A stretch of DNA of 50,767 bases, from NCBI GenBank assembly GCA_963524795.1, contig CAURIB010000001.1, positions 1-50,767 of the forward strand. Reading direction: 5' to 3'. This document shows positions 1-50,767 of this stretch, one piece after another. A model generated the notes under the pieces. The model was not told the DNA's origin and did no database searches. It saw only the letters and a list, made by a program, of their open reading frames with translations. The DNA is from an uncultured Streptococcus sp. Lineage in GTDB: Bacteria > Bacillota > Bacilli > Lactobacillales > Streptococcaceae. Made by a program: the position numbers and the translations under genes. Within the stretch, counting starts at the first letter, position 1; each line of letters starts with the position of its first letter.

Positions 1-22
1 GTTTTTCGACTTTTTTAGCCAT
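1..22 (-). CDS. rplK: 50S ribosomal protein L11, 5' end only (runs off window)
   Basis: Minus strand reads ATG GCT AAA AAA GTC GAA AAA (MAKKVEK), the L11 N-terminus, preceded by an AAGGAGG SD. Confidence 0.85.
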
Positions 23-36
23 TTTTAAATCCTCCT

Positions 37-77
37 TTGTGGTTTTGGCGGTAATGTAAGATTTTTACCTCCCACAA
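37..77 (-). promoter_or_regulatory. L1-binding autoregulatory leader of rplK(-rplA)
   Basis: Minus strand UUGUGGGAGGUAA..UUACCGCCAAAACCACAA forms a stem with an internal loop resembling the 23S rRNA L1 site (GUGGGAG..CGCC..ACCAC). It lies directly upstream of the SD. Confidence 0.7.
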
Positions 78-100
78 GTATGCTTTTCGCATACCTTTCT

Positions 101-128
101 ATTATACACTATTCTATTCCAAATGCAA
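101..128 (-). promoter_or_regulatory. sigmaA promoter of rplK
   Basis: TTGCAT-16 nt-TATAAT on the minus strand. Confidence 0.65.
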
Positions 129-205
129 GAGAAAAATTTTATTTTTAGAGAAATTTTATTACTGACTTTGACTATCATTTCTTTCGTGAAAGAGTCCTGA
201 ACTAC

Positions 206-235
206 AAACAAAAAACCGCTCTGTTTTGAGCGATT
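206..235 (-). terminator. intrinsic terminator of the ribU operon
   Basis: AAUCGCUC-aaaaca-GAGCGGUU followed by a U-tract. Confidence 0.65.
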
Positions 236-238
236 ATT

Positions 239-406
239 GGAATACATAGCATTTAATTTTTCTACATTATAGGGGCTTCTGACTCCATCTACAAATTCAA
301 CCAAGTCCACATCCTGATACCACGTCAAAGCAACATCACGATGATCTGCTAAAAAATAAGGAACTAGACGTAGAGAATCATCTATCTGAATGATTTTTGT
401 CATCAT
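239..406 (-). pseudogene. truncated gene, probably the N-terminus of a GNAT acetyltransferase
   Basis: About 55 protein-like codons (TKIIQIDDSLRLVPY..WYQDVDLVEFVDG..PY..KLNAMYS) overlap the upstream gene end. The frame then reads straight through a terminator and the rplK promoter. The GNAT call is from recall of streptococcal homologs. Confidence 0.55.
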
Positions 407-797
407 TTTCTAATCCTAATACTAGCTCCGCTGCTTGATTAAAACCATCACACCAGTTATACCATTTTGCTTCATACTCATCTTGAGGTAAGATATGATT
501 TTTTAAGTCCAGAAGAGAGTAAATCTTTCTTTTCTCACAAGCTTGCGCATAGAGATGATATAGTTCATCACCACCATCTCTATCAAACTCAGCAGAAATT
601 GTATCCTGACCTAGCAACAAAGCCTGATAAGCCCTGTGATGCCCGTCTGTAATTAGTAAGTAATCTCCAAATGCAAGAACACTGATTGGATTTATATTAA
701 AAGTTTCTGCTGACTGATAAAGATTCTGGATAGCTTTTAACTTCTTCTCTGATAAGTAAAGTTGAGTTGGATGGAGATTTTTAATGTTGACTTTCAT
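378..797 (-). CDS. ParB/sulfiredoxin-fold protein
   Basis: LHPTQ near the N-terminus and a DGHHR motif. Stand-alone 139 aa with a GAGG SD. Confidence 0.7.
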   Translation of the reverse strand: MKVNIKNLHPTQLYLSEKKLKAIQNLYQSAETFNINPISVLAFGDYLLITDGHHRAYQALLLGQDTISAEFDRDGGDELYHLYAQACEKRKIYSLLDLKNHILPQDEYEAKWYNWCDGFNQAAELVLGLENDDKNHSDR

Positions 798-824
798 TTT
801 AACTTCCTCAAAAAAGTTTGATTC

Positions 825-1475
825 TCACTTCTGCTTCCCTGTAAATCGCCATTTAAAGCGAAGCTTATCATAAAAAGGAAATTCGATAAATAAGATTCCT
901 AGACCTAAGCACAAGCTAGCCAAAACATCTGATGGGTAGTGGACTCCTAGATAGACTCTTGAAACAAGGACACTAACGAGGTAAATTCCTAATAAACTCT
1001 GCAGAGGCAGTTTCAATCTTGTGCTTTTCACTCTCTGACCTAGGATAATAATCAAAGACCCGATGAGTAAGGTCACCGCCAGAGAATGCCCACTCGGGAA
1101 AGAAAAGCCCTTTTCCTCCACTAAATGTAAAATTTCTGGTCGGGGACGTTGATAGAGGTGTTTTAGAGACACAATTAAAATTCCAGCAAGACTAAGATTC
1201 CCAGCTACCAAGAGGCTTTCGCTCTTCCATTTTTTCAGATAAAAAATGGCAACTAAGATAATAGCCCAACTGATGACAACTGGTAAATCAATCAGCTGTG
1301 TGATTCCACGAAAAATCAAAGTCAAGGTCTCGGGTAAATCCCCTCGAATAGCTGTTTGAACTGATGAGTCCAATGTTTGCAGTTGATCTGGATAAAATTT
1401 AACGACATAACCCAGAATTACAAATAGTAAAAGGGCAAAAGAGCCCTTCATCATAAATGTTTGTTTATCTTTCAT
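825..1475 (-). CDS. PAP2-family membrane phosphatase
   Basis: KxxxxRPRP, SFPSGH and SRVYLGVHYPSD motifs. Confidence 0.92.
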   Translation of the reverse strand: MKDKQTFMMKGSFALLLFVILGYVVKFYPDQLQTLDSSVQTAIRGDLPETLTLIFRGITQLIDLPVVISWAIILVAIFYLKKWKSESLLVAGNLSLAGILIVSLKHLYQRPRPEILHLVEEKGFSFPSGHSLAVTLLIGSLIIILGQRVKSTRLKLPLQSLLGIYLVSVLVSRVYLGVHYPSDVLASLCLGLGILFIEFPFYDKLRFKWRFTGKQK

Positions 1476-2028
1476 AGTATTTTAAAGTTGGTTTCAAAAG
1501 GACAAACAACAACCAGAAAGAGACAGCAAAGATAATACCTTCAATCAGATTAAAAGGCAAAACCATAGTCATCAGGTAGTTGCTCAATCCTAAGATTTTC
1601 TCAATATCAAAGTTGGCAAACTTAGCGTATAAAGGAACAGCATAGACATAGTTCAGAACTAACATGGCCAAAGTTAGACCAAGTGTGCCAGCTACTGAAG
1701 CTAGAACAAAACGCATGGTTGTACGCTCTTTTTTCCAAATCAAACCAAAAGCAATCACAAATACTCCCAAAGCGATAATATTCATCGGTAGGCCGATATA
1801 AGTGCTAACTCCTTGATTGTTCAACAGTAATTTCAACAAGGAACGAAGGAGTATGACTCCTAAAGCTGCAGGCAAATCCATCACCACCAAGCCCACAAGG
1901 ACTGGTAAGATACTGAACTCAATCCTCAAGAAGGATGCCGCTGGCAAAAGCGGAAAGTCAAAGTACATCAACACAAATGAAAGTGCTGATAAAATTGCAA
2001 TGGTCGAAAGTCGACGTGTGTTTGTCAT
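1465..2028 (-). CDS. ribU: ECF transporter S component for riboflavin
   Basis: Hydrophobic S-component signature (FPLLPAASFLRIEFS, LPFNLIEG) downstream of an FMN riboswitch. Start set at ATG 2028 behind GGAGG. Confidence 0.9.
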   Translation of the reverse strand: MTNTRRLSTIAILSALSFVLMYFDFPLLPAASFLRIEFSILPVLVGLVVMDLPAALGVILLRSLLKLLLNNQGVSTYIGLPMNIIALGVFVIAFGLIWKKERTTMRFVLASVAGTLGLTLAMLVLNYVYAVPLYAKFANFDIEKILGLSNYLMTMVLPFNLIEGIIFAVSFWLLFVLLKPTLKYYER

Positions 2029-2190
2029 AACAGGTTCCTCCAATTTTCTATAAAATCAGAAGAAGTTGGAAAGGATTCCTCTATCTATCCTTTATTTTTA
2101 TATTCCAAAAGTTCCCCCTCACTCTTTTTTTAGCAAGCGGTTGCAATTTACCTATAAAAAATCAATTAGAATAGACAAAGCCATTCTTTC

Positions 2191-2400
2191 GTCTTCTCCC
2201 ATCCAGACTATACTGTCGGTTGTGGAATCTCACCACATCAGCTTGCGCTCGCGGACTTCTTTTACTAAGATATTTTGGATTAATCTAGGCGTCGCAGTCG
2301 AAGATGATACTTAAGTATATCGAGACAAGACAACGACGAGTAAGCCAAAATAGCTAGTAAAAGTCACCGCCGGTCGGGAATCTCACCCAGCCCTGAAGAC
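2191..2400 (-). ncRNA. FMN riboswitch (RFN element) with a large internal insertion
   Basis: GUCUUCAGGGCUGGGUGAGAUUCCCGACCGGCGGU...AGUCCGCGAGC..GAUGUGGUGAGAUUCCACAACCGACAGUAUAGUCUGGAUGGGAGAAGAC matches the RFN consensus. Confidence 0.95.
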
Positions 2401-2406
2401 CCTTTT

Positions 2407-2435
2407 ATGATAACAAAAAAAACTTGCGCTTGCAA
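2407..2435 (-). promoter_or_regulatory. sigmaA promoter of the ribU leader
   Basis: TTGCAA-17 nt-TATCAT with extended TG. Confidence 0.7.
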
Positions 2436-2459
2436 GCTTTTTGTCGGTTGTAACTATTT

Positions 2460-2963
2460 TTATTTCAACTTATCCGTTTCGTAGGTATGAATCAATTCCA
2501 AACCAGCAAAGTTTTGCTGTCTGAGTGCCTCATAAACAATCATACAAACGGTATTGGAAACATTGAGACTACGAACATGCTCATCATTCATGGGAATGCG
2601 GAGAGCTTTTTCTGGATGTTCACGCATAAATTCCTCAGGCAAGCCCTTATCTTCCCTCCCAAAGAGAAAGTAGTGATCCCCTTCTGTCGTAAAGTCTGCA
2701 TCTGAATAGACCTTTTCTGCAAACTTAGAAATCAAGTAGACCTGGCCATCCATTTTTTCCATAAATTCATCTAAACTATCATAGAAATAAATCTCAAGTT
2801 TGTCCCAATAATCCAAACCAGCTCTCTTCATCTTACGGTCATCAATCGGAAAGCCCATTGGTTTGATAATATGAAGGGGCGCATTTGTTGCTGCGCAGGT
2901 ACGCGCAATATTGCCTGTGTTTTGTGGTATCTGGGGTTCAAATAATACAATGTGATTTGTCAT
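2460..2963 (-). CDS. trmL: tRNA (cytidine34-2'-O)-methyltransferase, SPOUT family
   Basis: [30 protein letters not shown] and RSLNVSN motifs. Start set at MTNHIV. Confidence 0.92.
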
Positions 2964-2986
2964 GCCTTGTTTCCTCTCACTAATGC

Positions 2987-3088
2987 AAAAAAATAGCCAC
3001 ACTGCCCGGAGTCAAGCTCAGCAAACAGTGTGGTTAAGGCATCGTTAACTTACCTCACAACAGGTTTGAAGTAAATCAGCGAAACTAC
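2987..3088 (-). ncRNA. structured RNA upstream of trmL, probably the 23S-methyl motif / Spd-sr37-type RNA
   Basis: It has its own promoter. About 100 nt ending in the CCACACUGUUUG..CGGGCAGUGUGG hairpin plus U-tract. The position upstream of a SpoU methylase fits the Lactobacillales 23S-methyl motif (from recall). Confidence 0.65.
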
Positions 3089-3094
3089 TTTTTT

Positions 3095-3122
3095 AGTATA
3101 TCACTTTCAGCTTGATTGTCAA
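3095..3122 (-). promoter_or_regulatory. sigmaA promoter of the ncRNA/trmL
   Basis: TTGACA-16 nt-TATACT with extended TG. Confidence 0.8.
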
Positions 3123-3391
3123 TAGAAATGACTTGATTTTTTTCATTTTTTTTACAAGCATATTTACAAAAGATAGAAATGCATCAGTCAGACTAAAAAA
3201 ACACAGAAAAACAGTATGAAAATTGTATAATTTTAGACATCTATTCAGTTGCGGGCAAAAAGTTTTTATCAAGTAAAACAAATAAAACGACAAACTTTTC
3301 CTTTTAGTAGGGAAATTGGTCGGTTGCCGAGTGCATTTTTTTCTAAAAAAGAGTATGATAGAGACATCTTGAAAAAGTAGGTTATTTAAAA

Positions 3392-4741
3392 ATGAAGATT
3401 ATTCTTGTCGGAGGGGGAAAAGTTGGATCTGCCCTCTGTCGTTCGCTTGTCGCTGACAATCATGATGTTGTCCTCATAGAACAAAATGAAACTGTTCTTA
3501 ACTACATGACAAGCCGTTTTGATATTATGGGAATTGCAGGTAATGGAGCTGATTTTGCTATACTAGAAGCAGCTAATGTCCAAGATTGTGATATTTTTAT
3601 TGCTATGACTCAGTATGATGAAGTCAACATGGTTTCAGCTCTTCTGGCTAAAAAAATGGGGGCTAAAGAAACTATTGTTCGTGTCCGCAATCCTGAATAT
3701 TCCAACCCCTATTTCAAAGAAAAAAATATTCTAGGTTTCTCTCTGATTGTCAATCCTGAACTCCTTGCAGCTCGTGCTATCGCTAATATTATCGATTTCC
3801 CAAATGCTCTATCTGTTGAGCGTTTTGCAGGTGGTTTGGTTAGTTTGATGGAATTTGTTGTCCGTAAGGATAGCAATATCTGTCAGATGTCTATTGCAGA
3901 CTTCCGGAAGAAGTTTGGCAATGTGATTGTCTGTGCTATTGAGAGAGATCATAAGCTCATGATTCCAAGTGGAGATATGGTCCTCCAAGACAAGGATCGG
4001 ATCTTTGTTACAGGTGATCGGGTTGACATGATGCTCTTTCATAACTATGTCAAATCTCGTGTTGTTAAAAGCTTACTCATTGTCGGTGCTGGAAAAATCG
4101 CTTACTATCTCGTTGGCATTTTAAAGGATAGCCGTATTGATACCAAGGTCATTGAGCTCAATCCAGATCGCGCAGCATTTTTCAGCCAAAAATATCCCAA
4201 ACTCTATATTGTCCAAGGGGACGGAACGGCAAAAGATATTCTCCTAGAAGAAAGTGCCCAACATTACGATGCTGTCGCAACTCTTACTGGCGTTGATGAA
4301 GAAAATATCATTACTTCTATGTTCTTAGATAGTGTAGGTGTTCAGAAAAATATCACTAAGGTCAATCGAACCAGTCTCCTAGAGATTATTCATGCTCCTG
4401 AGTTTTCTAGTATCATCACACCAAAAACAATCGCTGTCGATACCATTATGCACTTTATCCATGGTCGTGCTAATGCCCAATATTCAGACCTTCAAGCTAT
4501 GCACCACCTTGCAAATGGACAGGTTGAGACACTTCAATTCCTCATCAAGGAAGCCAATAAAATGACTGGCAAACCTTTGTCTCAATTGAAATTCAAAAAA
4601 GATTTGTTGATCGCTGCTATTATTCGTAATGGGAAAACCATCTTCCCAACTGGTGAAGATAGCCTTCAAGTCGGTGATAAGTTAGTTGTCATCACACTAC
4701 TATCAAACATCACCAAGATCTATGATCTGTTAGAGAGGTAA
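3392..4741 (+). CDS. trkA: Trk potassium uptake NAD-binding subunit
   Basis: Two RCK_N GxGxxG motifs (GGGKVG, GAGKIA), 449 aa, adjacent to trkH. Confidence 0.93.
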   Translation: MKIILVGGGKVGSALCRSLVADNHDVVLIEQNETVLNYMTSRFDIMGIAGNGADFAILEAANVQDCDIFIAMTQYDEVNMVSALLAKKMGAKETIVRVRNPEYSNPYFKEKNILGFSLIVNPELLAARAIANIIDFPNALSVERFAGGLVSLMEFVVRKDSNICQMSIADFRKKFGNVIVCAIERDHKLMIPSGDMVLQDKDRIFVTGDRVDMMLFHNYVKSRVVKSLLIVGAGKIAYYLVGILKDSRIDTKVIELNPDRAAFFSQKYPKLYIVQGDGTAKDILLEESAQHYDAVATLTGVDEENIITSMFLDSVGVQKNITKVNRTSLLEIIHAPEFSSIITPKTIAVDTIMHFIHGRANAQYSDLQAMHHLANGQVETLQFLIKEANKMTGKPLSQLKFKKDLLIAAIIRNGKTIFPTGEDSLQVGDKLVVITLLSNITKIYDLLER

Positions 4742-4744
4742 GCT

Positions 4745-6184
4745 ATGAATAGAAGTATGGTACGATTTCTTCTTGCAAAGCTACTCTTGATCGAGGCTGG
4801 TCTACTCTTAGTTCCAGTTAGCATTGCTCTTTATTATCGAGAATCGAGTCAAGTTTTTACAGCTCTTTTCTCTACCATCGGAATCCTTGTTGTTCTAGGT
4901 CTTCTGGGAATTATCAGTAAGCCTAAAAAACAGCGAATCTATGCAAAAGAAGGGGTCTTAATTGTAGCTCTCTGTTGGATTCTCTGGTCATTCTTTGGTG
5001 CCCTTCCATTTGTCTTTTCAGGGCAAATCCCCAATATGATAGACGCCTTCTTTGAGATTAGTTCTGGCTTCACAACAACGGGAGCAACCATTTTAAATGA
5101 TGTTTCTGTCTTAAGCCGTTCCCTTCTATTTTGGAGGAGTTTTACTCACCTTATTGGAGGGATGGGGGTGCTGGTTTTTGCCCTAGCTATCATGGACAAT
5201 GCTAAAAATAGTCACCTAGAAGTTATGAAGGCTGAGGTTCCAGGACCAGTATTTGGCAAGGTTGTATCTAAGCTAAAAAATACAGCTCAAATCCTTTATA
5301 TCCTCTACCTGGCTATGTTCGCCCTCTTTGTTGTTATTTATTACCTTGCTGGGATGCCACTCTACGATAGTTTTGTCATCGCTATGGGTACTGCTGGTAC
5401 AGGTGGCTTTACTGTTTATAATGATGGAATTGCCCACTATCACAGTTCTCTCATTACCTATTTGACAAGTATCGGGGTTTTGATGTTTGGTGTCAATTTC
5501 AACCTCTACTACTACCTCATGCTCCGTCGTATCAAGGAATTCTTTTTTGATGAAGAACTCCGAGCCTATCTCTTGATTGTAGCCATATCAACTGGCTTAA
5601 TCACGCTTAACACACTCCACCTCTACAGCGGAGTTTCACAAAGCTTTGAGATGGCCTTCTTCCAAGTATCTAACATCATTACCACTACCGGTTTTGGATA
5701 TGGGGATATCACGAACTGGCCTTTGTTTTCTCAATACATCTTGCTAATGCTGATGGCAATTGGTGGTTCTGCCGGCTCCACTGCAGGTGGTCTCAAGGTT
5801 ATTCGCGGAGTCATCCTATCTAAAATTGCTAAAAATCAAGTCTTGTCTACCATATCACCTCACCGTGTGTTAACCCTTCAGGTTAATCAAACGGTTATTG
5901 ATAAGGATACTCAGCACAAGATCCTGAAGTACTTTGTGGTTTATATCATGATTCTACTCAGTTTGATTTTCATCGTCAGTTTAGATACCAATAATTTAAT
6001 GGTTGTCACGAGTGCTGTTTTTAGTTGTTTTAATAACATCGGGCCTATTTTGGGTACTACAGCTAGCTTCTCTATCTTTAGTCCATTTTCAAAAATTCTG
6101 CTATCATTTGCCATGATTGCAGGACGTCTTGAAATCTATCCAATCATACTGCTCTTTATGAAACGCACTTGGTCTAAACGATAG
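4745..6184 (+). CDS. trkH: Trk potassium uptake membrane subunit
   Basis: Selectivity-filter motifs SGFTTTGA, GTGGF, TTTGF and NNIGP, plus GRLEI. Confidence 0.93.
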   Translation: MNRSMVRFLLAKLLLIEAGLLLVPVSIALYYRESSQVFTALFSTIGILVVLGLLGIISKPKKQRIYAKEGVLIVALCWILWSFFGALPFVFSGQIPNMIDAFFEISSGFTTTGATILNDVSVLSRSLLFWRSFTHLIGGMGVLVFALAIMDNAKNSHLEVMKAEVPGPVFGKVVSKLKNTAQILYILYLAMFALFVVIYYLAGMPLYDSFVIAMGTAGTGGFTVYNDGIAHYHSSLITYLTSIGVLMFGVNFNLYYYLMLRRIKEFFFDEELRAYLLIVAISTGLITLNTLHLYSGVSQSFEMAFFQVSNIITTTGFGYGDITNWPLFSQYILLMLMAIGGSAGSTAGGLKVIRGVILSKIAKNQVLSTISPHRVLTLQVNQTVIDKDTQHKILKYFVVYIMILLSLIFIVSLDTNNLMVVTSAVFSCFNNIGPILGTTASFSIFSPFSKILLSFAMIAGRLEIYPIILLFMKRTWSKR

Positions 6185-6203
6185 AAGTTCAACATCAGAT
6201 GTC

Positions 6204-6238
6204 ATCCTCCTTCAAAAATACTTGAAGGGGGATTTTTT
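6204..6238 (+). terminator. intrinsic terminator of trkAH
   Basis: ATCCTCCTTCAA-aaatac-TTGAAGGGGGAT followed by a T-run. Confidence 0.8.
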
Positions 6239-6342
6239 CGTTTTAAAAGACAAGTCAGCCTTAAAATCTGACAATTGGGGAAATGTATCACATTGCCTTC
6301 TATCTTTGAGCTATAATGAGAAAAAAATATAGGGGATACTTT

Positions 6343-6975
6343 ATGGAAAAAGTCACAAAATCAATTCGACTACTCTTATGCTTTGCCTTAATCCAACTTG
6401 GACTTTGTAGTTGCATCTTTTGGTCTGGAACTTCTCTGGCCCTCAAACAATCCTGCTTTTATTTTTTACTGGCCTTATTTGCCTTATCAGGAACTTGTGC
6501 CTTTATACATTATTTATCTAGTCACAACCAAGAAACAAATAGCATTCTTGATCGCAATCGCTTTATCTTTTTATTGTATAGCATGATGGTTATTGTCAAT
6601 CTTTGCGGGGTTGGACTTGTTCTGTCAGAAAGTATCGTCACAGTTAACTTACTTCAAAAAGAAGCCGTAGACCTCATACTGCCTTCCTTCTTTTTTCTAT
6701 TTGGAGTCGACCTCGTCACCTTTCTCCCTTTGAAAAAATGGAGAAGATTACAAAGAAATTCCAGCAGCAAGGAAGTACGTTTTTCCATTCTAGTTATTTC
6801 CATTCTAATCTTCCTACGTAATCCAATCACCATTTTGTCCATCGCTTTTTACATCGGTCTTGGGGCTCTCTTTCTCAGTTTTTTATTTCCCAAGAATCTG
6901 AGACAGGATGTATCATTTTACGGCCATTTGATTCGGGACATTCTATTTGTTATTTGTACCCTTTTGTTATGGTAG
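6343..6975 (+). CDS. hypothetical multi-pass membrane protein
   Basis: About seven hydrophobic segments. Start moved to ATG 6343 (SD AGGGG), since a TATAAT overlaps the ATG at 6316. Confidence 0.7.
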   Translation: MEKVTKSIRLLLCFALIQLGLCSCIFWSGTSLALKQSCFYFLLALFALSGTCAFIHYLSSHNQETNSILDRNRFIFLLYSMMVIVNLCGVGLVLSESIVTVNLLQKEAVDLILPSFFFLFGVDLVTFLPLKKWRRLQRNSSSKEVRFSILVISILIFLRNPITILSIAFYIGLGALFLSFLFPKNLRQDVSFYGHLIRDILFVICTLLLW

Positions 6976-7035
6976 CTGATAGAATCCATCCAGTAATTGT
7001 GTTATAATTAGATAAAAATTTTAGGAGATATATCA

Positions 7036-7728
7036 ATGAACTTTTTTAAAGATTTTCGTAAACGACTCGCTTGGTTTGGGATCTTGTTAGTAGCCATCGT
7101 TCTCTCTCAAATTCCTATGATTACTTTAGGTTTACTTCAAGGGACCCAAATTGCACCTATCTGGTCATCACTTATCGTAGCCCTTATTTCGATTCTTGTC
7201 ATCACCATCTTTTTATACGGTGCCCACAAGAGCAAGTTACTAGTATTGAAATCTAAACTCTTAACGATTAGTGATGTTCCTCGTATTGTTTTGAGTTATT
7301 TGACTATCTTTGTCGGTAATCTTGTGGGAGGTATCTGGTTACAACTCATTAATCAAACGACCACTTCCAACCAACAAATTATTAATAACCTTGTTTCTGA
7401 AAGCACTCTGATTGGTAGTTTCTTCCTCCTTGTTTTAATCGCACCTATTTGTGAGGAAATCATCTGTCGCGGAATTATTCCGACCAAACTCTTCCAAGGC
7501 TATGAAAAACTTGGCTATGTTATTGGTTGGTTCCTATTCCTTCTTGCGCACGGTCCTTCAAATCCGCCTTCTTTTTTGATTTATGGTTGGATGTCTGCGG
7601 TTCTCACTTGGACTGCTTTTCGTACACGACGTCTAGAGTTATCCATCTTAGTTCATATGGTACTCAATAGCATCAGTTTCATCTTGCTTGCTCTCGTAAC
7701 CATTCTTCTCAAAAATGTTGGTATCTAA
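7036..7728 (+). CDS. CPBP/Abi (CAAX) intramembrane metalloprotease
   Basis: EEIICRG, FxxAH and HMVLN motifs. AGGAG SD and extended -10 TGTTATAAT at 7000-7008. Confidence 0.88.
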   Translation: MNFFKDFRKRLAWFGILLVAIVLSQIPMITLGLLQGTQIAPIWSSLIVALISILVITIFLYGAHKSKLLVLKSKLLTISDVPRIVLSYLTIFVGNLVGGIWLQLINQTTTSNQQIINNLVSESTLIGSFFLLVLIAPICEEIICRGIIPTKLFQGYEKLGYVIGWFLFLLAHGPSNPPSFLIYGWMSAVLTWTAFRTRRLELSILVHMVLNSISFILLALVTILLKNVGI

Positions 7729-7745
7729 ACAGAACTAATATCCAA

Positions 7746-7786
7746 TTCCCTTTGATTTTTTGCATAATAATCAAAGGGATTTTTTG
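7746..7786 (+). terminator. intrinsic terminator
   Basis: TCCCTTTGATT..AATCAAAGGGA followed by a T-run. Confidence 0.75.
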
Positions 7787-7865
7787 TTTCTATTTTCCTC
7801 TAGGTTACAAAATTTGCCTCTATCCAGTTTCTCTAAAAAATTTTTAAAAAAATTTAAAAATATTT

Positions 7866-7936
7866 TTATGCATTAAATTTATAGAATATAAAAATAAGTT
7901 AAATTAACATGTATATTTGTGAATAATCTTATAAAT
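7866..7936. promoter_or_regulatory. possible ARG boxes upstream of arcA
   Basis: TGCATTAAATTTATA and TGAATAATCTTATA resemble TGNATWWWWATNCA, but the region is very AT-rich. Confidence 0.35.
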
Positions 7937-7996
7937 AAAATGTAAAAAATCCCTTAAAATAGGCTTTTCTAGGACTTTTAAGCTTTATCTTTTTCC

Positions 7997-8025
7997 TTGT
8001 AAAGCATATTAAATTGTGTTAACAT
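7997..8025 (+). promoter_or_regulatory. arc operon promoter
   Basis: TTGTAA-17 nt-TAACAT with extended TG. Confidence 0.65.
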
Positions 8026-8030
8026 TAAAA

Positions 8031-8044
8031 TGTAAGCGATACCA
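8031..8044. promoter_or_regulatory. CcpA cre site
   Basis: TGTAAGCGATACCA matches TGNAANCGNWNNCW and lies at the predicted start site. arc operons are known to be catabolite-repressed. Confidence 0.8.
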
Positions 8045-8082
8045 AAACAGTTTGGTACACACAAGAAAAAAGGAGGATTCAC

Positions 8083-9312
8083 ATGTCTTCACATCCAATT
8101 CATGTTTTCTCAGAAATTGGGAAACTGAAAAAAGTTATGTTGCACCGTCCAGGCAGGGAGTTGGAAAACTTGTTGCCGGACTATCTTGAAAGGCTTCTTT
8201 TTGATGATATTCCTTTCTTGGAAGATGCTCAAAAAGAACATGATGCATTTGCTCAAGCTCTTCGTGATGAAGGAATCGAAGTTCTATATCTAGAGCAGCT
8301 GGCTGCTGAATCATTGACTTCCCCAGAAATCCGCGATCAATTTATCGAGGAATACTTAGACGAAGCCAACATCCGTGGTCGTCAAACCAAGGCTGCTATT
8401 CGTGAATTGCTTCAAGGCATTACAGACAACCAAGAATTGGTTGAAAAAACGATGGCTGGTGTTCAAAAAGCTGAATTACCTGAAATTCCTGAAGAAGCAA
8501 AAGGTTTAACTGACTTGGTTGAGTCAGACTATCCATTTGCTATCGACCCAATGCCAAACCTCTACTTCACTCGCGACCCATTTGCTACAATCGGTAATGC
8601 CGTATCGCTCAACCACATGTATGCAGATACTCGTAACCGTGAAACTCTTTATGGTAAATACATTTTCAAACACCATCCAATCTATGGTGGAAAAGTTGAA
8701 TTGGTTTACAACCGTGAAGAAGATACACGTATCGAAGGTGGGGATGAGTTAGTTCTTTCTAAAGACGTTCTTGCAGTAGGTATTTCTCAACGTACAGATG
8801 CAGCTTCTATTGAAAAACTCTTGGTTAACATCTTCAAGAAAAATGTTGGCTTCAAGAAAGTTATAGCATTCGAATTTGCTAACAACCGTAAATTCATGCA
8901 CTTAGATACTGTATTCACCATGGTAGACTATGATAAGTTCACTATTCACCCTGAAATCGAAGGTGACCTTCATGTTTACTCTGTTACTTATGAAGATGAA
9001 AAACTCAAGATTGTTGAAGAAAAAGGTGATTTGGCTGAACTTCTTGCTCAAAACCTTGGCATAGAAAAAGTTCATTTGATTCGTTGTGGTGGCGGCAATA
9101 TCGTAGCAGCTGCTCGTGAACAATGGAATGACGGATCTAACACTTTGACCATCGCACCTGGTGTGGTAGTTGTTTATGCCCGCAATACCGTGACCAATAA
9201 GATTTTGGAAGAATACGGGCTTCGCTTGATTAAGATTCGCGGAAGTGAATTGGTTCGGGGCCGTGGTGGACCTCGTTGTATGTCTATGCCATTTGAACGC
9301 GAAGACATTTAA
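8083..9312 (+). CDS. arcA: arginine deiminase
   Basis: SEIGKL, FTRD, EGGD, MHLDT and GGPRCMSMP motifs. Confidence 0.97.
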
Positions 9313-9375
9313 GCCCTCCCTCTCTGTTTAGCACCTGCTAACAGAATTAAAGCTTGTTAGAAAAGGATTTATAGA

Positions 9376-10392
9376 ATGACACATTCAGTATTTCAAGGAA
9401 GAAGTTTTCTAGCTGAAAAAGATTTTACCCGTGCAGAGCTCGAATATTTGATTGGCCTTTCTGCTCATTTGAAAGACCTCAAAAAACGCAACATTGAGCA
9501 CCACTACCTAGCAGGTAAAAATATTGCTCTTTTATTTGAAAAAACTTCTACCCGTACACGCGCAGCCTTCACAACTGCTGCAATCGATCTTGGAGCACAT
9601 CCAGAATATCTAGGTGCCAATGATATCCAACTAGGTAAGAAAGAATCTACTGAAGATACAGCAAAAGTTTTAGGACGTATGTTTGATGGTATCGAGTTCC
9701 GCGGTTTCAGCCAACGTATGGTTGAAGAATTGGCTGAATTCTCAGGTGTTCCAGTATGGAATGGTCTAACTGACGAATGGCACCCAACTCAAATGCTCGC
9801 TGACTATTTGACAGTACAAGAAAACTTCGGACGCCTTGAAGGATTGACCTTGGTTTACTGTGGTGATGGACGTAACAACGTTGCTAACAGTCTTCTTGTA
9901 ACTGGAGCTATCCTTGGTGTCAATGTCCACATCTTCTCACCAAAAGAACTCTTCCCAGAAAAAGAAATCGTTGAATTGGCTGAAGGATTTGCTAAAGAAA
10001 GTGGCGCTCATGTTCTGATCACTGAAGATGCTGATGAAGCCGTTAAAGGGGCAGATGTTCTTTACACCGACGTTTGGGTATCTATGGGTGAAGAAGATAA
10101 ATTCGCAGAACGCGTAGCTATGCTTAAACCTTACCAAGTCAATATGGACCTCGTTAAGAAAGCAAATAATGAAAACTTGATCTTCCTACACTGCTTGCCA
10201 GCCTTCCATGATACTCACACTGTTTATGGTAAAGACGTTGCTGAAAAATTCGGTGTCGAAGAAATGGAAGTAACAGATGAAGTCTTCCGCAGCAAGTACG
10301 CTCGTCACTTCGACCAAGCAGAAAACCGTATGCACACTATCAAAGCTGTTATGGCTGCTACACTAGGAAATCTCTATATTCCAAAAGTGTAA
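9376..10392 (+). CDS. arcB: catabolic ornithine carbamoyltransferase
   Basis: STRTR, HPTQ and HCLP motifs. Confidence 0.97.
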
Positions 10393-10400
10393 TACTAACT

Positions 10401-10509
10401 TTATACTCAATGAAAATCAAAGAGCAAACTAGGAAGCGAGCCGCAGGCTGTACTTGAGTACGGCAAGGCGAAGCTGACGTGGTTTGAATTTGATTTTCGA
10501 AGAGTATTA
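10401..10509 (-). repeat. BOX element (boxA-boxC, no boxB)
   Basis: Reverse complement reads TAATACTCTTCGAAAATCAAATTCAAACCACGTCAGC..GCTTCCTAGTTTGCTCTTTGATTTTCATTGAGTATAA, with imperfect terminal inverted repeats. Confidence 0.9.
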
Positions 10510-10520
10510 ACAAACAGCTT

Positions 10521-10557
10521 AGGGGCTGAGACTAGTGTTTTAGTCCAGTCCCTTTTT
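10521..10557 (+). terminator. internal terminator-like hairpin after arcB
   Basis: AGGGGCTG-AGACTA..TAGTC-CAGTCCCT followed by TTTT. Confidence 0.6.
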
Positions 10558-10781
10558 GTAGTAGAAACGAGAACTGAGTTGGAATTTGAAAACAGTCACA
10601 TTCAAGCTACTAGCTTAACATTCAACCCAAACCTCATAACAAAAAATTAACTGCCTCCCCAGTTATTTATATGTCTAGAATTCCAACTCTGCTCGTTTGT
10701 AGAAAGCCTTCTTTCTCAACTACCAAATCCAATCATTTAACCAAATCTTGGTTTTAGCCCATCTCAAAGAAAGGAGCGCTC

Positions 10782-11729
10782 ATGTCACATCGTAAAATTG
10801 TTGTCGCTCTTGGAGGGAATGCTATTCTCTCTACCGATCCATCTGCTCAAGCCCAAGAAGCAGCTCTAGCTGAAACAGCTCGCCATCTGGTAAAACTAAT
10901 CCAAAACGGTGATGAACTCATCATTACACACGGAAATGGACCGCAAGTCGGTAACTTGCTCCTTCAACATCTAGCGGCAGATTCTGAAAAAAATCCAGCC
11001 TTCCCTCTAGACTCACTCGTAGCCATGACTGAAGGTAGTATCGGTTTTTGGCTCCAAAATGCTTTAGATAATGCTTTGCTTGATTTGAAATTGGAAAAAC
11101 CTGTTGCGTCTATTGTAACGCAAGTAGTCGTGGACAAAGATGATCCTGCATTTCTTAACCCAAGCAAACCAATCGGTCCTTTCTACTCAGAAGAAGATGC
11201 CAAAGTAGAAAGTGAACGAACTGGAGCTACCTTTAAAGAGGATTCGGGTCGCGGTTGGCGTAAAGTCGTTGCTTCGCCAAAACCTATTCACATCAAAGAA
11301 ATCGATAGTATCCGAGCATTGCTAAACGCAGGTCAAGTTGTTATCGCTGCAGGCGGTGGAGGTATTCCTGTAATCGAAAATGAAAACGGTTACCTATCAG
11401 GGGTAGAAGCCGTTATCGATAAGGACTTTGCATCTCAATGCTTGGCAGAACTGGTTGAAGCCGATCTCTTCATCGTTTTGACTGGCGTAGATTATGCTTA
11501 TGTCAACTATAACAAACCAAATCAAGAAAAATTGGAGCAGGTAACTGTTAGCCAACTCCAAGAATACATCCAAGAGGGGCAATTTGCTCCTGGTAGTATG
11601 CTACCAAAAATCCAAGCTTCCATTGATTTTGTAACCAATCGTCCAGCAGGAAAAGCCGTCATCACTTCCCTCAGCAATTTGGGAGCCTTGATTGAATCTG
11701 ATAGCGGAACAATCATCGTTAAAGATTAG
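10782..11729 (+). CDS. arcC: carbamate kinase
   Basis: [19 protein letters not shown] and GSMLPK motifs. Confidence 0.96.
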
Positions 11730-11823
11730 CATCTTAGTGATACTTTACAAGAAAGTTTAGTCAGCACTCTTGCCACCATCATTCGTTTTTATACTGTGTG
11801 ACATAGTTTAGGAGGAAAAACAA

Positions 11824-13332
11824 ATGAGTGAAAATAAAAAAAGGTTTCAAATGCCTTCATCATACACTGTTTTGATCATCATCATTGCCATTATGGCATT
11901 TTTGACCTGGGTCATTCCTGCAGGTAAGTATGATACCAATGAAGCAGGTAACCTCATCGCAGGTACCTATCAAACTGTTGACTCTAATCCTCAAGGGATT
12001 TACGATGTCTTTATGGCCCCAATTCGTGCCATGCTCGGTCACAAACCAACTAGCGCAGCAATCGACGTTGCCTTCTTTATCCTTATGGTCGGAGGTTTCC
12101 TTGGTGTCGTAAACGCTACTGGTACACTCGATGTAGGGATTGCCTCCATCGTTAAAAAATACAAGGGCCGCGAAAAAATGTTGATTCTCATCCTCATGCC
12201 CCTCTTCGCACTTGGAGGAACTACCTATGGTATGGGTGAAGAAACCATGGCCTTCTATCCCCTTCTTGTCCCTGTAATGATGGCAGTTGGTTTTGACAGT
12301 ATCACTGCCGTAGCCATCATCTTACTAGGTTCTCAAGTTGGTTGTTTGGCATCTACATTGAATCCATTTGCTACTGTTATCGCCTCTGATACTGCGGGAA
12401 TCTCTTCTATGGATGGGGTTATTCTCCGTGTTATCTTCTGGTTTGTAATGACAGGTATCAGCACTTACTTTGTCTATCGTTATGCAGAAAAGATTCAAAA
12501 AGATCCTACTAAATCACTCGTTTACGCTCAACGCGAAGAAGATATCAAACACTTTAATGTTTCAGAAAACGATGATGCACCATCTACCTTGAGCAAGAAA
12601 CAAAAACATGTCCTCGCTTTATTTGTATTAACCTTTATCATTATGATTGCAAGTTTCATCCCTTGGGTTGATTTGCATGTTACTGTATTTGAAGACTTCA
12701 AGAATTGGTTAATCGGCCTTCCTGTAATTGGAGGAGTTATCGGTTCATCTGCTCAACCATTTGGTAGCTGGTACTTCCCAGAAGGCGCTATGCTCTTTGC
12801 CGTTATGGGTATCTTGATCGGTGTTGTCTATGGTCTCAAAGAAAGCAAGATTGTCTCAACCTTCTTAACTGGTGCTGCAGATTTGCTTTCAGTTGCCTTG
12901 ATTTGTGCGGTTGCTCGTGGTATCCAAGTTATCATGAACGATGGTATGATTACTGCAACTATCCTACATTGGGGTGAAGTTGGCCTTCAAGGTCTTTCTC
13001 CTCAAATCTTCATCGTATTGACCTATATCTTCTACCTACCTATGTCCTTCCTCATTCCTTCTTCATCTGGTCTTGCTAGTGCAACTATGGGTATCATGGC
13101 TCCTCTTGGAGAGTTCGTCAATGTTAAAGCAAGCCTTATCGTCACTGCCTACCAATCTGCATCTGGTGTCCTTAACCTTGTGACTCCTACTTCAGGTATT
13201 GTTATGGGTGCTCTTGCTCTTGGTCGTGTCAGCCTTGGAACTTGGTGGAAATTTGTTGGAAAACTCGTCATCGTCATTGTCGTTGCAAGTATTCTACTTC
13301 TCATCTTAGGTACCTTTGTGCCATTCTTATAA
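11824..13332 (+). CDS. arcD: arginine/ornithine antiporter, YfcC family
   Basis: Multi-pass protein with GTTYGMGEE, NPF and IPSSSG motifs, located in the arc operon. Confidence 0.88.
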   Translation: MSENKKRFQMPSSYTVLIIIIAIMAFLTWVIPAGKYDTNEAGNLIAGTYQTVDSNPQGIYDVFMAPIRAMLGHKPTSAAIDVAFFILMVGGFLGVVNATGTLDVGIASIVKKYKGREKMLILILMPLFALGGTTYGMGEETMAFYPLLVPVMMAVGFDSITAVAIILLGSQVGCLASTLNPFATVIASDTAGISSMDGVILRVIFWFVMTGISTYFVYRYAEKIQKDPTKSLVYAQREEDIKHFNVSENDDAPSTLSKKQKHVLALFVLTFIIMIASFIPWVDLHVTVFEDFKNWLIGLPVIGGVIGSSAQPFGSWYFPEGAMLFAVMGILIGVVYGLKESKIVSTFLTGAADLLSVALICAVARGIQVIMNDGMITATILHWGEVGLQGLSPQIFIVLTYIFYLPMSFLIPSSSGLASATMGIMAPLGEFVNVKASLIVTAYQSASGVLNLVTPTSGIVMGALALGRVSLGTWWKFVGKLVIVIVVASILLLILGTFVPFL

Positions 13333-13349
13333 TAAAGAGGGAAATACGG

Positions 13350-14678
13350 ATGAAATCCTATATTACAGAATCAATCAAAGAGGATTTTCTTCAAAATTTG
13401 AAAACAATCATCTCTTATCCTTCTGTTCTCAATGAAGGTGAAAATGGCACTCCCTTTGGTCAAGCAATTCAAGATGTCCTGAAAAAAACGCTGGACTTAT
13501 GTCAAGAACTTGGTTTTAAAACCTACCTTGATCCTCAAGGATATTATGGGTATGCAGAAGTTGGTGAGGGGGATCTCCTTGCCATCCTCTGCCACCTAGA
13601 TGTCGTTCCTGCAGGCGATTTGACAGACTGGGAAACTCCTCCATTTGAAGCTAGTATCAGAGATGGGCGGGTTTATGGTCGGGGTTCTCAGGATGATAAA
13701 GGACCTTCTCTTGCAGCCCTTTACGCAGTCAAAAGCCTGCTTGACCAAGGAATTCAATTCAAAAAACGGGTTCGGTTCATATTTGGCACTGATGAAGAAA
13801 CACTTTGGCGTTGTATGGCAAGATATAATGCCATTGAAGAGCAAGCCAGCATGGGATTTGCTCCTGATTCATCGTTCCCATTAACCTATGCAGAAAAAGG
13901 ACTCCTTCAGGTCAAACTTCATGGACCTGGATCAGAACAACTCGCCTTAGATGTAGGTGGAGCTTTCAATGTCGTTCCTGATAAGGCAACCTATCAAGGA
14001 CCACTTATGGATCAGATCCAGGCAGGCCTAATAGCTGCTGGCTACGATTATCAACAAAATGATCAGAACCTTACTGTTCTAGGAGTATCTAAGCATGCCA
14101 AGGATGCTAGCCAAGGGATTAATGCAGTCATTCGATTAGCCACCGTGCTTGATTCCATTCAATCCCATCCTGCACTTACATTTCTTGCCAAAGAAGTTGG
14201 TCAAGATGGTCAAGGAAAAGAAATCTTTGGTGATATCAGCGACCAGCCTTCTGGACATTTATCCTTTAATGTGGCTGCCTTAACCATTACTCCCGAAAGT
14301 TCTGAAATTCGAATTGATATTCGAATCCCAGTCCTTGCAGACAAGGATGCCCTTGTTCATCAGCTGATAGAGTGCGCAAAAGCTTACCAACTTAGCTACC
14401 ATGAATTTGACTACCTGGCACCACTTTACGTTGTAAGAGATAGCACACTCGTCACTACTCTCATGCAGGTTTATGAAGAAAAAACTGGTGACAAGAGTCC
14501 CGCTCTATCATCTGGCGGTGCAACCTTTGCACGTACGATGCCAAACTGTGTCGCTTTTGGTGCTCTCTTCCCAGGAAGAGAGCAAACAGAACACCAAGCA
14601 AATGAATATGCTATCTTAGATGATCTCTATCATGCTATGGATATCTATGCTGAAGCTGTTTACCGATTAGCGACTTAA
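13350..14678 (+). CDS. arcT: M20 dipeptidase
   Basis: HLDVVP, GRGSQDDKGP, DEE and GGATFAR motifs. Start at ATG 13350. Confidence 0.88.
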   Translation: MKSYITESIKEDFLQNLKTIISYPSVLNEGENGTPFGQAIQDVLKKTLDLCQELGFKTYLDPQGYYGYAEVGEGDLLAILCHLDVVPAGDLTDWETPPFEASIRDGRVYGRGSQDDKGPSLAALYAVKSLLDQGIQFKKRVRFIFGTDEETLWRCMARYNAIEEQASMGFAPDSSFPLTYAEKGLLQVKLHGPGSEQLALDVGGAFNVVPDKATYQGPLMDQIQAGLIAAGYDYQQNDQNLTVLGVSKHAKDASQGINAVIRLATVLDSIQSHPALTFLAKEVGQDGQGKEIFGDISDQPSGHLSFNVAALTITPESSEIRIDIRIPVLADKDALVHQLIECAKAYQLSYHEFDYLAPLYVVRDSTLVTTLMQVYEEKTGDKSPALSSGGATFARTMPNCVAFGALFPGREQTEHQANEYAILDDLYHAMDIYAEAVYRLAT

Positions 14679-14684
14679 AAGACC

Positions 14685-14722
14685 TCCTAAACTCCGTCCC
14701 GATTTGGGACGGAGTTTTAGGA
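14685..14722 (+). terminator. arc operon terminator hairpin
   Basis: AAACTCCGTCCC-gattt-GGGACGGAGTTT. Confidence 0.8.
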
Positions 14723-14746
14723 AAATTCTAAATAGCAAGCTACAAC

Positions 14747-14779
14747 AAAAGCCAAGGAAGGGATTTTCTTGGCTTTTTG
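14747..14779. terminator. bidirectional terminator, likely ending the prfC transcript
   Basis: AAAAGCCAAGGAA-ggga-TTTTCTTGGCTTTTT. Confidence 0.7.
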
Positions 14780-14824
14780 CAATAGTTTTAAGGTAAGTTA
14801 CCAACTCAGATACTCTTTTTCACA

Positions 14825-15180
14825 ACGACACACAGTTTGGCAAATCGATTCTATTTGGCAAACGAAGTTAGTAAGGCAGGTAGCTAGACCGCTTTCTAAC
14901 TATTACGACGAAAAAGTCCACGAATCAATACCATCCGTGGACTTTTCCTAGTGAAGCGTTTAAGTAAACCGATTTTTACACTACGACACGGAGTTTGGCA
15001 AATCGATTTTATTTGCCAAACGTAGTTAGTAAGGCAGTTAGCTAGTTCGCTTTCTAACTATTACGACACTGAGTTTTACAAATCGATTCCATTTGTAAAA
15101 CTCAGTTAGTGAGGCAGTTAGGCAAGTCTAATAGGACTTGCCGTAGCCTACTTAGATTGCTTTGCAATCAAGTAGGCTTA
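14825..15180 (-). repeat. tandem array of four ~80-nt hairpin modules plus two terminal hairpins
   Basis: ACGAC at 14825, 14905, 14983 and 15063. Each is followed by a 16-7-16 nt inverted repeat and then TAGTRARGC. Confidence 0.9.
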
Positions 15181-15185
15181 CTGAA

Positions 15186-16730
15186 TCACATTTTCTCTTC
15201 CAACTCAACATCTGGATACTTGTCCACAAACCAGCGGAGAGCAAAGTCGTTTTCAAAGAGGAAGACAGGTTGGTCAAAGCGGTCTTTTGCCAAGATGTTT
15301 CGACTAGATGACATGCGCTCATCTAAATCTTCAGGTTTAATCCAACGAACGGTCTTTTTACCCATTGGAGTCATGATAACTTCAGCATTGTACTCACCTT
15401 CCATGCGATGCTTAAACACTTCGAACTGGAGTTGTCCAACAGCACCTAGCATGTACTCACCTGTTTGGTAATTCTTATAAAGCTGGACAGCTCCTTCTTG
15501 TACCAACTGTTCCATTCCCTTGTGGAATGATTTTTGTTTCATAACGTTCTTAGGCGAAACCTTCATAAAAATCTCTGGAGTAAAGGTTGGCAGTGGTTCA
15601 AACTCAAACTTGTTTTTCCCAACAGTTAGCGTATCTCCAACCTGGTAGGTACCTGTATCATAAACCCCGATAATATCTCCAGCTACGGCATTGGTGACAT
15701 TCTCACGACTTTCTGCCATAAATTGAGTCACGTTAGATAACTTAGCTACCTTACCAGTACGAGGGAGATTGACACTCATCCCACGCTCAAATTCACCAGA
15801 TACGATACGGACAAAGGCAATACGGTCACGGTGACGAGGGTCCATATTGGCTTGGATTTTAAAGACAAAGCCTGAGAAGTCCTTATCATAAGGATCAACA
15901 ATTTCTCCGTCTGTTTTCTTGTGACCATGAGGTTCTGGAGCAAATTTGAGGAAGGTTTCAAGGAAGGTCTGCACACCAAAGTTAGTTAGGGCTGATCCAA
16001 AGAAGACTGGTGTCAAATCACCTGCAAGAATAGCTTCTTCTGAGAATTCATTTCCTGCTTCATTTAATAGTTCGATATCTTCTTTCACTTGCTCATAGAA
16101 AGGATTGCTTGCAAAAAGCTTATCTCCATCTTCTAGGCTAGCAAAGCGTTCATCCCCTTTATAGAGTTCCAAGCGTTGGTTATAGAGGTCATAGAGCCCC
16201 TCAAAGGCTTTCCCCATCCCGATTGGCCAGTTCATTGGATAACTGGCAATACCTAGAACTTCTTCCAATTCCTGCAAGAGATCTAGGGGCTCACGACCAT
16301 CACGGTCCAGCTTATTCATAAAGGTAAAGACAGGAATCCCGCGGTGTTTTACAACCTCAAACAATTTTTTAGTTTGGGCCTCGATACCCTTGGCAGAGTC
16401 CACGACCATGACCGCAGCATCCACTGCCATCAAGGTACGATAGGTATCCTCTGAGAAGTCCTCGTGCCCTGGTGTGTCTAGGATGTTTACGCGTTTGCCA
16501 TCATAGTCAAACTGCATCACAGATGAGGTTACCGAAATCCCACGTTGTTTCTCGATATCCATCCAGTCAGACTTAGCAAAAGTCCCTGTTTTCTTTCCTT
16601 TAACAGTACCAGCCTCACGAATCTCTCCCCCAAAGTAGAGCAACTGCTCAGTAATAGTTGTCTTCCCCGCGTCCGGGTGAGAGATGATGGCAAAGGTACG
16701 GCGTTTCTTAATTTCTTCTTGAATAGTCAT
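15186..16730 (-). CDS. prfC: peptide chain release factor 3
   Basis: [19 protein letters not shown] and QANMDP motifs. Confidence 0.97.
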
Positions 16731-16816
16731 ATTTCTCTTTCTTTCTACTTTTTAATTATTCTGATTGATAATCTGCTCTTTGTTACATCGGACTCTAACA
16801 TTCCTTTCAACACTCC

Positions 16817-16845
16817 ATTATATCGGATTTTAGAGAGTTTTTCAA
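16817..16845 (-). promoter_or_regulatory. prfC promoter
   Basis: TTGAAA-17 nt-TATAAT. Confidence 0.75.
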
Positions 16846-16853
16846 TCGCTTAT

Positions 16854-16888
16854 AAAAGAAAAGCAGACCAAGAAAGTTGACCTGCTCT
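16854..16888 (-). terminator. terminator of the YwaF-like pair
   Basis: GCAGGUCAA-cuuuc-UUGGUCUGC-UUUUCUUUU. Confidence 0.7.
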
Positions 16889-16935
16889 TTATATTCTTTT
16901 GTTGATTATTTATATTTGTCACTCTTAATATGACT

Positions 16936-17628
16936 TCACAGATGAATTGTTTCTAGTGCCATTTTCTTTTGCCAACGTCTCTTAAACAAGATATCAAAGA
17001 GTACTAGGGCTGCAGATAGAATGATTGAAACCATAAGATACTTGATCCATATAGGAGCATCTGAAATAAACGGCGTCGTATTCAAAAGCCCATAATTTCC
17101 ACCTGTTACTTGATTGACTCCAACTAGGAAAAGATTGAGAACAAAAGTGTAGGCGATAATTCGATACTTTTTAAGCAAGGTCTTATCGTAGTGATTCATC
17201 AGATAAACCAGGGAATTGACTAAGAGAGCGTAATGCCCTATCAAGAATGAAAAGCTAGTGATATGCGGGAAATCATATGGATCAAAAACGGGATAGCCCA
17301 AAGCAAATACTGCTCCACTGGCTCCCAAAAGTGCAAAATACTGCTTAATTTCCCACTTATCTGGCAGGAAAACAACCGCGAACATGGCCAGACGACAATG
17401 GTAAAGAGGCAGGCTGTTCGAAAACGGAATACCGAATCCAACATACCAAGTATAGAGCGCTAGCAGTTGCGCTATTTGAATCCACTTAAACAATCGAACA
17501 AATTTGGGATTTTTGTAGTAAGTAAGAGAAGCATAAATAGACAAGGCAAGAAGGCCTATCATAACTCCATACCAAAAAATCGGAATAGGCGGTGGTGTCG
17601 TTTGGGTCCTTGTAATAAAATGATGCAT
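16936..17628 (-). CDS. YwaF/TMEM164-family membrane protein (Cys paralog)
   Basis: SLPLYHCR, FPH..GHYALL and GGNYG motifs; multi-pass. Confidence 0.78.
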   Translation of the reverse strand: MHHFITRTQTTPPPIPIFWYGVMIGLLALSIYASLTYYKNPKFVRLFKWIQIAQLLALYTWYVGFGIPFSNSLPLYHCRLAMFAVVFLPDKWEIKQYFALLGASGAVFALGYPVFDPYDFPHITSFSFLIGHYALLVNSLVYLMNHYDKTLLKKYRIIAYTFVLNLFLVGVNQVTGGNYGLLNTTPFISDAPIWIKYLMVSIILSAALVLFDILFKRRWQKKMALETIHL

Positions 17629-17664
17629 AGAGTCTCTCCTTAAAGTAAAGAATTTAGTTTTTTG

Positions 17665-18339
17665 TTAACGATTCTTATATTTATATTTAACAAGTTGATT
17701 GATGAAGATGAGAATTCCTGTCATCAAAATAGTTACGATGAGATAGTTAAGCAAGCTACCATGGTCGCCAATTACAGGGGGCTTGCTCATAAAGCCGTAA
17801 TTTCCTCCTGTCAAGAGGTTGGCTAGACAGATAATGGCATTGACTCCAAAAGTCATCAGGCATATTTTCCAAGTATCCCCTTTTTCAACCTCATAATAGC
17901 TAACAAGATAAATCAAGCAGTTGGCTAAGAGTGCCCAGTGTCCGAAAACATTGTTCAGCGAGGAGACATGAGGGAAAGGAAAGGGATAAAAGACTGGATA
18001 AACTAAAGCCATGATAGAACCAAAGACTCCCACTAAGGCAAAATATTGTTTGAAAAATGTCTTATTTGGTGCAAAAAGAATCATCCACATGGCCATACGA
18101 CTGTGGTAAAAAGGGAGGGCCTCAGATAGCGGTAGGCGCGCAGCAATATACCATGCGTTGATAATCAGCAGTTGAATCAATTGTCCCCAATACCAAAAAT
18201 CTCGATAACGTTTAGAGCTTGCATAGCGAATCGATAAAGCAGTTATAACTAGCAAAGAAATCGGCAACAAAATGTACCATGCTCCCAAGTGTGGAGGAAC
18301 TGTTTTTTTACTGGTAAAAAGTAAATCCCAAATTTTCAT
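17665..18339 (-). CDS. YwaF/TMEM164-family membrane protein (Ser paralog)
   Basis: ALPFYHSR, FPH..GHWALL and GGNYG motifs; clear paralog of 16936..17628. Confidence 0.78.
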   Translation of the reverse strand: MKIWDLLFTSKKTVPPHLGAWYILLPISLLVITALSIRYASSKRYRDFWYWGQLIQLLIINAWYIAARLPLSEALPFYHSRMAMWMILFAPNKTFFKQYFALVGVFGSIMALVYPVFYPFPFPHVSSLNNVFGHWALLANCLIYLVSYYEVEKGDTWKICLMTFGVNAIICLANLLTGGNYGFMSKPPVIGDHGSLLNYLIVTILMTGILIFINQLVKYKYKNR

Positions 18340-18428
18340 ATGTCCTCCTCAACTTGTTCGAATCGGTAAATGTCTCCATCTTGTTTACCACCTAGAAACT
18401 ACCGCTATTCTTTCTTCTAATTTCAACC

Positions 18429-18457
18429 ATTATATCGAATTAAAAACCTTTTTTCAA
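18429..18457 (-). promoter_or_regulatory. promoter of the YwaF-like pair
   Basis: TTGAAA-17 nt-TATAAT. Confidence 0.7.
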
Positions 18458-18502
18458 TTTCTATTTCTTTTCAGCTTAGCTCACCTTATTTATAGGAAAA
18501 TA

Positions 18503-18511
18503 TGGTAAAAT
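18503..18511 (+). promoter_or_regulatory. extended -10 promoter of gatCAB
   Basis: TGGTAAAAT about 40 nt upstream of gatC. Confidence 0.6.
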
Positions 18512-18551
18512 AGAACAGATAAATAATCATCATTTCACGAAAGGATACCAG

Positions 18552-18854
18552 ATGAAAATTACGCAAGAAGAGGTGACTCACGTTGCCAATCTTTCAAAAT
18601 TAAAATTCTCAGAAGAAGAAACTGCTGAGTTTGCGACAACCTTGTCTAAAATTGTTGATATGGTCGAATTGCTGGGCGAAGTCGACACTACTGGTGTTGC
18701 ACCTACTACTACCATGGCTGACCGTAAAACCGTTCTCCGACCTGACGTAGCCGAAGAAGGAACAGACCGTGACCGCTTATTTAAAAATGTACCTGAAAAA
18801 GATAATTACTATATCAAGGTACCAGCTATCCTAGATGATGGAGGAGATGCCTAA
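18552..18854 (+). CDS. gatC: Asp/Glu-tRNA amidotransferase subunit C
   Basis: [19 protein letters not shown]; first gene of gatCAB. Confidence 0.95.
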
Positions 18855-20320
18855 TGACTTTTAATAATAAAACCATTGAAGAGTTGCACAATCTCCTTGT
18901 TTCTAAGGAAATTTCGGCAACTGAACTAACTCAAGCAACGCTTGAAGATATCAAGGCGCGTGAAGAGGCTATCAATGCCTTTGTCACTATCGCTGAAGAT
19001 CAAGCTCTTGCTCAAGCTAAGGCTATTGATGACGCTGGAATTGATGCTGATAATGTCCTTTCAGGAATTCCGCTTGCAGTTAAGGATAACATCTCTACAG
19101 ACGGTATCCTCACAACTGCTGCCTCAAAAATGCTCTACAACTACGAGCCAATCTTTGACGCGACAGCCGTTTCCAATGCAAAAGCCAAAGGTATGATTGT
19201 CGTTGGGAAAACCAACATGGACGAGTTTGCCATGGGTGGTTCTGGTGAAACATCTTACTACGGTGCAACTAAAAATGCCTGGGACCACAACAAGGTTCCT
19301 GGTGGATCATCTAGTGGTTCCGCAGCTTCTGTAGCTTCAGGACAAGTCCGTTTGTCTCTTGGTTCTGATACAGGTGGATCCATCCGCCAACCGGCTGCAT
19401 TCAACGGAATTGTCGGTCTCAAACCAACCTACGGAACAGTTTCACGTTTTGGTCTGATTGCCTTTGGTAGCTCATTAGACCAGATTGGACCTTTTGCTCC
19501 TACCGTTAAGGAAAATGCGCTCTTGCTCAATGCTATTGCTAGCAAAGATGCAAAAGACTCTACTTCTGCTCCTGTACGCATTGCTGACTTTACTTCAAAA
19601 ATCGGTCAAGACATCAAGGGCATGAAAATTGCTTTGCCTAAGGAATACCTTGGTGAAGGGATTGACCCAGAAGTTAAAGAAACTATCCTCAACGCAGCCA
19701 AACACTTTGAAAAACTAGGTGCTATCGTGGAAGAAGTTAGCCTTCCACACTCAAAATATGGGGTTGCTGTATACTACATCATCGCTTCATCAGAAGCATC
19801 ATCAAACTTGCAACGATTTGACGGTATCCGCTATGGTTTCCGTGCTGAGGACGCTAAAAACTTGGACGAGATTTACGTTAACACTCGTAGCCAAGGCTTC
19901 GGTGACGAAGTAAAACGTCGGATCATGCTTGGTACTTTTAGTCTTTCATCAGGTTACTACGATGCCTACTACAAAAAAGCTGGTCAAGTTCGTACTCTCA
20001 TCATCCAAGATTTTGAAAAAGTCTTTGCAGATTACGATCTCATCCTTGGTCCAACAGCTCCAAGCGTAGCCTTTGACTTGGATTCACTCAACCACGATCC
20101 AGTTGCCATGTACTTGGCTGACCTCTTGACAATCCCAGTCAACTTGGCAGGCCTCCCAGGAATTTCAATTCCTGCAGGATTTGCTCAAGGACTACCTGTC
20201 GGTCTACAATTGATTGGTCCAAAATACTCTGAAGAGACTATCTACCAAGCTGCTGCTGCTTTTGAAGCAACAACAGACTACCACAAACAACAACCCGTGA
20301 TTTTTGGAGGTGATAACTAA
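18854..20320 (+). CDS. gatA: Asp/Glu-tRNA amidotransferase subunit A
   Basis: Amidase signature [21 protein letters not shown]. Confidence 0.97.
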
Positions 20321-21762
20321 TGAACTTTGAAACAGTCATTGGACTTGAAGTCCACGTAGAGCTCAACACCAATTCAAAAATCTTCTCACCTACTTCTGCC
20401 CACTTTGGAAATGACCAAAATGCCAATACAAACGTGATTGACTGGTCTTTCCCAGGCGTACTGCCAGTTCTCAATAAGGGTGTTGTCGATGCCGGTATCA
20501 AGGCCGCTCTTGCCCTCAACATGGACATCCACAAGAAGATGCACTTTGACCGTAAGAACTACTTCTATCCAGATAATCCTAAAGCCTATCAAATTTCTCA
20601 ATTTGATGAGCCAATTGGTTACAATGGATGGATTGAAGTAGAACTTGAGGACGGTACAACTAAGAAAATCGGTATCGAGCGTGCCCACTTGGAAGAAGAT
20701 GCTGGTAAAAATACTCACGGAACAGATGGTTTCTCTTATGTCGACCTTAATCGTCAAGGGGTGCCATTGATTGAGATTGTATCTGAAGCAGACATGCGCT
20801 CACCAGAAGAAGCTTATGCATATCTTACAGCCCTCAAGGAAGTTATCCAATACGCTGGTATTTCTGACGTTAAGATGGAAGAAGGTTCTATGCGTGTGGA
20901 TGCTAACATCTCCCTTCGTCCTTATGGTCAAGAAAAATTCGGTACCAAGACTGAGTTGAAGAACCTCAACTCCTTCTCAAATGTCCGCAAGGGTCTTGAG
21001 TACGAAGTGCAACGTCAGGCTGAAATCCTTCGTTCAGGTGGTCAAATCCGCCAAGAAACACGCCGTTACGATGAAGCGAACAAAGCAACCATCCTCATGC
21101 GTGTCAAGGAAGGTGCTGCAGACTACCGCTACTTCCCAGAACCAGACCTACCACTCTTTGAAATCTCAGATGAATGGATTGAGGAAATGCGTACTGAATT
21201 GCCAGAGTTTCCAAAAGAACGCCGTGCTCGCTACGTATCTCAACTTGGTCTATCAGACTACGATGCTAGCCAGTTGACTGCAAACAAAGTCACTTCTGAT
21301 TTCTTTGAAAAAGCTGTCGCCCTCGGTGGTGATGCTAAACAAGTTTCTAACTGGCTCCAAGGTGAAGTCGCTCAATTCTTGAACGCAGAAGGCAAGACAC
21401 TAGAACAAATCCAATTGACACCAGAAAACTTGGTTGAAATGATTGCCATCATCGAAGACGGTACTATTTCGTCTAAGATTGCCAAGAAAGTCTTTGTTCA
21501 CCTAGCTAAAAATGGTGGTGGAGCACGTGAATACGTGGAAAAAGCTGGTTTAGTTCAAATCTCAGATCCTGATGTTTTGATTCCAATTATTCATCAAGTC
21601 TTTGCGGATAACGAAGCCGCTGTTGCCGACTTCAAGTCAGGAAAACGTAACGCTGACAAGGCCTTCACCGGCTTCCTCATGAAAGCAACCAAGGGTCAAG
21701 CTAACCCACAAGTCGCTCTTAAACTACTTGCCCAAGAATTGGCTAAGTTGAAAAATGAGTAA
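20320..21762 (+). CDS. gatB: Asp/Glu-tRNA amidotransferase subunit B
   Basis: [21 protein letters not shown] and YRYFPEPDL motifs. Confidence 0.97.
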
Positions 21763-21850
21763 TTCATTTAAAGTATAACTGACACCAAACTGCTAGCAAA
21801 ACTAGCAGTTCTGATGCCTTGCAGTATGCATTCATATAGTTAGGAGACAT

Positions 21851-22849
21851 ATGAAAAAGTTATATACTCTTCTCGCCACCTGTTTACTACTCCTTTTCGT
21901 TACACCCATGCAATCCATCGATGCAGGGGTAGGACATTCTCGAAGTGGTAGCTCTAGCCGTAGTAGCTCCAGTTCAAGTAGCAGTCGGAGTCATTCCAGT
22001 TCAAGTAGTAGCCGAAGTCGTTCCAGTAGCAGTAATAGCGGTAGTTCTTCCTACAGAAGTAGCTACCGTTCTGGTGGTAGTTCCTTCAGTTCAGGGTTAC
22101 TTGGCTTTGGAATGAATGGACTAGTCATGCTAGTCATCTTTATCTATATCGCCATTATCCTTACTAAATATATGAACGATCGCAAATCTTCTGACAAGTC
22201 CTATACTAGCTCTACTAGTTACAAGACTGAGCCTCCTCGCTATCGTATAGTTGAAAATAATCGTTCAGCAATCAATCGTCTTAAACAAGCTGATCCAAAC
22301 TTTGACGCAAGGACTTTCACATCTTGGGTTAAGGAAGTCTACATTCAGTTACAGGCCGCCTGGACTAAAAAGGACTGGAATTTGGTTCGTTCTCTTGAAA
22401 GCGCTAGTCTCTATTCTCAACACAGCACACAACTCGAAGATCATATTCGGGCGAAAACAACCAATGTTTTAGAAAAAGTCTATGTTGAGAATGTTCGTAT
22501 CAAAGATTTCTATGAAAATCATGATGGAAATGATACCCTTGTTGTTATCCTATCATCTACACTCAGAGACTATGTCATTGAAGACCAAAGCAAACGTGTT
22601 ATCGAAGGTAATCCTCAAGAGGACTTGTTTACAGTCTATCAAATGAACTTTATCCGTAAACACGGAAGTCAAACTGAGCTAAATATCAATGATAAAGCCA
22701 TTAGTGACCACTGTCCAAACTGTGGTGCACCACTTAAAATCTCAGCTATTAGCCAATGTGAATACTGCGGAGCTGATCTAACACGTAGTCCAAACCAATG
22801 GGTACTCGATACCTACGATGTTGTGGATGAAGACGAACTTTATAATTAG
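21851..22849 (+). CDS. membrane protein with a Tim44-like domain and C-terminal Zn ribbon
   Basis: Signal peptide, Ser/Arg-rich linker and one TM segment. DPNFD..F..WVKEVY..LQAAW is a Tim44-like pattern. CPNCG..CEYCG at the C-terminus. Confidence 0.78.
   Translation: MKKLYTLLATCLLLLFVTPMQSIDAGVGHSRSGSSSRSSSSSSSSRSHSSSSSSRSRSSSSNSGSSSYRSSYRSGGSSFSSGLLGFGMNGLVMLVIFIYIAIILTKYMNDRKSSDKSYTSSTSYKTEPPRYRIVENNRSAINRLKQADPNFDARTFTSWVKEVYIQLQAAWTKKDWNLVRSLESASLYSQHSTQLEDHIRAKTTNVLEKVYVENVRIKDFYENHDGNDTLVVILSSTLRDYVIEDQSKRVIEGNPQEDLFTVYQMNFIRKHGSQTELNINDKAISDHCPNCGAPLKISAISQCEYCGADLTRSPNQWVLDTYDVVDEDELYN
21968..22027 (+). repeat. 27-bp in-frame tandem repeat encoding the Ser-rich linker
   Basis: TCCAGTTCAAGTAG.. 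recurs at 21968, 21995 and (partially) 22022. Confidence 0.7.
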
Positions 22850-22858
22850 GAGGAAATT

Positions 22859-23986
22859 ATGGGATTTATTCGTGCCGCCCTATCTTCAGGGCTTAATAGT
22901 TTCAACGATAGCAAATTTAAAGAAGCTATCGTACTTCCAAATAACCTAACAGCAGATGCTTTGGCCATTAAAGGCCAACTTCTTTCAAAAGATCCAGATG
23001 GCAAATCTAGACAAAGCAATCAAAACACTGGACTACTAACAGATGGTAGTGTCGTTATTGTTCCTCAAGGCTATGTCGCTATTCTAGTGAACAACGGTAC
23101 CTTCCTTGGAGACGTCTTAGAAGCTGGTAGCCACGAATGGCGTTCTGGAGACAATGCTTGGCTTCTTGAAAAAGGTGGCCTAAAGGGTACTTGGGAAAAT
23201 TTCAAAAATCGCTTCTCGTTTGGTGGTCAAGTCATTACCCAACAAGAAATCATCTTTATTCGTATGCAACCCGTTGCCGGAAATAAATTCGGTACACAGA
23301 ATGCTGTAGAATACTTCAGTGAACGTTATCAACAATTACTTAACATCCGCTTCTACGGTTTGTTTGATATCAAAGTTGCTGATCCAGTCCTATTCTATGT
23401 TAGCTCCATCAGTCAACAGATTGAAGACCATAAAGCTTTTACATTGCAAAATGTAGCTCAAGGAACACTTCGACAAAATATCGCACCAAAGATTGCTATT
23501 GCGATTGCTAAATTTACCAATGAAAACAAGGTCGATATCTATAGCCTTAATGCCAATCAGGATACTTTCAATGAGCTAGCAAAACAAGAAGTTAACAAGG
23601 TATGGGCAGGACTTTATGGGATTGAAACAACCAACATTCTACTTGAAGATTTGAGCTATGATCAAGAAAGCTTAGATATTGTCCGTAAGCTTGATAGCGA
23701 GCTTGTCGCTATGAAGTACAATACGATTGAGATTGAAGAACGTCGTGCTCGTAATGAAGCTCTCATCGCTGCTGCTAACAATGAAGGCAATGGCAATGGT
23801 ATGAACATGATTATGGGAATGAATCTAGGACAAACACTTGGCAATCAACTCAACCAACAAGCCCAAACTCAAGCCCCTGTTCAAAATAACGGGCAAACTG
23901 CAAGCAAGAACTTTTACATCGAGGTAGACGGTAAGTATGTTCTCGTAACCAAAGATGAAGAAGGAAATATCGTACCAGTCAACTAA
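22859..23986 (+). CDS. SPFH/Band-7 domain protein, YdjI-like
   Basis: MGFIRAA start, DGSVVIVPQG, F.FGG, KFGT and IRFYG..DIKVADP pattern; C-terminal AANNEG..GM..GMNLG. Confidence 0.78.
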   Translation: MGFIRAALSSGLNSFNDSKFKEAIVLPNNLTADALAIKGQLLSKDPDGKSRQSNQNTGLLTDGSVVIVPQGYVAILVNNGTFLGDVLEAGSHEWRSGDNAWLLEKGGLKGTWENFKNRFSFGGQVITQQEIIFIRMQPVAGNKFGTQNAVEYFSERYQQLLNIRFYGLFDIKVADPVLFYVSSISQQIEDHKAFTLQNVAQGTLRQNIAPKIAIAIAKFTNENKVDIYSLNANQDTFNELAKQEVNKVWAGLYGIETTNILLEDLSYDQESLDIVRKLDSELVAMKYNTIEIEERRARNEALIAAANNEGNGNGMNMIMGMNLGQTLGNQLNQQAQTQAPVQNNGQTASKNFYIEVDGKYVLVTKDEEGNIVPVN

Positions 23987-24004
23987 TTCAAGCTCATCTG
24001 ATAT

Positions 24005-24033
24005 TTGAGAATTATTGCATTTTATGGTACAAT
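24005..24033 (+). promoter_or_regulatory. efp operon promoter
   Basis: TTGAGA-17 nt-TACAAT with extended TG. Confidence 0.75.
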
Positions 24034-24066
24034 AAAGAGTAAACTATTTATTAAAGAGGTAAAAAC

Positions 24067-24627
24067 ATGATTGAAGCAAGTAAACTAAAGGCTGGTATGA
24101 CTTTTGAAACAGCTGAAGGAAAATTGATCCGCGTTTTGGAAGCTAGCCACCACAAACCAGGTAAAGGAAACACTATTATGCGTATGAAATTGCGTGATGT
24201 CCGCACTGGTTCAACTTTTGAAACAAGCTACCGTCCAGAAGAAAAATTTGAGCAAGCGATCATCGAAACAGTTCCAGCTCAATACTTGTACAAAATGGAC
24301 GACACAGCTTACTTCATGAACACAGAAACTTATGACCAATACGAAATTCCTGTTGTGAATGTTGAAAACGAATTGCTTTACATCCTTGAAAACTCAGATG
24401 TAAAAATCCAATTCTACGGAACTGAAGTAATCGGTGTAACTGTACCAACTACTGTTGAATTGACAGTTGCTGAAACACAACCATCTATCAAAGGTGCTAC
24501 TGTTACAGGTTCTGGTAAACCAGCAACAATGGAAACTGGTCTTGTCGTGAACGTTCCAGACTTCATCGAAGCAGGTCAAAAATTGATTATCAACACTGCA
24601 GAAGGAACTTACGTTTCTCGCGCCTAA
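24067..24627 (+). CDS. efp: elongation factor P
   Basis: HKPGKG and [12 protein letters not shown] motifs. Confidence 0.97.
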
Positions 24628-24655
24628 TCTCTAGAAACTAGAAAGAGGTCATTCT

Positions 24656-25045
24656 ATGGGAATTGAAGAACAACTTGGCGAAATCGTCATCGCCCCACGT
24701 GTACTTGAAAAAATTATTGCTATTGCAACTGCGAAAGTTGAAGGCGTACACTCTTTTTCAAACAAATCAGTATCTGACACCCTTTCAAAACTTTCTCTTG
24801 GTCGTGGCGTATACCTAAAAGAAGCTAACGATGAGCTCACAGCTGATATCTACCTCTACCTAGAGTACGGTGTCAAAGTTCCTAAGGTTGCTATGGCTAT
24901 CCAGAAAGCTGTTAAGGATGCTGTCCGTAACATGGCTGATGTTGAAATCTCTGCCGTCAACATTCACGTTGCTGGTATCGTTCCAGATAAAACACCAAAA
25001 CCAGAATTGAAAGACTTATTCGACGAGGACTTCCTCAATGACTAG
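24656..25045 (+). CDS. Asp23/Gls24 family protein, YqhY-like
   Basis: GEIVIAPRVLEKII..GV..EYG..VNIHV; conserved efp-asp23-nusB order. Confidence 0.9.
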   Translation: MGIEEQLGEIVIAPRVLEKIIAIATAKVEGVHSFSNKSVSDTLSKLSLGRGVYLKEANDELTADIYLYLEYGVKVPKVAMAIQKAVKDAVRNMADVEISAVNIHVAGIVPDKTPKPELKDLFDEDFLND

Positions 25046-25460
25046 TCCATTATTAGAATCTAGACGTGAGCTACGTAAATGTGCTTTCCAAGCTTTGATG
25101 AGTCTTGAATTTGGTTCAGATCTAGAAACTGCTTGTCGCTTCGCCTACACGCATGATCGCGAAGATGCAGATGTGCAACTTCCTAACTTCCTTGTGGAGC
25201 TCGTTTCTGGTGTCCAAGCTAAAAAGGATGATCTGGATAAACAAATCACTCAACATTTGAAAACTGGTTGGACCATCGATCGTCTGACTTTAGTGGAAAA
25301 AACTCTTCTACGCCTAGGAGTTTTTGAAATCACTTCATTTGATACTCCTCAGCTCGTAGCTGTTAACGAAGCCATTGAGCTTGCTAAAAGCTTTTCAGAT
25401 CAAAAATCAGCCCGTTTCATCAATGGACTACTCAGTCAATTTGTGACAGAAGAAGATTAA
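25038..25460 (+). CDS. nusB: transcription antitermination factor NusB
   Basis: RR.LR..AFQAL, WTIDRL, NEAIELAK.F and FINGLL motifs. Confidence 0.95.
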   Translation: MTSPLLESRRELRKCAFQALMSLEFGSDLETACRFAYTHDREDADVQLPNFLVELVSGVQAKKDDLDKQITQHLKTGWTIDRLTLVEKTLLRLGVFEITSFDTPQLVAVNEAIELAKSFSDQKSARFINGLLSQFVTEED

Positions 25461-25466
25461 GTATAG

Positions 25467-25498
25467 AAAAAGTGTTTGACTCAGATCAAACACTTTTT
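25467..25498. terminator. bidirectional terminator (nusB / CAAX-1)
   Basis: AAAAAGTGTTTGA-ctcaga-TCAAACACTTTTT. Confidence 0.8.
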
Positions 25499-25516
25499 AT
25501 TTTCCTATCACCACTA

Positions 25517-26230
25517 TTATCTAAAAAAACGATAATAGACATAATTATAAACAAAAATCCAAATAGGTTTAGCGTGGTTGAAAAAGTTGAACAAACAATG
25601 ACAAAGAATGGTCAATCGTAGATTAGATGTATAACGATAGACAAGAGCGAAAAAGAAACCTAAAAAACTAAAATATAATAAACTAATCGGATCTCGGTGA
25701 GATAGTATCAAATGACTAGACCCAAATATAAGAGCTGAGAAAATGACATCCAGATAATACTTGGACTTTGGAAAAAAGGTATTCATAAAATACCCACGAT
25801 CAAGCGTCTCTTCCAAAATAGGACCAATAAAGACTGCTATGATAAAACCAAGAACAGTTGATAAAAAAGTTGGTCGTCCATTGGAAAGCACCGTTGTATA
25901 AAGGTAATCATGAATATTCTTGTAATCAATCAAATGAGCATAGCGTTCCCAAAAGCGACCTAAAACTTGATATACCACATAGCATGCAAGTAAGTAAAAG
26001 AGCGTTGACCAGTTCCAACTCTTTTTTTCAAAGACAAAGAGCATCTTTTTCCTTTGTAACCACCAAACTAAAAGAAAGAGACTCAACACTAACTCCATTG
26101 TTAAAATAATAGAATAGCTATCTATACCTAGACCTAAAATGATCGACGCATACAAACCAATCGTTTGTGGTAAATAGGTGGATAGGATAATAATGAATAA
26201 AAATATTCCAAATGATCTTAGTTTTTTCAT
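25517..26230 (-). CDS. CPBP/Abi (CAAX) protease, copy 1
   Basis: PILEETLDRG, FGSSH and HCLFN motifs. Start set at MKKL by alignment with the paralog. Confidence 0.85.
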   Translation of the reverse strand: MKKLRSFGIFLFIIILSTYLPQTIGLYASIILGLGIDSYSIILTMELVLSLFLLVWWLQRKKMLFVFEKKSWNWSTLFYLLACYVVYQVLGRFWERYAHLIDYKNIHDYLYTTVLSNGRPTFLSTVLGFIIAVFIGPILEETLDRGYFMNTFFPKSKYYLDVIFSALIFGSSHLILSHRDPISLLYFSFLGFFFALVYRYTSNLRLTILCHCLFNFFNHAKPIWIFVYNYVYYRFFR

Positions 26231-26454
26231 CTTTACTTCTTTCCAAGCAATAAACATTACCAAATCTACATATCTTCTCAATGGCTAGTTAACTCTTCCA
26301 TTTACTACTATACCTCAATAACGATTTTAAAGTAGTAAAATAGAGTATATGAAAATTATTTCATTCTTTCTTCCTAGCCTAGTGACTAGTCCATCAGATT
26401 ATCATTTCTTATTATATGATATACATCTTTTTTGACCACACTCTCATCCATTTA

Positions 26455-26484
26455 CTCAACTGTCAATTTTTCAACCTGAAATGT
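26455..26484 (-). promoter_or_regulatory. ComE-binding direct repeat, copy upstream of CAAX-1
   Basis: ACATTTCAG-12 nt-ACAGTTGAG matches the ComE consensus. Confidence 0.8.
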
Positions 26485-26553
26485 ATACTTTACTTTTGAA
26501 ACATACCTTAATTAATAAAAAAAAAGAGAGCTAACTTTCTTTGGAGAAGAATC

Positions 26554-26587
26554 AAAAGAGTGCTTGACTTCTGCCAAACACTTTTTC
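26554..26587 (-). terminator. degenerate copy of the 25467 terminator after CAAX-2
   Basis: AAAGAGTGCTTGAC..CAAACACTTTTT, similar to 25467-25498. Confidence 0.5.
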
Positions 26588-26596
26588 TTATTACTA

Positions 26597-27322
26597 CTAT
26601 CTAAAAAAACGATAATAAATAAAATTATAAACAAAAATCCAGATGGGTTTTGCATTAGGGAGAAAGTTTAAAAAAATATGGCAAAGGACGGTCAATCGAA
26701 AATTTCCTGTAAGGCGATAAACGAGGGCAAAGAAGAGACCGAAAAAACTATACATCATCAAACTAATGGGATCACGATGTGTTAATACTAAATGACTGAG
26801 TCCAAAGATTAGAGATGAAAAGATGACATCTAAGTAATACTTGGACTGGGGAAAAAAGGTATTCATAAAATATCCCCTATGAACTGTTTCCTCCAATATA
26901 GGGCCAATGATGATACTTGAAAAAAAATAGAATACAGTCGATAAAAACGTTGCTTCCCCGCTCGAAACTAAAGTTGAAAGGGAGTCTTGAAAGATATACT
27001 TGTTATCAATTAAATGGTGGTACTGCATGTAAAAAGCATTGACCAACTGCCGAACAAAATAGCAAGCCACTAGACTGAGTACAAGGTAGAAGATCCTTGA
27101 CAAGTTCCAAGACTGTTTTTCAAAGATAAAGAGCATTTTTTTCTTTTTTAACCAGTAGACAAAGAGTACTAAAAGAGCTACCTCTTCAACTGCTAAAATG
27201 ACAGAATAGCCATCTATTCCCCATCCTAAAAAAGGAGCCAGATGTAAACTACTTAACTCTAGTAAATAGATTGATAGAACTAGCAGTAATGCAAATATTC
27301 CCAAATGCCCTAGTTTTTTCAT
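26597..27322 (-). CDS. CPBP/Abi (CAAX) protease, copy 2
   Basis: PILEETVHRG, FGLSH and HIFLN motifs. AAGGAG SD before ATG 27322. Confidence 0.87.
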   Translation of the reverse strand: MKKLGHLGIFALLLVLSIYLLELSSLHLAPFLGWGIDGYSVILAVEEVALLVLFVYWLKKKKMLFIFEKQSWNLSRIFYLVLSLVACYFVRQLVNAFYMQYHHLIDNKYIFQDSLSTLVSSGEATFLSTVFYFFSSIIIGPILEETVHRGYFMNTFFPQSKYYLDVIFSSLIFGLSHLVLTHRDPISLMMYSFFGLFFALVYRLTGNFRLTVLCHIFLNFLPNAKPIWIFVYNFIYYRFFR

Positions 27323-27340
27323 ACTCACTCCTTTAACTTA

Positions 27341-27517
27341 TCAATAGCCAACACCAGAATCACGTCTAGTCACATCAGCAAGTATAGTTTTCTGATCTGT
27401 TGCTATACTATACGCATAAGGCCAAGTCCAATGTTTATCGTCAACTAACCAAATCATACCACCGCCTGAAACTTGCTCCAAGTCTTCAAACGAAAGAACT
27501 GTAAATATATCTGTCAA
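27341..27517 (-). CDS. double-glycine leader peptide, BriC-like (58 aa, TTG start)
   Basis: Leader MTDIFTVLSFEDLEQVSGG. Located directly after accA and downstream of a ComE box, as recalled for pneumococcal briC. Confidence 0.78.
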   Translation of the reverse strand: MTDIFTVLSFEDLEQVSGGGMIWLVDDKHWTWPYAYSIATDQKTILADVTRRDSGVGY

Positions 27518-27556
27518 GTAGCTTCTTAAATGATATGTTTCTAAGCCTAAATGTTC

Positions 27557-27624
27557 ATTATACATATTTTTTTGATTATTTTAGCAGTTATTTCCTCAAC
27601 TGTCAATTATTAATCCTGAAATGT
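27557..27624 (-). promoter_or_regulatory. ComE-dependent early competence promoter
   Basis: ACATTTCAG-12 nt-ACAGTTGAG (27595-27624), then 32 nt, then TATAAT (27557-27562). Confidence 0.88.
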
Positions 27625-27645
27625 CTTTTTTATAGAAGCCAAAAA

Positions 27646-27820
27646 GAGGCTGGGACAAAAGTCCTGGCCTCTCAATTGTCTTTGGATTGTCGAACAAGAC
27701 GCAGTGGTTGAGTGGGCTCTACTACGCTGATTTCATCAGCTTTTACAGCCCTACTCAACTGTGCGGAGGTGGGACGACGAAATCGAATTCTAACGAATTA
27801 CCGATTTCTGTCCCACTCTC
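27646..27820 (+). mobile_element. 175-bp MITE-like dispersed repeat, copy 1
   Basis: Imperfect TIRs GAGGCTGGGACAAAA / TTCTGTCCCACTCTC and internal hairpins. A near-identical inverted copy lies at 47152-47326. Confidence 0.85.
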
Positions 27821-27827
27821 TTTCTTT

Positions 27828-28595
27828 TTAGTATTTTCTAAAGCGTTGGTAACGTTCTTCAATGAGTTGGTCTAGCGAAAGTTTACCAAGTGTGTCTAGC
27901 TCCGCTTGAAGTTGTTCTTTAACTTGCTTGATCAGATCTTTACTTGATAGCCCCACCTCAGAGATGACCTTATCTACAACTTGCATATCCAACAACTCAT
28001 ACGAGGTGATTTTCATCAACTCAGCTGCTTCCATAGCACGAGTTCCATCTTTCCATAAGATAGAAGCAAATCCTTCGGGACTGAGAACTGCATAGATAGA
28101 GTTTTCTAGCATCCAAACACGGTCAGCTACTGCTAAAGCTAGAGCTCCACCAGAGCCTCCTTCACCGATAATAATGGCAATAATGGGCACTTTTAGGTCG
28201 CTCATTTCAAAGAGATTGCGAGCAATGGCTTCACCTTGACCACGTTCTTCTGCTCCTACACCAGGATAGGCACCTGCAGTATTGATAAAGGTTACAATTG
28301 GACGACCAAACTTTTCTGCTTGCTTCATCAAACGAAGGGCTTTTCGATAACCTTCAGGATGAGGTTGACCAAAGTTACGGTTAAGATTATCTTGTAAACT
28401 TTTACCTTTTTGGATTCCAACAACAGTCACTGCTTGGTCTCCCAACCAACCGATACCACCAATAATAGCACCATCATCACGGAAGGAGCGATCCCCATGC
28501 AGCTCAATAAAATCATCAAAAATTCCTGTAGCGAAGTCCAAGGCTGTTAGGCGAGTTTGTTCACGAGCTTCTCTAACGATTTTCGCAATATTCAT
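27828..28595 (-). CDS. accA: acetyl-CoA carboxylase carboxyltransferase alpha
   Basis: PEGYRKALR and [10 protein letters not shown] motifs. TGATG overlap with accD. Confidence 0.96.
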
Positions 28596-29458
28596 CAACT
28601 CTCCCTCCTGTGTAGTCTTACTAAGCGAGCAATCGTATCTGGCAATTCTCGTCGTTTAATTATTGCATCTACAAAACCATGTTCCAGTAAAAACTCTGCT
28701 TTCTGGAAATCCTCTGGTAGGTCTTCTCTTACTGTATTTTCAATCACACGGCGTCCAGCAAAACCAACAAGACTTTGAGGTTCTGCTAAGATGATATCCC
28801 CTTCCATAGCAAAGGAAGCTGTAACACCTCCAGTTGTTGGATCCGTAAGGATTGTCAGATAAAAGAGACCTGCATTGGAATGGCGTTTAACAGCTACAGA
28901 GATTTTAGCCATCTGCATCAAACTCATGATTCCTTCTTGCATACGGGCACCACCAGAAGCCGTAAACAAGACGACTGGCAATTTCTCATCTGTGGCAAAT
29001 TCGAATAAGCGAGTGATTTTCTCACCAACAACTGTCCCCATTGACGCCATGATAAAGTTAGAATCCATGATGCCAAGGGCAACCTTCTCTCCCTTAATCA
29101 AAGCTGTTCCTGTTACAACAGCCTCATCAAGACCTGTCTTTTCACGCATCAAAGTCAATTTTTTACGATAGCCTGGAAAATTCAAAGGATCCTGGGTCTC
29201 AATCCCTTTAAACATTTCCAAAAACGTCCCCATATCAATGGTTAAAGCTAAACGCTCTTGAGCTGAAATACGGAAGGTATAGCCACAGTGAGGGCATATC
29301 CGCTCACTCCCCAAGTCCTTTTGGTAAATTGTATATTTGCAACCTGGACATTGGGAGAAGAGCTCATCTGGAACCTCTGGCTTGATCTGAGGTTGATTTA
29401 CAGTCGAACGATTGGGATTAATTCGTATATATTTATCTTTTTTACTAAATAGAGCCAT
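28595..29458 (-). CDS. accD: acetyl-CoA carboxylase carboxyltransferase beta
   Basis: CPGC..CPHC Zn finger and SGGARMQEG. Confidence 0.96.
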
Positions 29459-29492
29459 ACATCCCCCTTTTCAGTCTCATACTCTTTTTACA

Positions 29493-30860
29493 TTATTCTT
29501 TTTCTTGATAGTGTGGTAAGAAAGTTTCCATCAAGAATGAAGTATCATAGTCTCCTGCTATCACTCGACGATCTGAAATCAGATCCAGTTGGAAATCAGC
29601 ATTGGTGACAACCCCTTCAATTTCGAGTTCATAAAGAGCTCGTTGCATTTTCATAAGTGCATCAAAACGATTTTCACCATGAACAATAATTTTAGCAATC
29701 ATACTATCATAGTATGGTGGAATGGTATAACCTGGATAAACTGCTGAGTCCACACGCAAGCCCACACCACCACTTGGTAGATAAAGATTGGTAATCTTAC
29801 CTGGACTTGGTGCAAAATTAAAGGCTGGGTTTTCTGCATTGATACGGCACTCAATGGCATGTCCTTTTAGAACAATATCTTCTTGCTTCAAGGTCAAAGG
29901 TTGACCTGCTGCGATACGGATTTGTTCCTTGACAATATCCACACCAGATACAAATTCGGTTACTGGATGTTCTACTTGGACACGCGTATTCATTTCCATA
30001 AAGTAGAATTTACCAGTCGCTTCATCTAGCAGGAATTCAATGGTCCCAGCATTCTCGTAACCAACAGACTCCGCTGCACGAACTGCCGCAGCACCAATTT
30101 CATTACGAAGGGTTTTCCCAATAGCAATCGAAGGACTTTCTTCTAAAACCTTTTGGTTATTCCGTTGCAGCGAACAGTCACGTTCACCAAGGTGAATAAC
30201 ATGACCCATCTGGTCAGCAAGAATCTGTACTTCAATATGTCGAGCAGGATAAATCACACGCTCTAGGTACATAGCTCCATTACCAAAGTTGGCTTTAGCT
30301 TCACTAGAGGCTGTTTCAAAGGCTGACACAAGATCTTCTGCTTTTTCAACCTTTCGAATCCCTTTTCCACCACCGCCAGCTGAAGCTTTCAGCATAACTG
30401 GATAACCAATTTTTTCGGCAATAGCGAGGGCCTCTTCTGCAGTATGGACTTCTCCATCTGATCCTGGAATGACAGGTACATTAGCCTTAATCATTTGAGC
30501 ACGGGCGTTAATTTTATCCCCCATGATATCCATGACACGAGCTGATGGTCCGATAAATTTGATCCCAACTTCTTCACACATGGTTGCAAATTTGGAATTT
30601 TCACTTAAAAAACCAAATCCAGGGTGAATGGCTTCAGCTTCAGTCAAGACCGCAGCTGAAAGGATGGCATTGATGTTCAGATAAGATTCTGTAGCCTTCC
30701 CAGGGCCGATACAGATAGCCTCATCAGCCAAAAGCGTGTGGAGAGCTTCCTTGTCAGCAGTCGAATAGACAGCGACTGTTGCGATTCCTAACTCTCGTGC
30801 CGCACGAATAATACGAACAGCAATTTCACCACGATTGGCAATTAAAATCTTACGAAACAT
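29493..30860 (-). CDS. accC: biotin carboxylase
   Basis: ANRGEIAVR, GGGGKG and EMNTRVQVEH motifs. Confidence 0.97.
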   Translation of the reverse strand: MFRKILIANRGEIAVRIIRAARELGIATVAVYSTADKEALHTLLADEAICIGPGKATESYLNINAILSAAVLTEAEAIHPGFGFLSENSKFATMCEEVGIKFIGPSARVMDIMGDKINARAQMIKANVPVIPGSDGEVHTAEEALAIAEKIGYPVMLKASAGGGGKGIRKVEKAEDLVSAFETASSEAKANFGNGAMYLERVIYPARHIEVQILADQMGHVIHLGERDCSLQRNNQKVLEESPSIAIGKTLRNEIGAAAVRAAESVGYENAGTIEFLLDEATGKFYFMEMNTRVQVEHPVTEFVSGVDIVKEQIRIAAGQPLTLKQEDIVLKGHAIECRINAENPAFNFAPSPGKITNLYLPSGGVGLRVDSAVYPGYTIPPYYDSMIAKIIVHGENRFDALMKMQRALYELEIEGVVTNADFQLDLISDRRVIAGDYDTSFLMETFLPHYQEKE

Positions 30861-30871
30861 GGAAAACCTCC

Positions 30872-31294
30872 CTAGTTTCCAATAGCAAAGGTTAAAGTAC
30901 CGCTTGCTGCAAGCTTACCATCTACTTCTGCCTTCGCTTCTACTACGGCGATTGTGCCACGACGTTTGACAAAAGTTGCTGTCATGACAAGCTGATCACC
31001 AGGAACAACTTGTTTTTTAAATTTAACTTTGTCCATACCAGCGTAGAAGACCAGCTTCCCTTTGTTTTCAGGTTTTGATAATTCCAAAACACCTGCTGTT
31101 TGTGCCAAAGCTTCCATGATCAAGACACCTGGCATCACAGGGTAAGCTGGAAAGTGTCCATTGAAGAAAGGTTCGTTAATCGTCACATTTTTAATAGCAA
31201 CGATTGAATCTTCACTAACTTCCAAAACACGATCCACTAAGAGCATAGGATAGCGGTGAGGCAAAGCTTCTTTAATTCCTTGAATATCAATCAT
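30872..31294 (-). CDS. fabZ: 3-hydroxyacyl-ACP dehydratase
   Basis: [11 protein letters not shown] and GHFP..PVMPGV motifs. Confidence 0.97.
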
Positions 31295-31773
31295 TTGATA
31301 CGTACCAAGCCTTTCCCGAACTCAACCATTTCTTCATTGGCAACAAGAATTTCTGTTACGACACCATCTTTAGGTGCTGGAATTTCGTTCATGACCTTCA
31401 TAGCTTCGATGATGACCAAGGTTTGACCTTTTTTAACAGTATCACCGACTGAAACAAAATTAGGTTTGTCTGGTCCGGCAGCCAAGTAAGCAACTCCGAC
31501 AAGTGGACTTTCTACAAGGTCCCCCTCAGCTACAGATTCAGTAGAGCTTGTTTCTGAAACTGCTTCTACAGCTGGTGTTGAAGTTGGAGCTTGAGGTGCA
31601 ACTGTAGGTGCAGTTGCTGGAACCACAGGTTGAGGTGCTGGACTTGCTTCTGCAACAAGTTTTGCTTCATTTTTGCTGAAGACCAACTCGTCCGTTCCAT
31701 TTTTATAAGAAAATTCTCTCAAGCTTGACTGGTCAAATTGCGCCATCAAGTCTTTGATTTCATTTAAATTCAT
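31291..31773 (-). CDS. accB: biotin carboxyl carrier protein
   Basis: EAMKVMNE biotinylation motif and Ala/Pro linker. Confidence 0.96.
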
Positions 31774-31775
31774 CT

Positions 31776-33011
31776 TTACTTATTCTCCCAACGTTTGAAA
31801 GCAAGAACTGCATTATGCCCACCAAATCCAAAGGTATTTGAGATAGCATATGGAATTTCACGTTCCAATCCTTGTCCATAGATAACGTTTGCTTCAATGT
31901 AGTCTGATAATTCTTTCGTTCCAGCTGTCATTGGAACATAGCTTTGACGAATAGCTTCAATAGTAGCGATTGCTTCAACAGCCCCTGCTGCTCCCAGCAA
32001 ATGACCTGTGAAAGATTTGGTTGAAGAAACTGGAACATCCTTACCTAGAACAGATACAATCGCTCCACTTTCTCCCTTTTCATTAGCAGGAGTTGATGTA
32101 CCGTGAGCATTGACATAGGCTACTTGGTCTGGTGTGATTTCAGCTTCCTTCAAGGCAAGTTTGATAGCTTTAATAGCACCTTGTCCTTCTGGATGTGGTG
32201 AAGTCATATGGTAGGCATCACAAGTGTTACCGTAACCAACAACTTCAGCTAAGATAGTTGCACTACGTTTTTCAGCATGCTCTAAACTTTCAAGAACCAA
32301 CATACCTGATCCTTCACCCATGACAAATCCATTACGATCCTTATCAAATGGAATAGAAGCACGAGTTGGGTCCTCTGTTGTTGAAAGAGCTGTCAAGGCT
32401 TGGAAACCTGCAATGGCAAATGGAGTGATAGAAGCCTCAGAACCACCAACTAGCATAACATCTTGGTAACCAAACTTGATGGAACGAAAGGCATCCCCAA
32501 TTGCATCATTTGAAGAAGCACAAGCAGTATTGATAGATTTACAAATCCCATTTGCCCCAAAACGCATAGCAACATTTCCTGATGCCATATTTGGTAAAGC
32601 TTTTGGAAGGGTCATCGGTTTCACACGTTTTGGACCTTTTTCATGAAGGCGAATGACTTGATCTTCGATTTCCTTGATTCCACCGATACCTGAAGCAACG
32701 ATGACACCAAAGCGATCCTTATCCAGAGCCTCTACCTCAAGACCTGCATGATTAACGGCTTCTTGTGCTGCATATAGCGCATACAAAGAATAAGCATCAA
32801 AACGGTTGGTATCTTTTTTTACAAAATATTTGTCAAAAGGAAAATCTTGGATTTCTGCCGCATTATGCACTGCAAATTCACTATGATCAAACTTAGTAAT
32901 TTCACCAATTCCAATCTTACCAGTTTTTAAGCTGTTCCAAAATTCTTCTGGTGTGTTTCCGATTGGAGATGTCACTCCATAACCTGTCACTACTACTCGA
33001 TTCAGTTTCAT
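31776..33011 (-). CDS. fabF: beta-ketoacyl-ACP synthase II
   Basis: TACAS, HGTST, GHLLGAAG and FGFGGHN motifs. Confidence 0.97.
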   Translation of the reverse strand: MKLNRVVVTGYGVTSPIGNTPEEFWNSLKTGKIGIGEITKFDHSEFAVHNAAEIQDFPFDKYFVKKDTNRFDAYSLYALYAAQEAVNHAGLEVEALDKDRFGVIVASGIGGIKEIEDQVIRLHEKGPKRVKPMTLPKALPNMASGNVAMRFGANGICKSINTACASSNDAIGDAFRSIKFGYQDVMLVGGSEASITPFAIAGFQALTALSTTEDPTRASIPFDKDRNGFVMGEGSGMLVLESLEHAEKRSATILAEVVGYGNTCDAYHMTSPHPEGQGAIKAIKLALKEAEITPDQVAYVNAHGTSTPANEKGESGAIVSVLGKDVPVSSTKSFTGHLLGAAGAVEAIATIEAIRQSYVPMTAGTKELSDYIEANVIYGQGLEREIPYAISNTFGFGGHNAVLAFKRWENK

Positions 33012-33033
33012 TCTTCTACCTCTATTTTAACTC

Positions 33034-33768
33034 TTATTGCATGGTTAGTCCACCATCAATTGCAATTACTTGTCCTGTTAGATAATCTTGACTAGCAAGA
33101 AAGGCTGTCACATCAGCTACCTGCTCTGCTTGCCCAAACTGTTTCATCGGAATTTGCGCCAACATGGCATCCTTTACTTTATCTGTCAAGACAGCGGTCA
33201 TATCCGATTCAATCATTCCTGGCGCAATAGCATTTACTCTCACATTGCGATTGGCTACCTCACGTGCTACTGATTTGGTAAATCCAATTAGACCAGCCTT
33301 AGATGCAGCGTAGTTCGCTTGACCGATATTTCCCATCAAACCAACGACACTGGACATATTGATAATGGCCCCTTCACGAGATTTTATCATCTGCTTCAAG
33401 ACTGCTTGCGTCATGTTGAAGGCTCCCGTTAGATTGACTTTCAAGACCTTCTCAAAATCTTCTTCTGTCATCTTCAGCATGAGAGTGTCTTGAGTAATCC
33501 CGGCGTTATTAACTAGGACGTCAACTGAACCTAGCCCTTCAATAGCTTGGTCCACCATTCGTTTTGCATCCGTAAAATCAGAAACATCACCAGAAATAGC
33601 AAGAACCTTCACCCCGTAAGGTTTAAATTCGTCTAGAAGCTCCTCGGAGATTTCACCACGACTATTCAAGACAACGTTGGCTCCCAAGCTGGCAAATTTA
33701 TGAGCAATGGCAAGACCAATTCCTCGACTTGAGCCCGTAATAAAGACATTTTTCTGTTCTAGTTTCAT
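33034..33768 (-). CDS. fabG: 3-oxoacyl-ACP reductase
   Basis: TGSSRGIG, NNAGIT and YAASK motifs. Confidence 0.96.
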   Translation of the reverse strand: MKLEQKNVFITGSSRGIGLAIAHKFASLGANVVLNSRGEISEELLDEFKPYGVKVLAISGDVSDFTDAKRMVDQAIEGLGSVDVLVNNAGITQDTLMLKMTEEDFEKVLKVNLTGAFNMTQAVLKQMIKSREGAIINMSSVVGLMGNIGQANYAASKAGLIGFTKSVAREVANRNVRVNAIAPGMIESDMTAVLTDKVKDAMLAQIPMKQFGQAEQVADVTAFLASQDYLTGQVIAIDGGLTMQ

Positions 33769-33800
33769 TTTTCTCCTTTCAGAACTTCTACCATTTTGGT

Positions 33801-34721
33801 CTAATTTTCTAAGAGTGCTTGTAAACTTGCTTGATCTTCCACATTTGCAAGTTGAGCAGTTTTATCAATCTTTTTGACGAATCCAGACAAGACTTTCCCA
33901 GGACCGATCTCGATAAAACGCGTCACACCAGCTTCTTGCATGACTGCAATGCTTTCATAGAAACGCACAGGTTCCTTTACTTGACGAGTCAAGAGTTCTG
34001 CAATTCGTTCTTTTTCCATGACTTTTGCTTCTGTATTACCAACAAGTGGACAAGCAAAGTCATTAAACTCAACATCTTCTAGGACTTGAGCTAATTTTTG
34101 ACTAGCAGATTCCAATAAGGCTGTATGGAAAGGTCCAGAAACATTTAGCGGAATCAAACGCTTTGCTCCTGCTTCTTGCAAGAGTTCAACTGCACGATCT
34201 ACCGCCACTACCTCACCACCAATAACAATTTGACTTGGGGTATTGTAGTTAGCTGGAGTCACAACACCAAGTTGAGAAGCTTCTTGACAAGCTTGTTCAA
34301 TAACTTCAACTGGAGTATTGAGTACGGCTACCATTTTACCAGACCCAGCAGGTGCCGCTTCTTCCATATAAGATCCACGCTTAGCAACTAGAGCCACCGC
34401 ATCCTCAAAATCCAAAGCACCACTAGCTACGAGGGCAGAATATTCACCAAGAGACAGACCTGCCACCATATCTGGTTGGTAACCCTTCTCCTTTAGTAGT
34501 CGGTAAATGGAAACGGATGTAGCCAAAATAGCTGGTTGTGTGTAACGAGTCTGATTTAGCTTCGTTTCATCGTTATCAATCAAGTCACGAAGATCATAAC
34601 CTAAGACCTGGCTAGCTTGGTCGATTGTTTCCTTGACGATAGCATATTGGTCGTATAGTTCACGTCCCATTCCAAGGTACTGGGCTCCTTGACCTGCAAA
34701 TAAAAAGGCTGTTTTAGTCAT
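33801..34721 (-). CDS. fabD: malonyl-CoA:ACP transacylase
   Basis: GQGAQ, GLSLGEY and GPFH motifs. Start at MTKTAF. Confidence 0.96.
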   Translation of the reverse strand: MTKTAFLFAGQGAQYLGMGRELYDQYAIVKETIDQASQVLGYDLRDLIDNDETKLNQTRYTQPAILATSVSIYRLLKEKGYQPDMVAGLSLGEYSALVASGALDFEDAVALVAKRGSYMEEAAPAGSGKMVAVLNTPVEVIEQACQEASQLGVVTPANYNTPSQIVIGGEVVAVDRAVELLQEAGAKRLIPLNVSGPFHTALLESASQKLAQVLEDVEFNDFACPLVGNTEAKVMEKERIAELLTRQVKEPVRFYESIAVMQEAGVTRFIEIGPGKVLSGFVKKIDKTAQLANVEDQASLQALLEN

Positions 34722-35688
34722 TTCTTGTAACTCCTGCCCAACGAGCGGCTTCTTCCTGTATTTTCTTAGCTGCACCGTAGTAAATATCCTTTAAGATTTC
34801 TTCAACAGTTTCTTCTTTCGAAACCAGACCTGCAATCTGACCAGCCATCACTGAACCGCCATCCACATCACCATGGACAACAGCCTTAGCTAAGGCTCCT
34901 GCGCCCATTTGTTCAAAAATTTCTAAATCTGGATTTTCTTGTTTGAAGGCATCTTTTTCAGCTTGCTCGAAATCACGAGTCAATTTGTTTTTAATGGCAC
35001 GAACTGCGTGTCCAAAATGTTGTGCTGAAATCGTTGTATCAATATCACGAGCTTTTAAAATTTTAGCTTTATAGTTTGGATGGGCATTTGATTCTTTAGC
35101 AACTACAAAACGAGTTCCTACTTGCACAGCTTCTGCACCAAGCATAAAGCCAGCAGCTGCACCCTCGCCGTCCGCTATACCTCCAGCAGCAATAACAGGA
35201 ATTGAAACAGCAGCTACAACTTGACGAACCAAGGTCATAGTTGTTAACTTGCCAATGTGTCCCCCAGCTTCCATACCTTCAGCAATGACGGCATCCGCAC
35301 CAATTTTTTCCATGCGTTTTGCCAAAGCCACACTTGGGACAACTGGAATAACAGTAATCCCTGCCTCATGGAATCGTTCCATGTATTTACTTGGATTCCC
35401 TGCGCCAGTTGTAACAACCTTAACCCCTTCTTCAATCACAAGATCAACGATATCTTCAACAAATGGAGACAAAAGCATAATGTTGACACCAAATGGCTTA
35501 TCTGTTAATGATTTAATCTTATCGATATTGGCCTTAACCACTTCCTTGGGAGCATTTCCTCCACCAATGATACCTAGACCACCTGCCTTTGAAACAGCTC
35601 CAGCAAGGTCACCATCAGCAACCCAGGCCATTCCTCCTTGAAAGATAGGATATTTAATGTTCAATAATTCTGTAATACGTGTTTTCAT
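34714..35688 (-). CDS. fabK: enoyl-ACP reductase II
   Basis: PIFQGGMAW, EAGGHIG and AAGGIADG motifs. Confidence 0.96.
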   Translation of the reverse strand: MKTRITELLNIKYPIFQGGMAWVADGDLAGAVSKAGGLGIIGGGNAPKEVVKANIDKIKSLTDKPFGVNIMLLSPFVEDIVDLVIEEGVKVVTTGAGNPSKYMERFHEAGITVIPVVPSVALAKRMEKIGADAVIAEGMEAGGHIGKLTTMTLVRQVVAAVSIPVIAAGGIADGEGAAAGFMLGAEAVQVGTRFVVAKESNAHPNYKAKILKARDIDTTISAQHFGHAVRAIKNKLTRDFEQAEKDAFKQENPDLEIFEQMGAGALAKAVVHGDVDGGSVMAGQIAGLVSKEETVEEILKDIYYGAAKKIQEEAARWAGVTRND

Positions 35689-35728
35689 AGCGCCTCCATG
35701 AGTCTTGCTTAGGTAATAGTTCGACCAT

Positions 35729-35750
35729 ATTATACTTTGACTGTCAAACT
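35729..35750 (-). promoter_or_regulatory. fabK -10 element with FabT operator
   Basis: Palindrome ACTTTGACTGTCAAACT abuts a TATAAT on the minus strand. Confidence 0.78.
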
Positions 35751-35803
35751 ATTACCTGAACAAGAGGGAGCGGGTTTCCCTACTCCTTCTCCATTTATTT
35801 AAA

Positions 35804-36028
35804 TTATTTTGTTTGCTCTTCAACGTAAGCAACCAAGTCACCAACTGTTTTCAAATTGTCTTCTGCTTCGATTTGGATATCAAAAGCGTCTTCAATTTCT
35901 GAGATTACTTGGAACAAGTCCAATGAATCTGCTTCTAAATCATCAAAAGTAGATTCAAGTGTTACTTCTGATGCATCTTTTCCAAGTTCTTCAACGATAA
36001 TTTCTTGTACTTTTTCAAATACTGCCAT
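35804..36028 (-). CDS. acpP: acyl carrier protein
   Basis: DLEADSLD phosphopantetheine site. Confidence 0.96.
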
Positions 36029-36084
36029 GATAGACTCCTTTAAAATAAATAGTTTTTATAAAAATGTGTTTACCACATCATTAC

Positions 36085-37059
36085 CTAAATTGTAACAACA
36101 AGTGTGCCCCATGTCAAACCTCCACCGAAGCCTGATAAGAGTATTTTTTGGCTACCATCCAAATGGATTAGCCCTTCTTCTACACACTCTGAAAGCAAAA
36201 TCGGAATACTTGCCGCACTAGTATTGCCATACTTGGTCATATTTGCGGGAAGCTTATCACGATCTACACCGATCTTTCTAGCCATCTTATCCAAGATACG
36301 GTTATTGGCCTGATGAAGCAGGAGATAGTCTAGTTCTTCTGCAGATACAGGACTCATCTCTATGGTCTCCTTGATAGACTTAGCAACATCTCGAATTGCA
36401 AAGTCAAAAACTGCTCGACCATCCATTTTCAAGAAAGCGTCTGGCTTTTCTTGAACTGAAAATGGGGAAGTCAAGCCTGTCTGCCCATAGGTCAAGCACT
36501 CACTACGTGAACCATCGCTATTGAGACTCTCCGCTAGGAAATGTTGCTTATCGCTTGCTTCTAACAAGACGCCACCAGCTCCATCTCCAAATAGGACAGC
36601 TGTTGAACGATCTGTCCAGTCCAAGGTTTTGGACATAGTTTCACTACCGATGACCAAGCCCTTGCTAAAGCGACCTGATGATATGAATTTCTCAGCTGTT
36701 GAAAGGGCAAAGGTGAAACCACTACAAGCGGCGGTGAGATCAAATGCAAAGGCCTTACGAGCACCGATTCTAGCCTGAACACGAGCGGCTGTAGAAGGCA
36801 TCATCGAGTCAGGTGTCATCGTAGCTAAGATGATGAAATTCACCTCCTCAGCAGCTAGCCCTGCCTTCTCTAAAAGCTGTTTGGCAACTTCAGTAGCCAA
36901 ATCCCCAGTTGACTCGGTCTTAGAAATGCGACGCTCTTTGATTCCAGTTCGACTTGAAATCCATTCGTCACTCGTATCCATAATCTGAGCCAAATCTTCA
37001 TTTGTGACAATCTGCTCTGGAACATAATGAGCAACCTGGCTTATTTTCGCAAAAGCCAT
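36085..37059 (-). CDS. fabH: beta-ketoacyl-ACP synthase III
   Basis: AACSGF, HQAN and GNTSAASIP motifs. Confidence 0.97.
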
Positions 37060-37493
37060 TATTTCAAATCCTCCAAAAATTGATAAAGATTGGTCAAACC
37101 TTTACTCATGACATCCATTTCCTCTGGGCTCATGCCTTCGATGATTCTTTCAACCATGGCCTTGTGGAAACGCTTATGTAGTCGATGTACCAAGCGACCT
37201 TTCTTTGTCAAATGCAGATGTACTACACGACGATCCTGATCTGAACGTAAACGTTCGATGTAACCTTTTCGTTCCAAGTTGTTCAAGCTAGTTGTCACTG
37301 TTCCTAGAGTTACCATCAACTCTTTGGACACTTGACTTGGAGTCACATCTGGAAACTTGCCAATCACATCAATCGTGTGCATTTCCTTGATGGAGATATC
37401 CTTGAAACGACTACCTCTCAAACTCACTTCCTCAATCACCAGGACGTTATTAAAAATAGATGTTAAATAGTCATTGATCCGTTGGTAGTCCAA
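37059..37493 (-). CDS. fabT: MarR-family fatty-acid biosynthesis repressor
   Basis: wHTH with DRRVV; located between fabM and fabH; TTG start behind GAGGG. Confidence 0.92.
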
Positions 37494-37518
37494 TTTTTTT
37501 CCCTCCCTCATCAAAAAA

Positions 37519-37535
37519 AGTTTAACTATCAAAAC
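37519..37535. promoter_or_regulatory. FabT operator upstream of fabT
   Basis: GTTTTGATAGTTAAACT on the minus strand, similar to the fabK palindrome. Confidence 0.7.
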
Positions 37536-37585
37536 ATTTGACAAAAAAAGTATATCAAACTTCAAAGAATTGCGCAAGTATTTTA

Positions 37586-38371
37586 TTATTTCCCCAAAAA
37601 TTTTGGACGTCTTCTTTCAGAATGTGCACGAACACCTTCCTTAAAATCTTCGGTATAAGATAGAGTTTCCTGTAGCTCCAGTTCCAATTTGGCATATTCA
37701 TGCCACTGCTTAAACTCGCTCTCCCAGACCAATTTCTTAATGGCTGCGTAAGAGTTAGTAGAGCCTCTTCTCAACTTCTTCAACAGTTGCTCTCTTGTCT
37801 TTTCCAGTTGCTCACTAGCACACAGACGATAGACAGCTCCTGCTTCTAAAGCCTTCTCAGCTGTAAAAGCTTCACCGGTCATAGCAAGTTGCGTTGCCCG
37901 AGTCGCTCCTAGCGATCGTGTCAGCAAGAATAAACCGCCCGCATCAGGAGCCAAGCCTACGCCTACAAAGGCTTGAATAAATTTAGCCTTGTCCGATGCA
38001 ATACAGAAATCAACAGCCAAGGCCATATTGGCAGCTGCACCAGCAACTGCTCCGTCTACTTCCATGATGACAGGCTTAGGAATTTGCTTCAATTTATAAG
38101 AAATGGCATTGACTAATTCTGCAATCTGAGCCAAGGATGCAATATCATCCTCATCGACAGCTCGTTTCATCTCTACCAAGTCCCCTCCGACAGAAAAAAC
38201 TTTGCCTCTTGCATTGATGAGAATATAGGAAACAGCACTATCTTTTTCAGCTAATTCTAAGGCTTCTAAAATTTCCTGACACATAGAAATATGAAAGCCA
38301 TTTGCTACCTCGGGACGATTCAGAGTAAGTATCGCTAGATCGTCCTGAACTTGATAGATAATATGATTCAT
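37586..38371 (-). CDS. fabM: trans-2,cis-3-decenoyl-ACP isomerase
   Basis: Crotonase fold ([20 protein letters not shown]) at the head of the fab cluster. Confidence 0.92.
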
Positions 38372-38481
38372 AGGCACTCCTTTCAAATTACAATGATGTT
38401 TAAATTATTTTATTTTCAAATTATATCTTTTTCCGGATTTTTAAACAAGAGAAAAATCGACCGAAAGTGTCTCGGCCGATT

Positions 38482-39042
38482 TTAAAACCTTAGTTTGGTC
38501 TCTAAAAATACAGGAAAACCAGTACTTGTATCATCCACGAAATCATAAATCACTTCAAGCATTCGTCCTCCTTCTCTCTGATAAAGCTGTTCTTGGTTGG
38601 ATCCCTTGTGGTAGAATTCTCCTGAAACCATGTAAAAAACACGATTGGGATCTTCTAGGTAGGCAAAAAGATTCCCTGTAAAAGGAGCTTCCTTATCCCC
38701 GTCCTTGTTGACCAGACTTGCAGCTAAGAGTTTCGTAATTCCTCTAAATTGTCCACTTTCATCTGTTCGACAGTAAAACTTGACTCTAGCTTCATAGTTA
38801 GGATTGACGATAACCTTTTCAGAGAGAATTCGATAGGTCCTTGCCTTACCATCTGACAAGCCGATAGATAAGATAATTTTAGCCCTCTCAACTGAAATCT
38901 GACCTTCCTGAGCATATTCCATCGCTAATTCTTCTCCGGTCAAACGACAACTGGGAAGAGGTTGAGACTTTGCTCCGATATTTGTAGGAATCATCACGAA
39001 GGTAAGGACTAGTAAGATTAAACAAACTACTCTTTTAATCAT
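38482..39042 (-). CDS. hypothetical secreted protein
   Basis: Basic N-terminus plus hydrophobic core (signal peptide). Own promoter TTGAAA-17-TATAAT at 39090-39118. Confidence 0.7.
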   Translation of the reverse strand: MIKRVVCLILLVLTFVMIPTNIGAKSQPLPSCRLTGEELAMEYAQEGQISVERAKIILSIGLSDGKARTYRILSEKVIVNPNYEARVKFYCRTDESGQFRGITKLLAASLVNKDGDKEAPFTGNLFAYLEDPNRVFYMVSGEFYHKGSNQEQLYQREGGRMLEVIYDFVDDTSTGFPVFLETKLRF

Positions 39043-39143
39043 CTTCCCCCAACTCCTTTCATTAGAAGAGTCTTTCCTCCTACACCTTTATTATAAGCTT
39101 TCCTGATGATACTTTCAAACAATTGTATAGGATATTTTCCAGA

Positions 39144-39172
39144 TTGAAAAAAGCCCCTCTTTCTGCTATAAT
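39144..39172 (+). promoter_or_regulatory. lysC promoter
   Basis: TTGAAA-17 nt-TATAAT with extended TG. Confidence 0.78.
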
Positions 39173-39201
39173 CGTATAAAATACTTACTTTAGGAGTTCT
39201 T

Positions 39202-40566
39202 ATGAAGGTTGTAAAATTTGGTGGAAGCTCACTTGCCTCTGCTAGTCAGTTAGAAAAAGTTCTAAACATTGTAAAAAGTGACCCTGAACGTCGTTTCGTA
39301 GTTGTATCTGCTCCAGGCAAACGTGACGCCGAGGATACTAAGGTGACAGATGCCTTAATTAAATACTACCGCGACTATGTAGCTGGTAACGATATCAGTA
39401 AACGTCAAAACTGGATTATTGATCGTTATGCTGCTATGGTTAGTGAGCTAAAACTCAAACCCACAGTTCTAGAAAAAATCTCAAAAAGCATCCGCGCTCT
39501 TGCAACTCTTCCAATTGAAGACAATGAATTTCTATACGATACCTTCTTAGCAGCTGGAGAAAATAACAATGCCAAATTGATTGCAGCCTACTTTAACCAA
39601 AATGGCTTGGAGGCGCGTTATGTTCATCCTAGAGAAGCTGGAATTGTAGTTACTAGTGAGCCTGGAAATGCTCGCATCATTCCTTCAAGTTATGACAAAA
39701 TTGAAGAACTCAATAATAGTTCAGAAGTTCTTGTTATCCCTGGTTTCTTCGGTGTTACGAAAGAAGACCAAATTTGTACCTTCTCACGCGGGGGATCAGA
39801 TATTACTGGTTCTATCATCGCTGCTGGTGTCAAGGCTGACCTCTATGAAAACTTTACGGATGTAGACGGAATCTTTGCAGCTCACCCTGGTATTATCCAT
39901 AAGCCACACTCTATCCCTGAATTGACCTACCGTGAAATGCGTGAATTGGCCTATGCTGGATTCTCTGTACTACACGATGAAGCACTTCTACCAGCCTACC
40001 GTGGGAAAATTCCTCTTGTCATTAAAAATACCAATAATCCAGACCACCCAGGTACTCGCATTGTACTACAACATAGCAGCGACAAATTCCCAGTTGTTGG
40101 GATCGCTGGTGATTCTGGCTTTGTCAGCATTAATATGTCTAAGTATCTGATGAACCGCGAAATCGGTTTTGGTCGTAAAGTTCTTCAGATCCTTGAGGAC
40201 CTTAATATTGGTTGGGAACACATGCCAACTGGTATCGATGACCTGTCTATCATCTTACGTTCACGAGAATTGACTCCGATCAAGGAAGAAGAAATCCTTC
40301 GTCAATTAGTCCAAAAAGCAGAGGTAGACCACGCTGAAATCGAACACGACCTCTCTATCATTATGATTGTTGGGGAAAAAATGAAGCGTCATATCGGGGT
40401 AACTGCTACAGCCACTCGTGCCTTATCTGAAAACAACATCAACATCCAAATGATGTCCCAAGGTTCTAGTGAAGTTTCTATCATGTTTGTTGTCCACAAA
40501 GACCAAGAAAAAGCCGCCCTTAAAGCTCTCTACCAAGCATTTTTCGGTGAAAATAAGGAAGACTAA
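39202..40566 (+). CDS. lysC: aspartate kinase
   Basis: KFGGSS, VVSAPG, SRGGSDIT and TDVDG motifs; C-terminal ACT domains. Confidence 0.93.
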   Translation: MKVVKFGGSSLASASQLEKVLNIVKSDPERRFVVVSAPGKRDAEDTKVTDALIKYYRDYVAGNDISKRQNWIIDRYAAMVSELKLKPTVLEKISKSIRALATLPIEDNEFLYDTFLAAGENNNAKLIAAYFNQNGLEARYVHPREAGIVVTSEPGNARIIPSSYDKIEELNNSSEVLVIPGFFGVTKEDQICTFSRGGSDITGSIIAAGVKADLYENFTDVDGIFAAHPGIIHKPHSIPELTYREMRELAYAGFSVLHDEALLPAYRGKIPLVIKNTNNPDHPGTRIVLQHSSDKFPVVGIAGDSGFVSINMSKYLMNREIGFGRKVLQILEDLNIGWEHMPTGIDDLSIILRSRELTPIKEEEILRQLVQKAEVDHAEIEHDLSIIMIVGEKMKRHIGVTATATRALSENNINIQMMSQGSSEVSIMFVVHKDQEKAALKALYQAFFGENKED

Positions 40567-40568
40567 GT

Positions 40569-40940
40569 ATGGCACAATCCCTCAACAAGGTCGTCGACTT
40601 ACAAACAACTGGAACTTCCTATCTCTCCATTACAGGAAAGGTTGGAAAATTTCTGGTCGGAGATCATGCTTTAGAATTTTACGCAGACCGTAATGTCGAG
40701 GACTATATTCAAATCCCATGGTCCAGCGTTAACCAAATCGGAGCCAATGTTTCAGGCCGCAAGGTTAGTCGGCATTTTGAAGTCTTTACAGACCAAGGAA
40801 AATTCCTCTTCGCCTCAAAAGACTCTGGAAAAATACTTAAAATAGCTCGTGAAAAATTGGGAAATGACAAGGTAGTCAAACTTCCTACCTTAGTCCAAAT
40901 CATTGGTCGAAAAATTAAAAATCTATTTGCAAAAAAATAG
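40569..40940 (+). CDS. DUF956 (ManO-like) protein
   Basis: MAQSLN..GK.LVGD.ALEFY...NVEDYIQIPW pattern. Confidence 0.8.
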   Translation: MAQSLNKVVDLQTTGTSYLSITGKVGKFLVGDHALEFYADRNVEDYIQIPWSSVNQIGANVSGRKVSRHFEVFTDQGKFLFASKDSGKILKIAREKLGNDKVVKLPTLVQIIGRKIKNLFAKK

Positions 40941-40955
40941 AAAGTTTAGTATAAT
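40927..40955 (+). promoter_or_regulatory. serS promoter
   Basis: TTGCAA-17 nt-TATAAT. Confidence 0.8.
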
Positions 40956-40961
40956 CATAGA

Positions 40962-41138
40962 AACGGATAAGTAGGTTACTTCCTTCTTTCAGAAAGTCTG
41001 CGGGTGCTGCGAGCAGATAGAGGATTTAATTGAAATTCTACCGTTGTTTTAAATCAAATACAGAATCAAGTGCACACCTGTGAAGTTGGATGGAACCGTG
41101 GCCCTGCCACTCCAACGCTTTGTCAGGTGTGCTTTTTT
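40962..41138 (+). ncRNA. T-box riboswitch, Ser specifier (UCU at 41037-41039)
   Basis: Stem I with AGUA, AGAAA and GCUGCGA elements and a GAAAU-UCU-A specifier loop. Antiterminator UUGGA-UGGAACC-GUGGC..GCCACUCCAA, then a U-tract. Confidence 0.88.
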
Positions 41139-41153
41139 CATAAAGGAGTTTAT

Positions 41154-42428
41154 ATGTTAGATATCAAACGTATTCGTACAGACTTTGAAGCCGTCGCTGA
41201 AAAACTAGCTACACGTGGTGTAGACGCTGCTATCTTAAATGAGATGAAAGAAATCGACGCTAAACGTCGTGACATCTTAGTCAAGGTTGAAACCCTCAAG
41301 GCAGAGCGTAACACGGTTTCTGCTGAGATTGCTCAAGCTAAGCGCAACAAGGAAAATGCAGACGACAAGATTGCTGCCATGCAAACCCTATCTGCTGAGG
41401 TCAAAGCACTCGATGCAGAATTAGCTGAAATCGATGCTAAATTAACAGAATTTACCACTACTCTTCCAAATATCCCAGCTGACAGTGTCCCTATTGGAGC
41501 AGACGAAGACGATAACGTAGAAGTTCGCCGTTGGGGAACTCCTCGTGAGTTTGACTTTGAACCAAAAGCCCACTGGGATCTAGGTGAAGATCTTGGTATT
41601 CTTGACTGGGAACGTGGTGGAAAGGTTACTGGAGCGCGCTTCCTCTTCTATAAAGGACTTGGGGCTCGTTTGGAACGTGCTATCTACAACTTCATGTTGG
41701 ATGAGCATGGAAAAGAAGGTTACACTGAAGTCATCACACCTTATATGGTTAACCATGATTCTATGTTCGGTACTGGTCAATATCCAAAATTCAAGGAAGA
41801 TACTTTTGAACTCAGCGATACCAACTTTGTCTTGATTCCAACTGCTGAAGTGCCACTGACCAACTACTACCGTGATGAAATTCTTGATGGAAAAGACTTG
41901 CCAATCTACTTTACTGCTATGAGCCCATCATTCCGTTCTGAAGCTGGTTCAGCTGGTCGTGATACTCGTGGTTTGATTCGTTTACACCAATTCCACAAGG
42001 TAGAAATGGTCAAATTTGCCAAGCCTGAAGAATCATATGAAGAACTTGAAAAGATGACAGCTAACGCTGAAAACATCCTTCAAAAACTCAACCTTCCATA
42101 TCGCGTAGTTGCTCTTTCTACTGGAGATATGGGCTTCTCAGCAGCAAAAACTTACGACTTGGAAGTATGGATTCCTGCACAAAATACCTACCGTGAAATC
42201 TCAAGCTGTTCAAACACAGAAGATTTCCAAGCACGTCGTGCGCAAATTCGTTACCGTGATGAAGCCGATGGTAAGGTTAAACTTCTCCACACCTTGAACG
42301 GTTCTGGACTTGCTGTTGGACGTACAGTTGCAGCAATTCTTGAAAACTATCAAAACGAAGATGGTTCTGTGACCATTCCAGAAGTTCTTCGTCCATACAT
42401 GGGTGGAGCTGAAGTTATCAAACCATAA
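41154..42428 (+). CDS. serS: seryl-tRNA synthetase
   Basis: MLDIK start, PTAEVP, FRSEAG, RLHQF.KVE and LNGSGLA motifs. Confidence 0.97.
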
Positions 42429-42440
42429 TTAATTGAATGT

Positions 42441-42518
42441 AAAAAGAGGAGGCTGAGCTTCCTCTTTTTTAGCAATATCTAAAAAACAGGTAGAAAATTC
42501 TCATTTCTACCTGTTTTT
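42441..42518. terminator. two terminator hairpins between convergent serS and groEL
   Basis: AAAAAGAGGAG..TTCCTCTTTTT and AAAAACAGGTAGAAA..TTTCTACCTGTTTTT. Confidence 0.8.
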
Positions 42519-42527
42519 ATTTATTTC

Positions 42528-44162
<1,635 letters not shown>

Positions 44163-44447
44163 CTATTCTTCGATAATTGCCAAGATGTTAGCTTCACCTA
44201 CGATGATATATTTTTCATCCCCATCTTTGACATCAATGCCTGCATGAGCTTCCACTAAAACATGATCTCCAACTTTTACACTTGGAGCGACTAGTTCACC
44301 GCTCAAGGTACGAACACCTTGTCCAGTAGCCACTACTGTAGCTGTTTTCGTTTCTTCTTGGGCTGATTTTGCGAGGACAAAGCCTCCGACTGTTTGTTCT
44401 TTCTCTTCAATTTTCAAGACCACGCGGTCTCCTAATGGTTTCAACAT
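44163..44447 (-). CDS. groES: co-chaperonin GroES
   Basis: MLKPLGDRV start. Confidence 0.97.
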
Positions 44448-44476
44448 CTGTTTTCCTCCATAACATAATTATATTA

Positions 44477-44503
44477 TTAGCACTCTTTGTACACGAGTGC
44501 TAA
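44477..44503. promoter_or_regulatory. CIRCE (HrcA operator)
   Basis: Perfect TTAGCACTC-N9-GAGTGCTAA. Confidence 0.97.
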
Positions 44504-44514
44504 ACTATAGTTCT

Positions 44515-44543
44515 ATTGTATCACTTGGTCAGAAATAGTCAAG
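44515..44543 (-). promoter_or_regulatory. groESL promoter overlapped by a CtsR box
   Basis: TTGACT-16-TACAAT with extended TG. Heptad repeat GGTCAGA-AAT-AGTCAAG at 44527-44543. Confidence 0.85.
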
Positions 44544-44565
44544 AAAAAAGTCTGATTTATAGCAC

Positions 44566-44597
44566 AAAAAGAGTTGGAGAAAATTCTCCAACTCTTG
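44566..44597 (-). terminator. ssbB terminator
   Basis: AAGAGTTGGAGA-aaat-TCTCCAACTCTT with a U-tract on the minus strand. Confidence 0.8.
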
Positions 44598-44602
44598 TCA
44601 TT

Positions 44603-44998
44603 TTAAAATGGAAGTTCCTCTTCTTCCAAGACCAAATCTGCTAAGTCTTGTCCAGCATTATTTTCACGCATAGCACGTTGGGCACGGCTTTCTAAGAGTT
44701 GGAAACCTGTACAGAGAACTTCTGTTACATAGTTGATCTGGCCATTCTTCTCAAACTTACGGGTACGAAGTTCCCCATCCACAGAAATGAGACTACCTTT
44801 GCTTCCATAACTAGCCAAGGTTTCAGCAAGTTTGCCCCAGACTACAATATTAATGAAGTCAGCTTCACGTTCTCCGTTTTGGTCTTTGTAACGACGGTTC
44901 ACTGCGATAGTTGCTCGTGCAACGGACTTATCATTGTTGGTTTTGTGCAATTCTGGTGTAGACGTCAAACGTCCGATCATAATAACTTTATTATACAT
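44603..44998 (-). CDS. ssbB: competence single-stranded DNA-binding protein
   Basis: Short 131-aa SSB with an acidic LEEEELPF tail and an upstream cin-box. Confidence 0.92.
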   Translation of the reverse strand: MYNKVIMIGRLTSTPELHKTNNDKSVARATIAVNRRYKDQNGEREADFINIVVWGKLAETLASYGSKGSLISVDGELRTRKFEKNGQINYVTEVLCTGFQLLESRAQRAMRENNAGQDLADLVLEEEELPF

Positions 44999-45019
44999 TT
45001 TTTCATCCTCCTACTTATC

Positions 45020-45027
45020 TATTCGAA
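45020..45027 (-). promoter_or_regulatory. cin/com box (SigX promoter), variant TTCGAATA
   Basis: One mismatch to TACGAATA, T-rich tract upstream, immediately before the ssbB SD. Confidence 0.72.
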
Positions 45028-45035
45028 GGAAATCA

Positions 45036-45064
45036 AAAAAAGTTACAAAATTTGTAACTTTTTT
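45036..45064 (-). terminator. terminator of the SDR operon
   Basis: AAAAAGTTACAAA-a-TTTGTAACTTTTT. Confidence 0.65.
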
Positions 45065-45072
45065 AAATAATG

Positions 45073-45834
45073 TTAATCTCTGTGAATCATAAATCCAGTT
45101 GCTTGTTGATTGGCCATGATGGTCATATCAGTGATTTGCACACGACGAGGTTGACTGGTCACATAAACTACAGTATCTGCAATATCTTGCGCCTGCAAGG
45201 CTTCAAGTCCCTGATAGACCGTTGCAGCCCGTGCCTCATCTCCATGGAAACGGACCTTAGAAAAGTCAGTCTCTACGATTCCTGGCTGAATGGTTGTCAC
45301 CTTGATATCTGTAGCTATGGTGTCAATCCGAATCCCATCTGAAAAAGTTTTGACAGCTGCCTTGGTTGCTGAATAGACTGCTGCACCAGCGTAGGCGTAA
45401 ATACCTGCGGTTGAACCCATATTAATGATATGACCTTGATTTGCAGTCACCATAGAAGGCAAGAGACAACGAGTGACTGCCATCAAGCCCTTGACATTGG
45501 TATCCAGCATGGTCAGCATATCCAACTCTTCATAGTCCTGATAGGGAGCTAAACCGAGAGCCAGCCCAGCGTTATTGACCAATATATCAATCTGACCCAC
45601 AGTTTTTAGAATATCTGAACAGACAGTCTTAACCATGCTCATATCCGTAACATCTAAAGGAAAGGTCCAAACTTTTTGATTTGGAAAGACTTCTGCGAAC
45701 TCAGTTTTTAGGGCTTGGAGTCTTTCTGTTCGACGCCCTGTGAGAACAATATTTTCACCTTTTTCTAGATAGGCACGCGCAATAGCTTCACCAATACCTG
45801 ATGTTGCACCTGTTATCACAACATTTTTTGCCAT
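45073..45834 (-). CDS. SDR-family oxidoreductase, YdfG-like
   Basis: TGATSGIG, NNAGLALG and YSATK motifs. Confidence 0.9.
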   Translation of the reverse strand: MAKNVVITGATSGIGEAIARAYLEKGENIVLTGRRTERLQALKTEFAEVFPNQKVWTFPLDVTDMSMVKTVCSDILKTVGQIDILVNNAGLALGLAPYQDYEELDMLTMLDTNVKGLMAVTRCLLPSMVTANQGHIINMGSTAGIYAYAGAAVYSATKAAVKTFSDGIRIDTIATDIKVTTIQPGIVETDFSKVRFHGDEARAATVYQGLEALQAQDIADTVVYVTSQPRRVQITDMTIMANQQATGFMIHRD

Positions 45835-45863
45835 CTTACTTTCTCCTATCTAACTTAACAAAT

Positions 45864-46490
45864 TTAAGCTGTCCAGTGTTTTGCTGGGTCAAATGGAGTT
45901 CCAACAACTTGGTCTTCGGATAATTCAATGACACCACGTTTTTGTGGAGCATTTGGCAAATGCAATTCACGAGGACTACACATCATGCCAAAACTCTTTT
46001 CACCACGAAGTTCCCCTGGGAAAATGAGATTCCCTTTTGGCATCATAGCTCCTGGAAGAGCTACAATGGTTTTCAAACCAAGACGCGCATTGGGAGCACC
46101 AGCAACGATTTGTACTGTCTTATCACTCGCAACTGCCACTTGACAGATATTGAGGTGGTCACTATCTGGATGTGCAACCATTTCTACAATCTCACCAACC
46201 ACAAATTTTGGTTCCTTGTCGTTAATGATTTCTTCAGTAAACCCTTGAGCCTGCAATTCTTGGTTCAAACGAGTTACTTGGTCGTCTGTTAAAAATACTT
46301 GGCCACGGTCTTCAAGTTCAAACAAGCTAGAAACCTCAAAAATATTCCAAGCGACAGTTTCACCAGTTTCCTTTAAAAAAACTCGTGCTACATTGCCTTT
46401 ACGCTCAGCATCTAGTTTGGCATCTCCACTATTTTTTACGATGACCATAAGGACATCGCCGACATGTTCTTTATTATATGTAAAAATCAT
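45864..46490 (-). CDS. YtpR-family tRNA-binding protein
   Basis: HPDSDHL, QIVAGAPN and LRG..S.GM.CS.REL (EMAP/OB fold). Confidence 0.88.
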   Translation of the reverse strand: MIFTYNKEHVGDVLMVIVKNSGDAKLDAERKGNVARVFLKETGETVAWNIFEVSSLFELEDRGQVFLTDDQVTRLNQELQAQGFTEEIINDKEPKFVVGEIVEMVAHPDSDHLNICQVAVASDKTVQIVAGAPNARLGLKTIVALPGAMMPKGNLIFPGELRGEKSFGMMCSPRELHLPNAPQKRGVIELSEDQVVGTPFDPAKHWTA

Positions 46491-46504
46491 TCTTTCTTTT
46501 TCTC

Positions 46505-46822
46505 CTATTTTAATCCTGCTAAAAATTCGTTAATTTGGTCCTTGGTTTTACGGTCACGATTGACAAAGCGTCCAATCTCCTTGTCCTTATCTAAGACAAC
46601 AAGACTTGGAATCCCGTAAACATCCCAAAGTTTGGCTAAGTCCATGTACTCATCACGGTCTACTCGTATAAAGGTAAACTCTGGATTTGACTCTTCAATC
46701 TCTGGCAAAGCAGGGTAGATATAACGACAATCGCCACACCAATCCGCAACAAAAAGGAAGACTTTCTTGCCATCCTGCTCTACTAGATTTGCTAATTCTT
46801 CTATACTCTTAGAAGAAATCAT
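46505..46822 (-). CDS. thioredoxin-family protein
   Basis: WCGDC active site and GIP motif. Confidence 0.9.
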   Translation of the reverse strand: MISSKSIEELANLVEQDGKKVFLFVADWCGDCRYIYPALPEIEESNPEFTFIRVDRDEYMDLAKLWDVYGIPSLVVLDKDKEIGRFVNRDRKTKDQINEFLAGLK

Positions 46823-47109
46823 AAGACTTCCTCCTCGTAGATGAGATCTTCATCTTCATAGACAAAGGTATAGTGACGACCATCTTCAAACATGACACCA
46901 CCAACGAGACGCTCTAAGCTACTTTCGTAGACTTGGACATAGAGAGTCGCAATTTCACCCATCTCTGAAAAGGAGTCACGCACAATAGCAGTCAACTCTT
47001 CTTGTGTCTTCATGAGCTTGTGCTCATCAGCTACTTTCTTTGCTCCAAAAGCAAGTGCTCCAAGACCTACTAATGCCAAACCTGTTTTAATGATATTTTT
47101 CGTTTTCAT
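46819..47109 (-). CDS. small membrane-anchored protein, DUF4651-like
   Basis: N-terminal TM segment. ATG 47109 lies 6 nt after an extended -10 with no SD. Confidence 0.72.
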   Translation of the reverse strand: MKTKNIIKTGLALVGLGALAFGAKKVADEHKLMKTQEELTAIVRDSFSEMGEIATLYVQVYESSLERLVGGVMFEDGRHYTFVYEDEDLIYEEEVL

Positions 47110-47115
47110 GCTAAC

Positions 47116-47144
47116 ATTGTAACACAAAAAGGCTCAAGGAACAA
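47116..47144 (-). promoter_or_regulatory. promoter giving a probably leaderless mRNA
   Basis: TTGTTC-17 nt-TACAAT with extended TG. Confidence 0.65.
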
Positions 47145-47151
47145 TGAAAAA

Positions 47152-47326
47152 GAGAGTGGGACAGAAATCGGTAATTCGTTAGAATTCGATTTCGTCGTCC
47201 CACCTCCGCACAGTTGAGTAGGGCTGTAAAAGCTGATGAAATCAGCGTAGTAGAGCCCACTCAACCACTGCGTCTTGCTCGACAATCCAAAGACAATTGA
47301 GAGGCTAGGACTTTTGTCCCAGCCTC
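47152..47326 (-). mobile_element. 175-bp MITE-like dispersed repeat, copy 2
   Basis: Reverse complement of 27646-27820; I see two substitutions. Confidence 0.85.
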
Positions 47327-47344
47327 CTTTCTAATTTCTAAACA

Positions 47345-47599
47345 TTAATAATTTCTCTCACCAAACAAACCTTCTGGTAAATCATGGAATCCCTTGCCTG
47401 CCTTGAAATTTTCAAATTTACCTAGTAAGAACTGGTAGGCATCCAAGCGACTCTCGTAGCGAATCATAGCATCTTTAGCGCGCTCATCTTGATCTTCTTC
47501 ATAGACCTTTTGACTTTCCTTAAGAGCCATATCGTTGATCATAATCTGGGTATTAACCCAGGCTTCAAATTCCTTCATAAATTCTTGCTCGTAACTCAT
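47345..47599 (-). CDS. DUF1912-family protein
   Basis: MSYEQEF..EAWV..IRYESRLDAY.FL..KFEN..GKGFHDLP. Confidence 0.78.
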   Translation of the reverse strand: MSYEQEFMKEFEAWVNTQIMINDMALKESQKVYEEDQDERAKDAMIRYESRLDAYQFLLGKFENFKAGKGFHDLPEGLFGERNY

Positions 47600-47608
47600 T
47601 TTTTCTCC

Positions 47609-48943
47609 TTATTCTAATCCACGGAAAAAGTCTGTATCAATCTCACGGTAGGGTTGGATGTCCTGAACATATTCCAAGACTCCTTGAAACTCTCCTGCTT
47701 GATCGTGGACAGCTGCGTAAGTGACATGGACAAACTTTCCACGTGATTCTGACTTGAACCACATCTCGTACTTGTCTTTTTTCCCTTCACGAAGACCTTG
47801 CATAATCGCTTTGACTTTCTCCAAATATTTTGGTGGATGACATAGTTCGACATTTCGTCCAACTTGAGACGGTGTCCGCTTGAAAATCATTTCATCCGCT
47901 GGAGTATTGTCATTATAATACTGGAAAATATCATCCTTATTAACAAAGGTAATCTCCATCGGCAAATGATTAAGGATAAGATTTGCCTGTTCAACTGAGA
48001 GATAGCCATTGCCAAAAGCCTGCTGGCTATTGCGATCTAGCACCGTTTCCTTTTCCTTTGGTGTAAAGGTGATAGTAAACTGACCTTCTGGTGTATCAAT
48101 CACTTGCTGAACTTGTCCATCTACAGTTTCTGGATGAGTTGGTTCTTCTATACTTTTTTCCTCAACAAAAGGTTGACGTTCAGGAACCCATTTCTCAGAC
48201 GGACGGATAATAGCATATCCATAGGTATCACTTTCCTCAGCAATCTGAATCCAGTCATCCTGGGTAAAGGATTCAAGCAGAATCATGAGAAGGATTGATT
48301 CTTCCTTAAAAATCATACTTTCAAACTCTGTCGCAAACGCTTCAAAAGCTTCCTTTACGGAGGAAATTGGCACTTCTGGGAGCGACTTAGTTGCCACTAA
48401 AGCTGTTTGAAAGAGATCCCTAATCTGATCATCCACTCCCCACATGACTTTGGGAGGTGAATCATGACCATAGCGTTCCATGATAGGAAAGAAGAGCTCT
48501 TCCTTGCGCTGGTAGTGAATATCAAATTGACCAACAAGACCCATCTGACGCACCAAACCCTTACGCATCTCCGCAAGCATTTCCTCATCTTCCATAGACT
48601 CATATGTATCTAATAATCTACGAACACGAATCAAGGCAGCACGAAGGGCTAGATTTTCATCCTTAAAGACACGCACGGGATGACCTGGATGGTCGGTATC
48701 TTCAACCTCGACACCCTTAACAGCATTTTTAAAGAGATTGGCATGGACATCACAAAGCTCCATGACATCTTCAAAGGTCACACCTGAGTCCGAGTTCATC
48801 AACTCGTGCTCCATAAGGGAAATCTCGATAGCTGATACACCTGTAAAGGTTGCATCAAAGCGTTCCTGAACGGACTCTGGAGAGGCTCCATGATGCAATT
48901 CTAATAAAATATCCCGCAGGATATGAATACGTTCATCTGTCAT
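47609..48943 (-). CDS. DUF438 / hemerythrin / PAS-domain protein
   Basis: LCDVHA, GHPV, HYQRKEE.FFP and MIFKEE.IL motifs; C-terminal PAS-like GRNVELCHPP. Confidence 0.82.
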   Translation of the reverse strand: MTDERIHILRDILLELHHGASPESVQERFDATFTGVSAIEISLMEHELMNSDSGVTFEDVMELCDVHANLFKNAVKGVEVEDTDHPGHPVRVFKDENLALRAALIRVRRLLDTYESMEDEEMLAEMRKGLVRQMGLVGQFDIHYQRKEELFFPIMERYGHDSPPKVMWGVDDQIRDLFQTALVATKSLPEVPISSVKEAFEAFATEFESMIFKEESILLMILLESFTQDDWIQIAEESDTYGYAIIRPSEKWVPERQPFVEEKSIEEPTHPETVDGQVQQVIDTPEGQFTITFTPKEKETVLDRNSQQAFGNGYLSVEQANLILNHLPMEITFVNKDDIFQYYNDNTPADEMIFKRTPSQVGRNVELCHPPKYLEKVKAIMQGLREGKKDKYEMWFKSESRGKFVHVTYAAVHDQAGEFQGVLEYVQDIQPYREIDTDFFRGLE

Positions 48944-49176
48944 TAGTCTAACCCGATCACTTCGTAACCATTTGCTTCAAGCGTACGCACAATCTTATCC
49001 ATAGGAGTTCCCTCGAGTTTAGAACCCTGTTTAAGCGAAACTTTTCGCCCTACAGTATTACGCATCAAGGGATTTGCAAGAGGTTTAAAACCAAGCTCAA
49101 CCAAAATATCTAAAACTTCTGGATGTTTATCCACCACTTCCGCAACTGGAATTGATACATCGATTATATTGTCCAT
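48943..49176 (-). CDS. DUF1858-family protein
   Basis: HPEV...LVELGF..LANP.MR.T.G; translationally coupled to the DUF438 gene. Extended -10 at 49219-49227. Confidence 0.8.
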   Translation of the reverse strand: MDNIIDVSIPVAEVVDKHPEVLDILVELGFKPLANPLMRNTVGRKVSLKQGSKLEGTPMDKIVRTLEANGYEVIGLD

Positions 49177-49242
49177 GAGAACCTCCATGAGTCTATCTCT
49201 AATCATTTAGCTATTTTTATTATACCATAAGGACAATGATTA

Positions 49243-49273
49243 AAAAAACTAGCAGTACAAGTCTTGCTAGTTT
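49243..49273 (-). terminator. intrinsic terminator
   Basis: AAACTAGCA..TGCTAGTTT with a U-tract on the minus strand. Confidence 0.65.
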
Positions 49274-49356
49274 ATTTCTTATAAAATCATTGTTCATGTC
49301 TATGTCGGCTCTTCCTAGTGATATCACAAAGTCTTAATGTATCCCTAGCATGATTA

Positions 49357-49509
49357 TTAGAGAACTTTGAAAAACCAGTCTAATATCTTAAAAAGAATCT
49401 TGTAAAACAGTAATTGGATGGCGAAAGAGATTAGGAACCAGAGTATTTTTATCAGACCAACAATTGGTGTTATAAAAAGAAGAGTGAAGAGCCTCCAAAA
49501 AGATTTCAT
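49357..49509 (-). CDS. unannotated 50-aa hydrophobic membrane peptide
   Basis: MKSFWRLFTLLFITPIVGLIKILWFLISFAIQLLFYKILFKILDWFFKVL. GGAGG SD and ATGA overlap with the upstream gene. Confidence 0.7.
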   Translation of the reverse strand: MKSFWRLFTLLFITPIVGLIKILWFLISFAIQLLFYKILFKILDWFFKVL

Positions 49510-49688
49510 TCTTTATCCTCCGGCTTCATCAACCAAGTAGCTGTATCCATAAGCTTATCTACAAGAAATAATTTTCCTAAGCCAACTACTATATTTTCAT
49601 CTTTCTTCATGGTTTCTGCAACTTTTAAAGCTTGCTTTGTAAGAAGATAATTACCGTATGTTTTGGCCAGTACTGTTATGATCCCCAT
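49506..49688 (-). CDS. 60-aa hypothetical protein
   Basis: AAGGAG SD before ATG 49688 (MGIITV..). Confidence 0.7.
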   Translation of the reverse strand: MGIITVLAKTYGNYLLTKQALKVAETMKKDENIVVGLGKLFLVDKLMDTATWLMKPEDKE

Positions 49689-49689
49689 G

Positions 49690-50468
49690 TCATTCTCCTT
49701 CGATGATTTTAACCTCTTTTTGGATAGTGGCAACATCTCTTTGATATTGTGCTTCATCGTAGTTAATCAATTTGGACAATTCTTTTGCAATCTTTCTCCC
49801 ATGGGTTTCATGGTCGCAAAAGTTAAGCCACCTGATAGGACTCCACCTAAGATAGGAATAACTTTTCCCATCCCCTTAGCCAATCCTCCCTTAGTCAGAT
49901 TCACTCCAAAGATTTTCAGAGCTTTTTCCAAAATTGGATACCAAAGAGTCTTTGTCAAAGCCTTTTTGTTTACAATTTTCATCACTTGCTTAGCAACTGT
50001 AACACCACCAGAACGAAGTAGAGCGCCCGCACCATTTACTCCCAACATCACTCCCAGATAGAGCAAGAGGGTATTTTTAGCTTCTTCGCTCAGCTCATTT
50101 CGCGAAGCCCAGAGATCATCATAGCCGTAAATATAGCCTAGCTCCTGGGCTAGTTTTAATGAAAATGCGTAAAATTGGGCTACATCTGTCGGAATGGTAA
50201 CTGCCATGGCAATACCTCCTGGCAAACCTGCCAAAACAGATGTCCCACTTGCCAGTAAAACATTATCTTTAATACAGGCATTGGCCACTTGATCTAAGGT
50301 TTCCTTAGGTAATAAAGCTGTCGGCCCTTCTTCCAATAATCTAGGAATATCCTTTGAAGCCACTTTCTTAGAGAATTTATCCATTAAAAATTTTGACCGG
50401 TTCACTTTGACGACAGGAAGTTTTACTACCTGTTGCAACACATGCATCGCCACATCTTCTTTAGCCAT
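49690..50468 (-). pseudogene. EcsC-like protein with an apparent 1-nt frameshift near the 3' end
   Basis: The ORF stops at 49767 (LQKNCPN). Adding one A to the run at 49783-49786 gives LQKELSKLINYDEAQYQRDVATIQKEVKIIEGE, which ends 1 nt before the next ATG. Confidence 0.65.
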
Positions 50469-50600
50469 CTCTATCTCCGTTTTTCATTCATATCAAGCTT
50501 TATCTTATCATATTTATGGAATAAATGATATTTTCAAGATTTATTTTCTTGATTTCTACTCATCTAATCTGACTAGACAATGACCTACTTATAGACACAC

Positions 50601-50624
50601 AAAAAAGAGGGTTGCCCCTCTTTC
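50601..50624 (-). terminator. rbfA operon terminator
   Basis: AAAGAGGG-ttgc-CCCTCTTT with a U-tract on the minus strand. Confidence 0.75.
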
Positions 50625-50627
50625 TAC

Positions 50628-50767
50628 TTAATGTTTATCCAGATTGCGTAGCATCTCGTCAATCTTGTTTCCATATTCGATGGATTCGTCTTTGACGAAA
50701 GTTAAGTCTGGAATTTTGTACAATTTCAAATTGCGACCAAGTTCACGTTTGATGGTGCCAGTTGCTT
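50628..50767 (-). CDS. rbfA: ribosome-binding factor A, 3' end only
   Basis: Minus frame reads [45 protein letters not shown]. Confidence 0.92.

Follow-up and report, generated by a model that had tools for sequence, protein, structure and literature searches.

An array beside prfC in Streptococcus consists of copies of a ~125-nt structured repeat, possibly mobile as a folded single-stranded DNA circle

The window analysed here is the whole stretch of 50,767 nucleotides at the start of contig CAURIB010000001.1, from an uncultured Streptococcus sp. An array of structured repeats lies in it between a dipeptidase-like gene on the plus strand (stop at 14678), which we take to close an arginine deiminase cluster, and a gene on the minus strand which is presumably prfC, recognised as such from its translation and given the same name in the first-pass annotation. 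The other gene names used here (argS, pdhB-pdhC and so on) are likewise assumptions based on recognition of translations, except for those flanking proteins that were matched to Pfam. The main features, in window coordinates, are the following:

14825, 14905, 14983 and 15063, plus strand: starts of the four module matches (ACGAC, 39 nt, TAGTRARGC) found by pattern search
14825..14904, plus strand: unit 1, the most decayed copy; 12 of 16 pairs in hairpin A, of a variant shared with unit 3; hairpin C missing
14905..14982, plus strand: unit 2, with the other hairpin A variant; 14 of 16 pairs and two A.C oppositions
14983..15062, plus strand: unit 3; 13 of 16 pairs in hairpin A, with an internal loop of G.A, G.T and A.G
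15064..15188, plus strand: unit 4, the intact unit, with CGAC, hairpin A, helix P0 and a three-way junction with hairpins B and C
15068..15106, plus strand: hairpin A of unit 4; 16 of 16 pairs, loop (15084-15090) beginning with CGAT
15109..15118, plus strand: 5' arm of P0 of unit 4, with a conserved unpaired TA before (15107-15108) and after it (15119-15120)
15121..15142, plus strand: hairpin B of unit 4, followed by a conserved unpaired GT (15143-15144)
15145..15178, plus strand: hairpin C of unit 4, with a bulged A in its 5' arm
15180..15189, plus strand: 3' arm of P0 of unit 4; 15186-15188 are the reverse complement of the prfC stop codon TGA
15186..16730, minus strand: prfC (presumably), a translational GTPase of 514 amino acids whose stop codon lies inside unit 4

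Two strong hairpins (14689-14717 and 14747-14777) that follow the dipeptidase stop codon are probably terminators; their similarity in Rfam to SurC (E 0.058) and csRNA (E 2.6) is weak and non-significant. Elsewhere in the window, both BOX end motifs occur at 10418-10506 on the minus strand, between genes 2 and 3 of the presumed arginine deiminase cluster, and Rfam gives an FMN riboswitch and a 23S-methyl RNA motif at 2187-2404 and 2990-3085, both on the minus strand.

The first-pass annotation had described four hairpin modules of fixed geometry with periods of 80, 78 and 80 nt and linkers of 25–27 nt. The pattern search recovered all of this, the linkers measuring 27, 25 and 27 nt. In 61 genomes the same pattern gave at least 54 matches among those listed, against 3 for a reversed control pattern, and the array region folds with z-scores of −11.7 and −10.7 on the two strands relative to shuffled sequences. 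The self-complementarity that had been claimed for all arms is complete in unit 4 only: the numbers of Watson–Crick pairs out of 16 are 12, 14, 13 and 16 for units 1 to 4, and the plus-strand mismatches are A.A, A.G and G.G in unit 1 and G.A, G.T and A.G in unit 3. Units 1 and 3, already singled out as alike, do carry the same hairpin A variant. The real unit is, however, not a 53-nt hairpin module: it is a 125-nt element with a predicted fold of four helices, and the array is made of one intact and three truncated copies of this ~125-nt repeat. In unit 2, P0 and hairpin B survive only as a remnant and C is missing; unit 3 has a shortened P0, a hairpin B that is cut short and no C. Unit 4 scores 121 bits with the covariance model. 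The base that precedes it (15063, A) is identical to its last base (15188, A), a one-base overlap, and base 15189 is host sequence that does not belong to the unit. The 'two more hairpins' that had been placed after the prfC stop codon are parts of unit 4, closed by the fourth helix, P0. Since P0 holds the stop codon, the element starts inside it and not after it, as had been supposed. The hairpin at 15145-15178, proposed as a possible prfC terminator, is hairpin C of the same unit, and in relatives the prfC mRNA reads through the unit.

Comparison of relatives gave the order of the unit as CGAC, hairpin A, TA, P0, TA, hairpin B, GT, hairpin C, T and the second arm of P0; hairpin A has 15–16 bp and a 7-nt loop starting with CGAT, and hairpin C has a bulged A. 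That loop had been treated as a free segment but it starts with CGAT in 37 of 50 variants. In a model-free alignment of 31 hand-picked units, 38 of 44 pairs change on both sides, and all 44 do so among 108 model-aligned units, an alignment that is fitted to the structure; both figures count sequences and not events. Pairing reaches 89–92% in the units versus 33–45% in slid controls, and shuffled sequences are also far lower. All four helices of the unit covary, which bears out the earlier proposal that structure is conserved here rather than sequence.

The strand that folds was deduced from the non-canonical oppositions in 251 complete units, clustered at 80% identity into 50 variants and parsed by a program that credits only Watson–Crick pairs. 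On the ACGAC strand, G.T outnumbers A.C (45 versus 14) and G.A outnumbers T.C (101 versus 8). This excess identifies the ACGAC strand as the folded one, that is, the plus strand here, antisense to prfC. It does not tell DNA from RNA, as G.T and tandem G.A pairs do not discriminate between the two. The mismatches of unit 2 are two A.C oppositions, as the first-pass annotation had described them, but they run contrary to the family-wide bias and are exceptions, probably due to decay. The junction bases, which the parser does not demand, are kept as TA in 46, GT in 46 and T in 49 of the 50 variants. Of the double mismatches in 178 distinct A hairpins, tandem GA/GA is the most frequent, with 61 cases, and the commonest loops are CATA in hairpin B (14 of 50 variants) and TTTA in hairpin C (16 of 50). 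Hybrid hairpins, with arms from two different variants, show that copies recombine with each other in the loop. Kissing loops formed through a palindromic ATCGAT were considered and ruled out, many variants reading AACGAT.

The covariance-model search of streptococci that had been suggested showed the unit to be spread genus-wide. Model R1 matched 141 of 150 other Streptococcus genomes, and model R2 matched 109 of 113 Streptococcus genomes, 13 of 18 from one sister genus and none of 19 across six other genera of the family. Outside the family, one weak partial match was found among 131 genomes of the order and no unit in 143 genomes of the class or in 150 of the phylum; 22–23 candidates were scored per genome there, so that remote relatives can be missed. 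Among the matches listed are records labelled S. mitis, S. oralis, S. pneumoniae, S. sanguinis, S. gordonii, S. parasanguinis and S. suis. Numbers of matches in genomes G114, G131 and G130 are 113, 34 and 28, and no copy was found in the viral contigs, phages and plasmids searched. In the window's own genome, which is 83% complete, units were found at five sites: those at prfC and argS, a pair of copies at pdhB-pdhC, and two others, the genes being named from our reading of their translations. Of the two options first proposed, that of a dispersed repeat family is the one supported by this distribution and by the signs of mobility described below.

Some further occurrences were recorded. A metagenome bin labelled Granulicatella has one copy nearly identical to the streptococcal pnp site, and it was not counted as a separate host. 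The stop codon of the ribonucleotide reductase large subunit is occupied in both Streptococcus and the sister genus (L189, L360, L412 and L413), a common site that could stem from a very old insertion or from repeated targeting. Many of the sister-genus copies are located, as judged by eye, directly behind terminator-like hairpins of a gene on the opposite strand (L405, L410, L411, L414-L416, L419, L421 and L423). The metK leader holds a copy, which is duplicated in some strains (L004, L011, L028 and L251); the idea that this copy sits inside a SAM-III riboswitch was dropped, with neither an Rfam match nor a paper to support it.

Insertion sites were compared by grouping 330 terminal units according to the gene family on their right, which gave 86 sites: 45 inside carrier repeats (20 BOX-like, 16 of a second family and 9 of a third) and 41 free. 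Since many of the high-copy cases lie inside carrier repeats, copy number overstates the unit's own mobility. Units lie in either direction and next to dozens of genes that have no relation to each other, and near-identical copies occur at unrelated genes in G130, G131 and G007. Of the 41 free sites, 30 have a neighbouring gene that runs towards the unit. At 13 sites a gene on the opposite strand ends inside the unit, and in 9 of these its stop codon coincides with the unit's last three bases. All parsed terminal units at prfC (66/66) and argS (68/68) end at the stop codon, supplying TAA, TGA or TAG depending on the variant, and the prfC stop position is occupied by several unrelated variants. 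The prfC comparison ran to 100 rows, among which are duplicates, five of them from the window itself; one row lacks a unit and one has hairpin B deleted. These loci were selected for carrying the element and hence cannot show how often prfC lacks it.

Filled and empty sites define the ends. In G131 loci of the second repeat family, 8 ends are filled and 13 are empty; the 27 rows of BOX-like left ends in G114 divide into 10 that are filled and 17 that are empty. Each of these two sets gives a one-base overlap; in the third such comparison, of the BOX-like right end, the boundary fits only within 1–2 bases. The base preceding CGAC is the same as the last base in 47 of 63 variants (23.8 when shuffled) and in 20 of 30 non-tandem variants (9.6 when shuffled). 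The overlap is limited to one base, offsets −1, −2, −3 and −5 being at chance and −4 slightly raised, and each of the two bases before it is a T in most variants (37 and 39 of 50). Taken together, the data show that the unit has inserted into formerly empty sites, with a one-base overlap after TT, that it overlaps stop codons and that it forms tandem arrays in which the intact copy is the one nearest the gene.

Three kinds of carrier were seen. The second repeat family is a long imperfect hairpin of ~100-115 nt with variable stems and conserved A-rich and T-rich arms; it often adjoins the unit, and in G130, G131 and G007 carries it at its 3' end. It was seen beside the copies at pdhB-pdhC (C4, in the window's genome), at C28 of the same genome and at L285, L290 and L298. 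The third structured family has units at one or both ends (L253, L257, L265 and L535-L542), and a motif resembling part of it interrupts IS200-type tnpA copies with a premature stop in the window's genome (L023 and L024). Some BOX-like elements of G114 have a unit near each end, in opposite orientations (L324, L334, L337, L338, L340 and L342), and in some of them further repeats are nested inside hairpin C (L549, L553 and L554).

The two ends of the unit are also connected by covariation. Position 47, the first base of P0, can pair with the first base of the unit in 60 of 63 variants (53 C-G and 7 T-A), against 48.1 in shuffled sets and with 0 of 3000 shuffles reaching this value; within Streptococcus it does so in 55 of 57 variants, a number reached in 4 of 3000 shuffles. 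With the host base that faces it in the chromosome it pairs in only 21 of 63 variants, which is at chance level (18.3 when shuffled). The switch to T-A represents about three independent events (five sister-genus variants and two Streptococcus singletons). Such a pair can form only where the last base adjoins the first, in an excised circle or across a tandem join. Folded as circles, 33 of 50 variants with DNA parameters and 43 of 50 with RNA parameters form a closed branched rod that contains the pair, and the ACGAC strand is more stable as a circle in 40 and 42 of 50 variants, respectively.

The explanation that we prefer, giving it about as much credence as doubt, is that the array element is non-coding and non-autonomous and moves as a folded single-stranded DNA circle by means of an enzyme acting in trans. 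The unit would be excised, or copied, as a single-stranded DNA circle and recognised by its shape. Joining of the last base to the first would close P0 onto hairpin A and yield a fully closed branched rod, the mobile form being presumably such a circle or a head-to-tail concatemer. The enzyme may read the conserved unpaired bases (CGAC, the CGAT loop, TA, TA, GT, T and the bulged A). A nuclease provided in trans, of which the HUH single-strand type is our best guess by analogy, would then join the unit 3' of TT-N targets. A unit landing at the reverse complement of a stop codon would restore a stop, and because many variants end with TTA, TCA or CTA, insertion at stop codons would be tolerated. 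Every insertion would regenerate the target, so that re-insertion, together with recombination between copies, could build arrays in which older copies decay and the newest, intact copy lies next to the gene. Several points weigh against a DNA circle: no mobilising enzyme was found in the genomes searched, a tandem junction gives the same pair between position 47 and the first base, and sense-oriented copies exist, whereas the RNA-seq data discussed below covered the prfC locus.

The search for a mobilising enzyme was made from several sides. The REP-associated transposase model NF047646 gave no match above cut-off in 201 streptococcal genomes (the control was above cut-off in 1 of 14), and the IS91-type Y2 transposase gave none in 151 genomes, its control likewise being unmatched anywhere. 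No module lies beside 24 IS200-type genes, no HUH/IS200 gene was found next to copies, and the covariance model had no match at any of 31 loci that hold IS200, IS110, reverse transcriptase or rolling-circle Rep genes; in selected genomes, IS110 is present in 1 of 5 and a reverse transcriptase in 4 of 5. Among flanking proteins, of which 150 of 283 clusters were scanned, there were only housekeeping genes and three IS5-type fragments, and no integrase. The pMV158-type Rep is encoded in 67 of 151 streptococcal genomes and does not track the element: it is present in 5 of 9 element-negative genomes and was not found in the window's genome (83% complete). RAYT, IS200, IS110, reverse transcriptase and pMV158-type Rep were each considered as mobilisers and none is linked to the unit. 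The active strand is on the lagging-strand template at 46 of 85 sites in G114 and at 14 of 33 in five other genomes, i.e. there is no bias, in a count that assumes the terminus opposite dnaA and in which many G114 copies ride on carriers.

Twelve Rep loci (L563-L574) each have, before the Rep gene, a nick-site hairpin whose loop is conserved and whose stem varies. The 5' junction of the unit often resembles the nonamer found before pMV158-type Rep (at 63 of 429 unit junctions the difference is one mismatch at most, as it is at 12 of 12 Rep loci); in the pMV158-type origin, unlike in the unit, the nonamer is a hairpin loop. The nick position of such origins would fall two bases inside the unit, in disagreement with the empty-site boundary, and a rolling-circle nick site was rejected as the integration point for this two-base discrepancy.

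Transcription was followed in four RNA-seq runs of relatives mapped on L236, the prfC locus of a relative; three of the runs covered the locus (X12 gave 6 reads). Eleven further runs, known at contig level with shares of 0.05–0.10, do not enter the figures below. The mapped reads are mostly 90–95% identical and come from relatives rather than from the window's strain; some derive from argS-type copies, with loose ends, and standard libraries of this kind lose small circular RNA. Depth over the unit on the prfC strand is 891–1066 in X18, 1284–1372 in X21 and 56–260 in X15. In X18 and X21 it is similar to that of the coding region, and depth is lower over the downstream gene. Reads joining the unit to that gene number 340 on one strand versus 1 on the other and 546 versus 4. 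On the ACGAC strand, depth is 16–20, 3–5 and 0 (X18, X21 and X15), that is, 0–2% of the depth over the unit and no higher than over the gene, and none of the five joints listed runs from the end of the unit back to its start. In these relatives the array is part of a prfC read-through transcript, and the strand with the conserved fold is not expressed at the prfC site. An incidental effect on the prfC mRNA is therefore possible.

The mobile, folded form might instead be RNA, a small circular one made from sense-oriented copies and reverse-transcribed in trans, which we consider somewhat unlikely. RNA normally contains G.U wobbles and tandem G.A pairs, the circle pair is commoner with RNA parameters (43/50), and copies between genes of the same strand, which would be sense copies, make up 10 of the 41 free sites and 14 of the 16 second-family sites. 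Of 5 genomes checked, 4 have reverse transcriptase genes, although no unit lies near the loci examined. The position of many sister-genus copies behind terminator-like hairpins, as seen by eye, recalls class C group II introns, which sit behind such hairpins; Rfam, on the other hand, gives no ribozyme or intron match. CATA and TTTA, the commonest loops of B and C, are not among the usual stable RNA tetraloops, and at prfC both RNA of the ACGAC strand and the back-joint are absent in the three studies that covered the locus.

A second alternative, which we regard as unlikely, is that the unit is not, or is no longer, mobile by itself but spreads as a passenger of carriers and by homologous recombination, its pairing being kept by template-switch correction of the palindromes. 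Most copies in high-copy genomes are indeed inside carrier repeats, the core sites are old (one ribonucleotide-reductase site is common to two genera), and the hybrid hairpins made of two variants' arms do show recombination in the loop. Palindrome correction, however, would be strand-neutral and would erase mismatches, yet G.A and G.T are kept on one strand together with the unpaired junction bases. Moreover, the unit has inserted into three or more carrier families and at 41 free sites, and the one-base overlap and the covariation of the first base require a head-to-tail join.

That the host maintains the unit as a structure of the prfC mRNA on the transcribed strand (a 3' UTR scaffold, processing site or terminator, in line with the prfC-strand structured RNA first proposed) is quite improbable, even though the unit is in read-through RNA at a depth like that of the coding region and above that of the downstream gene, the reverse complement folds too, an intact copy is kept at the prfC and argS stop codons across many genomes and the neighbouring gene is directed into the unit at 30 of 41 free sites, because the non-canonical pairs favour the other strand (45:14 and 101:8), unrelated variants substitute for one another at the prfC stop and the unit lies in either direction, beside dozens of unrelated genes and within selfish repeats. 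A secondary, co-opted effect on the prfC mRNA would not contradict the preferred DNA-circle explanation.

No Rfam family matched the array at gathering score, the best E-value matches being at chance level, nor were there matches on the units in 20 variant loci. CRISPR arrays differ in that here the variable parts are paired stems common to genomes and sites, and the neighbours of the array, by recognition, are the arginine deiminase cluster and prfC and not cas genes. REP/BIME elements are intergenic palindromes that form mosaic arrays by housekeeping genes; their hairpins are bulged, and single-stranded DNA has been proposed as the substrate (PMC6006769). The unit resembles these TnpAREP/RAYT-associated repeats in its palindromes, its arrays beside housekeeping genes and its bulged hairpin. 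In contrast to REP sequences of 21–65 nt, it is 125 nt long and branched, with stems that vary freely between copies, and has no conserved GTAG/GTGG foot, its 5' foot being CGAC; the B–C junction is GT followed by a variable paired base and reads GTAG only in some variants. IS200/IS605 elements are described in the same text as having a single-stranded circular intermediate and a lagging-strand template bias (PMC6006769). Strand-specific hairpins, a T-rich target 5' of the element and the absence of a real target duplication are features that they share with the unit, which is nevertheless unlike the ends of streptococcal IS200-type elements; in the counts given above, with their assumed terminus and carrier-borne copies, it showed no lagging-strand bias. 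The unit works like REP/BIME or IS200/IS605-derived elements and differs from both in the features that define them. Integron attC sites also combine a conserved structure with variable stems, extrahelical bases and strand asymmetry (PMC8632094), and in all of these respects the unit is similar; it differs from attC and CALIN arrays in being branched and in having contiguous copies without cassette genes, and there was no integrase among the flanking proteins scanned.

Closer to hand are BOX, RUP, SPRITE and the S. suis BOX-type repeats, which belong to the same genus, are similar in size, form modular arrays and nest in repeats. According to Croucher 2011 (PMC3049150), BOX elements often supply the stop codon of a gene (36 cases), BOX, RUP and SPRITE are almost absent outside pneumococcus, S. 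mitis and S. suis, and boxE and boxF of S. suis are 115 and 133 nt long. The unit, in contrast, is present in 141 of 150 genomes and diverges in sequence while its geometry stays fixed. Unlike MITEs such as BOX and RUP, it has no terminal inverted repeats, its ends being CGAC and an arm of an internally paired helix, and there is no target duplication of 2 bases or more, empty sites agreeing on the one-base overlap. In G114 it is inserted into BOX-like elements. SPRITE, by its description a single 18-bp duplex with a U-rich tract and 28% GC, is unlike the unit, and in two S. suis-labelled genomes with unit matches the loci scanned showed no BOX terminus. The part of PMC2267715 that was available gives only BOX, RUP and the 45-nt genic Stre-1 as pneumococcal repeats. 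A Breaker-lab study of mobile and repeat candidates that includes Streptococcus motifs (250 MRSC and 55 HRC motifs) has no such motif in the portion of its main text covered (PMC11109978), and no description of the unit was found in the accessible parts of PMC3733652, PMC6006769, PMC6212727, PMC2828477, PMC8632094 and PMC4448216 or in the wider literature searched. The unit is apparently undescribed in Rfam and in the papers covered, but it may already be listed, for instance as S. suis boxE or boxF or among the Breaker-lab motifs. Its shape is kept while its sequence changes, which may be why the similarity-based cataloguing that revealed BOX, RUP and SPRITE missed the family.

This family is present in 94% of the streptococcal genomes tested. 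The unit supplies the stop codons of core genes (prfC, argS and others, by our naming) and lies in transcripts, and it consequently affects the annotation of 3' ends and of predicted small RNAs. How small palindromic repeats without an enzyme spread is an open question outside the REP/RAYT case, and there is a testable chance that the unit, a small non-autonomous palindromic repeat, represents a new kind of mobility: its exact ends, target rule and predicted circle junction make the element directly testable. More speculatively, and only as a tentative proposal, it could be a gene-free element of viroid size (125 nt) that travels as a closed branched single-stranded circle recognised by shape, served by an enzyme outside the known transposase pairings, inserting with a one-base overlap, colonising the stop codons of essential genes and building polar arrays by re-insertion, and it may belong to a wider class with three-way junctions. 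Shorter forms exist as well: a 93-nt derivative that keeps A, P0 and B and lacks hairpin C is present as near-identical copies in G130 and G131, and four other genomes have a second derivative of this type (loci L535-L545, L201 and L210).
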